From assembly GCA_965228855.1 (NCBI GenBank), contig CBDDIJ010000003.1, positions 1 through 64,000 on the forward strand: 64,000 bases of DNA, read 5' to 3'. Positions 1-64,000 of this stretch are shown piece by piece. How positions within the stretch are numbered: position 1 is the stretch's first letter; every line of letters begins with the position of its first letter. A program made the translations under genes and the position numbers. Origin of the DNA: Candidatus Obscuribacterales bacterium (GTDB lineage: Bacteria > Cyanobacteriota > Vampirovibrionia > Obscuribacterales > Obscuribacteraceae). The notes below the pieces were generated by a model, which made no database searches, was not told where the DNA came from, and worked only from the letters and a program-made list of their open reading frames with translations.

Positions 1-196
1 CCAGTATTAATTGTAAAATTCTAAATATATCGAAAGATATAATAATCTAATTCAAAGCATTAAAATAAATCAATTCAGTTATAGTAAATAAGAATAATAT
101 TCGATAAGTAATTCATTTAATAAAGTCCTCTTGTATAATACTGGATTGTATTTCAATAAAATTATGAAGCAATCGACTCAACAAATGTTCTAATTA

Positions 197-1844
197 TTAT
201 TTAGCATTATTCATTTTAGAGTAATGCCCTTCATCACTTATATCACTTTTCTTTCTGAGAAAATTGACTTCGAGTTTATTTTGAGATATCGAAACAGGAC
301 GCCGTTCAGTCTCTTTGGAATTTTCGTAAAACGAAGGAATATATGAGTCAGTACTATACTTCTTTGTTGCTCTTTTATTTGTAATTATTAGAAATTGAAT
401 AACTCTGCTTCTCCTCCTTTTGATCTACCGTAAATAATGAGATTAAAATAGATTTTCGTGGCAAAAAAGAGTAAATTACTTTCGTCCATTCCACCTGCAT
501 CTCTGTCAAACTTAAATTTTTGTTGTTTATAAACTACTGGTGAACTGTCAAGTTCGTTAGGTTGCTTTCCGTATTTGTTAAATAGCTCCTTGTTTAAGAT
601 TGATGGTAAACTCCTGTAATTGTTTTTGCTTTCGAGTTAGAGGAGATTCTCCTAGATTCGTAATAAATCCATGTCCTGCATTTCTTTTATTTGATTCGGA
701 CATTGGCAAACTTTGCTCAAAGTTTGTCGAGAAATACTTATGAAATCCAAACTCTTTTGTATCTGATACATTGAGTGGGGCTGTAATATTGCTGACTGCA
801 GATCCAAGTTTTGATGATTTTGGATATCCTCCTGAATACCCTCTCTCAATTCCATGAGACATACTCATTTTCTCTTCCTCCTTGAATCTCTATATTATCG
901 ATATATTAGTTTTATTTGATATTAAAGGAAATAGACTTTGATATTATAATGAAATTTCTAATATATGTATTATTTTATTAACTATTGTGATCTATTATAA
1001 ATTTTTTAAATAAATGATTGAATTTTCTCACTTCTTTTCTAATAATTTTTTTTAATATATCATATTAATTAGTTTTATTTTACTTGTAGTTAAAATAATT
1101 TTAAACTTTAAATTTATTTATAAAAATTGCTGCTTTATATAATTTTACCAGTTGTTAATTTATACATAAATGTTTAAAAGGAAAACGATCATTAATGTTT
1201 AAAATCATTAAAAGTTTACATCACTATTGCATTTTTATTTTACAATTACTGAATCACATAAATATGCAATAGCTCTTTAAAATTTAAAATGTTGGATATT
1301 GAAATTAAGACTGATGATCGTTATTAGATTTTTTAATAAAAATTAACTTAACAATGTAAAAATAAAGATCTTATAAATTTATTCTGTTATGTTTACTTAA
1401 GAGATTTATAGTAAATTGATAAGAAAGAAAATAAGCTATTTAGGTATTTAGACGACAAATTATCCTAGACTACTCACACTTGACTTTATATCTGGGGCAT
1501 ATAAATCAGCCTGCATTGATCTGAACTGAATATCTTGCTTGTGCTGCTCTTTTTCATAATCATTAGTTTGCATGATCGTCGATCCGACATCACTTAGACT
1601 GTGATGGTTATTTCGTATGTTTCCTTCTTTTTAAACCCGCTTTCAAATCAACTTGATTTAGTTCTGAATTGAACGAATAATTCTGTGAAATTGCTCTTTT
1701 ATTTCTTTCGTTTGATTTTGGAGAAACAGAAAAATTCTGAATATCAGAATCCTGTATCGGGTTTGAGGCATTTAGTACAATTCCAAGGTGGCCATCTTTA
1801 CCAATGTGAGTTGTGCGACCTTTAAACCTTTCTTTGAAATCCAT
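197..1844 (-). CDS. Spliced, +1-frameshifted ciliate gene, ~333 aa hydrophilic S/K/N/E-rich protein of unknown function
   Basis: Model: 1844-1611, skip T1610, 1609-1478; intron 1477-890 (GTGAGT...TAG, phase 0); 889-581, skip T580, 579-480; intron 479-425 (GTAATT...TAG); 424-378, skip T377, 376-200; TAA 199-197. Every segment is open and in phase. Confidence 0.65.
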
Positions 1845-1849
1845 AATAA

Positions 1850-1875
1850 TTCAATTTAATATAAATTATTTGGGG
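1850..1875 (-). other. Telomere remnant (CCCC) plus Euplotes chromosome-breakage-signal core TTGAA at 17 nt
   Basis: GGGG at 1872-1875, 17-nt spacer 1855-1871, TTCAA at 1850-1854 (TTGAA on the minus strand). Confidence 0.65.
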
Positions 1876-1933
1876 CCTGATAAATCCTCTCCTTCTGCGA
1901 ATCCGACAATCTGCAGCTGTGTCGACAGTTTCG

Positions 1934-3247
1934 TTAATGTGTCGGATAGGTGATGCCGTTCAAGAAGATCTGGAAGGCACCCATGAAGAAACCAATCATC
2001 AGACCGAAGAGTTCAAGCGCATGCAACTCGTTTTGACAAATGCGATAAACCAACTTTTCCAATTGCTGAGGAGCGAATTGGGTTATCTTCGTTGCGATGA
2101 GGTCGTGCACTCCCAGAGCCGGAATCGCTTGTTCAACCATATGTCCGAGTTCTCTGTTCAAATAGGAATAGGCAAAACCTGAGATGTTGCGCTTCATTCC
2201 CGTCAACCAGTCGCCGGGTATTGCTTCAGGATTGAAACGGAGCACGGCGTTGCGAACGGTGACGATAGCTTCGTCCTCAAGTCGTTTACAGGCTTCGAGA
2301 ATGTCGTCTTTATGCTCGATCAAAAAAGTTTCGACAAACCGCACGACGTTTTTCTTCAAGTTTGCGATATTATCCAGCGGCATCGACCGCAGGTCGAAGT
2401 TTGCAATCTGTACTGCTAATTGGTGTTTTATGCCGAAACGCTTGGTCAGATCTCCAATTAGTTTGTGCGCTTCGTTCGGTTCCTTTTCCAGAAAGGTGCG
2501 CCACTCGTTGCAAACTCTTTTTACGCCGATGATGCGAGCAAGTATTCGATAGGGACCGCTGGCGTGTACGTTGATTGACTCTTCGAGAGCGTTTATGTTG
2601 GTCGGACTGAGCAGGGTAATCAATCCGTTGCGCACCTTCTCTGGTGTCAAAAAGTTTTCCATCAGACGCGCGGCGATCTCGTTTGCTTGATCGAGATTGA
2701 TGCGCGTGGTCATTAAAACCTGATCGAATAATTTTTCCGTGATTGCTGAAACTCGAGTCTCGGTGCCATGTTCCAGCGCGGATATGGTCGAGTCCACAAA
2801 TTGCCGGACAATAGTGGGAGAGAGTGTTGCAATGTCGCTCGCCAATCTGTGCAGCTTCGTTGTGTCACGAAATTCTTTGAGAAATACAGTGTCTACGAAC
2901 AGGTCGACGGTTTTGTAAATATTCTCTTCAGTAACTAATTCCTCAGCTCTTCGACGAATATCTTCCGGAGTCAATAAAGTCTCTGTGATCGTGGATGCTA
3001 CAGCTTGAGCCAACTTCGGCTGACGTTTCGGAAAAATTCCTGGTGTTAGCGGTATTTGATAGTTAGTGAACGGAACGTACCAGGCTTCGTACGGGCGGAA
3101 CAACATCCGCACTGCGAGCCAGGTGGCTATATAGCCGTGCACGGCATAAACAAGAGGCGGAAGAATTGCCTTCACAAAGAATGCCGGGAAGGAGGTGGTT
3201 GGATTTAGGAAAGACCAGTCGAAGCCCAGTCCGAAAAAGAAGTCCAC
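1934..3247 (-). CDS. DUF445 family membrane protein
   Basis: N-terminal GYIATWLAVRMLFRP...PGIFPKRQ and C-terminal ELHALELFGLMIGFFMG pattern. Confidence 0.85.
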   Translation of the reverse strand: MDFFFGLGFDWSFLNPTTSFPAFFVKAILPPLVYAVHGYIATWLAVRMLFRPYEAWYVPFTNYQIPLTPGIFPKRQPKLAQAVASTITETLLTPEDIRRRAEELVTEENIYKTVDLFVDTVFLKEFRDTTKLHRLASDIATLSPTIVRQFVDSTISALEHGTETRVSAITEKLFDQVLMTTRINLDQANEIAARLMENFLTPEKVRNGLITLLSPTNINALEESINVHASGPYRILARIIGVKRVCNEWRTFLEKEPNEAHKLIGDLTKRFGIKHQLAVQIANFDLRSMPLDNIANLKKNVVRFVETFLIEHKDDILEACKRLEDEAIVTVRNAVLRFNPEAIPGDWLTGMKRNISGFAYSYLNRELGHMVEQAIPALGVHDLIATKITQFAPQQLEKLVYRICQNELHALELFGLMIGFFMGAFQIFLNGITYPTH

Positions 3248-3420
3248 GTAGCTACCAGTTGTTGTCCTTTTAAGTAAGTTTAAACCATGCTTAGCATGTT
3301 TGCGTTTTCAAGACTAAAAGTACTTCGTTTCTACGAGAAGCGCATATCGGCTCCATTACTTGACGTTCATCTGTGTGCGAGGGCAGGCGAGTTTGACGTC
3401 CACTTTCTTATAATGAAGAC

Positions 3421-4362
3421 GTGAAAAATTTCAATGACATGACCGGTTTGTTCAAGACAGCCCTCTGCGCCGCGGCCTTGGTTGGTGTCAGCGCGCTTTC
3501 TGCCTCCCCGCCCGGATTTGCTTCTGTAATTCCGAAAGCTTCGGAAAGGGAATGCAAAAAATATCTGGCCCGTGGCGATCAGCTTTTCGCTGCCAATGCG
3601 TATCACGGTTCTTTGACGTTCTATCAACAGGCTGTTGCAGCGGAACCATCCAGCTTCGAGGCCCACCTGAAGCTTGGAACCTCGCTGGCTCGCCTTAACT
3701 CGAACGATGAGGCTCTTAAGGAGCTCTTTCAATCATTGATGTTGAACGCTGAGCATCCTGAAAACAATCTAAGTGCCCGCTCTGAGATAGCAGCCATTTT
3801 GATGAAGCAGGGAAATTATGACGAGGCAGGCGGACAGTTAAAACAGGTTCTGGACCTGTCTCCCAACGATCTTGTCGTGCGTGGGAACTACGCACTATGC
3901 TTAGAACATTTAGGTTATGTAGATGCGTCGATCGAACAACTAAAGCAGATTGTCAAAGCAAACTCATTTGACGTGGTGGCGCTCTATAACTTGGGCACAG
4001 CCTATTTACGGAAAGGGCAGGGCGATATAGCGAAGAAGTATTTCGATCGAGTGGTTTCTATAGACAACAAGCATCTGCTCGGCTATCTCGGAATCGCAAA
4101 TTCGCTGATGCTTCAGGGCAACAACCAAGAAGCACTTAAATACTGCCAGATCGCAGTCAAACTCGGTCCGGAAAGTCATTATGCGTTTCTTGCGCTTGGC
4201 GATGTATATGAAAAATTAGATCAGAAAGGTAAAGCAGTCGAAGCTTATAAACGCGCAATTCAGATCAATCCGCGCGACAATGCTTCACGTGCCGCGATGG
4301 CGAAATTACTTCAGTCTTCGAAGCAATTAGCCAATACAGGACAACTACACGCTTCACAGTAA
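3421..4362 (+). CDS. Secreted tetratricopeptide-repeat protein
   Basis: Signal-peptide-like N-terminus and multiple TPR motifs (ALYNLGTAY, AFLALGDVY). Start may be ATG 3439. Confidence 0.85.
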   Translation: MKNFNDMTGLFKTALCAAALVGVSALSASPPGFASVIPKASERECKKYLARGDQLFAANAYHGSLTFYQQAVAAEPSSFEAHLKLGTSLARLNSNDEALKELFQSLMLNAEHPENNLSARSEIAAILMKQGNYDEAGGQLKQVLDLSPNDLVVRGNYALCLEHLGYVDASIEQLKQIVKANSFDVVALYNLGTAYLRKGQGDIAKKYFDRVVSIDNKHLLGYLGIANSLMLQGNNQEALKYCQIAVKLGPESHYAFLALGDVYEKLDQKGKAVEAYKRAIQINPRDNASRAAMAKLLQSSKQLANTGQLHASQ

Positions 4363-4442
4363 GATTACTTTTTGCTATCGCGTCGATATACTAGCGACGA
4401 AACTTTGTCAGACGACTATTGAGATTGATGAGGAATATACAA

Positions 4443-5291
4443 ATGAATCTGCGGACCGGAAAAAATCATGCGAAGACTGCTTCACTCGCTCTGGCAGTAG
4501 CTATTGGAGTGCTCGGTTTTTCGCAAGCTGGCATCGCTGGTGATATCAGTTCGCAGGATAAACAAGATATTCAAGATACCATCGTTCGATATAAGGCGGC
4601 GATCGGCATGAATCCGAAGAATGCCAAAAACCACGTGGCTCTGGGCAATGCCTACCTGCTCGATGGCAACAATGAAGCTGCAATCGCTAGCTTCCGGGAG
4701 GCTGGAAAGCTGGCTCCCGATTCTACCGATTCCTATATAGGTTTATCGCGCGGTCTCATCAGAATGGGTGACGAGAAAGGTGCGCTCAAGGCTCTTGAGG
4801 ATGGCGCCGTCCGCAACCCCAACGATGCCGATCTTCACTTCAAAATCGGTAATCTGTTCATGCGCGGCAAGAACTTCGATAAGGCGATCGCCGAGTATAG
4901 AACGGCGTTGAAGTTAAAACCCAAACACTCGGAAGCCCATAGAGAGCTAGGTGCAGCGCTGGGTACCAAAGGCGACTTGAAGGCTCAGGTCGACGAAGAA
5001 AAGAAATGTTTGGAAATCAATGGTGATGACGCCAACGCGCTTTATTATCTGGCTACGGCCCAGATCGGGCTTAACAACGTTCCCGAAGCTTTGCCTTTGC
5101 TGGAAAAGTGCATAAAGCTGGACGCGAAGAACGCTGATGCTTTCAGACTGCTCGCCGCAATGAAAGCTGCCAGTGGAGATTATAAGCAGGCTATCACATA
5201 TGCTCAAAAGGCAGTGGACATCATGCCTGAGAACAAGCAGTACCAGCAAACTCTTGCCAAAATCAAGAGTAAAGCCGGACAAATCAAATAA
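4443..5291 (+). CDS. Secreted tetratricopeptide-repeat protein
   Basis: Signal peptide and TPR motifs (HVALGNAY, HFKIGNLF, AHRELGAAL). GAGG upstream of ATG 4443. Confidence 0.85.
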   Translation: MNLRTGKNHAKTASLALAVAIGVLGFSQAGIAGDISSQDKQDIQDTIVRYKAAIGMNPKNAKNHVALGNAYLLDGNNEAAIASFREAGKLAPDSTDSYIGLSRGLIRMGDEKGALKALEDGAVRNPNDADLHFKIGNLFMRGKNFDKAIAEYRTALKLKPKHSEAHRELGAALGTKGDLKAQVDEEKKCLEINGDDANALYYLATAQIGLNNVPEALPLLEKCIKLDAKNADAFRLLAAMKAASGDYKQAITYAQKAVDIMPENKQYQQTLAKIKSKAGQIK

Positions 5292-5556
5292 GAGTTTAAT
5301 TTACAAATGGCAAGGACCTCAGCGCATTTTTGGGGGTGCCTGGAACTGTCTGGTGGACCTACTGGCAACTGTTTTGAACGCTTATTTGATTTCGGAAAGG
5401 TTAACTATATAACCAGCGTTCTGGCTTGCTAATAGAGGGCGTAGGCCTTACCATTTTCGGAATCAGGACATATACACGAGTGCCCAAACGCGAAAGCGAG
5501 GTGCCCACGTCAGTCATGTCCCACAAAAATTGCGACTGATTCAAGAGGTTCAAACA

Positions 5557-6759
5557 GTGCCTGAGCAAGCTGATATTAAAGCGAGAGATGTTGAACTGAA
5601 GGCGAAGATTAAGGTCATTGGTGTCGGCGGAGCCGGTTCCAACGCGGTTAATCGAATGATCGCCACCGGTTTGAATGGAGTAGAGTTCTGGGCTTGCAAT
5701 ACCGATGCTCAAGCTCTGGAGTTGGCGGCAGCTAAAAATAGACTGCAAATCGGAGCCAAACTGACACGCGGTCTTGGTGCCGGCGGTAACCCACAAGTTG
5801 GAACAAAAGCAGCCGAAGAGAGCCGAGAAGAAATTGCAGCAGCAATCCAGGGCTCTGACATGGTTTTCATTGCCGCAGGTATGGGCGGTGGTACCGGAAC
5901 TGGTGCTGCGCCGATCGTAGCTGAAGTAGCGAAAGAGCTTGGCGCTCTTACGGTAGGCGTCGTATCGAGACCATTCTTCTTCGAAGGACGTAGACGTGCT
6001 AACCAAGCGGAAGCTGGCATCAATGAAATCCGCGCCAAAGTAGACACATTGATTGTCATCCCTAACCAACGCTTGATTGAGATCGTCGATCACAGAGCGT
6101 CTATGCAAGAAGCGTTTGTCGAAGCAGACAAAGTGCTCATGCAGGGTGTGCAAGGTATCTCCGATATCATCACAGTCCCCGGTTTGATCAACGTCGACTT
6201 TGCAGACGTCAAAGCAATCATGCAGACCGCTGGTTCCGCATTGATGGGCGTAGGACGCGCATCCGGCGAAGGCCGAGCTGTGGAAGCCGCTAGAAGCGCT
6301 ATCAACAGCCCTCTGCTCGAAACAACCATCACTGGTGCGTCCGGCGTTATCTTCACCGTCACCGGTGGACCGGACCTCACCTTGCATGAAGTTCAAGAAG
6401 CCGCGAATGTCGTCTATCAATCGGTAAACGAAGACGCCAACATCATCTTCGGTGCAGTACTCGACGACCGTCTCCACGGTGAAGTGTTGATCACGGTGAT
6501 TGCCACGGGTTTTGACATGGCGGTTCAGGGTAATGAAGGAATCCATCAAGCCCAGCAACCGCAGGTCAGACAACAACGCCAGGTCGAACATCAAACTCAG
6601 TCGGGCGTCTATCAGCATCCGGCTCAGCAAGTGCAACATGCAATGGCGCAAGCAGAGCCAGTCAGACAGACCAATGAAGAGATGAAAAAAATTGCCTCCG
6701 ACATTCTCGATATTCCGGAATTTCTGAGAGCAAGAGGTACGCCGTCGGAAAGAAAGTAA
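5557..6759 (+). CDS. ftsZ: Cell division protein FtsZ
   Basis: [24 protein letters not shown] tubulin signature, C-terminal LDIPEFLR peptide. GTG start after GAGG. Confidence 0.98.
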
Positions 6760-6789
6760 ATCATCCTTTCCGATAACCTGAGATAATTT

Positions 6790-6824
6790 GAGGAGACGGC
6801 CGGATTGCCGTCTCTTCGTCTTTT
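6790..6824 (+). terminator. Intrinsic terminator after ftsZ
   Basis: GAGACGGC-cggatt-GCCGTCTC stem followed by a T-rich tail. Confidence 0.7.
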
Positions 6825-6860
6825 GAAGGTTGAAACAAACGCAAATTCAAGTGAGGCAAA

Positions 6861-7961
6861 ATGAGTTCAACGGTTTTAACGGATCTCGGTCTTGGAACGC
6901 TTCCAGTATTCATTGATGAAAACGGTCGCATTCAGCTTATTGACCAGCGAAAGCTTCCGGAGACCGTCGAATACTTTGATGCCACTCTCTTCGATGATAT
7001 GTTGGTAGCAATTGAAACCATGGTCGTGCGCGGCGCTCCATCGATCGGTGTAGCTGCCGGCTTCTCGCTTGCGTGGGAAGCGGAAAGACTTGCGCAGGTT
7101 CAAACTGACAAAAATGCGTTTTTAAAAGCATTGATTGCTCAGGGCGATAAACTTAAGGCGACCAGACCAACGGCTGTGAATTTGGCTTGGGCTGTGGATT
7201 TGATACTAGACCGTGCCAAAATGGCGATGGGAAACAATCCAGACATCACTACCAGACAAATCGCCGACTATCTAAAGATAGAAGCGCAGCAGGTGATGAA
7301 TCACCACATCTCAGTCAATCGTTCCCTGAGTGATATAGGCGCTCAGTTCTTCAAGAAGAATGCTCGCGCTCTGACTCACTGCAATGCCGGATCTCTAGCG
7401 ACATGCGGCTGGGGAACTGCTCTTGGAGTGATTCGCAGTGCGCACGCTTTCGGTTTGGAACCGGAAGTTTACGTTGATGAAACCAGACCGCGCCATCAAG
7501 GAGCGCGGCTCACAATGTGGGAACTCAAGGAAGACGGCATACCATCGACATTGGTTTGCGAATCGATGGCGGGGCATCTGATGGCTGATGGAAAGGTCGA
7601 TCTTGTCATTACAGGCGCTGATCGTATTGCTATGAATGGTGACACTGCTAACAAGATTGGGACGTACAACCTTGCAGTTCTTGCGAAGTATCACAAGATT
7701 CCGTTCTACATCGCTGCGCCGCTATCCACTGTTGATGCGGCTCTTAAGAACGGCAAAGGCATTCCGATCGAACATCGCCATGAGTCGGAAGTCTTGATGA
7801 TGTCAGATCGAACCATCACCGTAGATGGTGCTCGCGCATATAATCCGGCGTTCGATGTAACACCGGCGAAGCTCATCACAGCTATCATTACCGAGGCTGG
7901 TGCTCTGCGACCTGACTATAAAAAGTCGATTGCCGAAGCAATGAAGACTGCATTGAAGTAG
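6861..7961 (+). CDS. mtnA: S-methyl-5-thioribose-1-phosphate isomerase
   Basis: DQRKLP, VRGAP, RPTAVNL, THCNAGSLAT, ETRP and GDTANKIGTY motifs. Confidence 0.95.
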   Translation: MSSTVLTDLGLGTLPVFIDENGRIQLIDQRKLPETVEYFDATLFDDMLVAIETMVVRGAPSIGVAAGFSLAWEAERLAQVQTDKNAFLKALIAQGDKLKATRPTAVNLAWAVDLILDRAKMAMGNNPDITTRQIADYLKIEAQQVMNHHISVNRSLSDIGAQFFKKNARALTHCNAGSLATCGWGTALGVIRSAHAFGLEPEVYVDETRPRHQGARLTMWELKEDGIPSTLVCESMAGHLMADGKVDLVITGADRIAMNGDTANKIGTYNLAVLAKYHKIPFYIAAPLSTVDAALKNGKGIPIEHRHESEVLMMSDRTITVDGARAYNPAFDVTPAKLITAIITEAGALRPDYKKSIAEAMKTALK

Positions 7962-7969
7962 TTGAAAGC

Positions 7970-9136
7970 TTACTCTGCCGCATCCATCGGCCTGGTGATA
8001 ACCACTCTGGTTCCCTTGCCTTCACGACCGGGTTTCCACTCGACCAGGGCGTTGATCAGATCTGCTCTCAGTTTCATATAACGCAACCCACGGGACTGGT
8101 GCGAGATGTTGTCGTAGTCGATGCCTTTACCGTTGTCTTCAATGGTGATACAGAGCAGACCGCCTTTTTCTGTAACCTCAATCGAGACTTTCGAGGCGTT
8201 GGCATGTTTGGAAATGTTCGTCAGCGACTCTTGGACCAGGCGGAAGAGCAATGATTGCTGCACGAGACTTAGTTTTTCCAACACATCGTCATCGACCTCG
8301 CATTCGAAATCGGTACTATAACCCGACCGTTCTTTCCCCTTCTCAAGACAATCTTCAAGAGCCGCTCTCAGTCCGAAGTTTTGAAGCATGATCGGACTGA
8401 GGTCATCCATGATTTCGCGAATCTGATTCATGGTCTTCGTAAAATCACTGCGTATGGTGTTTCCAATTGCTTTGTTTTCCGGATCCTTTTCGAATTTGTT
8501 GAAGTCTTCGACGATTTTTTTCAAATCGTTCAAAACCTGGTCGTGCAAATCTGCTGCCAGGATGCGCCTTTCCATCTCGTCTCTTTCTACAAGTGCTCGT
8601 CTGGCATCGCTTAACTCTCGATTGCGAATCTTGAGCTCGTAATACTGACTTTCCAGAACTTTATTGCTCTTGGCTCGTTGACGCATTATCAAACCAGCCG
8701 CGCAGGAAAGAAGCGTCGTTAGTAAGGTCGTAATTAAGAGCGGCATTACTCCCAGCCCGGGCAAAATCGCGAGTTGAAGCGCTGAGCAGACTAGGAAGAT
8801 GCCGTTACTTACGACTATGCGGTTCGCGGTTGGCATGGAACCGCGATTGCTTGCCAGTCCCAAAACCAGTCCGCTCAAGGCCAATGTCACGGCGAGTTGG
8901 ATTAGACCCGACTGCGCGCTCGCGTGTTCCGCCAGAGCTTTTGGGTCAAAACCGTGCCCGAAGTCGCTCATTGCCGGCGCGAGCTGTTTAACGACCTCAA
9001 GCTCCAGACCTGCAGTTTGATGCGCCAGGGCCAGGGTCAAAAACGAAATGGCAGCAGCAAGCCCGAAAATCTGGACGCCCTTTGGCAGGGTAACCGGATC
9101 TACCAGCGGATTCTGGGATGTTTTGGACGATGTCAA
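7970..9136 (-). CDS. Membrane sensor histidine kinase (HisKA_3/NarX type)
   Basis: TM helices, ERRILAADLHDQVL H-box, QESLTNISKHA N-box, DNGKG, GKGTRV. Confidence 0.9.
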   Translation of the reverse strand: MTSSKTSQNPLVDPVTLPKGVQIFGLAAAISFLTLALAHQTAGLELEVVKQLAPAMSDFGHGFDPKALAEHASAQSGLIQLAVTLALSGLVLGLASNRGSMPTANRIVVSNGIFLVCSALQLAILPGLGVMPLLITTLLTTLLSCAAGLIMRQRAKSNKVLESQYYELKIRNRELSDARRALVERDEMERRILAADLHDQVLNDLKKIVEDFNKFEKDPENKAIGNTIRSDFTKTMNQIREIMDDLSPIMLQNFGLRAALEDCLEKGKERSGYSTDFECEVDDDVLEKLSLVQQSLLFRLVQESLTNISKHANASKVSIEVTEKGGLLCITIEDNGKGIDYDNISHQSRGLRYMKLRADLINALVEWKPGREGKGTRVVITRPMDAAE

Positions 9137-9454
9137 AGTGTGGTTTTCTAGGTGTGCGAGAGAATTTGCAGTATTTTGGAAAAATTTTTTTCCCTGAATG
9201 TCCGGTAAATCCTCTAAATGCGAGCGCCTGTTGACCTTTTGCCCAATTCTCGAAAGTTTCTGCGGATGTGTCCAAAATGCCTACAGAAGGTATATATGCC
9301 CTAGAAGCCACGAAGGCTAGGAAAATCGCCCACATTAATTCTCCTTTATAATCTGGCTTGTATAAACTATGATCTCGATTGTCAAGTAGACGTTTAAAAA
9401 CCTTCCTAGTCCACTCCAACTCACGTTTCTCTCCGGTCCACGGGATGCCGCGTT

Positions 9455-12400
9455 ATGGCGCAGTTAGAAGGAAACAGCGGGAAAAAAGATGTATCGGCAA
9501 CAGGTTCGAAAGACCCTGTAACCGAAGCGTCTTCAACCGCCAATAATGCTTTCGCTCAGAATGAGGTCAAGGCGACCCCATCTATCAGCGACACGCCTCT
9601 GTTCCAAACCACGCTGAAACAGGAAGAGACCGCAGCTGCAAGTAAATTCGCCGAGTCGATTTGGAAACCGCTGAACACCGCGGAAAAGGATAAAGACAAA
9701 GACGAACTGCCTAGCCCGCAAGCCTTCGGAATCGCTGCGGCAGAGACCACACGAGCTGAGGTGAAACCTCAGGTTGAGGTTTCGAAGTCAACCGGGGCGC
9801 TTTTTAGAAGCGGTCATGGTGACAATGAGCAAGTTATTAACAAAGTAATCGCTGTCGAGACTGGTGATAAGCAAGCGATCAATAAAGTAATTGCCACCAA
9901 TGGTGGTGAGAAGGTCGTCTCTCAAGCTTTTGAAAAGATCCCGGTTGACGGTGGCAAAAAGGACATCGGACCAGCGACCACGCTCGGCGCTGTAGCTGAC
10001 TCCATAACCAGAGAAGCCACAGCCGGAAGCTCAGGTAAGCTCAAGGTAAACACTAGTGAGTTTTTGAAAGCAGGGTCGCAGGGATTGGCGCAGTCAGCCG
10101 AGTTCAGCCCCACCCCGCGAAACGACGTCAGGCCGCTCATAAAAACTGATGCGGTACCAAATCAGGTGCTGAATCAGAAAATCGATGCTGGTGATGCAGC
10201 TTCGCGTGCTCAACGAACTTTCTCACTGGATGCGACTCCGCCCGTGCGAGTCGAAGCAAATCCTGCTATTAAAACTACTCAAGTCTTCCAACCTCCGGAC
10301 AAAATTGTCACCGCTGGCGGTGGCTTTTTTGAGATCCCTGATTCAAAAGGTAAGCCAGCTGTCGAGATTGGTAAGGGCGTCGTAGAACTCGGAAAACCTC
10401 TCGGCGATATTAATAAGCCAACTGTTGAAATAAGTAAACCCGCTGTAGAATTAAGTAAACCCGCATACGGACTTCAAACCCAACCGTCCGTCTCAGGCGA
10501 TGTAACCGTCAGCGCGCAAAAGAACCTGGTTCCCACTTCTTATGACATGCCGCCGCGTTTGCAGTTTGATAAACCGGCAATTGTTCAATCCATTACCAAC
10601 AAACAAGAAATCAATGCTGTCAGGGAAGCGAGCAATGGTGGCGGAGTCGCCCAAAATGTTTCACTCGGCAAAGTCGCTGATTTCGGAACGAGCAAATCCG
10701 ACATCGTGACCAACCGGTCAGAGCCAATCTTTGTAAGCCGCGGAGCAGAATCGCTCGCTCCGGCTATTAAACAAAATGTCGGAACTGAAAATTTTGTCAA
10801 AGCCCCGGTCAATGAACTGAAGTCTTCGGGATTCGAGCCAAAATCGCAAATTGGTGATGGCGCTTCTTATGCGAAACAAGTCGAGCCGAATATAGTGAAG
10901 AGCGGAATCTCCGTCGAACAGAGCGCTCTCAAAGATTTGATTAAAGGCGGTTCCGCTGACGTCGGTTCCATCAATAACATTCAGACGCAACGTTTTGAGC
11001 CGGGTAAATCATACAATCCGCAGGCCGAAGGTCTCAAAGTCTATGACGGCAGCAAGTCCGCTGCTGCACTAGGTGTCAACCTGAAGCAGAACATCCCGGA
11101 AGGCGATTTTGGCAAGAAATTCGGCCTGGACGTAATGCCGACGTCCAAGTCGCTCGCCAACAATCTGCAAGAACCACCGCGTGGTTTCATTGATAGCGGA
11201 AGCGGTAAGCCTTCGATAATCTATCCGAAGCCTATCGAGGGCGGTCCGGTAAACTTCAAGGATCCTCAGATCGGATCGAAACCGGAAAGTATCAAACCAT
11301 TTACTACGGCACAGGATTTCGGATCGAATGGCGCAGGCAAAATTGTCGATGGCAGCCAGCTTGTCCCTTCCGGACCGGGCAAGTTCGACAAAGTGATTGG
11401 CGGTAATGAAATTAAACAACCGGGCGATGGCGTCAGCGGCATCATCGGTAAGCCCACCGTGCCAATCGGACAGATCGACGCCGGCTCGCTCAAGCCGTTG
11501 CCGAACTTGGAGATCGGCAAGAACCCCGGTGGTCACCTGGCTGATGGCGGCGAGAAATTGCTACAAACCAGACCGAATCAGCCGGGCACTTCGGGTGGAG
11601 ACGTTACGGCTAAACCTCCTCTTACGGATTCAATAAGTCGAACGCCACCAGCAACGGTGCCGGCGGACAACTTGAACAGACAGCAACCTGGAACTACCGA
11701 TATCGGTTCAAAACCCGCCACGCCTTCCGATGGTTCGTCCTTTAAACCATCTACGCCGGCTGATGGATCCAGTGTAAAACCAGGTGTAGTAGTCAATCCT
11801 ATCGACGGAAGTATCAAGCCGGTCAGCCCCGTGAATCCGTTAAACCCCGGGGCCAATGTCCCGGAAACGAAGTTGCCGGAACCCAAGGTGTCCGCCCCGA
11901 ATGTTGAAGTACCGAAAACCGGTATCAACGCTGATCTCCCCCGGACGGCTACTGTCCCAGCGGATCTAAGACAGGCTCCGGTAACTCCTAAGCTCGACAC
12001 ATCGGCTCCTAAGGGGCCCGTCACCATTGGCGATACTATCAAGACTCCGGCGACTGCCGTCGATTCGTCAAAAGTTCCTGCAGGCGTTGATGCTGGCAAA
12101 ACTCCGGCGACAGTGAAGGATAGCCCTAAAACACCGGTCACCGCAGGTGATGCCAGCGTCCCGAAAACAGCAGTTAAGGCGGCCGATGCAACGACCGTTT
12201 CCGACCTGACGGGCAAGCCCTCCGGCCGGACAACTGCAGTCGATCCTGTCACCGCTTTTGAACAATCAACACAGCGCGTGCGCCAACTCAGCGATGCTCG
12301 CTTCGATGCAGGAATGCGAAGTGGACCGCTTGAATCGGTTTTGAACGGCCGAGTTACCCAAGTGAGAGACTTGGGAACCGATGGCGCCGGACGGTTCAGC

Positions 12401-14071
12401 GCCATCGATGGTGCTAAGAATGCAAATGGCGCTCGGCTCGATTTTGATGTACGGGCCGAGGGCGCAAGAAATTCCGGCACCAACCGTGGTATCACCGCTG
12501 ACGGTTCGGCAGCTCGCCGGGCTGTTGAAACTGTGGCATCCGGCAGAGAGCCTCAGCTTACCTCTTTCGAGCCGCAAGGCAAGAGCATCTCCAGCAAGTT
12601 CGATCCGGCCGGCAATCGCGTCGCTGAAGTTCGAGATCCGCAAGGTCGCGTTGATGCGACAAATCCAACGGCCGGAATTGGTCGCATACCACTCTCCGGC
12701 AGCGTGAAAGTCGCCGATTTCCAGCCTGGCAGTGCGGCACAGTCAGTAGACGGTAGAGTCGTTGGTGATGTCGGCAAACTTCCGGGCGTTCGAGGTTTTG
12801 GCCAGGTCGGCGACGGCAAGAGCTTTGTTTCGCACGGCGAAATCAGAGCGCCGCGCGGCGAATCACATCGCTACATAACCGGCTTGGAATTGGCTCTGAT
12901 TCTTTCTATCGCTGGCATCGCGAAGATCCGACATGATGCTCGCAGTGGTGCCGCCAGAATGGAAGGACGAACATGGTCCATAACTCGGCAGAACGGTCGT
13001 CCGCTCATTTACATCGATGGTCGCCAGAATCCTCTGCAACCGCAGCGCGCCTTCGGCAAAGGTGATGGTTCCTTCCGGATCATGATTTCTACCACAGGCG
13101 ATCAAGCTGCGAAACTTTCGACTCGCACCATGCGAACAACTGATATCGCTCAGACCAAGACAGTTGATGCCGCCGGCAAAAATGCGCTCAATCTCGGTCT
13201 GCTGGGCAAATATCACTACCTCAACTACTTCGGCAAGAACATGCCGTCTATGAACTATTACGGACAATTCCGTTCCACCAGCTACACAGGCAGCATGGGA
13301 TTAGCATTTGTGATGGCTGCTTCCGGTATGACTCGTCCGGCAGGCGGAATGGAAACTATACAGGGTATGGAAAGGCTCAATCCGGTCACGATGGGGCCTG
13401 CCGACAGAATCAGAATGCAAAATCAAAGTTTGCTGACTCAGTTCGGCAAATTCAATCTGGATGCGGCACTGAGCTCGTCTGCCAACGGGCGAGATATCCG
13501 CGAGAAAGAAGGCAAAGACGAGAAGCAAGACAATTCGTTTTCAGTTCTCGACGATTATCAGGATTTCTTGAATCGCCTGGATGGTTTTTCCAAGAGGAAA
13601 GAGGAAACCGAAGACGAAGCGGCGGTCATCAATAGAAGGCTTTCGTTCGGTGTCGAAGAACTGTACGATGAAACAAAAGATGATGACAAAGCCGAAAACA
13701 TCATCGAAAAAGATGATACCAATGGCAATGCGCTGTCTCAAGTCCTTCGTCGTCCGAAATGGGTTATTCAGGCTGGAGAGACCCTGGATGGCCTTGCAGA
13801 GCGCTTCTTCGCGAATGCCGATCTGGGCTGGCTGATCGCTGATTTGAACCGTGCACTCGTCCGTGAAACATACATCGACAACAAGAGAATCGTAGAATTG
13901 CAAAGCCGACTCGAGATCGAACTTCCTGTCTGGCAGGACATTCAAAAATTCAATCAAAACAGAAAGAAAAACTGGACTGCCGAAAATCTGGTTACGATTG
14001 TCGTCGAGCGTCAAATAGATCTTGAAGTTGTAGAGTCTACTCTGGCAAAAGTGGTTGGTGCCGAAGCGTAG
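9455..14071 (+). CDS. Giant (1538 aa) low-complexity protein with a C-terminal LysM-like domain
   Basis: 4.6-kb ORF; P/K/G/S-rich repeats; hydrophobic segment RYITGLELALILSIAGIAKIR; C-terminal WVIQAGETLDGLAERFFANADLGWLIADLN. Confidence 0.8.
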   Translation: MAQLEGNSGKKDVSATGSKDPVTEASSTANNAFAQNEVKATPSISDTPLFQTTLKQEETAAASKFAESIWKPLNTAEKDKDKDELPSPQAFGIAAAETTRAEVKPQVEVSKSTGALFRSGHGDNEQVINKVIAVETGDKQAINKVIATNGGEKVVSQAFEKIPVDGGKKDIGPATTLGAVADSITREATAGSSGKLKVNTSEFLKAGSQGLAQSAEFSPTPRNDVRPLIKTDAVPNQVLNQKIDAGDAASRAQRTFSLDATPPVRVEANPAIKTTQVFQPPDKIVTAGGGFFEIPDSKGKPAVEIGKGVVELGKPLGDINKPTVEISKPAVELSKPAYGLQTQPSVSGDVTVSAQKNLVPTSYDMPPRLQFDKPAIVQSITNKQEINAVREASNGGGVAQNVSLGKVADFGTSKSDIVTNRSEPIFVSRGAESLAPAIKQNVGTENFVKAPVNELKSSGFEPKSQIGDGASYAKQVEPNIVKSGISVEQSALKDLIKGGSADVGSINNIQTQRFEPGKSYNPQAEGLKVYDGSKSAAALGVNLKQNIPEGDFGKKFGLDVMPTSKSLANNLQEPPRGFIDSGSGKPSIIYPKPIEGGPVNFKDPQIGSKPESIKPFTTAQDFGSNGAGKIVDGSQLVPSGPGKFDKVIGGNEIKQPGDGVSGIIGKPTVPIGQIDAGSLKPLPNLEIGKNPGGHLADGGEKLLQTRPNQPGTSGGDVTAKPPLTDSISRTPPATVPADNLNRQQPGTTDIGSKPATPSDGSSFKPSTPADGSSVKPGVVVNPIDGSIKPVSPVNPLNPGANVPETKLPEPKVSAPNVEVPKTGINADLPRTATVPADLRQAPVTPKLDTSAPKGPVTIGDTIKTPATAVDSSKVPAGVDAGKTPATVKDSPKTPVTAGDASVPKTAVKAADATTVSDLTGKPSGRTTAVDPVTAFEQSTQRVRQLSDARFDAGMRSGPLESVLNGRVTQVRDLGTDGAGRFSAIDGAKNANGARLDFDVRAEGARNSGTNRGITADGSAARRAVETVASGREPQLTSFEPQGKSISSKFDPAGNRVAEVRDPQGRVDATNPTAGIGRIPLSGSVKVADFQPGSAAQSVDGRVVGDVGKLPGVRGFGQVGDGKSFVSHGEIRAPRGESHRYITGLELALILSIAGIAKIRHDARSGAARMEGRTWSITRQNGRPLIYIDGRQNPLQPQRAFGKGDGSFRIMISTTGDQAAKLSTRTMRTTDIAQTKTVDAAGKNALNLGLLGKYHYLNYFGKNMPSMNYYGQFRSTSYTGSMGLAFVMAASGMTRPAGGMETIQGMERLNPVTMGPADRIRMQNQSLLTQFGKFNLDAALSSSANGRDIREKEGKDEKQDNSFSVLDDYQDFLNRLDGFSKRKEETEDEAAVINRRLSFGVEELYDETKDDDKAENIIEKDDTNGNALSQVLRRPKWVIQAGETLDGLAERFFANADLGWLIADLNRALVRETYIDNKRIVELQSRLEIELPVWQDIQKFNQNRKKNWTAENLVTIVVERQIDLEVVESTLAKVVGAEA
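10352..10465 (+). repeat. Degenerate 21-nt (7-aa) tandem repeat in the giant gene
   Basis: KPAVEIG/KGVVELG/KPLGDIN/KPTVEIS/KPAVELS/KPA. Confidence 0.75.
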
Positions 14072-14085
14072 ACTGACGCTTCGAG

Positions 14086-14838
14086 TTATGCAGAATGTTT
14101 TTTAAACGAATACTGTTTTTCCAGCCACTGATCGAGATTGCCGTCTAACTCGAGAATATCTTCGGGTGCAATGATGCCTAGCCGAAATGCCTCGAGAACA
14201 ATTCGCACACGCGTGTTGTAAACTTCAAGCCCGGCGGTTTCCTTCAAGTGCGCATCGACACCTTTGACCAGCTTGACCGACAGAGAATAGATTCGGTTTT
14301 GAGCACCACGCACGCTAATGTGATGTCGTGTTGCGATCGCGCGATCGGTTAGTCCCAGAGCCAGATCCAGCAAGATGAAGTACTCACTGTCGGTGATGTC
14401 GCCCCAGGTTTTTTCAATGGTCTTTTGCACACCACGCACTATTGGATCGATGTACGGATTGTCGTGCACCAGAATTGATTCGAGCGCATATTTCAATTTA
14501 TCGTCGGCTTCGCTCTTGAGGGCATAACCGTGAATAGCCTCATCAGGAACGATTTTTCCTAGTTCGCGAACGAAAGATTCGCGATGGAATTGTGACCAGA
14601 AAAGAATTTTCGTAGTGGATACTTGAGACCAGATTTCTTTGGCGGCCTTGATACCATTGACGTCCGGCATCACGATATCCATGATGATCATGTCCGGTTT
14701 AAGTTGCGGCCAGACCGCAAGCGCCTCTTTCCCATTGGCTGCTTCCGTGATTTGAACATCGGGATCGATGCCGCGAAGCAATTCACTGGCGTGTTTTCGC
14801 AAAGCTGGTAAGTCGTCCACAATCAAAACTTTGTACAT
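14086..14838 (-). CDS. Response regulator (REC plus LuxR/NarL-like HTH)
   Basis: VLIVDD, IMDIVMPDVNG, GYALKS; C-terminal LALGLTDRAIATRHHISVRGAQNRI. Confidence 0.9.
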   Translation of the reverse strand: MYKVLIVDDLPALRKHASELLRGIDPDVQITEAANGKEALAVWPQLKPDMIIMDIVMPDVNGIKAAKEIWSQVSTTKILFWSQFHRESFVRELGKIVPDEAIHGYALKSEADDKLKYALESILVHDNPYIDPIVRGVQKTIEKTWGDITDSEYFILLDLALGLTDRAIATRHHISVRGAQNRIYSLSVKLVKGVDAHLKETAGLEVYNTRVRIVLEAFRLGIIAPEDILELDGNLDQWLEKQYSFKKHSA

Positions 14839-14883
14839 TGAAACACCAAAAGATCGACGACAGAAGTACTATACAACATTGGA

Positions 14884-15098
14884 TCGGGAGTCGAAACGTG
14901 CGTCTGAGAAGTCCCGAAATGGACAACACAACTGGGGTAAGCCAGTTGTGCTGTGGGCCGGGGAGTTGTTAGGGATCCTTTTGACACTGTCTGAAAGTTG
15001 ACCTCGAGGGAGCGGAGTGGAAGACTTTGATGTTTAGTACGTTGGCTAAAGGGGCTAGTCTTGTTCTTCCGTTTTCCGCTCCCCTGTGTCGGCACCCT
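14884..15098. ncRNA. Candidate structured RNA in a divergent intergenic region (family not recognised)
   Basis: Nested stems GACAC/GTGTC, GGGAGCGGA/TCCGCTCCC, GGAAGA/TCTTCC and TTTAG/CTAAA, plus a 13-bp hairpin at 14923-14954. Confidence 0.45.
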
Positions 15099-15287
15099 AT
15101 GCATACATAATAGAATTCAAGTCCTTTGCAAGCGATGGACTTTTGCGTAAAGTCCTTTGCGTAAAAGCGCAAAACCCCGAAAAATCCAGGTCTGTATATA
15201 TAGTCTTGGAACCTCTTGGTAGTTGTCTCGTCATGCGCACCAGGGTAAATTTGTAGATGGACCCTAGTAGCTAAGGAGTTTGTTCTG

Positions 15288-15809
15288 ATGCGTAAATCTG
15301 TTCAGTCAACTAAACAGAAGCGATCTTTGACCTTAATAGCGGGCGCCATGCTGTTCAGTTTTCTTACCAGCTGCGGAACCGGTCAAAAGGCATTTTCTGC
15401 GCAAGAAACTGGTGCGTCCGGCAGCGCTCCCTCGCAAACTCAGGCGCCGGCTAGCGAATCCATGGTGTTTCGCACGGAGACCAAAGAGGAGCGCAAAAAA
15501 GCTCTCAACATGAATCAACTTCACCGTCTCGACTTCCGCGTGACAGGTAGTAGCTGCGCCGCGTGCCTGGGACGAATTCGCAAGCGCATAGACAAAGTAA
15601 AAGGCGTTTACGAAGTGGCCGTGGCAATTAAACCTCCATACGGAGTCGCTGTCATTTATGACAGCACTAAAACCAATATGGATAAACTGCTGGACGCGGC
15701 AAAGAAGGACGAGAAGCTCGAGATTCAGTTTCACGACATGAAAGACGGAAAAATTGAATCTCTTCCTCTGATTCTAGTGCCGGTTTACTCCAGTCTAAAA
15801 CGTGATTAG
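15288..15809 (+). CDS. Putative lipoprotein with a heavy-metal-associated (HMA) domain
   Basis: Lipobox-like FLTSC; VTGSSCAACLGRI CxxC motif in an HMA-like fold. Confidence 0.8.
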   Translation: MRKSVQSTKQKRSLTLIAGAMLFSFLTSCGTGQKAFSAQETGASGSAPSQTQAPASESMVFRTETKEERKKALNMNQLHRLDFRVTGSSCAACLGRIRKRIDKVKGVYEVAVAIKPPYGVAVIYDSTKTNMDKLLDAAKKDEKLEIQFHDMKDGKIESLPLILVPVYSSLKRD

Positions 15810-15856
15810 CAGATGTTTTCCTCGAGTCAATTGCTTAATTAATCACGGTGGGAAAC

Positions 15857-15894
15857 AAAAAGCGCGGCTGTTTATAAACGGTCGCGCTTTAAAA
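15857..15894. terminator. Bidirectional terminator between convergent genes
   Basis: AAAGCGCGGCTGTT...AACGGTCGCGCTTT hairpin flanked by A/T runs. Confidence 0.65.
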
Positions 15895-15915
15895 TTGCTC
15901 GGTCAATCAGCCTTC

Positions 15916-16338
15916 TTAAGGTGACAGAACTCCGACTAACGGTTCACTTGCTTCTGCGACAAACTGCTGCGAAGCAGCGCCAACAAAGGGGATATAAACC
16001 GGGAATGTGAAAGTCGATCTGGTTTCGACCCGCACCACTCCTGGTGATGGATTGGACCATGAATTGCTGTCCACGTGCAACAACGGATTGTTGAATCTGG
16101 CAATGACGCCGTTGATGTCCGTTTGAGTCTTGCCGGGAAATCTCGTCTCATCTACTTCGGCAGCCGCTCTCGCGCAGTCTTTAGCGAGGGCATCGTGAGA
16201 CATTTGTGCCAACACCATAGCAACTACATCCACGAGAAAAAGTACTACAGGTATCAAAATGAATAGACCGACAACTGTTTCAATCAGCGCTCCGCCTATT
16301 GTGTTGCGTCGATTACGTCGGTTTCTGGTCATGTACAT
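15916..16338 (-). CDS. TadE-like Flp/Tad pseudopilin
   Basis: Basic leader, then G|GALIE (Glu+5) and a hydrophobic helix; ARAAA motif. Confidence 0.75.
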   Translation of the reverse strand: MYMTRNRRNRRNTIGGALIETVVGLFILIPVVLFLVDVVAMVLAQMSHDALAKDCARAAAEVDETRFPGKTQTDINGVIARFNNPLLHVDSNSWSNPSPGVVRVETRSTFTFPVYIPFVGAASQQFVAEASEPLVGVLSP

Positions 16339-16417
16339 TTGCCCAACCTCACAGGTCTCTAAATTCAGGGTCGGCTCAGCCGATCGGGGTAAAGGGGGAT
16401 TCCGTTATTTTTCGATT

Positions 16418-16927
16418 TTATTGCTCTACATCAGCTTCTTCAATGGGCCGTTCCGAACGATACGTGAACTCCCAGGGCTGAATGGGAATCAGCGGAATTT
16501 GCAGTAACGGAGAAATTCTCACTTTGGTGACTACGCAAACGAAGTCGTCCAGTTCGACCGGTTGTCTGGGTCCGCCGTTGGGACCGGGAGTGAGGTCGAG
16601 GTCTGTATCGACGTTGTAGCGGATTGTCGAGATGCTTGAACCATCTGGTGGACCGCCGTTTGCGATCATCGTGGCGCCAGCGAATTGCGGTAGACCGGAG
16701 GCGTTCCATGCGGCTAGCTGCGCGTCGAGAGCTTGTTGAAGATTGGCTTTCTGAGCTACCGCGGCTGCGCGAACCGACATGAAGTTCAGATACCAGCCGC
16801 AACAGAAACCAAAACCGACGTAAATCATCACGAGCATCGGAATCAAGATGGCAATAATCAGAATGAAGATCGCCGGACCGAATTCAGCTATCTGATTGCC
16901 TTTTCTGTTGCGTCGAAGTTTTGTCAT
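16418..16927 (-). CDS. TadE-like Flp/Tad pseudopilin
   Basis: RRNRKG|NQIAEF (Glu+5), hydrophobic helix, VRAAA motif. Confidence 0.75.
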   Translation of the reverse strand: MTKLRRNRKGNQIAEFGPAIFILIIAILIPMLVMIYVGFGFCCGWYLNFMSVRAAAVAQKANLQQALDAQLAAWNASGLPQFAGATMIANGGPPDGSSISTIRYNVDTDLDLTPGPNGGPRQPVELDDFVCVVTKVRISPLLQIPLIPIQPWEFTYRSERPIEEADVEQ

Positions 16928-17175
16928 TTACTCCCCATCCTCTAACCGGTCGATCGCGTGTCCACAACCCGGAAAGGTGCTGTAAACATTGGTCAAAGAT
17001 TACCGCGAGCAACTATTCCGCCATTTCAGATGTGCCCAGTTATGTATACTTTTGCATAAGCTTGCCAAGTGGTTTAACATAAAACGTGTCTAATCTTCTG
17101 CTTCTGTGTAGTTGATAGACAACGTCTGCCAGGAATCTCTGTTTAATATTACATGGTGGTGGCGCAGGGTTATCA

Positions 17176-18417
17176 ATGAAGAAACCAAAAAGTTTGAAAT
17201 TGTCCGCTTTTGTTGCAGCAGTCGTGATTGGCGCTGTAGGTGCGAGTTCCGCTCTGGCTGCGGATATATCGGCAATTGTCGACAAAGCTCAGGTTGAACT
17301 CGCGACCGATAAAGTGTCCGAAAAGACCATGAATGAGTTGCAAGCAGCAGTGCAGACGGATCCAACAAACTCCAGGGGGCATCTGACACTGGGACTGATT
17401 CTCGACCAGCTCGGCTTAACCGATCCGGCAGCAGAACAGTTTGCGTTAGCCGTCAAATACGGTGCCAACGATCAGCAGGCTCTGGTTAATTTGTGTAAGA
17501 CCGAAATCAAGGCCGGTCGTATTCAGCCAGCGATTGCTTTGTTGAACGAGGGGCTGAAAAAGTTTCCAAACAACGCCGATATGTTGTATCTCGTCGGTGA
17601 CTATCTATTTCACAGCAAGAGCGTTGGCGACGCTCGTATGGTGCTTGAGCGAGCTTATCGAACAGATCCGAACATTTTTGGCTTACCAACTGCCTATGCA
17701 AATGCTCTGATTGAGACTAATCCGATGCGGGCGGTTCAACTCGCGACCAAGGACCTGGAGAAGAAACCGGATTTCGATCGCGGCAGATATGTGCGCGGTT
17801 TCGCATATAGAGCCCTGGGACGTCAACTGGACGCTGCCAAAGACCTGCAAATCGTCTTCGATAAACAGCCCATGTTGCCTAACGTGAGCGGGGCGCTCGC
17901 CAACTGTTATTACTGGCTGGGAGAATACGAAAAAGCGCTCAAACCAGCAGTATATTTGAGCGCCGCTACTTCTTTCGAAGATGATAAGAGCGGCTCTCTT
18001 CCTTTGCTCGTGAAGGTTATGCGTAAAGTTCCAAGAGCCAAGCTTCCTGAATTGATGACCAAGATTGACGCTGAGTTGATTTATAAACAACTGGCCCGTC
18101 CCGAACTTTATTACGTGCTTGGAAAAGCCTATGATCAGCTAGATATGCCAAACGCGGCTATGCGCTCATACCAGCGGAGCGTTAACCTGAACCCTCAACT
18201 CGCTCGTGCCTATTACCGCATGGCAGTCGACCAGGAAATTTATCTGCGCGACTATAATGCCGCGCTGGAAAATTATCAGCGCGCCTACAACCTGCGTCCA
18301 TGGGACGAAGAAGTGACGGTCTCGTACATGCGATTACAGGACCGATTGCATAATCGTAATGCGGATATTGCCTGGAAGTGGAAAGACTGGTTGAACAAAG
18401 TGTTCAATGTAAATTAA
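17176..18417 (+). CDS. Secreted tetratricopeptide-repeat protein
   Basis: Signal peptide and TPR motifs (GHLTLGLIL, YYVLGKAY). Confidence 0.85.
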   Translation: MKKPKSLKLSAFVAAVVIGAVGASSALAADISAIVDKAQVELATDKVSEKTMNELQAAVQTDPTNSRGHLTLGLILDQLGLTDPAAEQFALAVKYGANDQQALVNLCKTEIKAGRIQPAIALLNEGLKKFPNNADMLYLVGDYLFHSKSVGDARMVLERAYRTDPNIFGLPTAYANALIETNPMRAVQLATKDLEKKPDFDRGRYVRGFAYRALGRQLDAAKDLQIVFDKQPMLPNVSGALANCYYWLGEYEKALKPAVYLSAATSFEDDKSGSLPLLVKVMRKVPRAKLPELMTKIDAELIYKQLARPELYYVLGKAYDQLDMPNAAMRSYQRSVNLNPQLARAYYRMAVDQEIYLRDYNAALENYQRAYNLRPWDEEVTVSYMRLQDRLHNRNADIAWKWKDWLNKVFNVN

Positions 18418-18418
18418 G

Positions 18419-19441
18419 ATGGCAAGCCAATCTTCCGAGTCGCTTGCCTATGTCCCTTATCATTTGTTGAATGATAAACCGAACATAATTGTCGATGGCA
18501 GCGGCAACGAGTACACGCGCCTGACTCTGTCGCACTGGCCTGGCAACCAGACTCCGAGCCAATTCAAGGCAGATCTGTCCGCGGAGATAGTTTTCAACTT
18601 TCTAGATTCCGGCGAAATTCCTGATGGCGTAAATGCTGTTTCCAACAATCACTTTGATGAAGACGGGCTGATTTCAATGTACTCGCTTATGAATCCTGAG
18701 GATGCTCAGGAGATGCGCGAGTTTCTCATCGACGTTGCCCGAGCCGGCGACTTTGGGATGTGTTATGACCGTGATGCTGCACGTGTTTCGTTTGTTGTAA
18801 ACGCCTGGACTGATCCCGATCGGTCGCCATTGAATAGAACCATGTTTAGTGGCACGCATGAGCAACTCGATGCCACCCTTTATGAGGAACTCCTGGTTAG
18901 ACTGCCAAACATCATTAATCGCCTGGGGAGCTTCGAAGAATTCTGGAAAGCTGATGATGCTTTTATGGACCTCACCGAAGATTCGTGCGACAAAGGACTT
19001 ATCGAAATCGAAGAAGACAAGGACAACGATCTGGCAATTGTCATAATTCCGGATGGAGGCATTCACGGGCAGGGACGTCCGCCGAGTCACTCTAAAAGTT
19101 GGATCAGCACTCTGTGTCACCCGATGGCAATTCACAATCGAATCGGCTGCCACCGCGTCCTCGTCGTTCAACAGCGCAAATATCAGTTCTATTATCGCTA
19201 TGAAAGCTGGGTTGACTATCAATCTAAGCCAATTTTGCCGCGGGTGGATCTGACCGACTTCGCTGCTCGATTGAATGAACTGGAGCGAGGTGGCACGCGT
19301 TGGAAGTTTAGTGGAGTAGATGACATCATCGGTCGTTTAAGCATGACTGAAAGGACTGACAGTAAAATTTCACCGTTGCAATTCGTCGATTTGCTGAAAA
19401 GCGCATTGTGCTCGCCGACCGCCGCAGGCAAAGGAATTTAG
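18419..19441 (+). CDS. Conserved protein, DUF6687-like (DHH/phosphoesterase-like motifs)
   Basis: IIVDG...LTLSHWPG, NNHFDEDGL, GDFG and YRYESWV motifs. Confidence 0.7.
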   Translation: MASQSSESLAYVPYHLLNDKPNIIVDGSGNEYTRLTLSHWPGNQTPSQFKADLSAEIVFNFLDSGEIPDGVNAVSNNHFDEDGLISMYSLMNPEDAQEMREFLIDVARAGDFGMCYDRDAARVSFVVNAWTDPDRSPLNRTMFSGTHEQLDATLYEELLVRLPNIINRLGSFEEFWKADDAFMDLTEDSCDKGLIEIEEDKDNDLAIVIIPDGGIHGQGRPPSHSKSWISTLCHPMAIHNRIGCHRVLVVQQRKYQFYYRYESWVDYQSKPILPRVDLTDFAARLNELERGGTRWKFSGVDDIIGRLSMTERTDSKISPLQFVDLLKSALCSPTAAGKGI

Positions 19442-19443
19442 CA

Positions 19444-20079
19444 ATGCCTGACAAAGTAAAGAGCAGCTGGTTCTCTCGGTTAGTTGGTCCGGAAAACGAC
19501 TTCTACAGCATGCTGACGGAGCAGGCAAAAATTACTCTTGAAGGCATTGAAGCTCTTGAGATATGGCTTAGTGCAGGTTCTCTAGAGCGCTGTCAGACGG
19601 TTCGTGACCTCGAACACAAAGCTGACGCTCACAAATTGCGTCTCGAAAAAATGCTTGTAGAGTCGCTTATAACGCCGATTGATCGAGAAGACATTTACGA
19701 TCTATCGCATCGCCTTGACGAAGTGATCAATTCCGCGAAGAGGACAGTGCGTGAGATGGAAGCGCTGCAAGTTACTGCCGAGGGCACCGCTTTAAGCAAG
19801 ATGGCTGCTTCGTTAGTAGATGGTTCGAGATGCTTGTTGGTTTCATTCACGAATTTAAATGCTGATTTGAGTGAAGCCGCTAACCAGGCAAGCCTGGCTA
19901 GGAAAACGGATAACAAGTTGGAAAAGCTATACCGAAAGGCGATGCCGGAGTTGTTCGAAATCGATGATCTAAAGCGAATTATGAAGACCGGCGAAGTTTA
20001 TCGCACCATGCTTGCTAGCGGTCAAAAAATTGAATACGTTGGAGAAAAACTTTCGCACGTGATCGTAAAGATGCGATAG
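19444..20079 (+). CDS. DUF47 family phosphate transport regulator
   Basis: LEHKAD...LITPIDREDIYDLS motif; adjacent to a PiT transporter. Confidence 0.9.
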   Translation: MPDKVKSSWFSRLVGPENDFYSMLTEQAKITLEGIEALEIWLSAGSLERCQTVRDLEHKADAHKLRLEKMLVESLITPIDREDIYDLSHRLDEVINSAKRTVREMEALQVTAEGTALSKMAASLVDGSRCLLVSFTNLNADLSEAANQASLARKTDNKLEKLYRKAMPELFEIDDLKRIMKTGEVYRTMLASGQKIEYVGEKLSHVIVKMR

Positions 20080-20088
20080 GAGGCATCG

Positions 20089-21132
20089 GTGACTATCTAT
20101 TTGATGGTAGCGCTGGTGGTGGCTCTTGGACTTTGCTTCACCTACACGAATGGTTTTCAGGACGGCAGTTCTGTGGCGGCCGGCGCGATTGCGTCTCGCG
20201 CGTTCACGCGTCCCCAAGCAGTTTTACTTGTCGCGATATTCGAGTTTCTCGGTGCCATGCTGGGAGGTTCCGCAGTTGCAGGCACGATTTCAGGCATCAC
20301 TAATTGGCCGGCTGATCCGAGCCTTCTTCCGGTTCTCGCTAGTGCGCTTGCCGGAGCTATATTGTGGAATCTTATAACGAAGGTTCTGGGCGTGCCTTCC
20401 AGTTCCACGCACGCCCTGGTTGGTGGCGTACTTGGTGCCGTGCTGGCCGGCGCCGGCGACTTTAGGTATATTATCTGGGGAAGCCCTGGTTTCATCATCA
20501 ACTCGTACGGATTCTGGCGTATCATAATGAGCCTGGTCATCTCGCCGATATTTGGATTTGCAGTCGGTTACGCCCTTTTGCTCTATGCTGTCGCGATTCT
20601 GCGCAGAGCAAGCGCGGAGTTGAATGAAACGTTGAAAAGCTGGCAGTTTGTTGCAGTGCCGATGCTTGCCTTCGGTCATGGTGCCAACGACAGTCAAAAG
20701 ACGATGGGAATTATCGTTCTGTCTCTTTACGCCGCTGGCCTTGGTGTAAAACATGAGGTTCCACTCTGGGTTCGATTAATTACTGCTGTCGCTCTGACAC
20801 TAGGGGTGGTGTCGCTCGTTCCACGTATTGTCCGTCGTGTAGGTGGAATTTATAAGTTGAGACCATTGCATGGTCTGGTCGTTGAGGGAGCGTCGGCGCT
20901 TATCGTGCTCGGAGCGTCCGCTACGGGCGGACCGCTGGCGGCCTCACAGGTGATCGCGTCTACCGTAATTGGCGCCGGCACTGCGGAACGAAAAAAGGGC
21001 GTACACTGGATTATCGCTCGTGAAATGGTCCGAGCCTGGTTTCTCACCATACCCTGTTCTGCAACTTTAGCCTGGATTCTTTTTTCGTTGCTTTTTGTTC
21101 ACCTGAATAGCGCATTGCCTCACCTCAGATAG
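20089..21132 (+). CDS. Inorganic phosphate transporter, PiT family
   Basis: TNGFQD, PSSSTHALVGG, HGANDSQKTMG, AWFLTIP. Confidence 0.93.
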   Translation: MTIYLMVALVVALGLCFTYTNGFQDGSSVAAGAIASRAFTRPQAVLLVAIFEFLGAMLGGSAVAGTISGITNWPADPSLLPVLASALAGAILWNLITKVLGVPSSSTHALVGGVLGAVLAGAGDFRYIIWGSPGFIINSYGFWRIIMSLVISPIFGFAVGYALLLYAVAILRRASAELNETLKSWQFVAVPMLAFGHGANDSQKTMGIIVLSLYAAGLGVKHEVPLWVRLITAVALTLGVVSLVPRIVRRVGGIYKLRPLHGLVVEGASALIVLGASATGGPLAASQVIASTVIGAGTAERKKGVHWIIAREMVRAWFLTIPCSATLAWILFSLLFVHLNSALPHLR

Positions 21133-21346
21133 CTGGCCGCTTAACCGCGCCCTGGGTTGGGCCTGGGAGCAACGAATGTATCTCGAACATAGGTTGCAAA
21201 ACTTCGATTAGAAAGGTGTGGGAAGGTTTTAAAAAAGCAGCCGAAAGTCCTTTAGTTCCTTGGGTATAATCGATTTTAGAAGCCTTTTCCCTATCCACTT
21301 CTGGGGCCGGCGCCTATGGCGACCAGCCGTTTCTCAAGGACTTAAT

Positions 21347-22666
21347 ATGCTAAGCAATGCCACGCCGGGCTCGGATGACTGGACTAACATTCAGTGGGAA
21401 GAACTGATCGCCGTTGCTGAAAAAGCAATTGCCAACGAGCAATATCAATCGGCGGAAGCGACCTTGTATACGGCGATGGAGTTGTCGCTTAAATTCGGTG
21501 AGGCCGACGTTCGTTCTGTCTACACGCTCGACAAACTTGCCGAATGTCTCTGGTATGGTGGTCAACTTGATGAAGCTGAAAATTATTGCAAACAGTTATT
21601 GAGAATTCACGAGAGCGTTCTCGACGCGGACCCGCTGAACATCCCCACCTTCTTCAATAATTTGGCATTGATTAAACACGCTGGCAAGCATTTTGACGAG
21701 GCGGAAAAGTATTATAAGCGCGCTCTCAAAGGAAAGGAGAACGTGCTGGGTGCTTCGCACCCAGAAGTATTGCGAATCAAAAGTAATTACGCCGACCTTT
21801 TGCGCGTTCGTGGTCGCGTCGCCGAAGCTCAGCAAATGAGCGCGAGCTCGCGGGTTGTTACTGTGCGAGACTGGCAGTCCAGCACGATCTCGAAGACCTG
21901 GAAAAAGGACAAGGGTGAAGAATCCAAGTTTACTCAGTCCCAGGAAGTGAGAATTAGAGTTTCCGGTGACCGTGATATCAACGAGCGCAAGTCTGTTTCA
22001 TTCTCCCGCGATGAGGCAGTTCTCCTCTGGGATGCGAACAAGCAGGCTGCTGACAAGGCTCAGAACGAGGGCAACTATGAGCTGGCTGAGCGGCACTGGT
22101 TGTTGACCTTGAAGGTTCTTGAAACAGTTGCGGATAAGAGCGTAGAGTTGACTTACACTCTTGATCTTCTTTCTCAACTTGCTCATTTGCGGCATGATTA
22201 TGTTGCCGCTGTCGATTATTGCAAACGTTCTTACGAACTGAAATTGAAAATCTTGGGCGAGCGCAATCCAGTTGTGGCAAAGTGTGCGGACCAGTTGGCG
22301 CGGCTGTTTTACCTCATAAGCGACTACGAGCAGGCAGAGCCATACGCCAAAAAGTGTCTCGATTACTACGAGCAGATGGGCGAGTCGAGCAGCATCGAAG
22401 CCGGATGTGCATTGCACAACCTGGCTACGCTGTATCACGTGCAGCGCAAATTCAACGAAGCGGAGCCGCTGTATAAACGGGCTTTGTTGATTAAAACGAA
22501 AGCATTCGGTGAGGATCACCCTGACACTGTTCGCTTACTTCGGAGTTACGGACATGTGCTGATGAGCACGAATAAGCAAGCTAAAATGGCGCGCTCGGCT
22601 CAGATGATAACCGGCTCGTGGAAAGCCGTGTCATTAAACGAAGCCGAGGCATTGTTGCGCGATTGA
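21347..22666 (+). CDS. TPR protein (kinesin-light-chain-like TPR repeats)
   Basis: NNLALI...AEKYYKRAL...LGASHPE and HNLATLY...AEPLYKRAL...FGEDHPD. Confidence 0.85.
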   Translation: MLSNATPGSDDWTNIQWEELIAVAEKAIANEQYQSAEATLYTAMELSLKFGEADVRSVYTLDKLAECLWYGGQLDEAENYCKQLLRIHESVLDADPLNIPTFFNNLALIKHAGKHFDEAEKYYKRALKGKENVLGASHPEVLRIKSNYADLLRVRGRVAEAQQMSASSRVVTVRDWQSSTISKTWKKDKGEESKFTQSQEVRIRVSGDRDINERKSVSFSRDEAVLLWDANKQAADKAQNEGNYELAERHWLLTLKVLETVADKSVELTYTLDLLSQLAHLRHDYVAAVDYCKRSYELKLKILGERNPVVAKCADQLARLFYLISDYEQAEPYAKKCLDYYEQMGESSSIEAGCALHNLATLYHVQRKFNEAEPLYKRALLIKTKAFGEDHPDTVRLLRSYGHVLMSTNKQAKMARSAQMITGSWKAVSLNEAEALLRD

Positions 22667-22674
22667 AGTCTAAC

Positions 22675-24045
22675 CTACTTAATTTCTGATAGAAGTTTGA
22701 AGTAGTGCACGAAAAGCTTCATGCCTGCTGACGCTTGACCCCAATCAAAATTTTCATTGATAGCGTGGTAGCCGTGCTCAGGTAGTGAGAGTCCGAGGAA
22801 CATAATCGGAACCTGCAGGAGCTCTTGCATCGTCACGACGGCTCCAATGCTTCCGCCTTCACGCACGAATGCCGCTTCTTTGTCGAATGCTAGTTGGAAC
22901 GCTTTCCTGGCTGCATCGGGGAACTTGCCTTCTCGATCGCCAAGATAAGGTTTTAACGCGCCTTTCGTTTCAACTACCGCATCCGGCAACTTCTCCTTCA
23001 CGAAGTCGATGAAGAGTTTAGTTATCTTTTCAGGATCTTGATCGGGAACCAGTCGCATGCTGATTTTTGCTTCGCCTTTGTGCGGCACTATCGTTTTCAC
23101 ACCAGGTCCGGAGTAACCGCCCGTGATACCATGCACTTCAAAGGTCGGCTGAGTCCATACGCGGGCAACACCATCGCGGACATCGTCTGTTCTCAACGAG
23201 TGCAACTCTCTCTTTGCCGCAAAATCATCGAGTTCGAATCCGGACTTGATGAAGTCATCGAGTTCAGCTTCAGATGTCTTTCTCACATCATCGTAGAATC
23301 CTGGAATTTTTACCTTGCCGGTTTTTGCATCGACGCATTCATTGATGAGCCACGCCAACTCAGCCAGAGGGTTGCGTGCCAGTCCACCGACTTCGCCGGA
23401 GTGAACGTCTTTTGCAGCCACTTTCAGGGTGACTAGAAAGGCTTGTAGCCCTCGCAGTCCGTAAGAAATAGCCGGTCGATCCGCTGAAATCCAGATCGTG
23501 TCGGAAACGACAACAGAGTCCGATTTTAATTTGTCTTTGTTCTTCTCTACGAATTCGTGGAATGACGGACTTCCGATCTCTTCCTCGAGCTCCCAGCAGA
23601 ATTTGATGTTGATTGGAAATTTGTTGTCAAACGCATATTTCGCGGCGTATAGAACAGAGAGGGCGGGACCTTTATCGTCGGTGGTTCCGCGTCCTAGATA
23701 CTTGTCGCCATCGATTTTCATGTGAAACGGATGCGAGTGCCATTCCATATGATCGGCTGGTTGCACGTCGATGTGGTTGTAAACCATAACAGTCGGGTCT
23801 TTATCGCCGGCTTTGAACTCGCCGATTACAACAGGTTTTCCCTTTGTTTGAATAATTTCGGCGCTCGCTCCCATGCTCTTCAAAAGCTCAGTCGCTTTCT
23901 CTGCCATGGCTGTGATGTCCGTTTCATGCGCGGGATCCATGCTGACACTGGGAATGTCCACCCACTCCTGAAGCTTGGCTTCGTAAGTCTTTCTTGTCGC
24001 GCTGATGTAATCGGTCAGGCGATCCAATTGCACTTCTACTGTCAT
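22675..24045 (-). CDS. M20 family metallo-dipeptidase
   Basis: YNHIDVQP, GRGTTDDKG, EEEIGS, HAINENF. Confidence 0.93.
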   Translation of the reverse strand: MTVEVQLDRLTDYISATRKTYEAKLQEWVDIPSVSMDPAHETDITAMAEKATELLKSMGASAEIIQTKGKPVVIGEFKAGDKDPTVMVYNHIDVQPADHMEWHSHPFHMKIDGDKYLGRGTTDDKGPALSVLYAAKYAFDNKFPINIKFCWELEEEIGSPSFHEFVEKNKDKLKSDSVVVSDTIWISADRPAISYGLRGLQAFLVTLKVAAKDVHSGEVGGLARNPLAELAWLINECVDAKTGKVKIPGFYDDVRKTSEAELDDFIKSGFELDDFAAKRELHSLRTDDVRDGVARVWTQPTFEVHGITGGYSGPGVKTIVPHKGEAKISMRLVPDQDPEKITKLFIDFVKEKLPDAVVETKGALKPYLGDREGKFPDAARKAFQLAFDKEAAFVREGGSIGAVVTMQELLQVPIMFLGLSLPEHGYHAINENFDWGQASAGMKLFVHYFKLLSEIK

Positions 24046-24271
24046 TTTGAACCTCGCAAATCTGGAGTGTCGCGAAAGTCGTCATCCCTTGCTACGGCGA
24101 CGACCTGTCACCGACGCCGGAATACACGAGCGCGTTGAACACGAAACAACCTCTCAATGGTCCGCGATCGAAGCTGTAATTTCAATGTTTGACAAGTGGA
24201 TCTTCTGTCTGTGGCCGCGCGTTTCGGAAGTAAACAAGATTGCTGCGGCTCGCCTCGATTATCCTGATTGT

Positions 24272-25783
24272 TTAAACGGGTATGTCCGCGTCCAACTCGG
24301 CAGCTTTGCGTCCGCGATCTTCGTTGACTCTCAATAACAGCAGAAAGCCGATTATGAAAAAGACCACGCAAGAAGTAAGCGCAACTCTGAAATTGTCACC
24401 ACTTACCATCGCTACGCCGCCAAAAGTGAGCGCACCAATGGCGGTGGCTAATTTATGCGCGACGCCCCAGAGACCTAGGAATTCTCCTGATCGCCCTTTA
24501 GGAGAGAACTGCCCGACAAGAGCGCGCCCTGCCGATCCTGTGGCACCCATGGCGATGCCGACTCCGTTGGCTGCCACCCAGAGATGCCACTTCTCCTGTG
24601 CGAGAACGGCGATTATCGTCGCTATTGTCCAGATACCCAGAGCCGTCCCGATTGTTTTAATCGACCCGATTCGGTCTTGAATGTAACCGAAAATTCCGGC
24701 TCCGATTGCAGCTGTTACTGACACCAGGAGAACCATGAGAATCGATTCTTGCGAAGTGAATTTCAAAACCGCCTGTGCGTAGACTGAAGCCAGGTGAATG
24801 ACCGTGGTTGTTCCACAACTGTAAATGAACAGCGTCAGCAAGAAGTTGAACAAGTCCCGATAGTGACGCGCATGACTGACGGTATGCGCGAGTCGTTGAA
24901 AGCCCGTTTTGAGGTATCCTTTAGCACTGGCTGCCGGGTCAGGTTTAGCGCGTTCTTTTAAAAACGCGAATGTCGGCACCGAGAAGAGCGCGAACATTCC
25001 GGCACAAATCAACATAGTCTCGGGGACGTATTGGGTTTCAAGCTGATTTATTGATTTTGCCCATTGGATAAACGCGAACGCCAATCCCAGGGCAATTAGA
25101 CTTCCAACATAGCCTGCCGCCCAGCCGATAGCCGAGACCTTGCCCATGTTTTCTCGCGTGGCAAGTTCTGGTAGGAACGAGGCGATCAAATCCTCGCCAG
25201 TGCCGAAAAATGTGTTGGCCAGATAAAGGGCGAGCATGCCGAACCAGATTTGTCCTGGTTCGATAAAGCCGAGGCTGGCAGTACAGGCGATGCAAAGCGC
25301 GGTCGAAATGAATAAGAGTTTCTTCTTGGCGGCTGTGGCGTCAGCAATGGTTCCGACGATGGGCGCGGTCAAAACGATGCTGAATGCGGATAAGCAGATT
25401 ACGATTGTGAGTAGGACAGTGCCCGACAGGTGGAGATTTGTGAACCAGCTAGAGGCCGCAGACGGGGCGCAGATCGTATTAACAAAGTAAGCATTGTAAA
25501 TCGCTGTAGCGACGACCGTGCCGTAGGTAGCGTTGGCGATGTCGTACGAAGCCCAGGCTACAATTTCTCCCTTGCCTGCCGGGGCAACCTCCGTGACCGG
25601 TGCGCCGGATTTAACCTGGTCGCTGTTGGTCAAGACTGCTCCATTGTTGCTCACCGTGGCTCCTTCCAGAATCGAGACGCTCAGAATCTCGTCGTTTGCC
25701 ACATGAACCGAAGTCGGAATTTCCGGGGACGTCGTCATGTGCAAGGAATCCTTATTCTGGCTCTTTGGCTCTAAGTCTTCCAT
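24272..25783 (-). CDS. MFS transporter (UMF1/ATG22-like)
   Basis: WASYDIAN, about 12 TM helices, GKVSAIGWAAGYVG, GEFLGLW. Confidence 0.88.
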   Translation of the reverse strand: MEDLEPKSQNKDSLHMTTSPEIPTSVHVANDEILSVSILEGATVSNNGAVLTNSDQVKSGAPVTEVAPAGKGEIVAWASYDIANATYGTVVATAIYNAYFVNTICAPSAASSWFTNLHLSGTVLLTIVICLSAFSIVLTAPIVGTIADATAAKKKLLFISTALCIACTASLGFIEPGQIWFGMLALYLANTFFGTGEDLIASFLPELATRENMGKVSAIGWAAGYVGSLIALGLAFAFIQWAKSINQLETQYVPETMLICAGMFALFSVPTFAFLKERAKPDPAASAKGYLKTGFQRLAHTVSHARHYRDLFNFLLTLFIYSCGTTTVIHLASVYAQAVLKFTSQESILMVLLVSVTAAIGAGIFGYIQDRIGSIKTIGTALGIWTIATIIAVLAQEKWHLWVAANGVGIAMGATGSAGRALVGQFSPKGRSGEFLGLWGVAHKLATAIGALTFGGVAMVSGDNFRVALTSCVVFFIIGFLLLLRVNEDRGRKAAELDADIPV

Positions 25784-25936
25784 TTTCGATCTTTTGTTCC
25801 TGGAAAACCCTGACTATCGCCTAATTATTCGCACCGCAAGCTTGCAGAATGCCACCACTGCACGATCTTTGCTCGATGAATTCTTTTAGAGAATCAGGGA
25901 GCCTGATGTATATATTATCTGCTATTTCAGAGGAAG

Positions 25937-27109
25937 TTAGTTGCTTTCGTGAACAGGGCTACGTTCGACCATTGTTAGCGAAACGCCCCGGCCGGCCATC
26001 TCGGCGAGGAACAGCTTAACTGGAACCGCCAATTCCTGACGCAAAACGCCGCGCTCGGTGATGTCTCCGCGCGCGATCATCTGGGCGATGATCGATGCAG
26101 GGAACGCCGTCATTTTTGCCATGGCGGACAAGCAATTCGCTTCGTCGCCGTAGTCGATACATTCCCAAACGTGCTGAATCGGTTTTCTCTCTTTGACACC
26201 AGTGACGGTGACTCGCAAGAGCACCATATCCGGTTCTTCGGTCGAAAGTTTTTCGGTTAACTTCTCTTTGATGATATCGCACGGAACTACTTCGGCTCCC
26301 GACGACAGTTTTAATGGCTCGGAGCTGAACAGATCTAGTGCCTTGAGCACCTTCATCTGGTCGCAATGTCCGGGATAGCGAATGGTTTTATAGTCGAGGT
26401 GTTGGACTTTGTCTTTATATGTCTGGTGCAAAGTCCCTATGCCACCCGATGTATTGAAGGCTTCGAGCTTGCCGATTGGTTTAGGAAATTCAAGTGATTC
26501 CAGATCCGTTAGAGCAGGCACTTTGTAAACCTTGCCATCACGGATGATGGCACAGTCGCCCAGATATTCGTTTAACAAACCGTCGATGGAGCCAGTCAGA
26601 GCGTAGTTCATGAACAGACCGTCCGGCTCAATCGGCAAACTGCCTACGCGAATTCGAATTTCATAAAGTTCGTCAAACGACTCCGCTGCGCAATGCGCGA
26701 GAATTGCTGCCATACCAGGCGCCAAGCCCAGGTTCGGAATTATAGTTACGCCCTGTTCTTTGGCAACTTCATCGAGGTTGAACTGTTTCTTCAACGTGAT
26801 TTCGTCGCCGCCGAGATCGACAAAATGGGACTTTGCTTGCAGCGCAATTTTTGCGAGATCGTAGTTGTGGTTGAACGTCACGCAACTGATGGTCACATCG
26901 GCGCTATTCATCAGCTCGGCGATGTATTCCTCGTTGTCGACATCGAGTTCGATTGGCACGACTTTTTCGTCGGTGAGGCGCTGCTGTACCATCTCGACTC
27001 TTTTGACGTCGCGATCAGCGACGATTACCTTTTCGACGCGCGGGCTTCTAATTAAATCGTACGCAACCGCATAGCCTACGCGACCAGCACCGAGAACCAA
27101 AAATTTCAC
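25937..27109 (-). CDS. Saccharopine dehydrogenase family oxidoreductase
   Basis: VLGAGRVG Rossmann motif, DLGG, GLAPG, YKTIRYPGH, AMAKMTAFP. Confidence 0.9.
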   Translation of the reverse strand: MKFLVLGAGRVGYAVAYDLIRSPRVEKVIVADRDVKRVEMVQQRLTDEKVVPIELDVDNEEYIAELMNSADVTISCVTFNHNYDLAKIALQAKSHFVDLGGDEITLKKQFNLDEVAKEQGVTIIPNLGLAPGMAAILAHCAAESFDELYEIRIRVGSLPIEPDGLFMNYALTGSIDGLLNEYLGDCAIIRDGKVYKVPALTDLESLEFPKPIGKLEAFNTSGGIGTLHQTYKDKVQHLDYKTIRYPGHCDQMKVLKALDLFSSEPLKLSSGAEVVPCDIIKEKLTEKLSTEEPDMVLLRVTVTGVKERKPIQHVWECIDYGDEANCLSAMAKMTAFPASIIAQMIARGDITERGVLRQELAVPVKLFLAEMAGRGVSLTMVERSPVHESN

Positions 27110-27167
27110 GTCGACCCCCAATTAACTACTCGGTCAGAATCATGGAATGATACCATCTCGCGGCATG

Positions 27168-27959
27168 TCAGTAGGTCGACCTTCTCTTGCCGCCATCTAT
27201 ACAAATTGTCGAGCCGGTCACATAGGACGCCCGGTCCGAGCACAGAAAGGCAGCCACTGCCGCAAACTCTTCCGGAGTGCCCATCCTGCCCATCGGAATC
27301 GCCGCCAGATAGCTCTTAAGATACTCTTCCTTGCTTTGTCCGGTTTTCGCTATTCTCGCCTGCATTAGCTCTTCGAGGCGTTCGGTCGCGATGGCGCCGG
27401 GCGCCAGGCAGTTTATCGTGACATTCGAGCTGGCCAGCTCGTCCGATAACGTCTTGAGCATCGAAGTAACGCCGGATCTCATGGCGTTGGAAACCGCTAG
27501 ATTGGCAATCGGTTCCAGCACGCTCAGGGAAGTAACACAAATTACCCGCCCCCAATTCTGTTCCTTCATATGTGGCAAAAACGCCTCATTAAGCTGCGCA
27601 GTCATTTGAAACAGCCGCGAGAAACCGCTCTCCCAATCGTCAAGGGTGGTCTCCATGGCACTTGACGGTTTCGGTCCACCGGTGTTGAGAACCAGAATGT
27701 CGATTCCGCCGTGCTTCTCCTTGACCGATTTGATCAACTGGTCGCGCTCGGTGGAACTGGTCAGGTCGCAGGCGTGGTGGTGAACAGTCGCTTTGGTTTC
27801 CTTGCGAATTTCTGCGGCGACCTCCTCCAGAACCTTTTCCTGACGTGCGCAGAGAATTGGTTCCGCCCCTTCGCGCGCCAATTCCAGGGCGATCGCCTTG
27901 CCAATACCCTTGGAAGCGCCGCACACCAGTGCCTTCTTACCTTTTATGCCGAAATCCAT
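27168..27959 (-). CDS. SDR family oxidoreductase (FabG-like)
   Basis: ALVCGASKGIG, NTGGP, GRMGTPEE, IDGG. Start placed at MDFGIKG. Confidence 0.9.
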   Translation of the reverse strand: MDFGIKGKKALVCGASKGIGKAIALELAREGAEPILCARQEKVLEEVAAEIRKETKATVHHHACDLTSSTERDQLIKSVKEKHGGIDILVLNTGGPKPSSAMETTLDDWESGFSRLFQMTAQLNEAFLPHMKEQNWGRVICVTSLSVLEPIANLAVSNAMRSGVTSMLKTLSDELASSNVTINCLAPGAIATERLEELMQARIAKTGQSKEEYLKSYLAAIPMGRMGTPEEFAAVAAFLCSDRASYVTGSTICIDGGKRRSTY

Positions 27960-28025
27960 CCTGACATCTCCGTTTTTCCGTCTTGATATATTACATATGT
28001 GCGTGATGTTTGTTCGAGGTGTGTG

Positions 28026-28691
28026 ATGGGCGGTGACGATCTCGGTTTCCCTTCGGAACCGGACTTCGAGGACGGTGGACCGCCGCCCAAACCTTTCGTG
28101 CCGCCCGAATTGCAGAGCGCCGGACCGCAAAAAAGATTTACGCCAAAACCCAAACCGCTTTTGCAGTATCAAGGTAGGACGATTGTTCGCGACCAGGGAC
28201 GAATCGCCTATCTCATGTTGCCGAATAAATTCGAGTTACGCGATTCGAGTGAAACCGACCGCTATAGACGGTTTGACTACATGATTCCAAATTATGATTC
28301 TATGCGAATCGGTTATTGGGACTGGAACAATGAGAATTCGAGAGTCGGCGAGGATATTGGCGCGGAATTTATGGCGCTGCTGGCTACGAGTCCTCATGAC
28401 CTGAGCGACGATGAAATCGCTGTGGCAGAAGAGGTGATACCACTCGACCTCTATGGTTACAGCACCGACTACGATTTGCTGAGTTTGCGCACTGAAAGTT
28501 TTGGTGGAATGAACTGTCTGGTGATGGAAACAAAATGGTGGAATCAGGATTTAAAAGCGACCGGTTTGTTTTTCCCCTCCGATGCGACAGGTCGTGGCGT
28601 CGAATCGGTGCACTTCGAGGGCAGCGAATTTGACTATAGGAAAACATGGTTGTCCGCAAAAGCCGCATTCCTGCGCATAAAGTGGAAATGA
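28026..28691 (+). CDS. Hypothetical protein with a Pro-rich N-terminus
   Basis: Open frame with protein-like composition and a GAGGT ribosome-binding site; no recognised motif. Confidence 0.65.
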   Translation: MGGDDLGFPSEPDFEDGGPPPKPFVPPELQSAGPQKRFTPKPKPLLQYQGRTIVRDQGRIAYLMLPNKFELRDSSETDRYRRFDYMIPNYDSMRIGYWDWNNENSRVGEDIGAEFMALLATSPHDLSDDEIAVAEEVIPLDLYGYSTDYDLLSLRTESFGGMNCLVMETKWWNQDLKATGLFFPSDATGRGVESVHFEGSEFDYRKTWLSAKAAFLRIKWK

Positions 28692-28777
28692 GCCCTGACC
28701 TAACAGTGACGAAACTGTTTTGCGCGTCGTTCAGCTAGGCTTGCCGGCCCTTAACCTGAAAAGGTCAGGGGGCAAAA

Positions 28778-30877
28778 ATGATGAACAAAAAACAGTTAGA
28801 AATGTTCGGTAGAGATAAGACTCTGAAAAATCCTCAATCAAAAAAACAGACTTCGCTCGAAACGAAGATCGGCTTGTACTGGCTTCACCGCCTGGGGATA
28901 GTCAGTCTCGTTTTCGGCGTCATGTTTTTGATCACTTATTCTATTCAATTATTTGGAAATCCATTTCTCGAGACGTGCTTGAAACTCGGCTCGGGAATTG
29001 CCGTTTCTATCTTTTTGATTTTCTTTGGCAGGCATATGTCTAAGAACGATAATCAAAAATGGTTCGGGCATGGTCTGACGGCTGGGGGCTGGTCGCTGGC
29101 GTATTTCACAACTTATGCAGCGCACTATATTCCGGAAACAAGAATTATTTTTTCGTTGCCGCTTGAAACAATATTGCTGTCGACCGTCGCTGTCGGTTCT
29201 CTATTCAGCTCATTGCGAGCGCGTTCGGAACTGATGGCGATCTATTCTGTAACGCTTGCCGCGTTAACCATATTGATGAATGGTCCGGCATTTTTCGGCG
29301 CGATTTCATTCTTAATCATCGCGATTGTCGCATCGATTCTCGGTAACACACAATCGTGGAGAAGGTTATTCTCATTCGCTCTTGCGTCCTGCTACATCGG
29401 GCTTTTCTACTGCAGTTTCGATCCTAAAGCAGATCCGTTTGTGGCAACTGGATTCTTATTCGCGATGTGGACGATATTCAGTATCGGAATTGGTTTCTCC
29501 TTGCGAATTCCGGAGACAGCGCGCAACTCGATGACGGTGCTCGCGTGTGTCAACGCCATGATCTTCGCTACTGGTTTTGCCGTGAGTGATACTGCGCGTG
29601 TAAACTCATTGCACCAGGTTCTATTCGTCTTCGCCGGTGTGTTGTACCTCGGCATGTATAAATTTCTCTCCCAGCATAATCAGGAGCAGCATAAACTCGT
29701 GCATTCACTCCTCGGTTTGTTTTTCATAAACATATCCAAGTGTATGCACTTCTCCGGCTTGACGATGCTGAGTGTGGATGTGCTTCAAATCGGTCTTCTC
29801 GCTGTCGTCGGTTTGAAATACAAAATCAAATCTTTCAGCTGGGTCGCTGTCGCTTTGACTGTGATTTTCATACCGCTATGGTTGTTTGGTGCCGAAACCA
29901 AAATAGCTGATATCGCATTTGGCTTCACAGCCTGGGAGTACGCGCGCATAGGGCTGTCCGCCGCTGCAACAATGGCAGCGCTTGCATTCCTCTACGAGAA
30001 GTTCGGAGAGCGAGAGACGAGTCCGGCTGATGCCGAACGTGATTCGCTCGATGACTTGCTTGCAAACGAGCCGGAGAATTCCTACACATACTTCTATCAT
30101 CTGGTTGCCAACGTCATGGTCGCAGGCGTTATCGTCGCTAGAGTAATCGAGCCGAGCTGGCAAGTCTTCGGGCTGGCTGCGCTTTCCACAGCCAATCTGA
30201 TTGTCGGTGTAAAAAGGAATTCGAACTACTTCTCTTTTGTCGGACTTGTCCCGCTCGTATTAGGAGTAGGCCTGGCGTGCGTTTCGATCCCGAGTTGGTC
30301 GGCACTTCCATTAACACTCGCTACTGTATTGTTGTTCGCTCACTACGGATTTAGCAGAATCTTCTCCGGGACTGAGCGTGCTGAGAATGTTGAAGTCGCT
30401 CATTGGGTAAGTCCCATCACAGGCATCGCTTTGCTGACTGCTTTGATTCTTCTCAAGGCGCCTTCGGACTATGTTTCACTCGGACTTGGAATTGAGGGCG
30501 CGGTATTCGTTACTGTTGGTTTTCTCTTGAAGGAAGCATTCTTCCGCTATTCCGGATTGAGCATTCTGGCGATGCTCACGTTCAAATTGTTGTTCGTCGA
30601 TCTTGCGAATCACAACACGCTGGAACGGATCTTGTCATTCATTGCAGCTGGCGTGGTTTTCCTCGCTTCATCCTACTTGTATGCGCGGTTCACCCAGGTC
30701 GATTCCGCTGATGACGGTAGTGGAGATGCTGACGGCGATGATGAAAACGAAAGCGCGGTTGATGACGACCCAATTGCTGTCTTGATAGATGACTTCAATA
30801 TTAGCGTTCAGAATGGTGCAGCCAGTGTGCAGAACGTAATTGAAGTTGATGCAGCCAAGGTCGAGCATACGGTTTAA
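28778..30877 (+). CDS. DUF2339-like polytopic membrane protein
   Basis: LETKIGLYWLHRLG N-terminus, many TM helices, KLLFVDL...RILSFI C-terminus, acidic tail. Confidence 0.8.
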   Translation: MMNKKQLEMFGRDKTLKNPQSKKQTSLETKIGLYWLHRLGIVSLVFGVMFLITYSIQLFGNPFLETCLKLGSGIAVSIFLIFFGRHMSKNDNQKWFGHGLTAGGWSLAYFTTYAAHYIPETRIIFSLPLETILLSTVAVGSLFSSLRARSELMAIYSVTLAALTILMNGPAFFGAISFLIIAIVASILGNTQSWRRLFSFALASCYIGLFYCSFDPKADPFVATGFLFAMWTIFSIGIGFSLRIPETARNSMTVLACVNAMIFATGFAVSDTARVNSLHQVLFVFAGVLYLGMYKFLSQHNQEQHKLVHSLLGLFFINISKCMHFSGLTMLSVDVLQIGLLAVVGLKYKIKSFSWVAVALTVIFIPLWLFGAETKIADIAFGFTAWEYARIGLSAAATMAALAFLYEKFGERETSPADAERDSLDDLLANEPENSYTYFYHLVANVMVAGVIVARVIEPSWQVFGLAALSTANLIVGVKRNSNYFSFVGLVPLVLGVGLACVSIPSWSALPLTLATVLLFAHYGFSRIFSGTERAENVEVAHWVSPITGIALLTALILLKAPSDYVSLGLGIEGAVFVTVGFLLKEAFFRYSGLSILAMLTFKLLFVDLANHNTLERILSFIAAGVVFLASSYLYARFTQVDSADDGSGDADGDDENESAVDDDPIAVLIDDFNISVQNGAASVQNVIEVDAAKVEHTV

Positions 30878-30897
30878 CACGCGAAGACCGACATAGC

Positions 30898-30935
30898 AGG
30901 ACGGTGGATGGCTTTAGCCATTCACTGTTTTGTTT
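30898..30935 (+). terminator. Intrinsic terminator
   Basis: GGACGGTGGATGGCT-tt-AGCCATTCACTGTTT followed by TGTTT. Confidence 0.7.
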
Positions 30936-31228
30936 GCACGAACCTTGAATGGGCTTTCTCGGGTGTTATAGATGAGTCTTTCAAAAATTAGCCAGGGACT
31001 TTTACAAAATATTTTGGACTGCGGATATATCGCAGCTTGACTCGGTAGGATTTTAAATGAGCCACCGAATATGACACCGTAGCTGCGCAAGCAGCCTGCA
31101 CGCCTGATGGTGGAATCATCCTAAAAAACAGACGCTGTTCTGAGTGTATATGTGAACCATATCGCTCCGGCGTCGTTTCTCCAAAGCACGGATCCATGCA
31201 TAATACATACTTGTACAAAGGTCGGAAG

Positions 31229-32857
31229 ATGTTCCTAGAATCACACAGTTCGCAGAGCACCATTCAGCTTGCATCTGAATCGCTCGCCGATGGCGTTTTC
31301 CAGCGTTCCGCCAAACCATTTTTAAAGTGGGTTGGTGGAAAAACGCAGCTGATTCAGCAGTTAGATAGTAATTCTCCTGCGGAACTCAAGAGCGGGTCAA
31401 TTAAAACCTACGTAGAGCCTTTCGTCGGTGGTGGCTCGTTCTTCTTTCACGTCGCGCAGCGATATAACGTCGAGAAACTCATAATTGCCGACAGTAATCA
31501 AGATTTGATTCTTGCTTACTGGACGATTCGAGACCGGGTTTTATCGCTAATTCAAGTTCTGGAAGATATGCAATCGAAATATCTGAGTTTGGCTGAGGCG
31601 CAAAGAGAAGATTTTTATTACGCAACCCGAAAAGTCTTTAACGAAACTAAGCAGGCTTTCGATTTTGAAACATCTTCGGACGCTTGGGTCGAGCGCGCTG
31701 CTCAGCTTATATTTTTGAATAAGACTTGCTTCAACGGACTGTTTAGAGTCAATGCAGCCGGCCTCTTCAACGTTGCATTCGGAAAGTATGTGAATCCGAA
31801 AATTTGCGATCCAGGTAATTTGCAAGCAGTTTCACAGATTCTTGCACGCACGCAGATCTTACTTGGCGATTTTTCTAGCGTACTGTCCCTGGTTGATTCG
31901 AAGTCGTTCGTTTACCTCGATCCTCCGTATCGTCCACTGTCGGAAACATCGAATTTTACGGGCTACTCGTCAAACTCCTTCACTGACCAAGACCAGACGA
32001 GACTTGCAGACTTTTGCCAAAGTGCCACCAGCGATGGTGCGAAGCTGATGATAAGCAATTCCGATCCGGAGAATGTCGGATCTGATGATTCGTACTTTCA
32101 GGAACTTTATCCTGGCTATACCATTAATCGTGCCTACGCTAGCCGGATGGTCAACTGCAAAGCCGATAAGCGTGGCAAGATTAGCGAGCTGATTATCACT
32201 AATTACGCTCCGGATAAGGAGCAGTCGGAACCGACTCCTGAAGTTACGCAGCTCAGTCTGACGACTTCTGCCGCCACCGAAGTCAACTTTGTGGCGCTTA
32301 CCGATGTGAAGGTTGCATCAAAGAATTCAAAGGTCGAGGCGGAAACGTCTAGCGAGACGAAAATGCCAGACTGCGCCACTCCGGATGTATCTGAATCTGC
32401 TCAGGTCACTTCTAAATCTGAATCGAAGCCGGCCTCTTCTTCTTCTTCTTCTTCGCAGTCTAAGCGGAGCGCGCCGGCCCTGGGTGCTTTCAAGCTACTG
32501 ACCGAATACGCTCAGAAGGAACAAGCCTTCGAGATTGCTGAACTCTGTGAGGCGACTGGCTGGAAAGAGCAGACTGCAAGAACATACGTTTCGAAGAAAT
32601 GGAAGGACTATCTGGAGTCCGTGGATGGGGCGAAGTCCAAACTGCTAAAGGTAAAAAAGGCGTTTCTGGGCCATACGGAGGACAGCTTCCTTGCTGAGTT
32701 TTCGCAGGCACTTAGCGTGCAGAATGCCAGACCTCAGAGTCTAGACGAGGCTAAGAGTCGGGCTCGCGCGGCATTGCTAACATTTGCCGAATTCTTGTCT
32801 GAGTCTCAGCAGCCCTCCGAAGAGGCGCGTATCCGAGCGCTTGCAGATCAACTTTAA
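31229..32857 (+). CDS. Dam/DpnM-family N6-adenine DNA methyltransferase with a long linker and C-terminal putative HTH domain
   Basis: KWVGGK, EPFVGGG, FNGLFRVN, YLDPPY; about 210 extra C-terminal residues. Confidence 0.9.
   Translation: MFLESHSSQSTIQLASESLADGVFQRSAKPFLKWVGGKTQLIQQLDSNSPAELKSGSIKTYVEPFVGGGSFFFHVAQRYNVEKLIIADSNQDLILAYWTIRDRVLSLIQVLEDMQSKYLSLAEAQREDFYYATRKVFNETKQAFDFETSSDAWVERAAQLIFLNKTCFNGLFRVNAAGLFNVAFGKYVNPKICDPGNLQAVSQILARTQILLGDFSSVLSLVDSKSFVYLDPPYRPLSETSNFTGYSSNSFTDQDQTRLADFCQSATSDGAKLMISNSDPENVGSDDSYFQELYPGYTINRAYASRMVNCKADKRGKISELIITNYAPDKEQSEPTPEVTQLSLTTSAATEVNFVALTDVKVASKNSKVEAETSSETKMPDCATPDVSESAQVTSKSESKPASSSSSSSQSKRSAPALGAFKLLTEYAQKEQAFEIAELCEATGWKEQTARTYVSKKWKDYLESVDGAKSKLLKVKKAFLGHTEDSFLAEFSQALSVQNARPQSLDEAKSRARAALLTFAEFLSESQQPSEEARIRALADQL
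32435..32452 (+). repeat. (TCT)6 microsatellite encoding poly-Ser in the methylase linker
   Basis: tcttcttcttcttcttct, in frame. Confidence 0.8.
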
Positions 32858-32934
32858 GCATCTGACCTTTTGCACACTTGTGTGCAGGTGTATTATTTCT
32901 GTCGTATCACGACAGCGAGTTACATCGTCCTGAC

Positions 32935-34281
32935 ATGGTGCTTACAACTCCGAGCGATAGCGATATCTTTGTTGACGAAGACGTTCAGGAATCAGACCTG
33001 AAGAACGATCTGGCGTGGCAAAAAGTTTTTGAACGGACACCGATACTTCGCGAGATTGAGGAGCACGGGTACTTTCTAATTTCTGCTAAAGAACTTCAGA
33101 CTGCTAGTGATGAACGCCAGCCCCGTCTAATGGTCAAGTTCGATTTTAACTTTCAACGTCCCGCCTTGTTTCGAACGCACAAGCTCAACATTTTGCCTTT
33201 GAAGCGCGGTAATTATGTGGTGTTTCGCGATCCGAAAAACATCTGCTATTTCGCGTTTCCCAAGTCTGGAGAAGCCGGCCGACCGATTTCGCACGCGCCA
33301 ACTAAGGATGTTGAGATTTACGATACGTTGGAACGTGAGCTCTGTGCCACTGAGTGTGATGCCGTCGACCTGGCGCACGCCTCCGGCCTTTTGCAGAGTT
33401 TCTGTGGGACCAACGCGCTTATCTTGACTAAGCGAGGGCGTTTTGGTTCCGGTCAGTTCAACGTTCGCCTGCCGGGATGTGGCATTGAAATTTCCGTGGA
33501 CGGTGCGCAGATTGAAGTCGATTCTGTATACGAATCTGATGATGCCGTTGTCCTCATCGAGGCAAAGCGTGGTTTTCATGAAGAGTTTCATACCCGTCAG
33601 CTCTATTACCCATATCAATGGCTTGCAGCGAAAACCAAGAAGAAAATCATTCCTATTTTTCTGTGTTACTCAAATGGCAAGTTTCAACTGAACCAGTTTG
33701 ATATCGGCACCGCATTTGGTGATATGAAGCTCGTGCGGCAGGAGTATTTCTTCATCGGCAAATATGCCGTCGCACCTGGCGATTTAGAAGCAATGCTGGC
33801 CGCGAGCGCAGAGGCTGAGGAGAGCAAAGTCGCGTTCCCACAGGCTAATGATGTAGACAAAATTGTTGACGTTGTGAGTTTGATTGAAGCCGGAATTGTC
33901 GATAAGCCATCGCTCGTTGATGTGTTAGGCTTCTCTGAGAGGCAGGCGCACTATTATCTCACGGCGGCCAAGTATCTGGGCTTCCTCAAGTCATCCACCG
34001 AACTAACTCCAATAGGCGAGCGCTTGGTCTCGGCTCCCCAGCAAATTGTACGGTCGAAACTAATTCTGGACTGTATGTTCTCCAGACCCGTGCTCCGTGA
34101 AGGTATGCTCGCGTTTAAATCTTTGAACTTCGACAAAAACGAGCTTTCCGAAGACATGATCGTTCCCATGATTTTAAGACATCGAATCAGAGACAATTAT
34201 TCGGTAAGCACGTTAAAACGTCGTGCGGACTGCGTTCTTCGGTGGCTTCGCTGGCTGCAAGTCAACTGCGATTTGCAGTAA
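32935..34281 (+). CDS. Putative type II restriction endonuclease (PD-(D/E)XK)
   Basis: QIEVD...VLIEAK catalytic-type motif; C-terminal helical FPQAND...RQAHYYLTAAKYLG domain; directly downstream of the methylase. Confidence 0.7.
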   Translation: MVLTTPSDSDIFVDEDVQESDLKNDLAWQKVFERTPILREIEEHGYFLISAKELQTASDERQPRLMVKFDFNFQRPALFRTHKLNILPLKRGNYVVFRDPKNICYFAFPKSGEAGRPISHAPTKDVEIYDTLERELCATECDAVDLAHASGLLQSFCGTNALILTKRGRFGSGQFNVRLPGCGIEISVDGAQIEVDSVYESDDAVVLIEAKRGFHEEFHTRQLYYPYQWLAAKTKKKIIPIFLCYSNGKFQLNQFDIGTAFGDMKLVRQEYFFIGKYAVAPGDLEAMLAASAEAEESKVAFPQANDVDKIVDVVSLIEAGIVDKPSLVDVLGFSERQAHYYLTAAKYLGFLKSSTELTPIGERLVSAPQQIVRSKLILDCMFSRPVLREGMLAFKSLNFDKNELSEDMIVPMILRHRIRDNYSVSTLKRRADCVLRWLRWLQVNCDLQ

Positions 34282-34324
34282 GACTTTTAACCTCAGCCAG
34301 ATCTGCCTCTTAATTCAGGGAATA

Positions 34325-34759
34325 TCAAATCCCGGGGCGCACGTTTCGAACGCCAAATGCTGGTTTGTGCCATATTCGAGCGCCGCAGAGCTTTTCATCG
34401 GCGTCAAATTCAAGTGATAAAACAACGTCGTTCAGTTCGTAGTGATCTTTATCGAACTCCGGTGGACCTTCAGGCGGAAGCGGTTTAAACCCTAGTTTCT
34501 CTTGTACGTCGGTTCGCTGGTCGCCGAACTTGACTCCGACAGGAAGGTCACAGGCACCATCATCTAGCTTCAACGACGCAACACTAAGCGTGCCGTTTTT
34601 ATCTAGCAGTGTAAAACCGCTTTTGCGAAACATTCGAAGCTGACCTCGATTTCCAGGAGTTTCCGGAACATCGTCCAGGTCACTTACAAGCCTTTGGTAC
34701 TCCGGCGAATCAAGTTTCTTTCCGAGCACTGAAATAATACGACTTAGCAAATCCTTCAT
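34325..34759 (-). CDS. Hypothetical protein
   Basis: 144-aa ORF beginning 4 nt after the dehydrogenase stop. Confidence 0.65.
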   Translation of the reverse strand: MKDLLSRIISVLGKKLDSPEYQRLVSDLDDVPETPGNRGQLRMFRKSGFTLLDKNGTLSVASLKLDDGACDLPVGVKFGDQRTDVQEKLGFKPLPPEGPPEFDKDHYELNDVVLSLEFDADEKLCGARIWHKPAFGVRNVRPGI

Positions 34760-34763
34760 ATCG

Positions 34764-36233
34764 TTATTTTGAATATTTGTACGAGATTGTCTTTGCTTCG
34801 GAGAAGAATTCCAAACTGTATCGTCCGCCCTCGCGCCCTACGCCGGAAGATTTCTGTCCTCCGAACGGTGTTCTCAAATCGCGGGCGAACCAGCAGTTTA
34901 CCCACACGAGACCGCTGCGAATGCCCTTCGAGACTCGATGGCAGCGATTAACGTTCTCACTCCAGATTGAGCAAGACAATCCATAGGGAGTTGAATTCGC
35001 ATATTCAATCGCTTGTTCTTCCGAATCGAAAGGCACCACTGGCAATACCGGTCCAAAAATCTCCTCTTTAAGCAGTTTCGAATCGATTCCCAATCCTTCG
35101 AACATCGTAGGAGCGATGAAGTAGCCGTCTCCCATGTTTGTGAGCCGTTCTCCACCGCAGAGGAGTTTGCCCTCTTTCTTTCCGTGCTCGATGTAGGTCA
35201 GAACCTTTTCCATATGTTCTTTTGAGATCATCGCGCCCATTTGAGTTTTAGGATCAAGCGGGTCGCCCACCTTGATGTTCTTTACTCTTTCGACCAGCGC
35301 ATCGACGACCTTTTTATATGCGTCTTTATGAACGAACAGTCGTGAGCCAGCAAGACAGATTTGACCCTGGTTTCGGTACGCAGCCCGGACTGATGTCTCA
35401 ATCGCTTCGTCCAGGTTTGCATCATCGAAAATGATGTTAGCGCCTTTGCCGCCAAGTTCGAAAGATAACTTCTTGAGAGTCGCCGCTGCATTCTTCATAA
35501 TGGCGCGACCGGTCGAAGTCTCTCCGGTAAACGAAATCGAACGCACTCCCGGATGCACTGTAAGTGCTTCGCCAGCCGCATCCGCGCCGAAGCCGTTGAC
35601 GATATTAAAGACACCTTTCGGCACGCCTGCTTTCGCGCAAATATCGGCGAGAAGGTATGCGGTGTACGGAGTCCATTCCGCCGGCTTTAAGACTATGGAG
35701 TTGCCCATCATCAGAGCCGGAGCAATTTTCCACGTGGCAAGATATAGCGGCAGGTTCCACGGTGTTATCAAACCGCAGACGCCAACCGGCTCGCGGACCG
35801 CAACGTGCATTTCCATTGGCGATGGTACAAACGCTTCTTCCACATAGGAGCTTGCGAACTGCGCGAAGAAGTGAAAGTTCTGCGCTGCGCGCGGAATGTC
35901 ACCTGTTGAACTTTCGCTTATTGGTTTACCGGTGTCCAGAGTTTCTGCTCGGGCTAACTCATCTTTGCGTTCCAAAATCAGGTCGCCGATGCGGTGCACC
36001 ACCGCAGCTCGTTCTTGAACCGACATCCGCGCCCATGGTCCCCGCTCGAACGCTTCGGTCGCTGTCATGACTGCATCGTTGATATCATCTGCGGTGCCGA
36101 GTGCGACGTGACCGTGAACCTGTCCCGTAGCCGGATTGATCGTTTCAAACGTTTTGCCGGACTTCCCTTTGACGTATTCGCCTCCAATAAAATTGTCGAT
36201 TTGAACCGTCTTCGTTGGTGTTGTAGCAGTCAC
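34764..36233 (-). CDS. 2-aminomuconate/2-hydroxymuconate semialdehyde dehydrogenase
   Basis: ALDH motifs (PWNLPLYLATWKIAP, FELGGK, NQGQIC, EEIFGP) plus the subfamily signature VNCWFARDLRTPFGG. Confidence 0.88.
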   Translation of the reverse strand: MTATTPTKTVQIDNFIGGEYVKGKSGKTFETINPATGQVHGHVALGTADDINDAVMTATEAFERGPWARMSVQERAAVVHRIGDLILERKDELARAETLDTGKPISESSTGDIPRAAQNFHFFAQFASSYVEEAFVPSPMEMHVAVREPVGVCGLITPWNLPLYLATWKIAPALMMGNSIVLKPAEWTPYTAYLLADICAKAGVPKGVFNIVNGFGADAAGEALTVHPGVRSISFTGETSTGRAIMKNAAATLKKLSFELGGKGANIIFDDANLDEAIETSVRAAYRNQGQICLAGSRLFVHKDAYKKVVDALVERVKNIKVGDPLDPKTQMGAMISKEHMEKVLTYIEHGKKEGKLLCGGERLTNMGDGYFIAPTMFEGLGIDSKLLKEEIFGPVLPVVPFDSEEQAIEYANSTPYGLSCSIWSENVNRCHRVSKGIRSGLVWVNCWFARDLRTPFGGQKSSGVGREGGRYSLEFFSEAKTISYKYSK

Positions 36234-36306
36234 AGAATTGCGCCTCCATTGGCTTTGTTCGCAGCGGTCGGTTTGATTCCTGGCAAACGCTTGAGTTCAA
36301 ATAGCG

Positions 36307-36759
36307 CTAACCGTTTGGGTAAATTGCAGTGGCTTTTATTTCGATGTGATTTTTGCCTGGCAGCTTCGAGACTTCAACGGTCGTGCGTGCCGGCGGATCT
36401 GGAAACGAGAAATGTTTTTCGTATACCTTATTGTATTTCGGAAAGTCTTTCATGTTTGACAGGAAAACCGTCACGTCGACGAGATCGTTCATCGTCAGTC
36501 CGGCTTCCTCCAATGTTACCCGCAGGTTCTTAATCACAGCTTCTGTTTGTACTTCGATGTCGTAGGACACGATGTTGCCGTCAGTGTCAACTTCTACGCC
36601 TTCTTCCTCGCCGGTGTCTGGGTGACGTGCGCCTTGACCGGACACGAATAGAAAGCCGCCGGCTTTCACCGCGTGTGAGTAGGAGCCCAGCGGGCGGGGC
36701 GCTTTGCCCGTGATGTTGAACCCGATTTTCGCCTTGGTTTTGTCGCTAGAATCTGACAC
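36307..36759 (-). CDS. RidA family protein, probable 2-aminomuconate deaminase
   Basis: YSHAVKAGGFLFVSG, PARTTV, IEIKATA; next to the semialdehyde dehydrogenase. Confidence 0.85.
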   Translation of the reverse strand: MSDSSDKTKAKIGFNITGKAPRPLGSYSHAVKAGGFLFVSGQGARHPDTGEEEGVEVDTDGNIVSYDIEVQTEAVIKNLRVTLEEAGLTMNDLVDVTVFLSNMKDFPKYNKVYEKHFSFPDPPARTTVEVSKLPGKNHIEIKATAIYPNG

Positions 36760-36878
36760 TATGCACCTGAATTGGTCGCTTGAGCCTCAAAGTTTATTAC
36801 GAAAATCTCGGTTATAGGAAAATCTTTCGATTCACGTTGTAATGTTAGCAAGCAAGTCCATCAAACGCGGAGCCAGCC

Positions 36879-37547
36879 ATGTCAGACGCGGTTATTTCGA
36901 ACTATTCTCGAATCATTGATATCTCCCAGCCGGTTGATTCTACGAGTGCGTGTTTCCCTGGCGATGTGCCGTTTTCGCGCAACATAACGGTTTCGTACAA
37001 AGACAGTGGAGTTTTGAACTTGACTTCTTTGACTATGAGCCCGCATGTTGGAACACACGCGGACTCACCTGTCCATATCAAGGGCGATATGAGCGAAAAC
37101 GAAGGTATGGCGTCGCAATTGCCCCTTGAAGCATTTATTGGTCCGGTGCGCGTCATCGACCTCGCTCCCTACGAAGGCGGAATTACAGCAGAGCAATTTC
37201 TTTCCAAGGTTGCGAAACTGGAAACATTGCCGCCGCGCATTTTGTTTAAGACCTGCCACCAGATTCGGTACCAGGTTTGGGAAGAGAAATACGCATTTCT
37301 CACGGTCGAGCTAGTGGAAGCGCTTCAGTCGAAGGGCGTTAAGCTAGTCGGCATCGACACTCCATCGGTTGACCACACCGAATCCAAAAATTTGGAAACA
37401 CATCATAAACTCGACGAATTCAATTTTGTCTGGTTGGAGAATTTGGATCTCACGAAAGTCGACGAGGGAAACTACTTTCTTGTGGCGCCGCCGCTCAAGT
37501 TTGTGGAACTGGAAGCTTCGCCTGTTCGTGCGGTACTTCTTGCGTAG
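36879..37547 (+). CDS. kynB: Kynurenine formamidase (cyclase family)
   Basis: HVGTHADSPVH, GIDTPSVD, LENL, ASPVRAVL. Confidence 0.85.
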   Translation: MSDAVISNYSRIIDISQPVDSTSACFPGDVPFSRNITVSYKDSGVLNLTSLTMSPHVGTHADSPVHIKGDMSENEGMASQLPLEAFIGPVRVIDLAPYEGGITAEQFLSKVAKLETLPPRILFKTCHQIRYQVWEEKYAFLTVELVEALQSKGVKLVGIDTPSVDHTESKNLETHHKLDEFNFVWLENLDLTKVDEGNYFLVAPPLKFVELEASPVRAVLLA

Positions 37548-37627
37548 GGTGAACGATTGATACCCAGTTGCTTTCGCTTATCTGCTTTTTTTACAAACGA
37601 TTTCAGCTTCAACAAGACGGAGAAAAT

Positions 37628-38407
37628 ATGTTCGGTAAACCGTGCTCGCTAATCGGAGTTATTCACCTGCCGCCGCTCCCCGGTGCAGCAGGCTGGGATG
37701 GCAATTTGAACAGGCTTGTCGAGCAAGCTTTGAGCGAAGCTGCGCTTTATGATGAAACAGGTTTTGACGGGCTCATCGTCGAGAACACTCATGATACGCC
37801 TTATTTAAAAGGCGAGGTTGGTGCCGAAACCACGGCGAGCATGACCGTAATTTGTCATCGATTGAGACAAGAATTTAAAAAGCCGCTCGGTGTGCAGGTT
37901 CTGGCTGGAGCTAATATAGAAGCTCTTGCGATCGCGGCTGCTTGCGATTTTGAGTTCATTCGAGTCGAGGGTTTCGTCTTCGCACATATCGGTGATGAAG
38001 GATTGCATGATGCGTGCGCTGGGAAACTTATTCGCCATCGCTTCAACATCAAAGCCGATAAGGTAAAAATCTTTGCCGACATCAAGAAGAAGCACTCGTC
38101 AAATGCTATTACTAGTGACATTTCGATTGCCGAAACCGCCAACATGGCTGAATACTTTAGAGCTGATGGCGTTATTGTTACTGGCATGAGAACCGGTGTT
38201 GAGGCTGATTTAGACGAAGTGCGTTCTGTCAAGGAAGCGACATCTCTTCCGGTACTCATAGGCTCTGGTGTGACTTGGGATAATCTCGCCTCATATGCCG
38301 CATGCTCCGATGCTCTGATTATCGGCTCCAGCGTGAAGGTAGACGGACAGTGGCAGAACAAACTCGACCGTGAACGTTGCAAACGAATAGTGGACGCGTT
38401 GGTTTAG
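37628..38407 (+). CDS. BtpA/SgcQ family protein
   Basis: IGVIHLPPLPG, VENTHDTPY, ADIKKKHS, LIGSGV. Confidence 0.9.
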   Translation: MFGKPCSLIGVIHLPPLPGAAGWDGNLNRLVEQALSEAALYDETGFDGLIVENTHDTPYLKGEVGAETTASMTVICHRLRQEFKKPLGVQVLAGANIEALAIAAACDFEFIRVEGFVFAHIGDEGLHDACAGKLIRHRFNIKADKVKIFADIKKKHSSNAITSDISIAETANMAEYFRADGVIVTGMRTGVEADLDEVRSVKEATSLPVLIGSGVTWDNLASYAACSDALIIGSSVKVDGQWQNKLDRERCKRIVDALV

Positions 38408-38469
38408 CCAGCCTGACATTCGTTGTACCGAACGCGAGAATCAAAAGGTCTCAACGCACCATCTCCCTA

Positions 38470-40053
38470 TTATTGCTCGAGAGTGTAGCCCGTTTTGTAA
38501 TTGCGTTTTTTGACCAGGTCGCGCCAGACGTCTCCGCCGCCGCTTGCTTTGGGGCGTGGAGCCGCAGCTGTTTGGGCAACGGGCGCGGTGGGTTTCTTCA
38601 CTTTCTTGGGTTTTGGAGCAACCGGTTTCTTCGCTACGACCGGCGCAGGTGTCACCGCCGGTGCCGTCACTGCCGTTGCACCATCGGTAGTGGCATTGGC
38701 AGGCTTTGCCGTTACGTTCTTGGTTTTGTCAGAGGAAGTTGAAGTTAAGACCTTATCCGGCTTTTCTGCAGGCGTTTCAGTCGATGCGGTTGTCGGCGGA
38801 GTCGGTTCCTTCACAGCAGGTGCCGGTTCCTTAACCTCAGGTTTTTTTTGTGTCACTACAGGCGGTGCCGGCTTATTGCCCCCGGTCAGCATGGTGTTTA
38901 AACCTACAATGGTCAATGCGCCAAGAATCACGACGCCAACGAGAACCGCTGCCCACTGCGCCCACGTCAGTTTGAACAGTAGTGCGGAAACTTGATCGGC
39001 TGTAATCGCTTTTGCTTCGCCTTCGGACTCGGTGGGTGTGGTCCGCAGAACCTGACTGCGGCCAGGTCTGGGAATGGCGAGTTCGAGCTCATTGACCAGA
39101 TGCTCCATCGATTGATGGCGATCGGCAGGGTCTTTTGCGAGAGCCTTTAGAATGACTTGCTCGACGCGCTCTGGGATGTAGAGGTCCGGTCGCACTTCGG
39201 AAAATTTTGGCGGTGGATCTTCGATGTGTTTTCGCATCGTCTCCACCATCGTGCGACCCAGGAGCGGAAGGCGGTTGGTCAGGGTCTCGTACATGACGAT
39301 TCCCATCGAATAGATGTCGGAGCGTTGATCGAGCTTATGACCCTGGCACTGTTCGGGCGACATGTAGACCGGGCTACCGCAGACCTCGCCCATCTGGGTC
39401 AGGCGCTGATGGTTTTCAGTCGAGCCTTGAGCGTCTTCCATGATCTGGGCAACGCCGAAATCCACGACCTTTACGAAATCTTTGTCACCGTCATAACTGA
39501 TCAATACAATGTTGGAAGGCTTCAAGTCGCGATGGATAATGCCCTGCTTGTGAGCGTGACCGAGTGCATCAGACGATTGCTGAAAGATTTTAAGAGCGCG
39601 TTCGACGCTGACCTGTCCTTCCTGTTTGATCACGTCCGAGAGCGGAACGCCCTGGAGGTAATCCATAACAATAAAGGGCTGTCCGGTCTGTTGCGAAATT
39701 CCGAAGTCGTAAACCGTGATGATATGCGGGTGATTGAGTTTGCATGTGGCTCGACCCTCTTGCTGGAAGCGCTTGACGCTCATCGAGTCGTTCAAGTGGT
39801 GCGATTGCAACATCTTGATCGCGACGATTCGGTCCATCACGTCCTGGCGTCCTTTGTAGACCACGCCCATGCCGCCCGTGCCGAGCACTGACATGATCTC
39901 GTACTTGCCTGCGAGTTTGGTGCCGATCAGAGGGTCTTGAGCGACTGGCACGAGCATGCTGTTGTCGTGCGGACAGGCCGCCACAATTCCGGTGAATTGC
40001 CTGTGGCATTCTAAGCAAACCTTGCGGTCTAGGACGTTCTCTGTAGGATGCAT
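38470..40053 (-). CDS. Hanks-type Ser/Thr protein kinase with an N-terminal Zn-ribbon, TM helix and Pro/Lys/Ala-rich tail
   Basis: CLEC...CPHD, LGTGGMG, VAIK, HRDLKPSN, DFG, YMSPEQ. Confidence 0.95.
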   Translation of the reverse strand: MHPTENVLDRKVCLECHRQFTGIVAACPHDNSMLVPVAQDPLIGTKLAGKYEIMSVLGTGGMGVVYKGRQDVMDRIVAIKMLQSHHLNDSMSVKRFQQEGRATCKLNHPHIITVYDFGISQQTGQPFIVMDYLQGVPLSDVIKQEGQVSVERALKIFQQSSDALGHAHKQGIIHRDLKPSNIVLISYDGDKDFVKVVDFGVAQIMEDAQGSTENHQRLTQMGEVCGSPVYMSPEQCQGHKLDQRSDIYSMGIVMYETLTNRLPLLGRTMVETMRKHIEDPPPKFSEVRPDLYIPERVEQVILKALAKDPADRHQSMEHLVNELELAIPRPGRSQVLRTTPTESEGEAKAITADQVSALLFKLTWAQWAAVLVGVVILGALTIVGLNTMLTGGNKPAPPVVTQKKPEVKEPAPAVKEPTPPTTASTETPAEKPDKVLTSTSSDKTKNVTAKPANATTDGATAVTAPAVTPAPVVAKKPVAPKPKKVKKPTAPVAQTAAAPRPKASGGGDVWRDLVKKRNYKTGYTLEQ

Positions 40054-40254
40054 GAGTAGAAGCGACTAGTTGAGTGAGCTTTTGTCGGGGCGGTAAGACA
40101 GCGGACTTACCTTCAGCATAGCTGATTAAGCATTATTAATGTACCCGTCTAAACCCGGACGTAACCTAAAAACTTGACCCGGATGCGGTAGCACGTTGAA
40201 CACAATTGTGATCAACGCTCGGAAATGAAGGACTGACCAAGGTTTAGCCGATGG

Positions 40255-41502
40255 CTATGACGTTGCCACCAAACTTTCATGTTTTTCTACTTTGCCGCCG
40301 ACGACTGATATTAGGGTCGCACCGGATAACCATTCCTGTTCAAAGCCGTCGAGATGAGTCGTGGTAATTATGGTCTGCATTCCTCGGTGCACGGACTCCA
40401 TTAGAAAACCCTGGCGGCGCAGATCGAGTTCCGCCATTACATCGTCGAGGAGAAGAACGGGAGGCTCGCCCAGGTGATCGGATACCAGTTTCAGTTCCGA
40501 TAATTTTAAGGCTAAAACCAGACTGCGTTGTTGACCCTGGCTGCCGAACGCCGTGGCATCGCTCTCGTCGATTGTGAACCGCACATCGTCGCGGTGTGGA
40601 CCCGACAGTGTTTGACGTCTTGTGATCTCGTCGCTGCGCCTCGTCTTGTACAACTGCATGAGGCGAGAGGCAATTTCGCGTTCCTCCATATTAAGAAGGT
40701 CGGTATTGGGAACTGGTGTTGATTCTTCGGCTTCGTAATTATCGTCGTATTGATTCTCAGACCCGGTGGAGTGGAAGTAGTACGTGGCTGCAAGCGTCTC
40801 TCTCTGACCGGAGATCTTCTCGTGATAGGAAGTAGCGATCGGGAGCGCCAGGTCCAGGCATTTGACCCGATGCTTGATAATAGTGGCGCCCATGGTGGCA
40901 AGCTGCTGATCCCAAACTTTAAGCTCGTCGATGTCCGTGCCGGTCAGTTTCCCCTTCTCGAAGATGTTCTTCAACAGCCGATTTCGCTGCGTCACTGCTT
41001 TTTCGTATCTGCTTAAAACTGTTTTGAAACCGCTCGATAAAATTGCAGCGAGGTCGTCCACCCAGTCGCGACGGTCTTTGGGACCACCGCGAATCAAGCT
41101 CATGTCCTGGCTTTTAAAGCTTACTGTCACAAGGTGCCCCTTCAGTCCACGCGTATTTCCTTTTGGAACTCCATTTACCTTGATCAACTTTTCACTTTTA
41201 GGAGCCGCTCCTGGAGCGGTGCTTGCGTCGCTCTTCTTCTTGATGATAATTGAAATTTTATGGTCGTAATCGCGCGCGAAAAATTCGACTTCCACAATCG
41301 CGTGGTCCTGGCCGCGATTAATCAATTCCGAATCTATCGAGGTACGATAAGACTTGCCTGCCGAGGCGAACTCGATCGCTTCCAGCAAATTTGTTTTACC
41401 TTGCGCATTCTCGCCGATGATGACATTCCGCTCGGGGCAGAACGAAAGAACTTCCTGTCGATAATTTCGGAAGTTCGTGACGGTGAGCTTTTTAACGAGC
41501 AT
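40255..41502 (-). CDS. recF: DNA replication/repair protein RecF
   Basis: NFRNY, GENAQGKTN, GPHRDD, GSQGQQRS, LLDDVMAELD. Confidence 0.96.
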   Translation of the reverse strand: MLVKKLTVTNFRNYRQEVLSFCPERNVIIGENAQGKTNLLEAIEFASAGKSYRTSIDSELINRGQDHAIVEVEFFARDYDHKISIIIKKKSDASTAPGAAPKSEKLIKVNGVPKGNTRGLKGHLVTVSFKSQDMSLIRGGPKDRRDWVDDLAAILSSGFKTVLSRYEKAVTQRNRLLKNIFEKGKLTGTDIDELKVWDQQLATMGATIIKHRVKCLDLALPIATSYHEKISGQRETLAATYYFHSTGSENQYDDNYEAEESTPVPNTDLLNMEEREIASRLMQLYKTRRSDEITRRQTLSGPHRDDVRFTIDESDATAFGSQGQQRSLVLALKLSELKLVSDHLGEPPVLLLDDVMAELDLRRQGFLMESVHRGMQTIITTTHLDGFEQEWLSGATLISVVGGKVEKHESLVATS

Positions 41503-41553
41503 GAATAGTTTATTTCCGTGTTGTGCCGACGCTTCTCACCGGTTTTGTAAAAC

Positions 41554-42561
41554 TCAGGCGTGAAGTTTGTCCGTCTCTTTGCGTTCGGTTGTTTGTGTTT
41601 TATGGTCTGACAAATAAAGCCGAGCTTTGAGAATGTCTTTGTTAATCTGCTCCTTGAGCTCTTCTGCGCCATTGAATTTTTGCTCTGCGCGAAGGAAGGA
41701 AAGAAATTCTATTTCCATTGTTTGACCGTAAAGGTCGCCTTTGTAATCGAGAAGGTGTGCCTCGACTGTAAGCGCGAGATTTACCGGAGCGCCGGGGTCT
41801 GCGTTCGGCGCGCCTTGTTCTTGTTGGAACGTAGGACGCAAGCCGATGTTGATGACGCTCGGGACCACTTGCTCTCCCATCTTTGCCAGACCTACGTATA
41901 CGCCTCGCTGCGGTACGACCTGGATTTCATTGAAGGCAAGGTTGGCTGTCGGGAAACCGAGCAAGCGACCGCGTTGATCACCGCGAACCACCGTCCCGTA
42001 AAGAGTGTACGGGCGTGATAAGAGGAGCGCAGCCTGTTCGAGTTCGTTATTCATAATCAATTCTCGAATTGCTGAACTCGACACCTCGTGCCCTTCAACG
42101 TTGATCATGTCAGCGACGTGAACGCTGAAACTGTGTTTCTTGCCCAATTTGTTCAGCAGGCTCGTATCACCCTCGGCGTCTTTGCCGAAATGGTGGTTCG
42201 GTCCAACGGAGATCGAGCGAGCGCCCAGGCTGCCCACGAGCATATGTTCAACATATTCGACTGGACTGAGCCGGCAGAGTTCTTCAGAAAATGTAAGTAC
42301 AAGCGCGAAATCAACGCCCATCTTCTCAAACAACTTCAGGCGCTGTTCGATCACAGTCAACAAAAGCGGAGAGCGTCCTTTAGTGAGTGTGCGGGGGTGA
42401 TCCTTAAAGGTCACGACTCCGCACGGCACCCCGAGCCTCAGAGCCTCTTCTTTTGCCTTGCCAATCACAACTTGGTGACCCGGGTGCACGCCGTCAAAAA
42501 ATCCGAGCGCGATAGCCGATTGCTTGCACAGTCCAGGTAAGGGTTCGTAGTAGGTTTCCAA
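41554..42561 (-). CDS. ribF: Bifunctional riboflavin kinase/FAD synthetase
   Basis: GFFDGVHPGHQ, SSSAIR, GRLLGFPTAN, EAHLLD; TTG start. Confidence 0.95.
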   Translation of the reverse strand: METYYEPLPGLCKQSAIALGFFDGVHPGHQVVIGKAKEEALRLGVPCGVVTFKDHPRTLTKGRSPLLLTVIEQRLKLFEKMGVDFALVLTFSEELCRLSPVEYVEHMLVGSLGARSISVGPNHHFGKDAEGDTSLLNKLGKKHSFSVHVADMINVEGHEVSSSAIRELIMNNELEQAALLLSRPYTLYGTVVRGDQRGRLLGFPTANLAFNEIQVVPQRGVYVGLAKMGEQVVPSVINIGLRPTFQQEQGAPNADPGAPVNLALTVEAHLLDYKGDLYGQTMEIEFLSFLRAEQKFNGAEELKEQINKDILKARLYLSDHKTQTTERKETDKLHA

Positions 42562-42972
42562 GGACTCTTCCTTTATTTAGGTGCATCGCAAAAGCGGTTG
42601 TCGGATTGGACAGATTTTGGCAATTAGTCTTGCTTTGCGGCTTGTGCCTGTTGGATATGCTTTTACTATAACGCGCGCAAGAGCTAAAACATACAAAACA
42701 ATCAGTGTATTGTAAACCAGACTGGGCCTTGCAGAAAGTCTAGAGAACTCTCATCTGTTATCCCGCTTAAATCCGCATAAATCCCCATATCAAGCGGCTT
42801 ACGCGCCTTGATTATGGTAGAATTATGATACGTGGAAAGCGTGGAAGAACAGGCTTTCGAAGCCGATTGTCGTCCATTGGTAGTTCGCTATCGCGTCAAT
42901 CGGGTGAGATGTCGAAACGTGTCTTCTATGCGCTGCGTATTCGTTATGTAATACCAGGGGTTCCTGACTGCT

Positions 42973-45015
42973 GTGACTAATTCAAATTCAAACAACGACG
43001 AAAACAAAGACGAGAAAGCGGCACCGTCCGAAGCTGAATACTCAGCCTCCAGTATCGATGTTCTCGAGGGTCTCGAAGCGGTTCGCAAAAGACCGGGCAT
43101 GTACATCGGAAGTACTGGACCGCGCGGTTTGCACCACCTGGTGTGGGAAATCGTCGACAACTCTGTAGACGAAGCACTGGCTGGACACTGCAATACCATT
43201 GAAGTGACCGTCAATGAAGACAGTTCCGTAACCGTTCGCGACAACGGTCGTGGCATCCCGGTCGGCATTGTTGCGAAGAGTGGAAAGAGCGGTGTTGAAA
43301 CCGTATTCACCATTCTCCACGCCGGCGGTAAGTTCGGCGGTGAAGGTGGATACAAAGTGTCCGGCGGTCTTCACGGTGTGGGCGCGTCCGTTGTAAACGC
43401 TCTATCCACACGTCTCGAAGTAGAAGTTTATCAAAACAGCAAGGTTCACAAACAAGCGTACAATCGCGGAACCGCAGATGGTGGCTTGGATGTGGTTGGA
43501 ACCACAGATAGGCGTGGAACGCAGGTCACTTTCTGGCCCGACCCTGAAATCTTCCATGACTACAACGAAGAGAACGAGCGTATTCAGATCGACTTTGACT
43601 GGGATACGCTCAATCACCGTTTGAGAGAAATGGCGTTTCTCAACAAAGGCTTGAGGATGATTGTCAAAGACAATCGCGTCAAAGCAGGAGAGGAGCCGAA
43701 GACGGCTGAGTATCACTATGAAGGTGGTATTGCCAGTTATGTCGAATACATCAACGACACTCGTGATGCCATTCACAAACCGCCGATTTATATCGAAGCC
43801 AGCCGCGACAACATTGTTGTAGAGTGCGCGGCTCAATGGACGACTGTCTACATGGAGTCGGTGTTCTCATATGTCAACAACATCAACACGCATGACGGCG
43901 GAACTCACCTTGCCGGTTTCAAAATTGCTCTGACTCGTGTTATCAATGATTATGCGAAACGGACCAACCTCGTTAAAGAAGGTGACCAGAACTTCACTGG
44001 CGAAGATGTTCGCGAAGGGATGACTGCGGTCGTTTCGGTAAAAGTTCCGGAACCGCAATTCGAAGGTCAGACCAAAGAACGTCTCGGCAACAGAGAAGTG
44101 CAAGGTATCGTTCAATCCATCGTTACGGAAGCACTTAACGACTGGCTCGAACTGAATCCTCAAGCTGCCAAGCAGATCGTAACCAAAGCACAGCTGGCGA
44201 AGAAAGCTCGTGAAGATGCCGCGAAGGCGAGGAACCTCGTGCGTCGCGCCTCAAACCTTGAAGGTTCTTCTCTGCCGGATAAGCTCTCTGATTGCTCAGA
44301 CAAAGATCCGACCAGATGCGAAGTTTATCTCGTTGAAGGTGACTCCGCCGGTGGTAGCGCCAAGCAAGGCCGCGATCGAACATTCCAGGCGATTCTTCCG
44401 TTGCGCGGTAAAATCTTGAACGTTGAAAGAGTTCAGCCCTCGCGCATTTACGAGAACGCTGAAGTTCAGGCAATGATCAGCGCACTCGGTTTGATCGTCA
44501 AGGAAGAGGACGATGAAGGTGGTGGCAAGAAGGGCGGAATTCTCAGACCCAATGCTGAGAATCTTGACCTCGACAAACTCCGCTATCACAAAGTCATTAT
44601 CATGACTGACGCAGACGTCGACGGCTCGCACATCAGAACGCTCATCCTTACATTCTTCTTCCGTTATGCAAGACAGCTGGTGGAAAAAGGTTATGTCTAC
44701 ATCGCGCAACCGCCGTTGTTCAAGGTCGAAAAGGGCAAGCGTGTCGAATACTGCTACAACGAGCATAAGCTCGAAGCGATACTTGCGGAAATGGGCGAAA
44801 AGGCTGTAATCCAGCGATTCAAAGGTCTCGGTGAAATGATGCCCCAGCAGCTCTGGGATACAACCATGAATCCTGAGACTCGCATCTTGAAGAAGGTCAC
44901 CGTAGAGGACGCCTCCGAAGCGGAGCACATCTTCGACCTGCTAATGGGTGAAGCGGTCGCTCCAAGACGCGAGTTCATCGAGAAAAACGCACACTTCGCG
45001 AAACTGGATGTCTAA
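42973..45015 (+). CDS. gyrB: DNA gyrase subunit B
   Basis: [43 protein letters not shown]-terminal KLDV. Confidence 0.95.
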
Positions 45016-45679
45016 GGAAGAGCCAACTTCTACGACTGCACAACCGGAGCAAATGCAATCGCAGGCGAGCTCCGGCGCGACTTTGAACGTTCCAAACACA
45101 GTAACTGTCGGTCGCGTGTTTCTCGCTATTGGCACGCTATGTTTGTTATGGCAGCCGGCAGATTCTATGAAGTGGACGGCATTTATCCTGACCATTCTTG
45201 TGATCTGGATGGACGGCATCGACGGATATCTGGCGCGAAAGCTCAAGCAGACATCAAAACTTGGCGGCATTCTCGACATCGCGGGCGATCGTGTTGTCGA
45301 GATGGCCTACTGGATCTGCTTTGCTGTTTTAAACTGGATTCCTGTTTGGATCCCACTTTTGTTTCTCGTGCGAGGGACATTTGTTGACGCCATTCGCGCT
45401 CATGCGTCGGAGCAAGGCTTCACCGCATTCGGTCAGAACACGATGATGCAGAGTCCAATTGGTAAATTTTTAGTCGCCTCCAATTTCAGCCGTTTCACCT
45501 ATGCGGTCGTAAAGGCAGTCGCCTTTTGTTTGGTCGTGGGGGCGCATACGCAGCTGGGTCAGCAATGGTCTCTGGAGCCGATAGCGATGTTTTTCGTTTA
45601 TTTTTCCGCGGTCTTCTGCGTTATTAGAGGACTGCCGGTCATCCTCGAGTCCAAGTCAGTTTTCCAGCACCGCGCCTAG
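45008..45679 (+). CDS. CDP-alcohol phosphatidyltransferase
   Basis: [16 protein letters not shown]...[10 protein letters not shown]; overlaps the end of gyrB. Confidence 0.9.
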
Positions 45680-45710
45680 TGGCACAGTGCTGCCACCGTA
45701 GCTGGTGGCG

Positions 45711-46775
45711 CTATTGCTTGTTGTCGCCAGTGTGTTGCTGGTCTGATTGATTCGATTGTCCGGCACCACCCCAGGGCTTGTTGAAGATGTTGTCCTGGTC
45801 CTCGGCGCTGCTGCCCCAGGATGAACTGTTGACCTTCTTTCCGCCCTGAGACATGGCCTGACCGCCAATACCCCATTGGGTTTGATCTCTGGTTTTACCG
45901 GCACCGTAATTGGTGTCTTTTTGATCGGCTCCCCATCCGGAAGGCTTCTGATTCGGATTGTTTACTTCGATCGATCCGACTGTGGAACTGCCGGCCCAGC
46001 TTCTTGAGTCGGATGGCTGCTTGGGCTTGCTCATATCAATCTTTTTGCCGGCGACATATGAGAAGCCTTTCTGAACTTGTTCGGTCGGACGCTTGGTCAC
46101 ATCCATTCGCTTTTGATCCTCTGTGCCTTCCTGGTGCATTTTTCGAGGATTGCGGGTAAACAGCTCCGGCGTGAAATCCCGCTCGTTCGTCTGATACCAC
46201 TTCGGTCGGATTACCGTACCGTGATTGGCTTTGCCCTGTGTGTTCACCAGATCATCTTCACGAGGGTTGGGGTCAGGTGGTGCCAGGAACTGGCGATGTT
46301 TTTCGAGAGCCTGCACATCGAGGTGTTTGGGTCCGAGATTTCTTTTTGCGAACGCTTCCAGTCGCTCGAGCCAGCGAAGCTCACGTTCTCTTTCCGACTT
46401 GCTTACCTGGGCTGTCTTTGTGACGAGCTCCTGCAAAGTCGCCGTTCTCGACTGGGTTTCATTCGGTTGACGCCAGACGTTCATGTGGAAAAGCTGGTGG
46501 TTGACGACATCACGCACCATGGACTTGGTTCTCGTATCCAGCGCGCGTTTCCCCTGAAGTTGGCCTTCGGCCAACTTGTAGGACTGGTCGAACATATTCA
46601 GGGCGCCGTTTTTGTCTCCCTTGTGCCACATCCGCAGCCCGACCTGGTCGTAGTAGTACCATTTCGGCCAGGTCTGCCGTTCTCCCGAGCCGTAGGGATT
46701 CGCGGCCGAACCGGGTGATGCCTGTAGCAGTAGAGTGGCTGCGACTGCGAGGAAGGTGATGGCTTTCCCTTTCAT
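45711..46775 (-). CDS. Secreted hypothetical protein with a WG-repeat low-complexity C-terminus
   Basis: Signal peptide, helical N-terminal half, SWAG/GWGA/QWGI/SWGS/PWGG motifs. Confidence 0.7.
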   Translation of the reverse strand: MKGKAITFLAVAATLLLQASPGSAANPYGSGERQTWPKWYYYDQVGLRMWHKGDKNGALNMFDQSYKLAEGQLQGKRALDTRTKSMVRDVVNHQLFHMNVWRQPNETQSRTATLQELVTKTAQVSKSERERELRWLERLEAFAKRNLGPKHLDVQALEKHRQFLAPPDPNPREDDLVNTQGKANHGTVIRPKWYQTNERDFTPELFTRNPRKMHQEGTEDQKRMDVTKRPTEQVQKGFSYVAGKKIDMSKPKQPSDSRSWAGSSTVGSIEVNNPNQKPSGWGADQKDTNYGAGKTRDQTQWGIGGQAMSQGGKKVNSSSWGSSAEDQDNIFNKPWGGAGQSNQSDQQHTGDNKQ

Positions 46776-46780
46776 TTTCT

Positions 46781-47848
46781 TTACTCCACTGTCAGGACCT
46801 GGCTATTTTTCTTTTTGCTTAGAAGTTGCCTTGCGGCGTCGATCACTTTTGATGGTGCTAGAGCAGTCAGGCACTGCCTTTGATCGTCGCAAGTTTTCTT
46901 ATAATGGCAGGGGCGGCATTCAAGCGTTTCATCAAAAACCGCTTGGGTTAGTTCGCCCAGTGGTCTCCAGCGATTCGGGTCGGTCGGACCGAACAGAGTG
47001 ACCGTTGGAACTCCTGCAGCGCATGCTAGATGGGCTGGGCCGGAGTCTACGCAAACGGCGAGATCCATCTCTTTATAGAGAGCCATGCTCTCTCTTACCG
47101 TCAGCTCTCCTGCCATATTAACACTTTTCACGCCTGCTGCGGTTTCAAGCTTTTCGTAGGTCTCCCGGTCGCTTTTGTCTCCGGTGAAAAATGGCGTCAT
47201 GCCGAACTCGGCACTGAGACCTCGTAAAACCTCGGCCCATAACTCAAGCGGGTAAGTCTTGTCCGGATGAGCGGCTGCCGCGTGAATGAGCATGCGTTTT
47301 TCGTGTGAATGCAAGTCCGGTATCTTCGCGATTACTGAGGCGGTCTCCTCCTGGCTGATCCAGGCTTCCAGATGCTTGTCCTGAGGCTTGACGCCCACGG
47401 CTTCGAGCACATTGAGCACTGAATCGACTTCATGAATGTCGGTATTCCAAGGCACTTTGTGGGTGAGAAGGAAGGAGCGCCCTTCCGTTGCGTAACCGGC
47501 TCGCACCTTTGCGCCCGTTGCGAATGCCAGAAACGCTGATGACAGGGAGCGTTTGAGAACGAAGACCGCATCATATTTCCGCTTTCGCATCTCAAAAACA
47601 TACGACCAGTAACTTTTCTTTTTGCCTTCACCGCGGTCGTATTTGTGAAAACGCGTGGTATCAAAATTGATAAACTCGTCGACGTAAGGGCAATTCTCGA
47701 TTACCTTCCCGCTCACTGGACCAACCAGCATATCAATTTTGGCATCCGGACAGGCTCGTCGAAGATTTCGCAAAAACGGAACGGCTAAAATCGTGTCGCC
47801 GAGAAAGCGATAACGAATAATCAAAATTCGTTTGGCGTCGAACATCAT
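46781..47848 (-). CDS. waaF: Glycosyltransferase family 9 (heptosyltransferase II-like)
   Basis: FLGDTIL, DSGPAHLA, LFGPT, CRPC...C; in an operon with lpxK and waaA. Confidence 0.8.
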   Translation of the reverse strand: MMFDAKRILIIRYRFLGDTILAVPFLRNLRRACPDAKIDMLVGPVSGKVIENCPYVDEFINFDTTRFHKYDRGEGKKKSYWSYVFEMRKRKYDAVFVLKRSLSSAFLAFATGAKVRAGYATEGRSFLLTHKVPWNTDIHEVDSVLNVLEAVGVKPQDKHLEAWISQEETASVIAKIPDLHSHEKRMLIHAAAAHPDKTYPLELWAEVLRGLSAEFGMTPFFTGDKSDRETYEKLETAAGVKSVNMAGELTVRESMALYKEMDLAVCVDSGPAHLACAAGVPTVTLFGPTDPNRWRPLGELTQAVFDETLECRPCHYKKTCDDQRQCLTALAPSKVIDAARQLLSKKKNSQVLTVE

Positions 47849-48927
47849 CAATCTCCCGCCGATGTCACAGGAAGTTTGAATTCAGGCGGAGAGCCAATCC
47901 ACTCGGTTTCCATCGCGAGCGCCACCACTTTTTCTTTTAACTTCTCTGGCAGATCGAGACGCACCAGATCCTTTTCGGTTGTGACGATCAGAGTCGCTCC
48001 GCTTTTGTGCAAAACCGATTTCAGATTATTCAATTCTCCTTCCGAGAACCAGTGGTGGTCGGGGAATGCGTGGAGTGAGACAACTTCGACGCCGAGTTGA
48101 GATAGAGAGTCGACGAAAGCGCTCGGTCTGGCGATGCCGCAAAGTGCGAGTACCTTTTGCCCGGAAATTTGGGAAAAACTCAAATCGCCTCTGCCATCCA
48201 TTCTTCGCAAAGAGGCCGGTCTGAAGCGGCACATAGAGACTTGCGCCTGCGGGGCGTACTTCTCTGCTAGGTCTTGAAACCGGCGCATTCTCTGGGGATC
48301 TGGGTAGGGTGGAACTTTACTGATTACTATATGCGTCGCTCTTCCCAGGGCGCTAAATGGTTCACGCAAACGACCAGCCGGAACGAGCGAGTCATCTAGT
48401 GTTTCGCTATAGTCGAGGAGAACGACATCGAAGTCGCGTCGGAGTTTTAAGTGTTGAAAGCCATCGTCGAGTACAATCAAGTCGCAGTTGAAGGTATCAG
48501 ATGCGATGGCAGACGTGGAACTTCTATCCTTGCCCGAAATCACGACTGTCTGCGGTAGAGCTTGGGCCATCATGAATGGTTCGTCGCCTGCTTCTGCGCA
48601 TGACGAAAGAATTTGTTTGCCATCACTGACGACGGTGTATTCGTCTGTCGATTTCCGTTTATATCCTCTCGACAGTATCGCGATTCTCTTGCCATCGGCT
48701 ACGAGACGTTTCGTGATATCAATTGTGACCGGCGTTTTGCCGGTTCCGCCCACCGACAAATTGCCAACGCTGATCACTGGAACGCTCGGACGCACCCGAG
48801 TCATGAGACCTTCGGCATAAGCCTTCATTCGGACGAATCCGATTCCACCGTACACAAAAGAAGGCGGGAGCAATAGCGTCTTTGCCACTGGATTCGCGAT
48901 AATCTTCGAGTATAGATCTTCAGCCAT
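47848..48927 (-). CDS. lpxK: Tetraacyldisaccharide 4'-kinase
   Basis: VGNLSVGGTGKTP, SRGY, GDEP, LDDGFQH, PAGRLRE, FPDHH, TTEKD. Confidence 0.96.
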   Translation of the reverse strand: MAEDLYSKIIANPVAKTLLLPPSFVYGGIGFVRMKAYAEGLMTRVRPSVPVISVGNLSVGGTGKTPVTIDITKRLVADGKRIAILSRGYKRKSTDEYTVVSDGKQILSSCAEAGDEPFMMAQALPQTVVISGKDRSSTSAIASDTFNCDLIVLDDGFQHLKLRRDFDVVLLDYSETLDDSLVPAGRLREPFSALGRATHIVISKVPPYPDPQRMRRFQDLAEKYAPQAQVSMCRFRPASLRRMDGRGDLSFSQISGQKVLALCGIARPSAFVDSLSQLGVEVVSLHAFPDHHWFSEGELNNLKSVLHKSGATLIVTTEKDLVRLDLPEKLKEKVVALAMETEWIGSPPEFKLPVTSAGD

Positions 48928-50248
48928 GTTTCGCCACGAATTCGGAGCGCGACTGTTGAGACCCGAGTGTCTCGATTATCAACTTCATGGTTCTATCGAC
49001 CGCGCCTTGATTTTGATTTATCCAGTCCAATCCTTTCTTTCCAAGTATGCGTGCGGGTTCCTGGTCTCGATGAAACTCGCAGAGTTTTGCTGTGAGTTCT
49101 TGAGGGGTATGCACCATGACCAGGCACTCTAAATCCATCAATGCATTGGCGATGTCTCGGGTTTTATGAACGTGAGGTCCGCAGATGGTGGGAACCGAAT
49201 AGGCATAGGGCTCAAGGAGGTTGTGTCCGCCGACGTTTTTGATTGTGCCACCTACGAAACCAACAGTCGCAAGCGAATAATAACGTGCAAGTTGACCCAG
49301 ACCGTCGAGAATATACACGTCTTTATCGTCAACAAACTTCTCGTCTTTGCTGAATCGCTTTGGTTGAAAACCGCTTGCCGCGACGAGTTCCACAACCTTT
49401 TCGAATCGTTCCGGATGGCGCGGGGCGATAATCAATCTTGGACGCGGCAGACTCAAGCCGGCAGCGAAACTCTCCAGTAGTTGTTTGTGTGCCGCCAGCA
49501 ATGCGCTTTCTTCGCCGTCGTGCGTGGACCCAGCTACGATTACAAAATCTTTTTCGGAAACGTTTACTCGTTCTCTCAGGTGACCGACAATGGTATCACC
49601 CTCGGTGCGCAGTCCGTCCAATTTCATATTGCCGGTAACCACCACGGGTATGTTCTGTCCCGCAACGGCTCGATAGCGCTTAGCCTCGCTCTCCGACTGT
49701 GCGGCGATTTGGGTGTATTTGCGCAAGGCATTTCCGAAGAAAAATCTGAAACGGTTGTATGACTTGAATGACTTTGGTGACATTCTGCCGTTCGCCAATA
49801 ACGTTTTGATTCCGCGCTGGCGGCACTGGGTTAAGAAGCCCGGCCAGAGCTCAGTCTCTGCAATCACTACCATTTGCGGCTTAAGTGCATCAAGCCATTT
49901 GCCTGTGGCGAACGGGAGGTCGAACGGAAAGTAGAAGACGCGAGCGAATCGACCGACACGCTCTTGTGCCAGAGTCTGACCGGTGAGGGTCGTGGTGGAA
50001 ACTACAATTGGTAATTCCGGCATCTCTTCGTGAATTCTGTCGATAAGTGGTTTCACAGCATTGAACTCACCTACGGAAACCGCGTGAATCCAGATACCGA
50101 ATTTCAACTTATCGGCATCCAGGGCGATTGGGCTGGGAATGTTGCCGAACTTTTGAAATAGCCCGGCTCGTGCTTTTTTCTGCAGCAGCAAGAACGGTCC
50201 TGCGATGACGAGGACCAGGGCAAAAACAAGATAATAAACAACAATCAC
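48920..50248 (-). CDS. waaA: Kdo transferase
   Basis: WIHAVSVGE, ETELWP, GNMKLD, AGSTH, APRHPER, GGHNLLEP. Confidence 0.96.
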   Translation of the reverse strand: MIVVYYLVFALVLVIAGPFLLLQKKARAGLFQKFGNIPSPIALDADKLKFGIWIHAVSVGEFNAVKPLIDRIHEEMPELPIVVSTTTLTGQTLAQERVGRFARVFYFPFDLPFATGKWLDALKPQMVVIAETELWPGFLTQCRQRGIKTLLANGRMSPKSFKSYNRFRFFFGNALRKYTQIAAQSESEAKRYRAVAGQNIPVVVTGNMKLDGLRTEGDTIVGHLRERVNVSEKDFVIVAGSTHDGEESALLAAHKQLLESFAAGLSLPRPRLIIAPRHPERFEKVVELVAASGFQPKRFSKDEKFVDDKDVYILDGLGQLARYYSLATVGFVGGTIKNVGGHNLLEPYAYSVPTICGPHVHKTRDIANALMDLECLVMVHTPQELTAKLCEFHRDQEPARILGKKGLDWINQNQGAVDRTMKLIIETLGSQQSRSEFVAKHG

Positions 50249-50358
50249 TTCAATAATGTGCCTGAGCCGATCGGCAGAGAAAGAATCCGATGGATATCTC
50301 TCGCATGCGCTTTGTACAAGAGCGATATTTGTGCTCGGAAAGCGCGCAAGAAGCTATT

Positions 50359-52989
50359 CTATAGCAAGTCGAGCGCGTCCACGTCGACTGCAAGTGAAAG
50401 TTCTTTAGGAACTTTCTTATTCCGCAGAAATTGCAGTATCGCATCCATGACGGTTTCATCATCTTTTACCTTCATGAGCAAGTGGAATCGAAATCGATTT
50501 TTCACCTTTTCGATGACGCACGGTGATGGTCCCAGAATCTGCAAAGCGGGCTCGCTAGCCTTGTCTTCGAGAAAGACGCTAAGTTCTTCGGCCAGTTTTT
50601 CCAGACCGGATTCGACCTCTTGAGGGTCGGGCCCTTGAAGAACGACGCGGATGATTCGGCTAAATGGCGGGTAGGAGAAGGCCTCGCGCGCTTCCAGCTC
50701 CGTCTTGAAGAAGTTTGCAAAGTCATGGTGACGGGCGTATTTGAAAACTTTCAGTTCAGGATTATAAGTTTGTAAGATCACTTTTCCCGGCTTCAATCCG
50801 CGTCCGGCACGACCGGAAACCTGGCAAAGAAGCTGAAACCCGCGCTCCATCGAGCGATAGTCAGGCATGTTCAGCGAGGCGTCCGCAACAAGAACGCCTA
50901 CCAGCGTCACATTGGCGATGTCCAGCCCCTTCGCGACCATTTGCGTGCCTATGAGGACGTCGGCTTCGCCAGCGGCGAAATCCTCGAAAATTTCTCGATA
51001 GGCTCCTTTTCTCTGCGTGACGTCACTGTCCAATCTCAAGGTTCGAGCGCCTGGAAATTTGTTGCGAACGGTCTCTTCCACTTGCTGAGTGCCTAATCCG
51101 TACTCCTTGATGAATGGACTTTCGCAAGATGGACATTTGACGATATTGTGTCTTTCGTAGCCGCAATGGTGGCACGAGAGATAGCCCTCGATCGACCCTT
51201 CCGGGCGAACTCGTCCAGCCATCATATGCGCTGTTCTGGCGTTCTTATGGTAAACCAGAGAGACGCTGCAGTTGTTACATCTGATCACGTAACCGCATGC
51301 TCTGCAAAACACGTGGCTGGCATAGCCGCGTCTGTTCATAAGCAAAATGACTTGCTCACCGACGTCCAGGCGATTCTCGATAGCCTGACTGAGCGCGGTC
51401 GAAAGAATCGATCTATTACCCAGGCTCAGCTGCTGGCGCATATCAATGATTTGCACTTCAGGCATGGCCTGGCTGTGGACGCGCTCCGGTAGTTCCAGAA
51501 TTCTGCCTGCCTGGCTTGCTCTGTGGTATGTGGCGACATCCGGCGTGGCGCTGCCGAAAAGCACAAGCGCTCCGGTTCTGCGCGCCTTTTCGATGGCTAC
51601 TTCCTTGGCGTTATAACGCGGGCTCGGTGTGCTTTGCTTGTAACTGCTGTCATGTTCTTCATCCAGAATAATCAGTCCAAGATCGGGTAAATGGGCGAGG
51701 ATTGCCGAACGTGCCCCGAGGAGAACGGAGACGTCGCCGCTTCGCAATCTTCGCCAGGTGTCGTAGCGCTCCCCTGGGCTGATTGCGCTGTGCCAGATCG
51801 AAACTTTGTCTCCAAAGCGGTCTTTCAAGCGTGATGCTAGCTGCGGAGTCAAGCTGATTTCCGGGACGAGCAAAAGAGCAGTTCGCTTCGCTTCAAGCGT
51901 CTCTTCGATGAGGCGAAGGTAAACCTCGGTTTTTCCCGAGCCTGTGACCCCGTGAAGCAACCAGGGTGGCTCCGGTTGATCGTTCGGTTTAACTTGACGG
52001 GACAGAGTCGTTTTCAATTGTTCTGACAGAGTGTTGACCACTTGTTCCTGAGCTCTGGTCAGGGATGGTTTTGGTGGCACCGTTCGTTTAGCAGACGTGT
52101 ATCCATCCATCGGATTTCTGAATACTTCGGTCTCCTGAAGCTGGATTACGCCTTCTGCTTCCAGTTTGTGAACGGTACTGTATGTGGTGCGGGCGCCTTT
52201 CAACAAATCGGAGAGATTCATCGTTCCGTTGTGCCGCTCCAGCAGCGCCGTTATCTCTTTTTGTCTTGCAGTTTTAGGCTCTTCAGCTCCGCGCACCACT
52301 GTTAAAACGGTCTTGGGACCTGTTTTGGCGCTCGTCTCTGCGACCACTTCAATCACGCCCTCGTGCTTGAGATACGTAAGCGCCTGAAAGAATTGGGCTT
52401 GACCCTTTCTTGCTACTCTGCCGAAACGCTGGCGTAGTGTAGTTACCGAAACACCTTTAGCGCTTGAGGCTCCAAGCACGTTTAAAACGGTCGCTGCGTT
52501 CGGATTTTTCTCAGCCAGCGCCGCTTTCATTTTCTCAACTTCATCCTGTTTCAGTTTGTCTTTGATGCGAGCCACTCGTTTTATTCTTGGCGCGAGGCTG
52601 GCTGGTATGGCAGCCTGGACCACATCACTTAAACGAGCGCAAGATTTAAAGGCCAGCCAGCCCAGAAAGTCGATGTAGTCTTTGTCAAAGAGCGGGTCAG
52701 GTTCCAGGACCTCAGCTATTTCTTTTATTTTGAAGTCGGCATCGCATTCGCCTTTTAATGAAACAACGTAGCCGCCTACCGTGTCTTGATGTCCAAAAGG
52801 GACGAGAACCTGCGCTCCGACAAAAACTTCGTCTAGCAAAAATTCCGGCACTTTATAAGTAAACAAACGATCTTTTAGATCGCGCGCTTGCAGGTCTACT
52901 ACGATTTCAGCGTACAGTGGCGAAAGCAACTTCCAATTCCACGGGGATACGGACGGACTCCTATCATCAAAGTATAGAGTGCTAATCAT
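50359..52989 (-). CDS. priA: Primosomal protein N' (start uncertain)
   Basis: GVTGSGKTEVY, DEEHDSSYKQ, SATP, Cys clusters, GTQMVAKG, QVSGRAGR. Confidence 0.95.
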   Translation of the reverse strand: MISTLYFDDRSPSVSPWNWKLLSPLYAEIVVDLQARDLKDRLFTYKVPEFLLDEVFVGAQVLVPFGHQDTVGGYVVSLKGECDADFKIKEIAEVLEPDPLFDKDYIDFLGWLAFKSCARLSDVVQAAIPASLAPRIKRVARIKDKLKQDEVEKMKAALAEKNPNAATVLNVLGASSAKGVSVTTLRQRFGRVARKGQAQFFQALTYLKHEGVIEVVAETSAKTGPKTVLTVVRGAEEPKTARQKEITALLERHNGTMNLSDLLKGARTTYSTVHKLEAEGVIQLQETEVFRNPMDGYTSAKRTVPPKPSLTRAQEQVVNTLSEQLKTTLSRQVKPNDQPEPPWLLHGVTGSGKTEVYLRLIEETLEAKRTALLLVPEISLTPQLASRLKDRFGDKVSIWHSAISPGERYDTWRRLRSGDVSVLLGARSAILAHLPDLGLIILDEEHDSSYKQSTPSPRYNAKEVAIEKARRTGALVLFGSATPDVATYHRASQAGRILELPERVHSQAMPEVQIIDMRQQLSLGNRSILSTALSQAIENRLDVGEQVILLMNRRGYASHVFCRACGYVIRCNNCSVSLVYHKNARTAHMMAGRVRPEGSIEGYLSCHHCGYERHNIVKCPSCESPFIKEYGLGTQQVEETVRNKFPGARTLRLDSDVTQRKGAYREIFEDFAAGEADVLIGTQMVAKGLDIANVTLVGVLVADASLNMPDYRSMERGFQLLCQVSGRAGRGLKPGKVILQTYNPELKVFKYARHHDFANFFKTELEAREAFSYPPFSRIIRVVLQGPDPQEVESGLEKLAEELSVFLEDKASEPALQILGPSPCVIEKVKNRFRFHLLMKVKDDETVMDAILQFLRNKKVPKELSLAVDVDALDLL

Positions 52990-53201
52990 CTGGTTGTCCT
53001 CTTTGTTGACGAGCTTAGGAAGCCGGCGTGCCATCCACACTCCAGCCCCCATATCTGGTAATACGTATATCCGCCTCAAAAAGTTCAATCAGCGAAAAAT
53101 CTACTTTGCCGAAAAAACAGCGTCTCCGGGCATTCGCGCTTGAGAACTCTCTTGCAGGTTTTTTCCTACGTGTCCAGATCTGTATATAGAGTAGGGTTTT
53201 G

Positions 53202-53660
53202 TCAAGGCTGCTTCAGTTCGCTGGCGAGTTCGCGTGCCAACCTGTCGCAGTTTGTCCACAAAGTGTCGAATACTTCGCGAAAAGCCGCTTCCGTTCCGTA
53301 ATAAGGGTCAGGAACCTCACCGTTCAAAACCACGCGCTTGATTTTATTATGCACCGCAGGTGGTGCAACGGAACGCACTGCACGTTCGTTAGCGCCGTCC
53401 ATAACGATGATGGCATCGTATTTTTCGAAATCTTCCTTACGCAACTGCCGTGCTCGATGCATTCTAATATCGATACCCTTGTCCAGGGCGACCTTTATAG
53501 AGCGTCTGTCCGCCTGGCTTCCGGTGTTCCAGTCCGATGTGCCGGCCGAATGTGCTGTTCCTTCCAGACCGTGCTTTTCAAACATATAAGTCATGATTCC
53601 GGCTGCCAATGGCGAGCGGCAGATGTTACCCAGGCAAACGAACAGAATCTTCGTGGACAT
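53202..53660 (-). CDS. Low-molecular-weight protein-tyrosine phosphatase
   Basis: FVCLGNICRS and VPDPYY. Confidence 0.93.
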   Translation of the reverse strand: MSTKILFVCLGNICRSPLAAGIMTYMFEKHGLEGTAHSAGTSDWNTGSQADRRSIKVALDKGIDIRMHRARQLRKEDFEKYDAIIVMDGANERAVRSVAPPAVHNKIKRVVLNGEVPDPYYGTEAAFREVFDTLWTNCDRLARELASELKQP

Positions 53661-54232
53661 CAGTAGTCCTGTTCGAGGATGACGTACAAAATTTTCTTAT
53701 CGCTATCAAGCACACCCAGGATGAAGTCTTTATCCGGGTTGTTCATCGGAAACCGAAAGAATGTGGTTGGCGCTTCTTTCTTGTCGGAAAAGATTCCCTT
53801 TTGAGAAGTTGTCTCGCAGACGTAATAGCCGTTTGGCATAGCGTCGAATCTTTTGAAATCGACTCGATGGAAGCGGTCGATCTCGTCAAGCTGCAAATAG
53901 AGCGTTTCTGCGATGGGAAGTTTGTTCCAGGCGGTTTCAACCAACTGGCGCTGCAAAAAGTCCTTGTATTGTGCGTCGGTAAATTGGAACTCCGCCTGCA
54001 CAAGCAGGCTTTCTCGCCCGAAGGTTCCGCCGTGCTCAGGATTGCTTTCTCGCTTTAAAAGCTTCGTGCCCTCCGGGATTCGGAAGTGACCGCGAATCCA
54101 GATCTCGTCTATGTTTGCCGAAGTAGTACAGGCGGACAAACAGAGCAAAACACTGATGGCACAAGGTAGTAAGCCTGATTGCCTCAACGGCGTCTTTAAC
54201 GCGTTATAAATTGCCGGGATATTGAATTTCAA
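53660..54232 (-). CDS. Hypothetical lipoprotein
   Basis: Hydrophobic stretch ending in an LSAC lipobox; TGATG coupling to the phosphatase gene. Confidence 0.65.
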   Translation of the reverse strand: MKFNIPAIYNALKTPLRQSGLLPCAISVLLCLSACTTSANIDEIWIRGHFRIPEGTKLLKRESNPEHGGTFGRESLLVQAEFQFTDAQYKDFLQRQLVETAWNKLPIAETLYLQLDEIDRFHRVDFKRFDAMPNGYYVCETTSQKGIFSDKKEAPTTFFRFPMNNPDKDFILGVLDSDKKILYVILEQDY

Positions 54233-54290
54233 GATGGTCGTCGGTTTCTAAGCTGGTTGCAAATAGTTAGTGGCGCTCACATCTATTATT

Positions 54291-54782
54291 CTAGCCAATA
54301 ACGTATTTTTGCCAGCCTGATTCTCCGACGGCCGTATGTTTCGAGATTTCAAAGTGCACGTGCGATATCGGGCGTCTGGGCACGATGCGAAGAAGCATTC
54401 CGGCTTCTTTGGGCGTCCGATCGCCCTTTTTCACATTACATTTCAGGCAAGCTGCTGCCACGTTGTCCCAGGAATCGATTCCGCCTCTGGAGCGCGGAAT
54501 GATGTGGTCGATCGTCAGATCCGGTCTTCTGACGCCGCAATACTGGCAAGTGTAGTTATCGCGGTGCAGAATGTTTCGTCTTGATAAGCTGATTTCCTTG
54601 TACGGAATTTTCACGTAATGCCTCAGCCGAATTACCGTCGGCAAGGGCGTATCCATGTAAATTACCTTTCCGTTGTGCTCGATCTGCTCGGCTTTACCCT
54701 TGAGAAGAAGAACAACTGCGCGCCGCCATGTACATATGTTAAGCGGCTCGTATGAAGCATTGAGTACCAAAACCTTCGACAA
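54291..54782 (-). CDS. HNH endonuclease (McrA-like)
   Basis: VLVLNASYEPL, RDNYTCQYCG, TIDHIIPRSRGG, CLKCNVKKG. Confidence 0.92.
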   Translation of the reverse strand: MSKVLVLNASYEPLNICTWRRAVVLLLKGKAEQIEHNGKVIYMDTPLPTVIRLRHYVKIPYKEISLSRRNILHRDNYTCQYCGVRRPDLTIDHIIPRSRGGIDSWDNVAAACLKCNVKKGDRTPKEAGMLLRIVPRRPISHVHFEISKHTAVGESGWQKYVIG

Positions 54783-54879
54783 AAGCTCACCTTAGAACAC
54801 TGATTAGCGAGGATTCACGTAGATTTATTATAACGATCAGTCGTTCACGTGTCCATAAAAACCGCTCCCAGGCGGCTTA

Positions 54880-55174
54880 TGCTAAAATGACGGGATTGTC
54901 TTCAAGGCGGAACGAGTTCGTCTCGTCCGCGGAGATGCTTGTCGATACTAAATCGGCTTACATCTATTGCTATTCGCATGTGCGAAATGGCTCTTGAGGA
55001 TATAATCTCTCAGATTAGGTCTGAGGGAAGAATGCTTTGCGTTCTTCTCCAGCGATCACCTTCTTAGTGTGATCTAATCTAATTTCTTATGTTTATCACT
55101 ACCCCGAACTACAACTAGAGTGGACTAAGGTCGAACCCAGAATGATTCAACTTAAAGAGGAAAAGAACCGAGCC
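54880..55174 (+). promoter_or_regulatory. rpsB promoter region and structured 5' leader
   Basis: TGcTAAAAT (54880-54888) and TATAAT (55001-55006); hairpins at 54907-54930, 55009-55025, 55027-55047 and 55054-55074. Confidence 0.5.
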
Positions 55175-55993
55175 TTGCCAGTAGCATCAATGAGACAATT
55201 GCTAGAAGCCGGCGTGCACTTCGGTCACCAAACCAGACGCTGGAATCCGAAGATGCGCAAGTACATCTATGGAGAGCGCAACGGCATTTACATCATCGAC
55301 TTGGAACAAACCAGTCGAGCGCTCGATAAAGCTTGTGATTTCATCCGCCAGGCTGCACAGCAAAGAAAGAATATCGTCTTCGTTGGCACCAAGAAACAAG
55401 CAGCAGACATCGTCGAGGAAGAAGCAAGACGTTGCAACTCGCACTACGTCAATCGTCGTTGGTTGGGCGGCATGCTCACCAATTTCGAAACCATCAGACT
55501 GCGTGTCAACAGATTGAAAGAGCTCGAAGAGATGCGCGAATCCGGTGATTTCTTCAGACGCGGTAAGAAAGAACAAGCTGTTCTCAATCGTGAACTCTAC
55601 AAACTCGAAAAATCTCTCGGTGGTATCAAGACCATGAGAGGACGTCCTGATGTTCTCTTCATCATCGATCAGAAGAGAGAACTGATTGCCGTCGCGGAAG
55701 CTGTTAAGAGCGGCATCTCGACAGTCGCAATTGTTGACACCAACTGCGATCCGGAAGGCATCTCCTACGTCATCCCTGGCAACGACGACTCAATTCGTTC
55801 GATCCGTCTCATCACGAGCCGCATCGCCGACTCGATCATCGAAGGTCAGCAAGCACGCTCCGGTGGCGCTGAAGAACCGCAAGAAGAGAAAGTGGAAAGA
55901 AAACACCACGCTCTCGAAACGCCGATCTCTGAAGAAGAGTTGGCTGATGCGCCTGACGCAGCCGGTGAAGAAACCGAAGGTGAAGGGAAATAG
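55175..55993 (+). CDS. rpsB: 30S ribosomal protein S2
   Basis: [37 protein letters not shown]; probable TTG start (MPVASMRQ). Confidence 0.98.
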
Positions 55994-56045
55994 CTAATCG
56001 GATGCCACAACGGCTTCCATAATGATTGAGGGAGATATGGTCAAA

Positions 56046-56939
56046 ATGGCTGAAATTACCGCTTCGATGGTGAAGGAACTGAGAGAAAAGTCCGGCGCCG
56101 CGATGATGGATTGCAAAAAAGCACTAGTTGAAACATCTGGCGATTTCGAAAAAGCATTCGAATGGCTTCGTCAAAAAGGCGCTGCCACCGCTAGCAAAAA
56201 GGCTTCCAGAGCGACTTCTGAAGGAGTTGTCGTTGGTCGCGTTTCTGCCGACGGCAAGAAAGCTTGCCTCGTCGAAATCAACTGCGAAACAGACTTCGTC
56301 GCTCGCAACGAAGAGTTCGTAGGCATCGCCAACAAGATTGCCGACGCTGCTCTCGCCGGCGGATCCAATTCCGCTGAAGATTTGCTCAAGGCTCAGGCTG
56401 ACGGCAAATCAGTTCAGGAGCTGGTTACCGAAGGGATCGCTAAAACCGGCGAAAACATGGTAATCAAACGCGTAGAAAGCTTCGAGCTCAAAACCCCTGG
56501 CGTCATCGGACTCTACGTCCACACGCTCGGCGGCAAGATGGGCGCGCTCGTCGAAATCGCTTCCGATAAGGAACTGAAAGCAGACGATGCACAAGCATTC
56601 GCACGCGAACTGGCAATGCACATCGTTTCTTCCAAACCTGAGTACCTCAGCAAGGAAGAGATTCCCCAAGAAATCATCGATAACGAAACCCGCATCGAGT
56701 CCGGTAAAGCTGACCTCGCTGGCAAAAAAGAAGAAATTCGCGAAAAGATCGTTAGCGGTCGTGTCGAGAAGAACCTTGCCGAGCGTTGTTTGACACTTCA
56801 ACCGTTCGTCAAAGATCCGGGTCAGACCGTTGATGCCGTTCTCAAAGCAAAAGGCAAAGAACTCGGCGGCGAGTTGAAGCCCAAACGCTTTGCGATCTTC
56901 ATCCTCGGCGCAAGCGATGACGCAGGCAACGAAGAATAG
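56046..56939 (+). CDS. tsf: Elongation factor Ts
   Basis: VKELREKSGAAMMDCKKAL, EINCETDFVA. Confidence 0.98.
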   Translation: MAEITASMVKELREKSGAAMMDCKKALVETSGDFEKAFEWLRQKGAATASKKASRATSEGVVVGRVSADGKKACLVEINCETDFVARNEEFVGIANKIADAALAGGSNSAEDLLKAQADGKSVQELVTEGIAKTGENMVIKRVESFELKTPGVIGLYVHTLGGKMGALVEIASDKELKADDAQAFARELAMHIVSSKPEYLSKEEIPQEIIDNETRIESGKADLAGKKEEIREKIVSGRVEKNLAERCLTLQPFVKDPGQTVDAVLKAKGKELGGELKPKRFAIFILGASDDAGNEE

Positions 56940-56966
56940 TTCTTTCTATTCTTAACAACCATGAAG

Positions 56967-56999
56967 AACCGGGTGCCGAAGGCGCCCGGTTTTTGCTTT
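56967..56999 (+). terminator. Intrinsic terminator after tsf
   Basis: AACCGGGTGCC-gaa-GGCGCCCGGTT followed by TTTGCTTT. Confidence 0.8.
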
Positions 57000-57133
57000 A
57001 TCCGTGGATTTTTGCATGGAAGCAAGTGCTGACAATCTATTAGAATGTCTGTCTGGAAGAGGGTAGCAAGAGGCGCTATGATCTCCTGCGGTACTGCACC
57101 CAGCTGGAGACGTGCACTCCAGGGTCATTCAAA

Positions 57134-57877
57134 ATGCAAGAAGCCGAAACACAGTACAAGCGTATTCTTTTAAAACTCAGTGGCGAAGCCTTACAAGGCG
57201 AGAAAGGTTTCGGCATTGATCTGAAGGTAATAAACGGAATTGCCGATGAGATAGCCAAAGCGCATAATCTCGGTGTGCAAATCGCCATCGTAATTGGTGG
57301 CGGAAATATATTCCGCGGCATACAGGGTGCCGCAAACGGCATGGATAAAGCTGCTGCGGACTACGTCGGCATGCTCGCCACAATCATGAACTGCTTGATC
57401 ATGGGCGAAGTGCTCACATCCAAAGGTATAGACACCAGGGTACAAACAGCTATCGCCATGCCGAGTGTTGCTGAACCGTTTATCCGGAAGCGTGCCATCA
57501 GACATCTGGATAAGGGTCGAGTGGTAGTCTTCGGGGGTGGTACCGGAAATCCACACGTCACGACAGACACTGCTGCCGCGCTTCGCGCCGCTGAAATTAA
57601 GGCAGATGTTATCTTGATGGCTAAAAATGGCGTGGATGGTGTTTTCAGCGATGACCCGAAGAAGAACCCGGATGCCAAGAAGATTGGCAGAATTGGATTT
57701 GATGATTTAATCAAGCAGGATTTGAAAGTGATGGATGCGTCAGCTGTTGATTTATGCAAACAGAACAGCATTCCAATCATTGTGTTTGATTTCAATCAAC
57801 CCGGCCGCATCGAAGAGATTGTTTGTGGAGGAAAAGTAGGTACCCTGGTTGGTTCGCGTCTTGGAGGACGAGCATGA
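57134..57877 (+). CDS. pyrH: Uridylate kinase
   Basis: RILLKLSGEAL, GGGNIFRG, GMLAT, GTGNP...TTDTAAALRA. Confidence 0.97.
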   Translation: MQEAETQYKRILLKLSGEALQGEKGFGIDLKVINGIADEIAKAHNLGVQIAIVIGGGNIFRGIQGAANGMDKAAADYVGMLATIMNCLIMGEVLTSKGIDTRVQTAIAMPSVAEPFIRKRAIRHLDKGRVVVFGGGTGNPHVTTDTAAALRAAEIKADVILMAKNGVDGVFSDDPKKNPDAKKIGRIGFDDLIKQDLKVMDASAVDLCKQNSIPIIVFDFNQPGRIEEIVCGGKVGTLVGSRLGGRA

Positions 57878-58440
57878 CAGTAGAAACAGCAGATGAAGTT
57901 CTATCCTCGGGTGAGGACAGAATGAAAAAGTCGATCGATTCTTTGAAATCAGACTTCAAATCGATCCGCACTGGTAGAGCCAACCCTCAACTTCTCGATA
58001 GAGTCGAAGTCGATTACTACGGCACACCGACTCCGCTCAAGGGGATGGCAAACATCTCCACACCTGATGGTCGCTCGCTGCTCATCCAGCCCTACGACAA
58101 GACTACGATCAAAGATATCGAAAAGGCGATTAACAAAGCTGAACTCGGTTTGACACCAAACAGCGACGGCAATGTAATTCGCATCACAATTCCGGCTCTT
58201 ACCGAAGACAGACGTAAGGACTTGAATAAGCAGGTGAAAAAAGTTGGTGAAGACGCCAAAGTTTCTGTTCGAAATGTTCGTCGCGATTGCGACCAAGACC
58301 TAAAGAAATTCAAGGATAAAGGGGTTTCTGAGGATGAGTTGAAACGAAAAGGTGACGCGCTTCAGAAAATGACAGACAAATACATTTCTGAGGTCGATAA
58401 GGCTATAAAGGATAAAGAAGCCGAAATCATGGAGATCTAA
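57874..58440 (+). CDS. frr: Ribosome recycling factor
   Basis: IRTGRANP, YYGTPTPL, LTEDRRKDL, RNVRRD; ATGA overlap with pyrH. Confidence 0.97.
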   Translation: MTVETADEVLSSGEDRMKKSIDSLKSDFKSIRTGRANPQLLDRVEVDYYGTPTPLKGMANISTPDGRSLLIQPYDKTTIKDIEKAINKAELGLTPNSDGNVIRITIPALTEDRRKDLNKQVKKVGEDAKVSVRNVRRDCDQDLKKFKDKGVSEDELKRKGDALQKMTDKYISEVDKAIKDKEAEIMEI

Positions 58441-58456
58441 CGGAGGTCTGTTTCGC

Positions 58457-60328
58457 ATGTGCGGAATCGTAGGATATTTAGGTTCGAACCACGCTGCTCC
58501 CGTTCTTCTATCGAAGCTCAGGGTGCTCGAGTACCGAGGTTATGATTCTGCCGGCGTCGCCGTGATAGAAAGTGGCCGCTTGAACGTACTGAAGGCGGTC
58601 GGCAAACTCTCGAATCTCGAGACGCTTTTGCAAAAGGAAAGACCGAGCGCTACTGTCGGTATCGGGCATACGCGCTGGGCTACACACGGCAGTCCGACTG
58701 ATGAGAACGCTCACCCGCACATCAACGCAAGCGGAACGTTAGCGATTGTCCACAATGGCATCATTGAAAATTATTCGGAGCTTAAGGCTGACCTGATCGC
58801 CAAAGGTTACGTTTTCCGTTCTGACACCGACACGGAAGTGGCAGCTCATCTGCTTTCTCACGAAGTCGAAAAGGACGGAGATGTACTTGCTGCGATTTTG
58901 AGAACGGTTTCGCAAATGTCCGGTGCCTATGCGTTGGGCATCGTTTCTCAAAACAGCCCCGACAGAATCTACGCTGTTAACCACCACTACTCATTGACCG
59001 TCGGTCTGGGTGAGAACGAAAGCTTCCTTGCGTCTGATTCCGCGGCGGTGCGCCAGTATACAAATAAAATCTTGCGTCTGGCCCAGTCGGAAATCGCTGA
59101 AATAAGAGCTGATGGAGTGCGTTTGTTCTCATTCGACGGCGCCGAGTCATCACGAGAGCCGGTTTCTGTTGAAGCGAGCGCTTACAAGATCGATAAAGAA
59201 GGTTATAAACACTTCTTGCTCAAAGAGATCAATGAACAGCCGCTCGTGCTGCGCCAAACGCTGAGCAAATATCTGAGCGGTGCAGACAAGCAAGTCAATT
59301 TCAACGTCGACAGCTTCTCTCCGGACATCGAAGGAATGTACGGCGTGAAAATGACGGACGAAGAAATTCGCTCTATCGATCGCGTTCAAATTGTTGCCTG
59401 CGGAACCGCATATCATGCGGGTATGGTCGGCAAGTACGTGATTGAAGAGCTCTGCGGAATTCCGGTTGAAGTTGATATCGCGTCGGAAGTTCGTGGACGA
59501 AAACTTCTCGGTAATGAGAGAACGCTTTCAATTGCCGTTTCCCAATCAGGTGAAACAGCAGATACTCTCGCTGCCGTTAAGGACGCCATCTCGAACGGTT
59601 CATTCACGCTCGGTATTACAAACCGACCGGACTCTCACCTCGCTCAGTTGACGCAGAATTTGATTGTCACCGAATGCGGTATCGAAGTTTCGGTCGCCGC
59701 AACCAAGACTTACGCCGCTCAGTTGATCTGCTTCTATCTGCTCGCCATCTACCTGGCGGAGAAACGCGGATCGATTACACCTGAGCGGGCGCGACAATTG
59801 AAAGTTGGTTTGAACCAACTTCCAGGCGTCGTCGAACAAATCTTGGGACGAGAAGAAGAGTATCGCCGCGAGTCTCTAAAGCTAGCTGATGCTCAGGACG
59901 TGGTATTCATCGGTCGCGGCTTCAACTATCCGACCGCTCTGGAAGGCGCGTTGAAGTTGAAAGAGCTGAGCTATATTCACGCTTCCGGCTATGCTGCCGG
60001 TGAGTTGAAACACGGACCAATCGCTGTTCTCGACTCTTCCGTTCCCGTTATCACCGTTCTTGTCCCCGGCAAAGTATATGAGAAGACGTTGTCTAACGCG
60101 CAAGAGTCGCGTGCGAGAAACGCTCGCATGGTAGCGATTTGCGTGGACGGAGATGAAACGGCACCCAAGACCTTCGATTACTTCTTCCGAATTCCGGCGG
60201 TCGAGGAGCTTCTCAGCCCCATCGTCACCGTGGTTCCGATGCAATTGATGTCTTACTTTGTCGCCGACTACCTCGGTAAAGATGTCGACCAGCCCCGCAA
60301 CCTCGCGAAGTCGGTCACCGTCGAGTAG
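58457..60328 (+). CDS. glmS: Glutamine--fructose-6-phosphate aminotransferase
   Basis: MCGIVG, EYRGYDSAG, HTRWATHG, SQSGETADT, PRNLAKSVTVE. Confidence 0.98.
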   Translation: MCGIVGYLGSNHAAPVLLSKLRVLEYRGYDSAGVAVIESGRLNVLKAVGKLSNLETLLQKERPSATVGIGHTRWATHGSPTDENAHPHINASGTLAIVHNGIIENYSELKADLIAKGYVFRSDTDTEVAAHLLSHEVEKDGDVLAAILRTVSQMSGAYALGIVSQNSPDRIYAVNHHYSLTVGLGENESFLASDSAAVRQYTNKILRLAQSEIAEIRADGVRLFSFDGAESSREPVSVEASAYKIDKEGYKHFLLKEINEQPLVLRQTLSKYLSGADKQVNFNVDSFSPDIEGMYGVKMTDEEIRSIDRVQIVACGTAYHAGMVGKYVIEELCGIPVEVDIASEVRGRKLLGNERTLSIAVSQSGETADTLAAVKDAISNGSFTLGITNRPDSHLAQLTQNLIVTECGIEVSVAATKTYAAQLICFYLLAIYLAEKRGSITPERARQLKVGLNQLPGVVEQILGREEEYRRESLKLADAQDVVFIGRGFNYPTALEGALKLKELSYIHASGYAAGELKHGPIAVLDSSVPVITVLVPGKVYEKTLSNAQESRARNARMVAICVDGDETAPKTFDYFFRIPAVEELLSPIVTVVPMQLMSYFVADYLGKDVDQPRNLAKSVTVE

Positions 60329-60726
60329 TGTCCGACGAACTAAATTGCAAGATCGAAAATGTGCTTCTTGTAGACGATGACGCAAACATTAGATTGATCG
60401 TCAAGTTTGCGCTGGAGAAGCAGTCTAATTGGAGTGTCAGTGTCGCCGAGTCCGGTGAAGATGCATTGGCTCAGCTGGACAGTTTCGAACCAGACCTGAT
60501 TCTTCTGGATGTAATGATGCCGGATGTTGATGGACCGATGCTTCTCGAAACGATTCGAGCGCGGTTCAAGGGTTCAATTCCGGTGATTTTCCTTACTGCG
60601 AAAATCCAGAATCAGGAGATTCACCGGTATAAAAACCTTGGCGCCCAGGGTTTAATAACCAAGCCATTCGATCCCATGACATTGGTGCAACAAATCAAAA
60701 ATATTCTGGGACGGCGGTCGCTTTAG
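60328..60726 (+). CDS. Single-domain response regulator
   Basis: LLVDDD, LLDVMMPDVDG, FLTAK, KPFDP. Confidence 0.92.
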   Translation: MSDELNCKIENVLLVDDDANIRLIVKFALEKQSNWSVSVAESGEDALAQLDSFEPDLILLDVMMPDVDGPMLLETIRARFKGSIPVIFLTAKIQNQEIHRYKNLGAQGLITKPFDPMTLVQQIKNILGRRSL

Positions 60727-60786
60727 TACAATTCTTGCTGGAGCCTCAAATCTATATCGACCTCGGAAAAATTCGATGGTGTTCGC

Positions 60787-62688
60787 GTGTCAGACGAAAA
60801 GAAAACGCGATACTTCAGGTGGTATCACCTTTATTACATCCTCGCCCTGTTCGGCGTGGCGTCAATTGCTTTCAGTTTATTCCTGAATCAAACCATTATT
60901 GCAAAGTACAACGCGTCCATTGAAGAGAACCGGCAATGGAGCTTGCGTCTCAAGCTTATCTCTGAGCTCAGTCGGATTGCTGCCGACGTCAATGCACCGG
61001 GAAACGATGTTTTTGAAAACCATGACGTCGCCGCAGAACGGCAGCGTTTGGAGCTTCACTTGCGGAACTTGAGGAAAAAGCTGAAAGACGTCCGCGGTCA
61101 GTTTCAATATTTTGGAATACTGGATCTTGACCGATTTCCGAAGCTGGAATCCGACTTGCAGGCAATTGAGAATCGCCTGGATGAGCAAACGGCCGAGGCT
61201 CGCGAGACTATGAATCTGTTCGAGAAAGGAAAAACGGTCGAAGCCGCCAGGCAAATGGCAGTGATGGATCGCTGTTACTACAACGCGAGCGCTGCCCTAA
61301 GAACCTTCTACCTACATCTCACTGACATTCAGAGAGAGTCTTTTGCCGTGCAATCGAAAGAGCTTGAGTTCTTCCGCTCCCTTGAGCGAATCGTCGGTGG
61401 TGTTGTGATGTCTGCAATTCTCGCGATTACGTTCTATGGTCATAAGCTGGCGAAGCAGATAACAAAAGATGAAAGCGAAAAAGAACAGCATGTTATGCAG
61501 TTGCAGGAAGTGAATGAAGGTCTCGAGCTGAAGACGTTCGAATTGCAATCGGCGCTGACTGATCTCAGGGATGCTAACCAGCGGGTGGCTGAGAGCGAGC
61601 AAAAGTTCCAGGCAATTTTCGACCACACGTTCCAGTTCATTGGTCTTATGGATACCAGCGGGAATCTGCTTGAAATTAATCGCACGGCGTTAGATTTTGC
61701 GGGGATAGCTCGCGAAGATGTTGTCGGAAAGAAATACTGGGAAACCTACTGGTGGTCGCACTCTCCGGAGTTGCAAACGAGGCTGAAGCACGCCATAGAG
61801 GAATCGTGCGAGGGCAGATTTGTTCGCTTCGAAGCAACTCAGTTATCTTCCTCGCGTGAAATTGTTTCCGTGGACTTTTCGCTCAAGCCGGTAATTGACC
61901 ATGAGGGCACGGTCGTTTTGCTGATCCCTGAAGGGCGGGATATCACTGAGAAAAAGGATGCTGAGACTCGGGTAAGCGAGTTTTATTCGACTGTATCTCA
62001 TGAACTTCGGACGCCGCTTACTTCTATTCGGGGGTCTCTTGGTCTGATTGCCGGCGGTTTGACAGGTCCCATCACGGGTGAAACCGCAAACTTCGTTAAA
62101 ATTGCAAATGACGAAACCGATCGATTGATACGTCTGATCAACGACATTCTAGACCTTCGAAAACTGGAAGCGGGAATGTTGGAACTTAGAACGGCTAAGA
62201 TTAGCATTCGCGAAATGGTCGATAAAACCATCAAGAATATGAATGGAATGGCATATCAGTCTGGAGTCTCAATAATTGGACCGGACGAATGTCTCGAAAA
62301 TACGACGCTGCCTGAAATTGTATGCGATGAAGATCGGTTGATTCAGGTCTTAACGAATCTGCTGTCGAATGCAATCAAGTTCTCGAAGCGGGATCAAGAG
62401 GTCACTGTGTTGTTGGAGAAACGAGATCCTCAACGAATTCGTTTCTCCGTGAGAGACATGGGGTGCGGCATTCCTGCCAGCCAACGGCACAAGTTGTTTG
62501 GAAAATTTCAGCAAGTCGATCAAACGGACACTCGGAAGAAAGAAGGATCGGGTTTGGGTCTGGCCATTTCCAAAGCTCTGGTTGAACAGCACGGCGGAGA
62601 GATTGGCTTCGACAGCGACGGAAAAAATGGTTCTACATTCTGGTTTGAAGTCCCGCTTGATTGCACAGGAGATAATCGAAGTGCTTGA
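60787..62688 (+). CDS. Membrane PAS-domain sensor histidine kinase
   Basis: Two TM helices flanking a helical periplasmic region, PAS domain, [25 protein letters not shown]. Confidence 0.93.
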
Positions 62689-63925
62689 ACGTTTAAAAAA
62701 CGCTCGCGTTTTCGTTGACGATGATAAAGTGCGAACTCAAATCTGTCGGATTCTCATAAGCGAAAAATTCAGGGTTACGAATTCGAAGACGGCTGCCGCA
62801 ACGGAGCGAGCCGGCGAAACCGCAGACATTGTTGTTTGGGACGATCAGCTTCTTACTGACGCAGGTTCCAAATTTTGTTTGGAAGAGAAAAGACTGAGTC
62901 CCGAAGCAAAATTCTTCTTCGTAAGTAAGGACTGGTGTGGAGAAGAGGATTTCGTCTGGTTACGAGATATTGTCGGTGTGTCGACTCAATTTATCGAACC
63001 GATTAATGAGAAGGTCTTCGTTGCGGGCATTCGTGCGGCACTCATGGGCGAGAAGAAACGACAAACGCTTCTCCCCGTGGATGAACCGTGTAGCACCAAA
63101 GGTGGTGGCGGCACGCTTGCGGATGACCCTGACTCCGTGGCACTTATCGCAATCCAAAAGCAGCTTCGCGAGAGAGTCGTCGAAGAGTGGAAATACTTCA
63201 GTTCTATGGTTGATGACGCGGCGAACGCAGACAGATCGCTTGCGGCATTCGAGCCGCTTATTAAGATCGCACATAAGTTGCGTGGGAGCGCTGGTTCTCT
63301 CAATCTTCTTCAGTTAAGCAAATGCGCCGGTTGTATTGAAGATTGGCTGAAAATGTTCAGGTTTCGTGGAAGTGTACACCGAGACATACTTTTTTCCGCC
63401 ATAAGAGAGCAGATAAGCTCAGGTAATAAAAGTCTCGAGCTGCTTGAGCCAATCGTGCAAACCGTCCAGGGGCGTTCATTTGAAGATGATGGCGACCGTG
63501 CGGCACCGCTGCTAGTGCTCGGCATAGGCGATAATGATGAGCAATTGTCGGAGATTGAAAGGTTGCTTGCTGACGGTGCAAGCGAGTTTTTCGGGCTATC
63601 GGTCCCAGTCAAACTTTTGAGCGAAGCAGAGCTGCTGAAGCCTAATTTGATAATTCTTCATTCCGGAATGATATCCGTTTCAGTTGTCGATGCTTGTGCA
63701 AAAATTTGTTCTGATCTGCACTCCCGGGAGATGGCAGCGGCATGTTTCATCACAGCACAACCGCAGACATTCGATATCTCTGATTTACCGGCGGAAGTAT
63801 CTTGCATTCAGAAAATCTCTGATGGCAGTGGGATTACCGACCTGCAAGGCTACCTTTCGCGGATACGCAGCAGAGGATTACCTCGCAAGGATGATGGCGA
63901 TAGCTCTGAAAGTAAATATACTTAG
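62681..63925 (+). CDS. Hpt-domain protein flanked by degenerate receiver-like domains
   Basis: [11 protein letters not shown]pt motif; FVDDD and VVWDD REC-like remnants; GTG start overlapping the kinase. Confidence 0.7.
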
Positions 63926-63951
63926 TTAGATAGTCTAATTGAAGTAAAATC

Positions 63952-64000
63952 GTGCCCAAGATTTTAGTAGTTGATGATGATCAAGTCGTTTCAGAACTAG
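63952..64000 (+). CDS. Response regulator, 5' fragment truncated by the window end
   Basis: GTG-PKILVVDDDQVVSEL. Confidence 0.7.
   Translation, partial: MPKILVVDDDQVVSEL

Follow-up and report, generated by a model that had tools for sequence, protein, structure and literature searches.

The window, that is, the whole stretch of 64,000 nucleotides analysed here, is the start of a 3.76-Mb contig in a bacterial assembly of 8.2 Mb and six contigs. GC content is 12–38% in bases 1–1900 and approximately 50% in the remainder of the window, where ordinary bacterial genes, e.g. those for a DUF445 protein and FtsZ, are found. The DUF445 gene has a GC3 of 0.55, versus 0.285 for the gene on the minus strand of the AT-rich piece, to which this report is devoted (table 1). 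One bacterial ORF further on (9455–14071, plus strand, 1,538 residues) gave no Pfam match at E ≤ 0.001.

As far as comparison of sequences can tell, translation of the minus-strand gene very probably requires the ribosome to slip by +1 at three internal stop codons. The three stop hexamers and the two GT-AG introns, as put forward in an original prediction made from the DNA letters, were reproduced at exactly the same coordinates with all pieces in phase. Indeed, skipping the T at 1610, 580 and 377 gives 333 codons, the predicted product size, with shifts after residues 78, 225 and 274 and with a true stop at 202–197 that is itself a fourth AAA-TAA. The most conserved part of the gene is exon 2. 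On genomic DNA, the open +1 frames extend over 49, 63 and 59 codons at sites 1, 2 and 3, lengths reached by 15, 8 and 10, respectively, of 207 other TAR positions and frames in the same piece. The coding path contains no TGA; thus, this gene alone is no test of TGA being read as cysteine.

Table 1. Features of the AT-rich piece and of its first bacterial neighbour (window coordinates; all on the minus strand).
Feature	Position	Strand	Basis or remark
Last CCCC of the ciliate 5' telomere	1872..1875	-	sequence; four telomere letters visible in the window
5' subtelomeric leader, telomere to ATG, 27 nt	1845..1871	-	sequence
TTGAA chromosome-breakage motif	1850..1854	-	nucleotides 18–22 from the telomere
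Exon 1, residues 1–122, with site 1	1478..1844	-	homologues P0020, P0021, P0022; 4/5 allelic changes synonymous
Site 1, AAA-TAA-C, +1	1608..1613	-	P0022 read-through
Intron 1, 588 nt, phase 0, GTGAGT...TAG	890..1477	-	predicted splicing
Exon 2, residues 123–258 plus one base, with site 2	480..889	-	9/11 allelic changes synonymous
Site 2, ATT-TAA-C, +1, minor motif	578..583	-	P0008 read-through
Intron 2, 55 nt, GTAATT...TAG	425..479	-	predicted splicing
Exon 3, residues 259–333, with site 3 and terminal AAA-TAA	197..424	-	P0008; 2/2 allelic changes synonymous
Site 3, AAA-TAA-A, +1	375..380	-	P0008 read-through
3' trailer	1..196	-	chromosome runs at least 60 bases past the window start (X1 contig)
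DUF445 gene, first bacterial gene past the junction	1934..3247	-	Pfam PF04286, E 1.3e-29; outside the finding

The anatomy of the piece is that of a ciliate chromosome end. Read along the minus strand, the CCCC is followed by 17 bases, by TTGAA and then by the ATG at 1844; the telomere evidence consists of these four letters at one end, the 3' end of the chromosome lying outside the window. A 1,948-bp contig from run X1 matches window positions 1–1875 over its own positions 61–1934, without mismatches and with a single gap, which falls in intron 1. TTGAA is named as the chromosome breakage sequence in the available part of PMC12513430, and its location at nucleotides 18–22 from the chromosome end, described for E. 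vannus in passages of PMC10901763, is where it is found in the window piece, as on macronuclear nanochromosomes of Euplotes. The same TTGAA–telomere spacing recurs at 52,926 and 55,002 of contig C4 in this assembly (G000:C4). For E. aediculatus, the sections of PMC10449743 available describe 5' subtelomeric regions with a peak at 40 bp and an intron length mode of 26 nt. The piece thereby resembles Euplotes nanochromosomes in its size of approximately 2 kb, its short 5' leader, the TTGAA at 18–22 from the C4 telomere end and its GT-AG introns, whereas it differs in that four telomere letters remain at the junction, the 3' end lies outside the window and one intron is far longer than the 26-nt mode. 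The assignment to ‘Euplotes’ is a putative one, based on genome anatomy and not on a match to a named homologue. As an explanation of the whole, we consider it likely (probability of roughly 0.88) that positions 1–1875 are most of a macronuclear nanochromosome of approximately 1.95 kb from a Euplotes-type ciliate.

With exon 2a as query, a phmmer search of 1.84 billion representatives returned 15 hits at E ≤ 0.001, 14 of which were read as homologues. P0016 (E 3.6e-5), a Thr/Val-rich repeat protein, was dropped. At each of the three junctions, a natural homologue reads through in one frame, namely P0022 at site 1 and P0008 at sites 2 and 3. The +1 frame scored 75 versus 10 and 12 for the other frames at site 1 (P0022, 58% identical), 125 versus 17 and 25 at site 2, and 230 versus 20 and 25 at site 3 (both P0008). 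Homologues from non-euplotid taxa aligning in other frames had been named beforehand as evidence against the model; on inspection, only the +1 frame matches, none of 1000 shuffles per site scoring as high and the 0 and +2 frames staying at chance level. P0008, 75% identical over model residues 189–332, carries the predicted residues through both sites and has its C-terminal end close to that of the model. At site 2, P0013, P0009, P0005, P0007, P0010, P0014 and P0017 likewise have the KYG motif in frame. At site 1, P0020 (97% identical) and P0021 (81% identical) both stop at K78, just where the first internal stop lies. None of 132 candidates was a longer homologue of exon 2, and none of 7,999 sequences scored by alignment was either, so that this search gave no full-length homologue, a weak negative; in the metagenome_contigs loci, 163 pattern matches were obtained and none was confirmed. 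Two relatives, P0003 and P0021, look like two pieces of an orthologue and are each recorded on an 889,832-bp public metagenome contig, probably the same one, which would be another chimera or germline DNA.

The possibility of indel errors at the stops, raised in the original prediction, was checked on matching contigs, and no exon indel was found in any of the four sequencing runs compared. All three sites lie within the contigs of X1, X2 and X3, whereas X8 takes in site 3 but only reaches the edge of site 1, where its contig ends (1613); site 3 is identical in all four, and site 1 is without indel in X1, X2 and X3. As X1 and X2 come from a single sample, X2 and X3 share an allele and an equal bacterial contig, and one run is possibly the source of the assembly, these runs represent two or three independent observations. 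Across the four, indels between contigs occur in introns and never in exons, the single-base ones, at 997, 1007, 1047 and 1334, all falling in intron 1. Both introns are retained in all four runs, with no splice joint. X2 and X3, taken for possible RNA runs on their word share of approximately 0.6, were rejected as such because both introns are kept; the word share reflects an allele that is approximately 2–3% divergent.

This second allele, seen in X2 and X3, carries 18 exonic substitutions, 15 of them synonymous in the model frames and 16 at what the model makes third codon positions (P = 1.7e-6 against an expected 1/3). In the segments directly after a shift, all seven allelic changes are at third positions and six are silent; in the unshifted frame, the same seven would all be first-position changes and three would create stops. 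The C>T change at 577, for instance, is silent in the +1 frame only. Intron 2 of the second allele lacks 5 nt and retains its AG end (an end worked out by hand). The two exon-spanning contigs of X2, with 15 and 6 differences, are fully accounted for in this count, which excludes exon 3 below 258 and drops intron and trailer rows. Also dropped beforehand were 13 substitutions at 173–246 and a deletion at 218, rows that track a 4,885-bp high-depth unrelated contig aligning only over 140–266 with 18 mismatches; where they were dropped (173–246), the window is matched letter for letter by contigs from each of the four runs. Judging by these substitution patterns, the reading frames are under selection.

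Three other readings of the gene have to be weighed against this evidence. Were the three extra T's inactivating insertions in a decayed gene, or sequencing artefacts, every site might well be absent from at least one homologue, as is the case, and the assembly and X1 do disagree by a single base in at least one place (997). However, independent contigs of four runs carry identical letters, both alleles keep all three sites with 15 of 18 changes synonymous (including downstream of every site), an orthologue only 81% identical stops at the same K78, and all three insertions happen to make TAA after AAA or ATT, so that decay or error is very unlikely. That TAA is instead reassigned to glutamine (code 6) or read through in frame has in its favour that TAA as glutamine is common in ciliates. 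The original prediction had rejected this code on the ground of a TGA within approximately six codons after two of the sites; the rejection stands, whereas the detail does not, TGA being found 5, 9 and 8 codons downstream of the three stops, hence after all of them. Moreover, the 0 frame is unlike the homologues (its scores were equalled or exceeded by 911, 595 and 586 of 1000 shuffles), which leaves reassignment or in-frame read-through a practically negligible probability. The last reading concerns intron 1 and divides the locus into two genes: A (1844–1462), with one shift, and B, starting at the ATG at 868, with two. The 588 nt taken as intron 1 would then be intergenic. This reading draws on the exon 1 +1 frame running on to a TAA at 1462, on the in-frame ATG at 868 being conserved in the orthologue P0003, on the unusual length of an intron far above the 26-nt E. 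aediculatus mode, on the lack of any spliced read in the four runs compared and of a full-length homologue, and on the existence of multi-gene nanochromosomes (according to the part of PMC10449743 available). Yet P0015 has exon-1-like and exon-2-like sequence colinear in one ORF, the GTGAGT donor and TAG acceptor are good and in phase, most Euplotes nanochromosomes carry one gene (same source, same extent), and internal-methionine starts would be expected of a gene caller blind to introns. We therefore regard two genes as rather improbable, while the one-gene reading via intron 1 is less firmly supported than the rest of the model.

Several further features bear on the introns. GC content is 17.7% in intron 1 versus 34.7% in the exons, and alternative in-phase acceptors for this intron lie 9, 12 and 18 nt further on (881, 878 and 872). 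In P0015, an extra hydrophobic stretch lies between the exon-1-like and exon-2-like parts; the linkage of the two was matched by 4 of 2000 shuffles (tblastn E 0.002), with a weak pairwise E of 0.008. P0008 carries 11 extra residues at the position of intron 2. As the incoming frame there has no stop before 424, a stop-triggered shift cannot replace intron 2, and splicing is needed. A single euplotid gene with three +1 shifts and two introns, as originally proposed, is thus supported by its homologues, its alleles, the absence of exon indels and the chromosome end; what the proposal missed is the setting of this gene, in foreign DNA that is joined to a bacterial contig.

The junction between ciliate and bacterial DNA lies at 1875/1876, at the ciliate telomere. 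The ciliate contigs of X1 and X2 end 14 letters past 1875, and a 116,926-bp bacterial contig (X2/X3) covers 1875–2600 from its interior, with other sequence to the left of 1875. The sister genome G007 is 96% identical to the right of the junction and continues leftward, contiguously, into a kinase gene of 50% GC. The junction is absent from the X1, X2 and X3 contigs and from the four same-genus loci compared, in which the ciliate piece had no match. Since the ciliate and bacterial pieces are separate in independent contigs and in the sister genome, assembly contamination is indicated rather than gene transfer. Presumably, a ciliate nanochromosome was joined by its telomere to a broken bacterial contig end through an assembly or library error. 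A real transfer, in which a ciliate chromosome integrated via its telomere into the bacterial chromosome, would account for the join being present in the assembly, for a second join on C4 that likewise falls at the first G4 of a telomere, and for the bacterial left flank of G007 having no close match in this assembly. It is nonetheless most unlikely, as the X2/X3 bacterial contig crosses 1875 into other sequence, the X1 and X2 ciliate contigs stop 14 letters beyond it, G007 is contiguous, and the joins are found where contigs begin with AT-rich DNA, in an assembly with several GC regimes; besides, multi-domain chimeric contigs are a documented error of long-read metagenome assembly (bioRxiv 10.1101/2025.04.22.649783, in the passages available). 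Contamination resembles those chimeras in its abrupt GC shift, in eukaryotic and bacterial DNA on one contig and in the occurrence of separate molecules elsewhere, and differs from them in that both junctions fall exactly at a telomeric G4 tract, the available passages of that source describing no ciliate or telomere junctions. Among the matches listed, as judged by titles and abstract openings, no work on ciliate nanochromosomes as chimeras in metagenome-assembled genomes was found.

Some observations around the junction stand apart. The kinase gene flanking it in the sister genome (L006:1-1344) has no close match in this assembly, and bacterial sequence is therefore missing at the point of ciliate attachment. 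A 5,671-bp X3 contig matches window positions 1402–1848 and then departs into 5.2 kb of other, unexplained sequence; it is a germline copy, a longer chromosome or a misjoin. Other breaks in composition were observed at the start of C1 (1–500, 26% GC) and as blocks of 63–69% GC at the start of C2 and at 56–182 kb of C4, versus 50% in the main genome. At several points, the assembly has the look of a chimera.

If the gene behaves as other Euplotes genes do, its mRNA would be spliced twice, losing both GT-AG introns, and shifted three times. At each of the three UAA codons far from the poly(A) tail, the ribosome would not terminate, would skip the U and continue in the +1 frame, and termination would be expected only once it reaches the fourth site, again an AAA-UAA, close to the 3' end. 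In this scheme, the frames come from homologues and alleles and the behaviour of the ribosome from the Euplotes literature. The accessible part of PMC10235951 describes near-complete frameshifting at internal UAA and UAG in Euplotes, with termination needing a poly(A) tail nearby, and reports that about a fifth of Euplotes genes shift, some with up to eight sites; two shifts in one Euplotes protein were demonstrated by mass spectrometry (PMC5011710, available portion). The prevalence of AAA-TAR over ATT-TAR, stated in the original prediction, matches the motif list published in PMC4759687, where the part available gives 3,489 genes for AAA-TAR and 28 for ATT-TAR. The window gene agrees with the system described for E. 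octocarinatus (PMC4759687, PMC5011710) and for the genus (PMC10235951), as far as these sources were available, in its internal TAA after AAA (two sites) or ATT (one site), its +1 continuation, its several sites and its use of the same hexamer as terminator at the 3' end. It differs in having no Pfam family or named homologue, in the density of three sites per 333 residues and in the comparative nature of its support. As there is no such family or homologue, a BLASTX-type screen of the kind described in the available part of PMC4759687 would likely miss this gene. Classical regulated +1 frameshifting (RF2/prfB and antizyme, as covered in that part of PMC4759687) shares the +1 slip at a stop codon, but is partial, stimulated and regulatory, whereas frameshifting of the Euplotes type is said to be near-complete and to need no signal.

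Within the family, the shift sites appear to come and go. P0003, P0006 and P0015 end in lysine mid-family, and P0008 aligns over its first 20 residues with the window translated off frame (score 30 versus −4 and −16). From these Lys-ending ORFs and the off-frame N-terminus, we infer up to four further candidate shift positions in the relatives P0003, P0006, P0015 and P0008, although an intron or a contig end could explain any given truncated one. As each site is absent in some relative and others apparently lie elsewhere, the sites are most likely near-neutral single-T insertions. Most polymorphic +1 sites arise via T insertion, according to the portion of PMC12275403 available, and strong selection against new non-AAA sites was estimated in PMC10235951 (available part). 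Like the single-T gains and losses of these two sources, each site here is present in one relative and absent in another, and the residues flanking sites 2 and 3 match P0008 exactly, as expected for a T inserted before AA; the difference is that the nucleotide events would here be read back from protein, with gain and loss unpolarised. That the sites are leaky, selected switches rather than neutral scars is unlikely. In that event, partial termination at site 1, which is shared by orthologues with no more than 81% identity, would set free the N-terminal 78 residues as a product of their own, and the stop/shift decision of Euplotes, treated as all-or-none in current work, would offer a regulated choice of isoform.

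The 333-residue product is basic and rich in Ser, Lys and Asn, with 65% disorder-promoting residues and a net charge of +14 by composition. AlphaFold on the homologue P0009 gave a mean pLDDT of 58.6 and a pTM of 0.20, with one confident helix on the conserved KQKQL motif; the product is accordingly modelled as largely disordered, with few conserved short motifs and one predicted helix. No Pfam family was found in any of the three window segments, eight proteins giving only sub-threshold matches, and the best ESM Atlas match with P0008 (0.79) is at chance level. A docking or scaffold protein regulated by phosphorylation is a tentative guess at its role.

As the recoding mechanism is already known, the biological surprise is small: recoding is established, three sites per gene are within the known range, and novelty is confined to a largely disordered protein family, without a name in the databases searched, and to the coming and going of its shift sites between relatives. 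An orthologue may already figure in published tables of Euplotes frameshift genes. The gene has three sites within 333 residues and, for every one of them, a relative that reads through, which makes it a compact natural system in which to test how shift sites are gained and lost; its ATT-TAA site is kept in two alleles despite the strong selection estimated against new non-AAA sites (PMC10235951, available part). The other consequence concerns quality control: approximately 57 kb of ciliate DNA are joined at telomere ends to bacterial contigs in a species-representative bacterial assembly, and ciliate DNA fused in this way is open to misreading as gene transfer or as broken bacterial genes.

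Most of that DNA is on C4, whose first 55,027 bases (G000:C4:1-55,027, loci L001-L003 and L011) are gene-dense, euplotid-type DNA of approximately 55 kb joined to bacterial DNA of 66% GC at a telomeric G4; the join comes directly after TTCAA, 17 bases and GGGG. An internal telomere remnant at 52,948 sets off the last piece of approximately 2 kb. As the first 53 kb contain no internal telomere, they may derive from the germline or represent a somatic chromosome of unusual length. This region encodes eukaryotic proteins (named by reading of the sequences) and has in-frame TGA, e.g. in a frame of 1,038 codons; TGA, which stands for cysteine in the euplotid code, occurs as an in-frame sense codon six times in four of five genes, and alignment with PDB entries did not single out its residue. 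Among the coding-like ORF ends on C4, 19 of 83 have AAA before the TAR, versus 36 of 530 other ends (P = 2e-5), and a +1 frame of at least 40 codons follows 10 of the 19 AAA ends versus 9 of 64 others (P = 0.001). GC3 of the C4 genes is 0.25–0.31, the window gene having 0.285, and the C4 ciliate DNA may come from another species than the window gene. Back-to-back TTCAA/TTGAA motifs show no preferred spacing in C4. An element of approximately 1 kb (L001:6996-8026, G000:C4) with GC-rich terminal inverted repeats of approximately 90 bp resembles a non-autonomous transposon, and would fit a germline origin. Candidate AAA-TAR +1 sites on C4 include those with stops at 276, 16242, 18840, 19626, 26510 and 44257, among others, with +1 frames of 77–246 codons.
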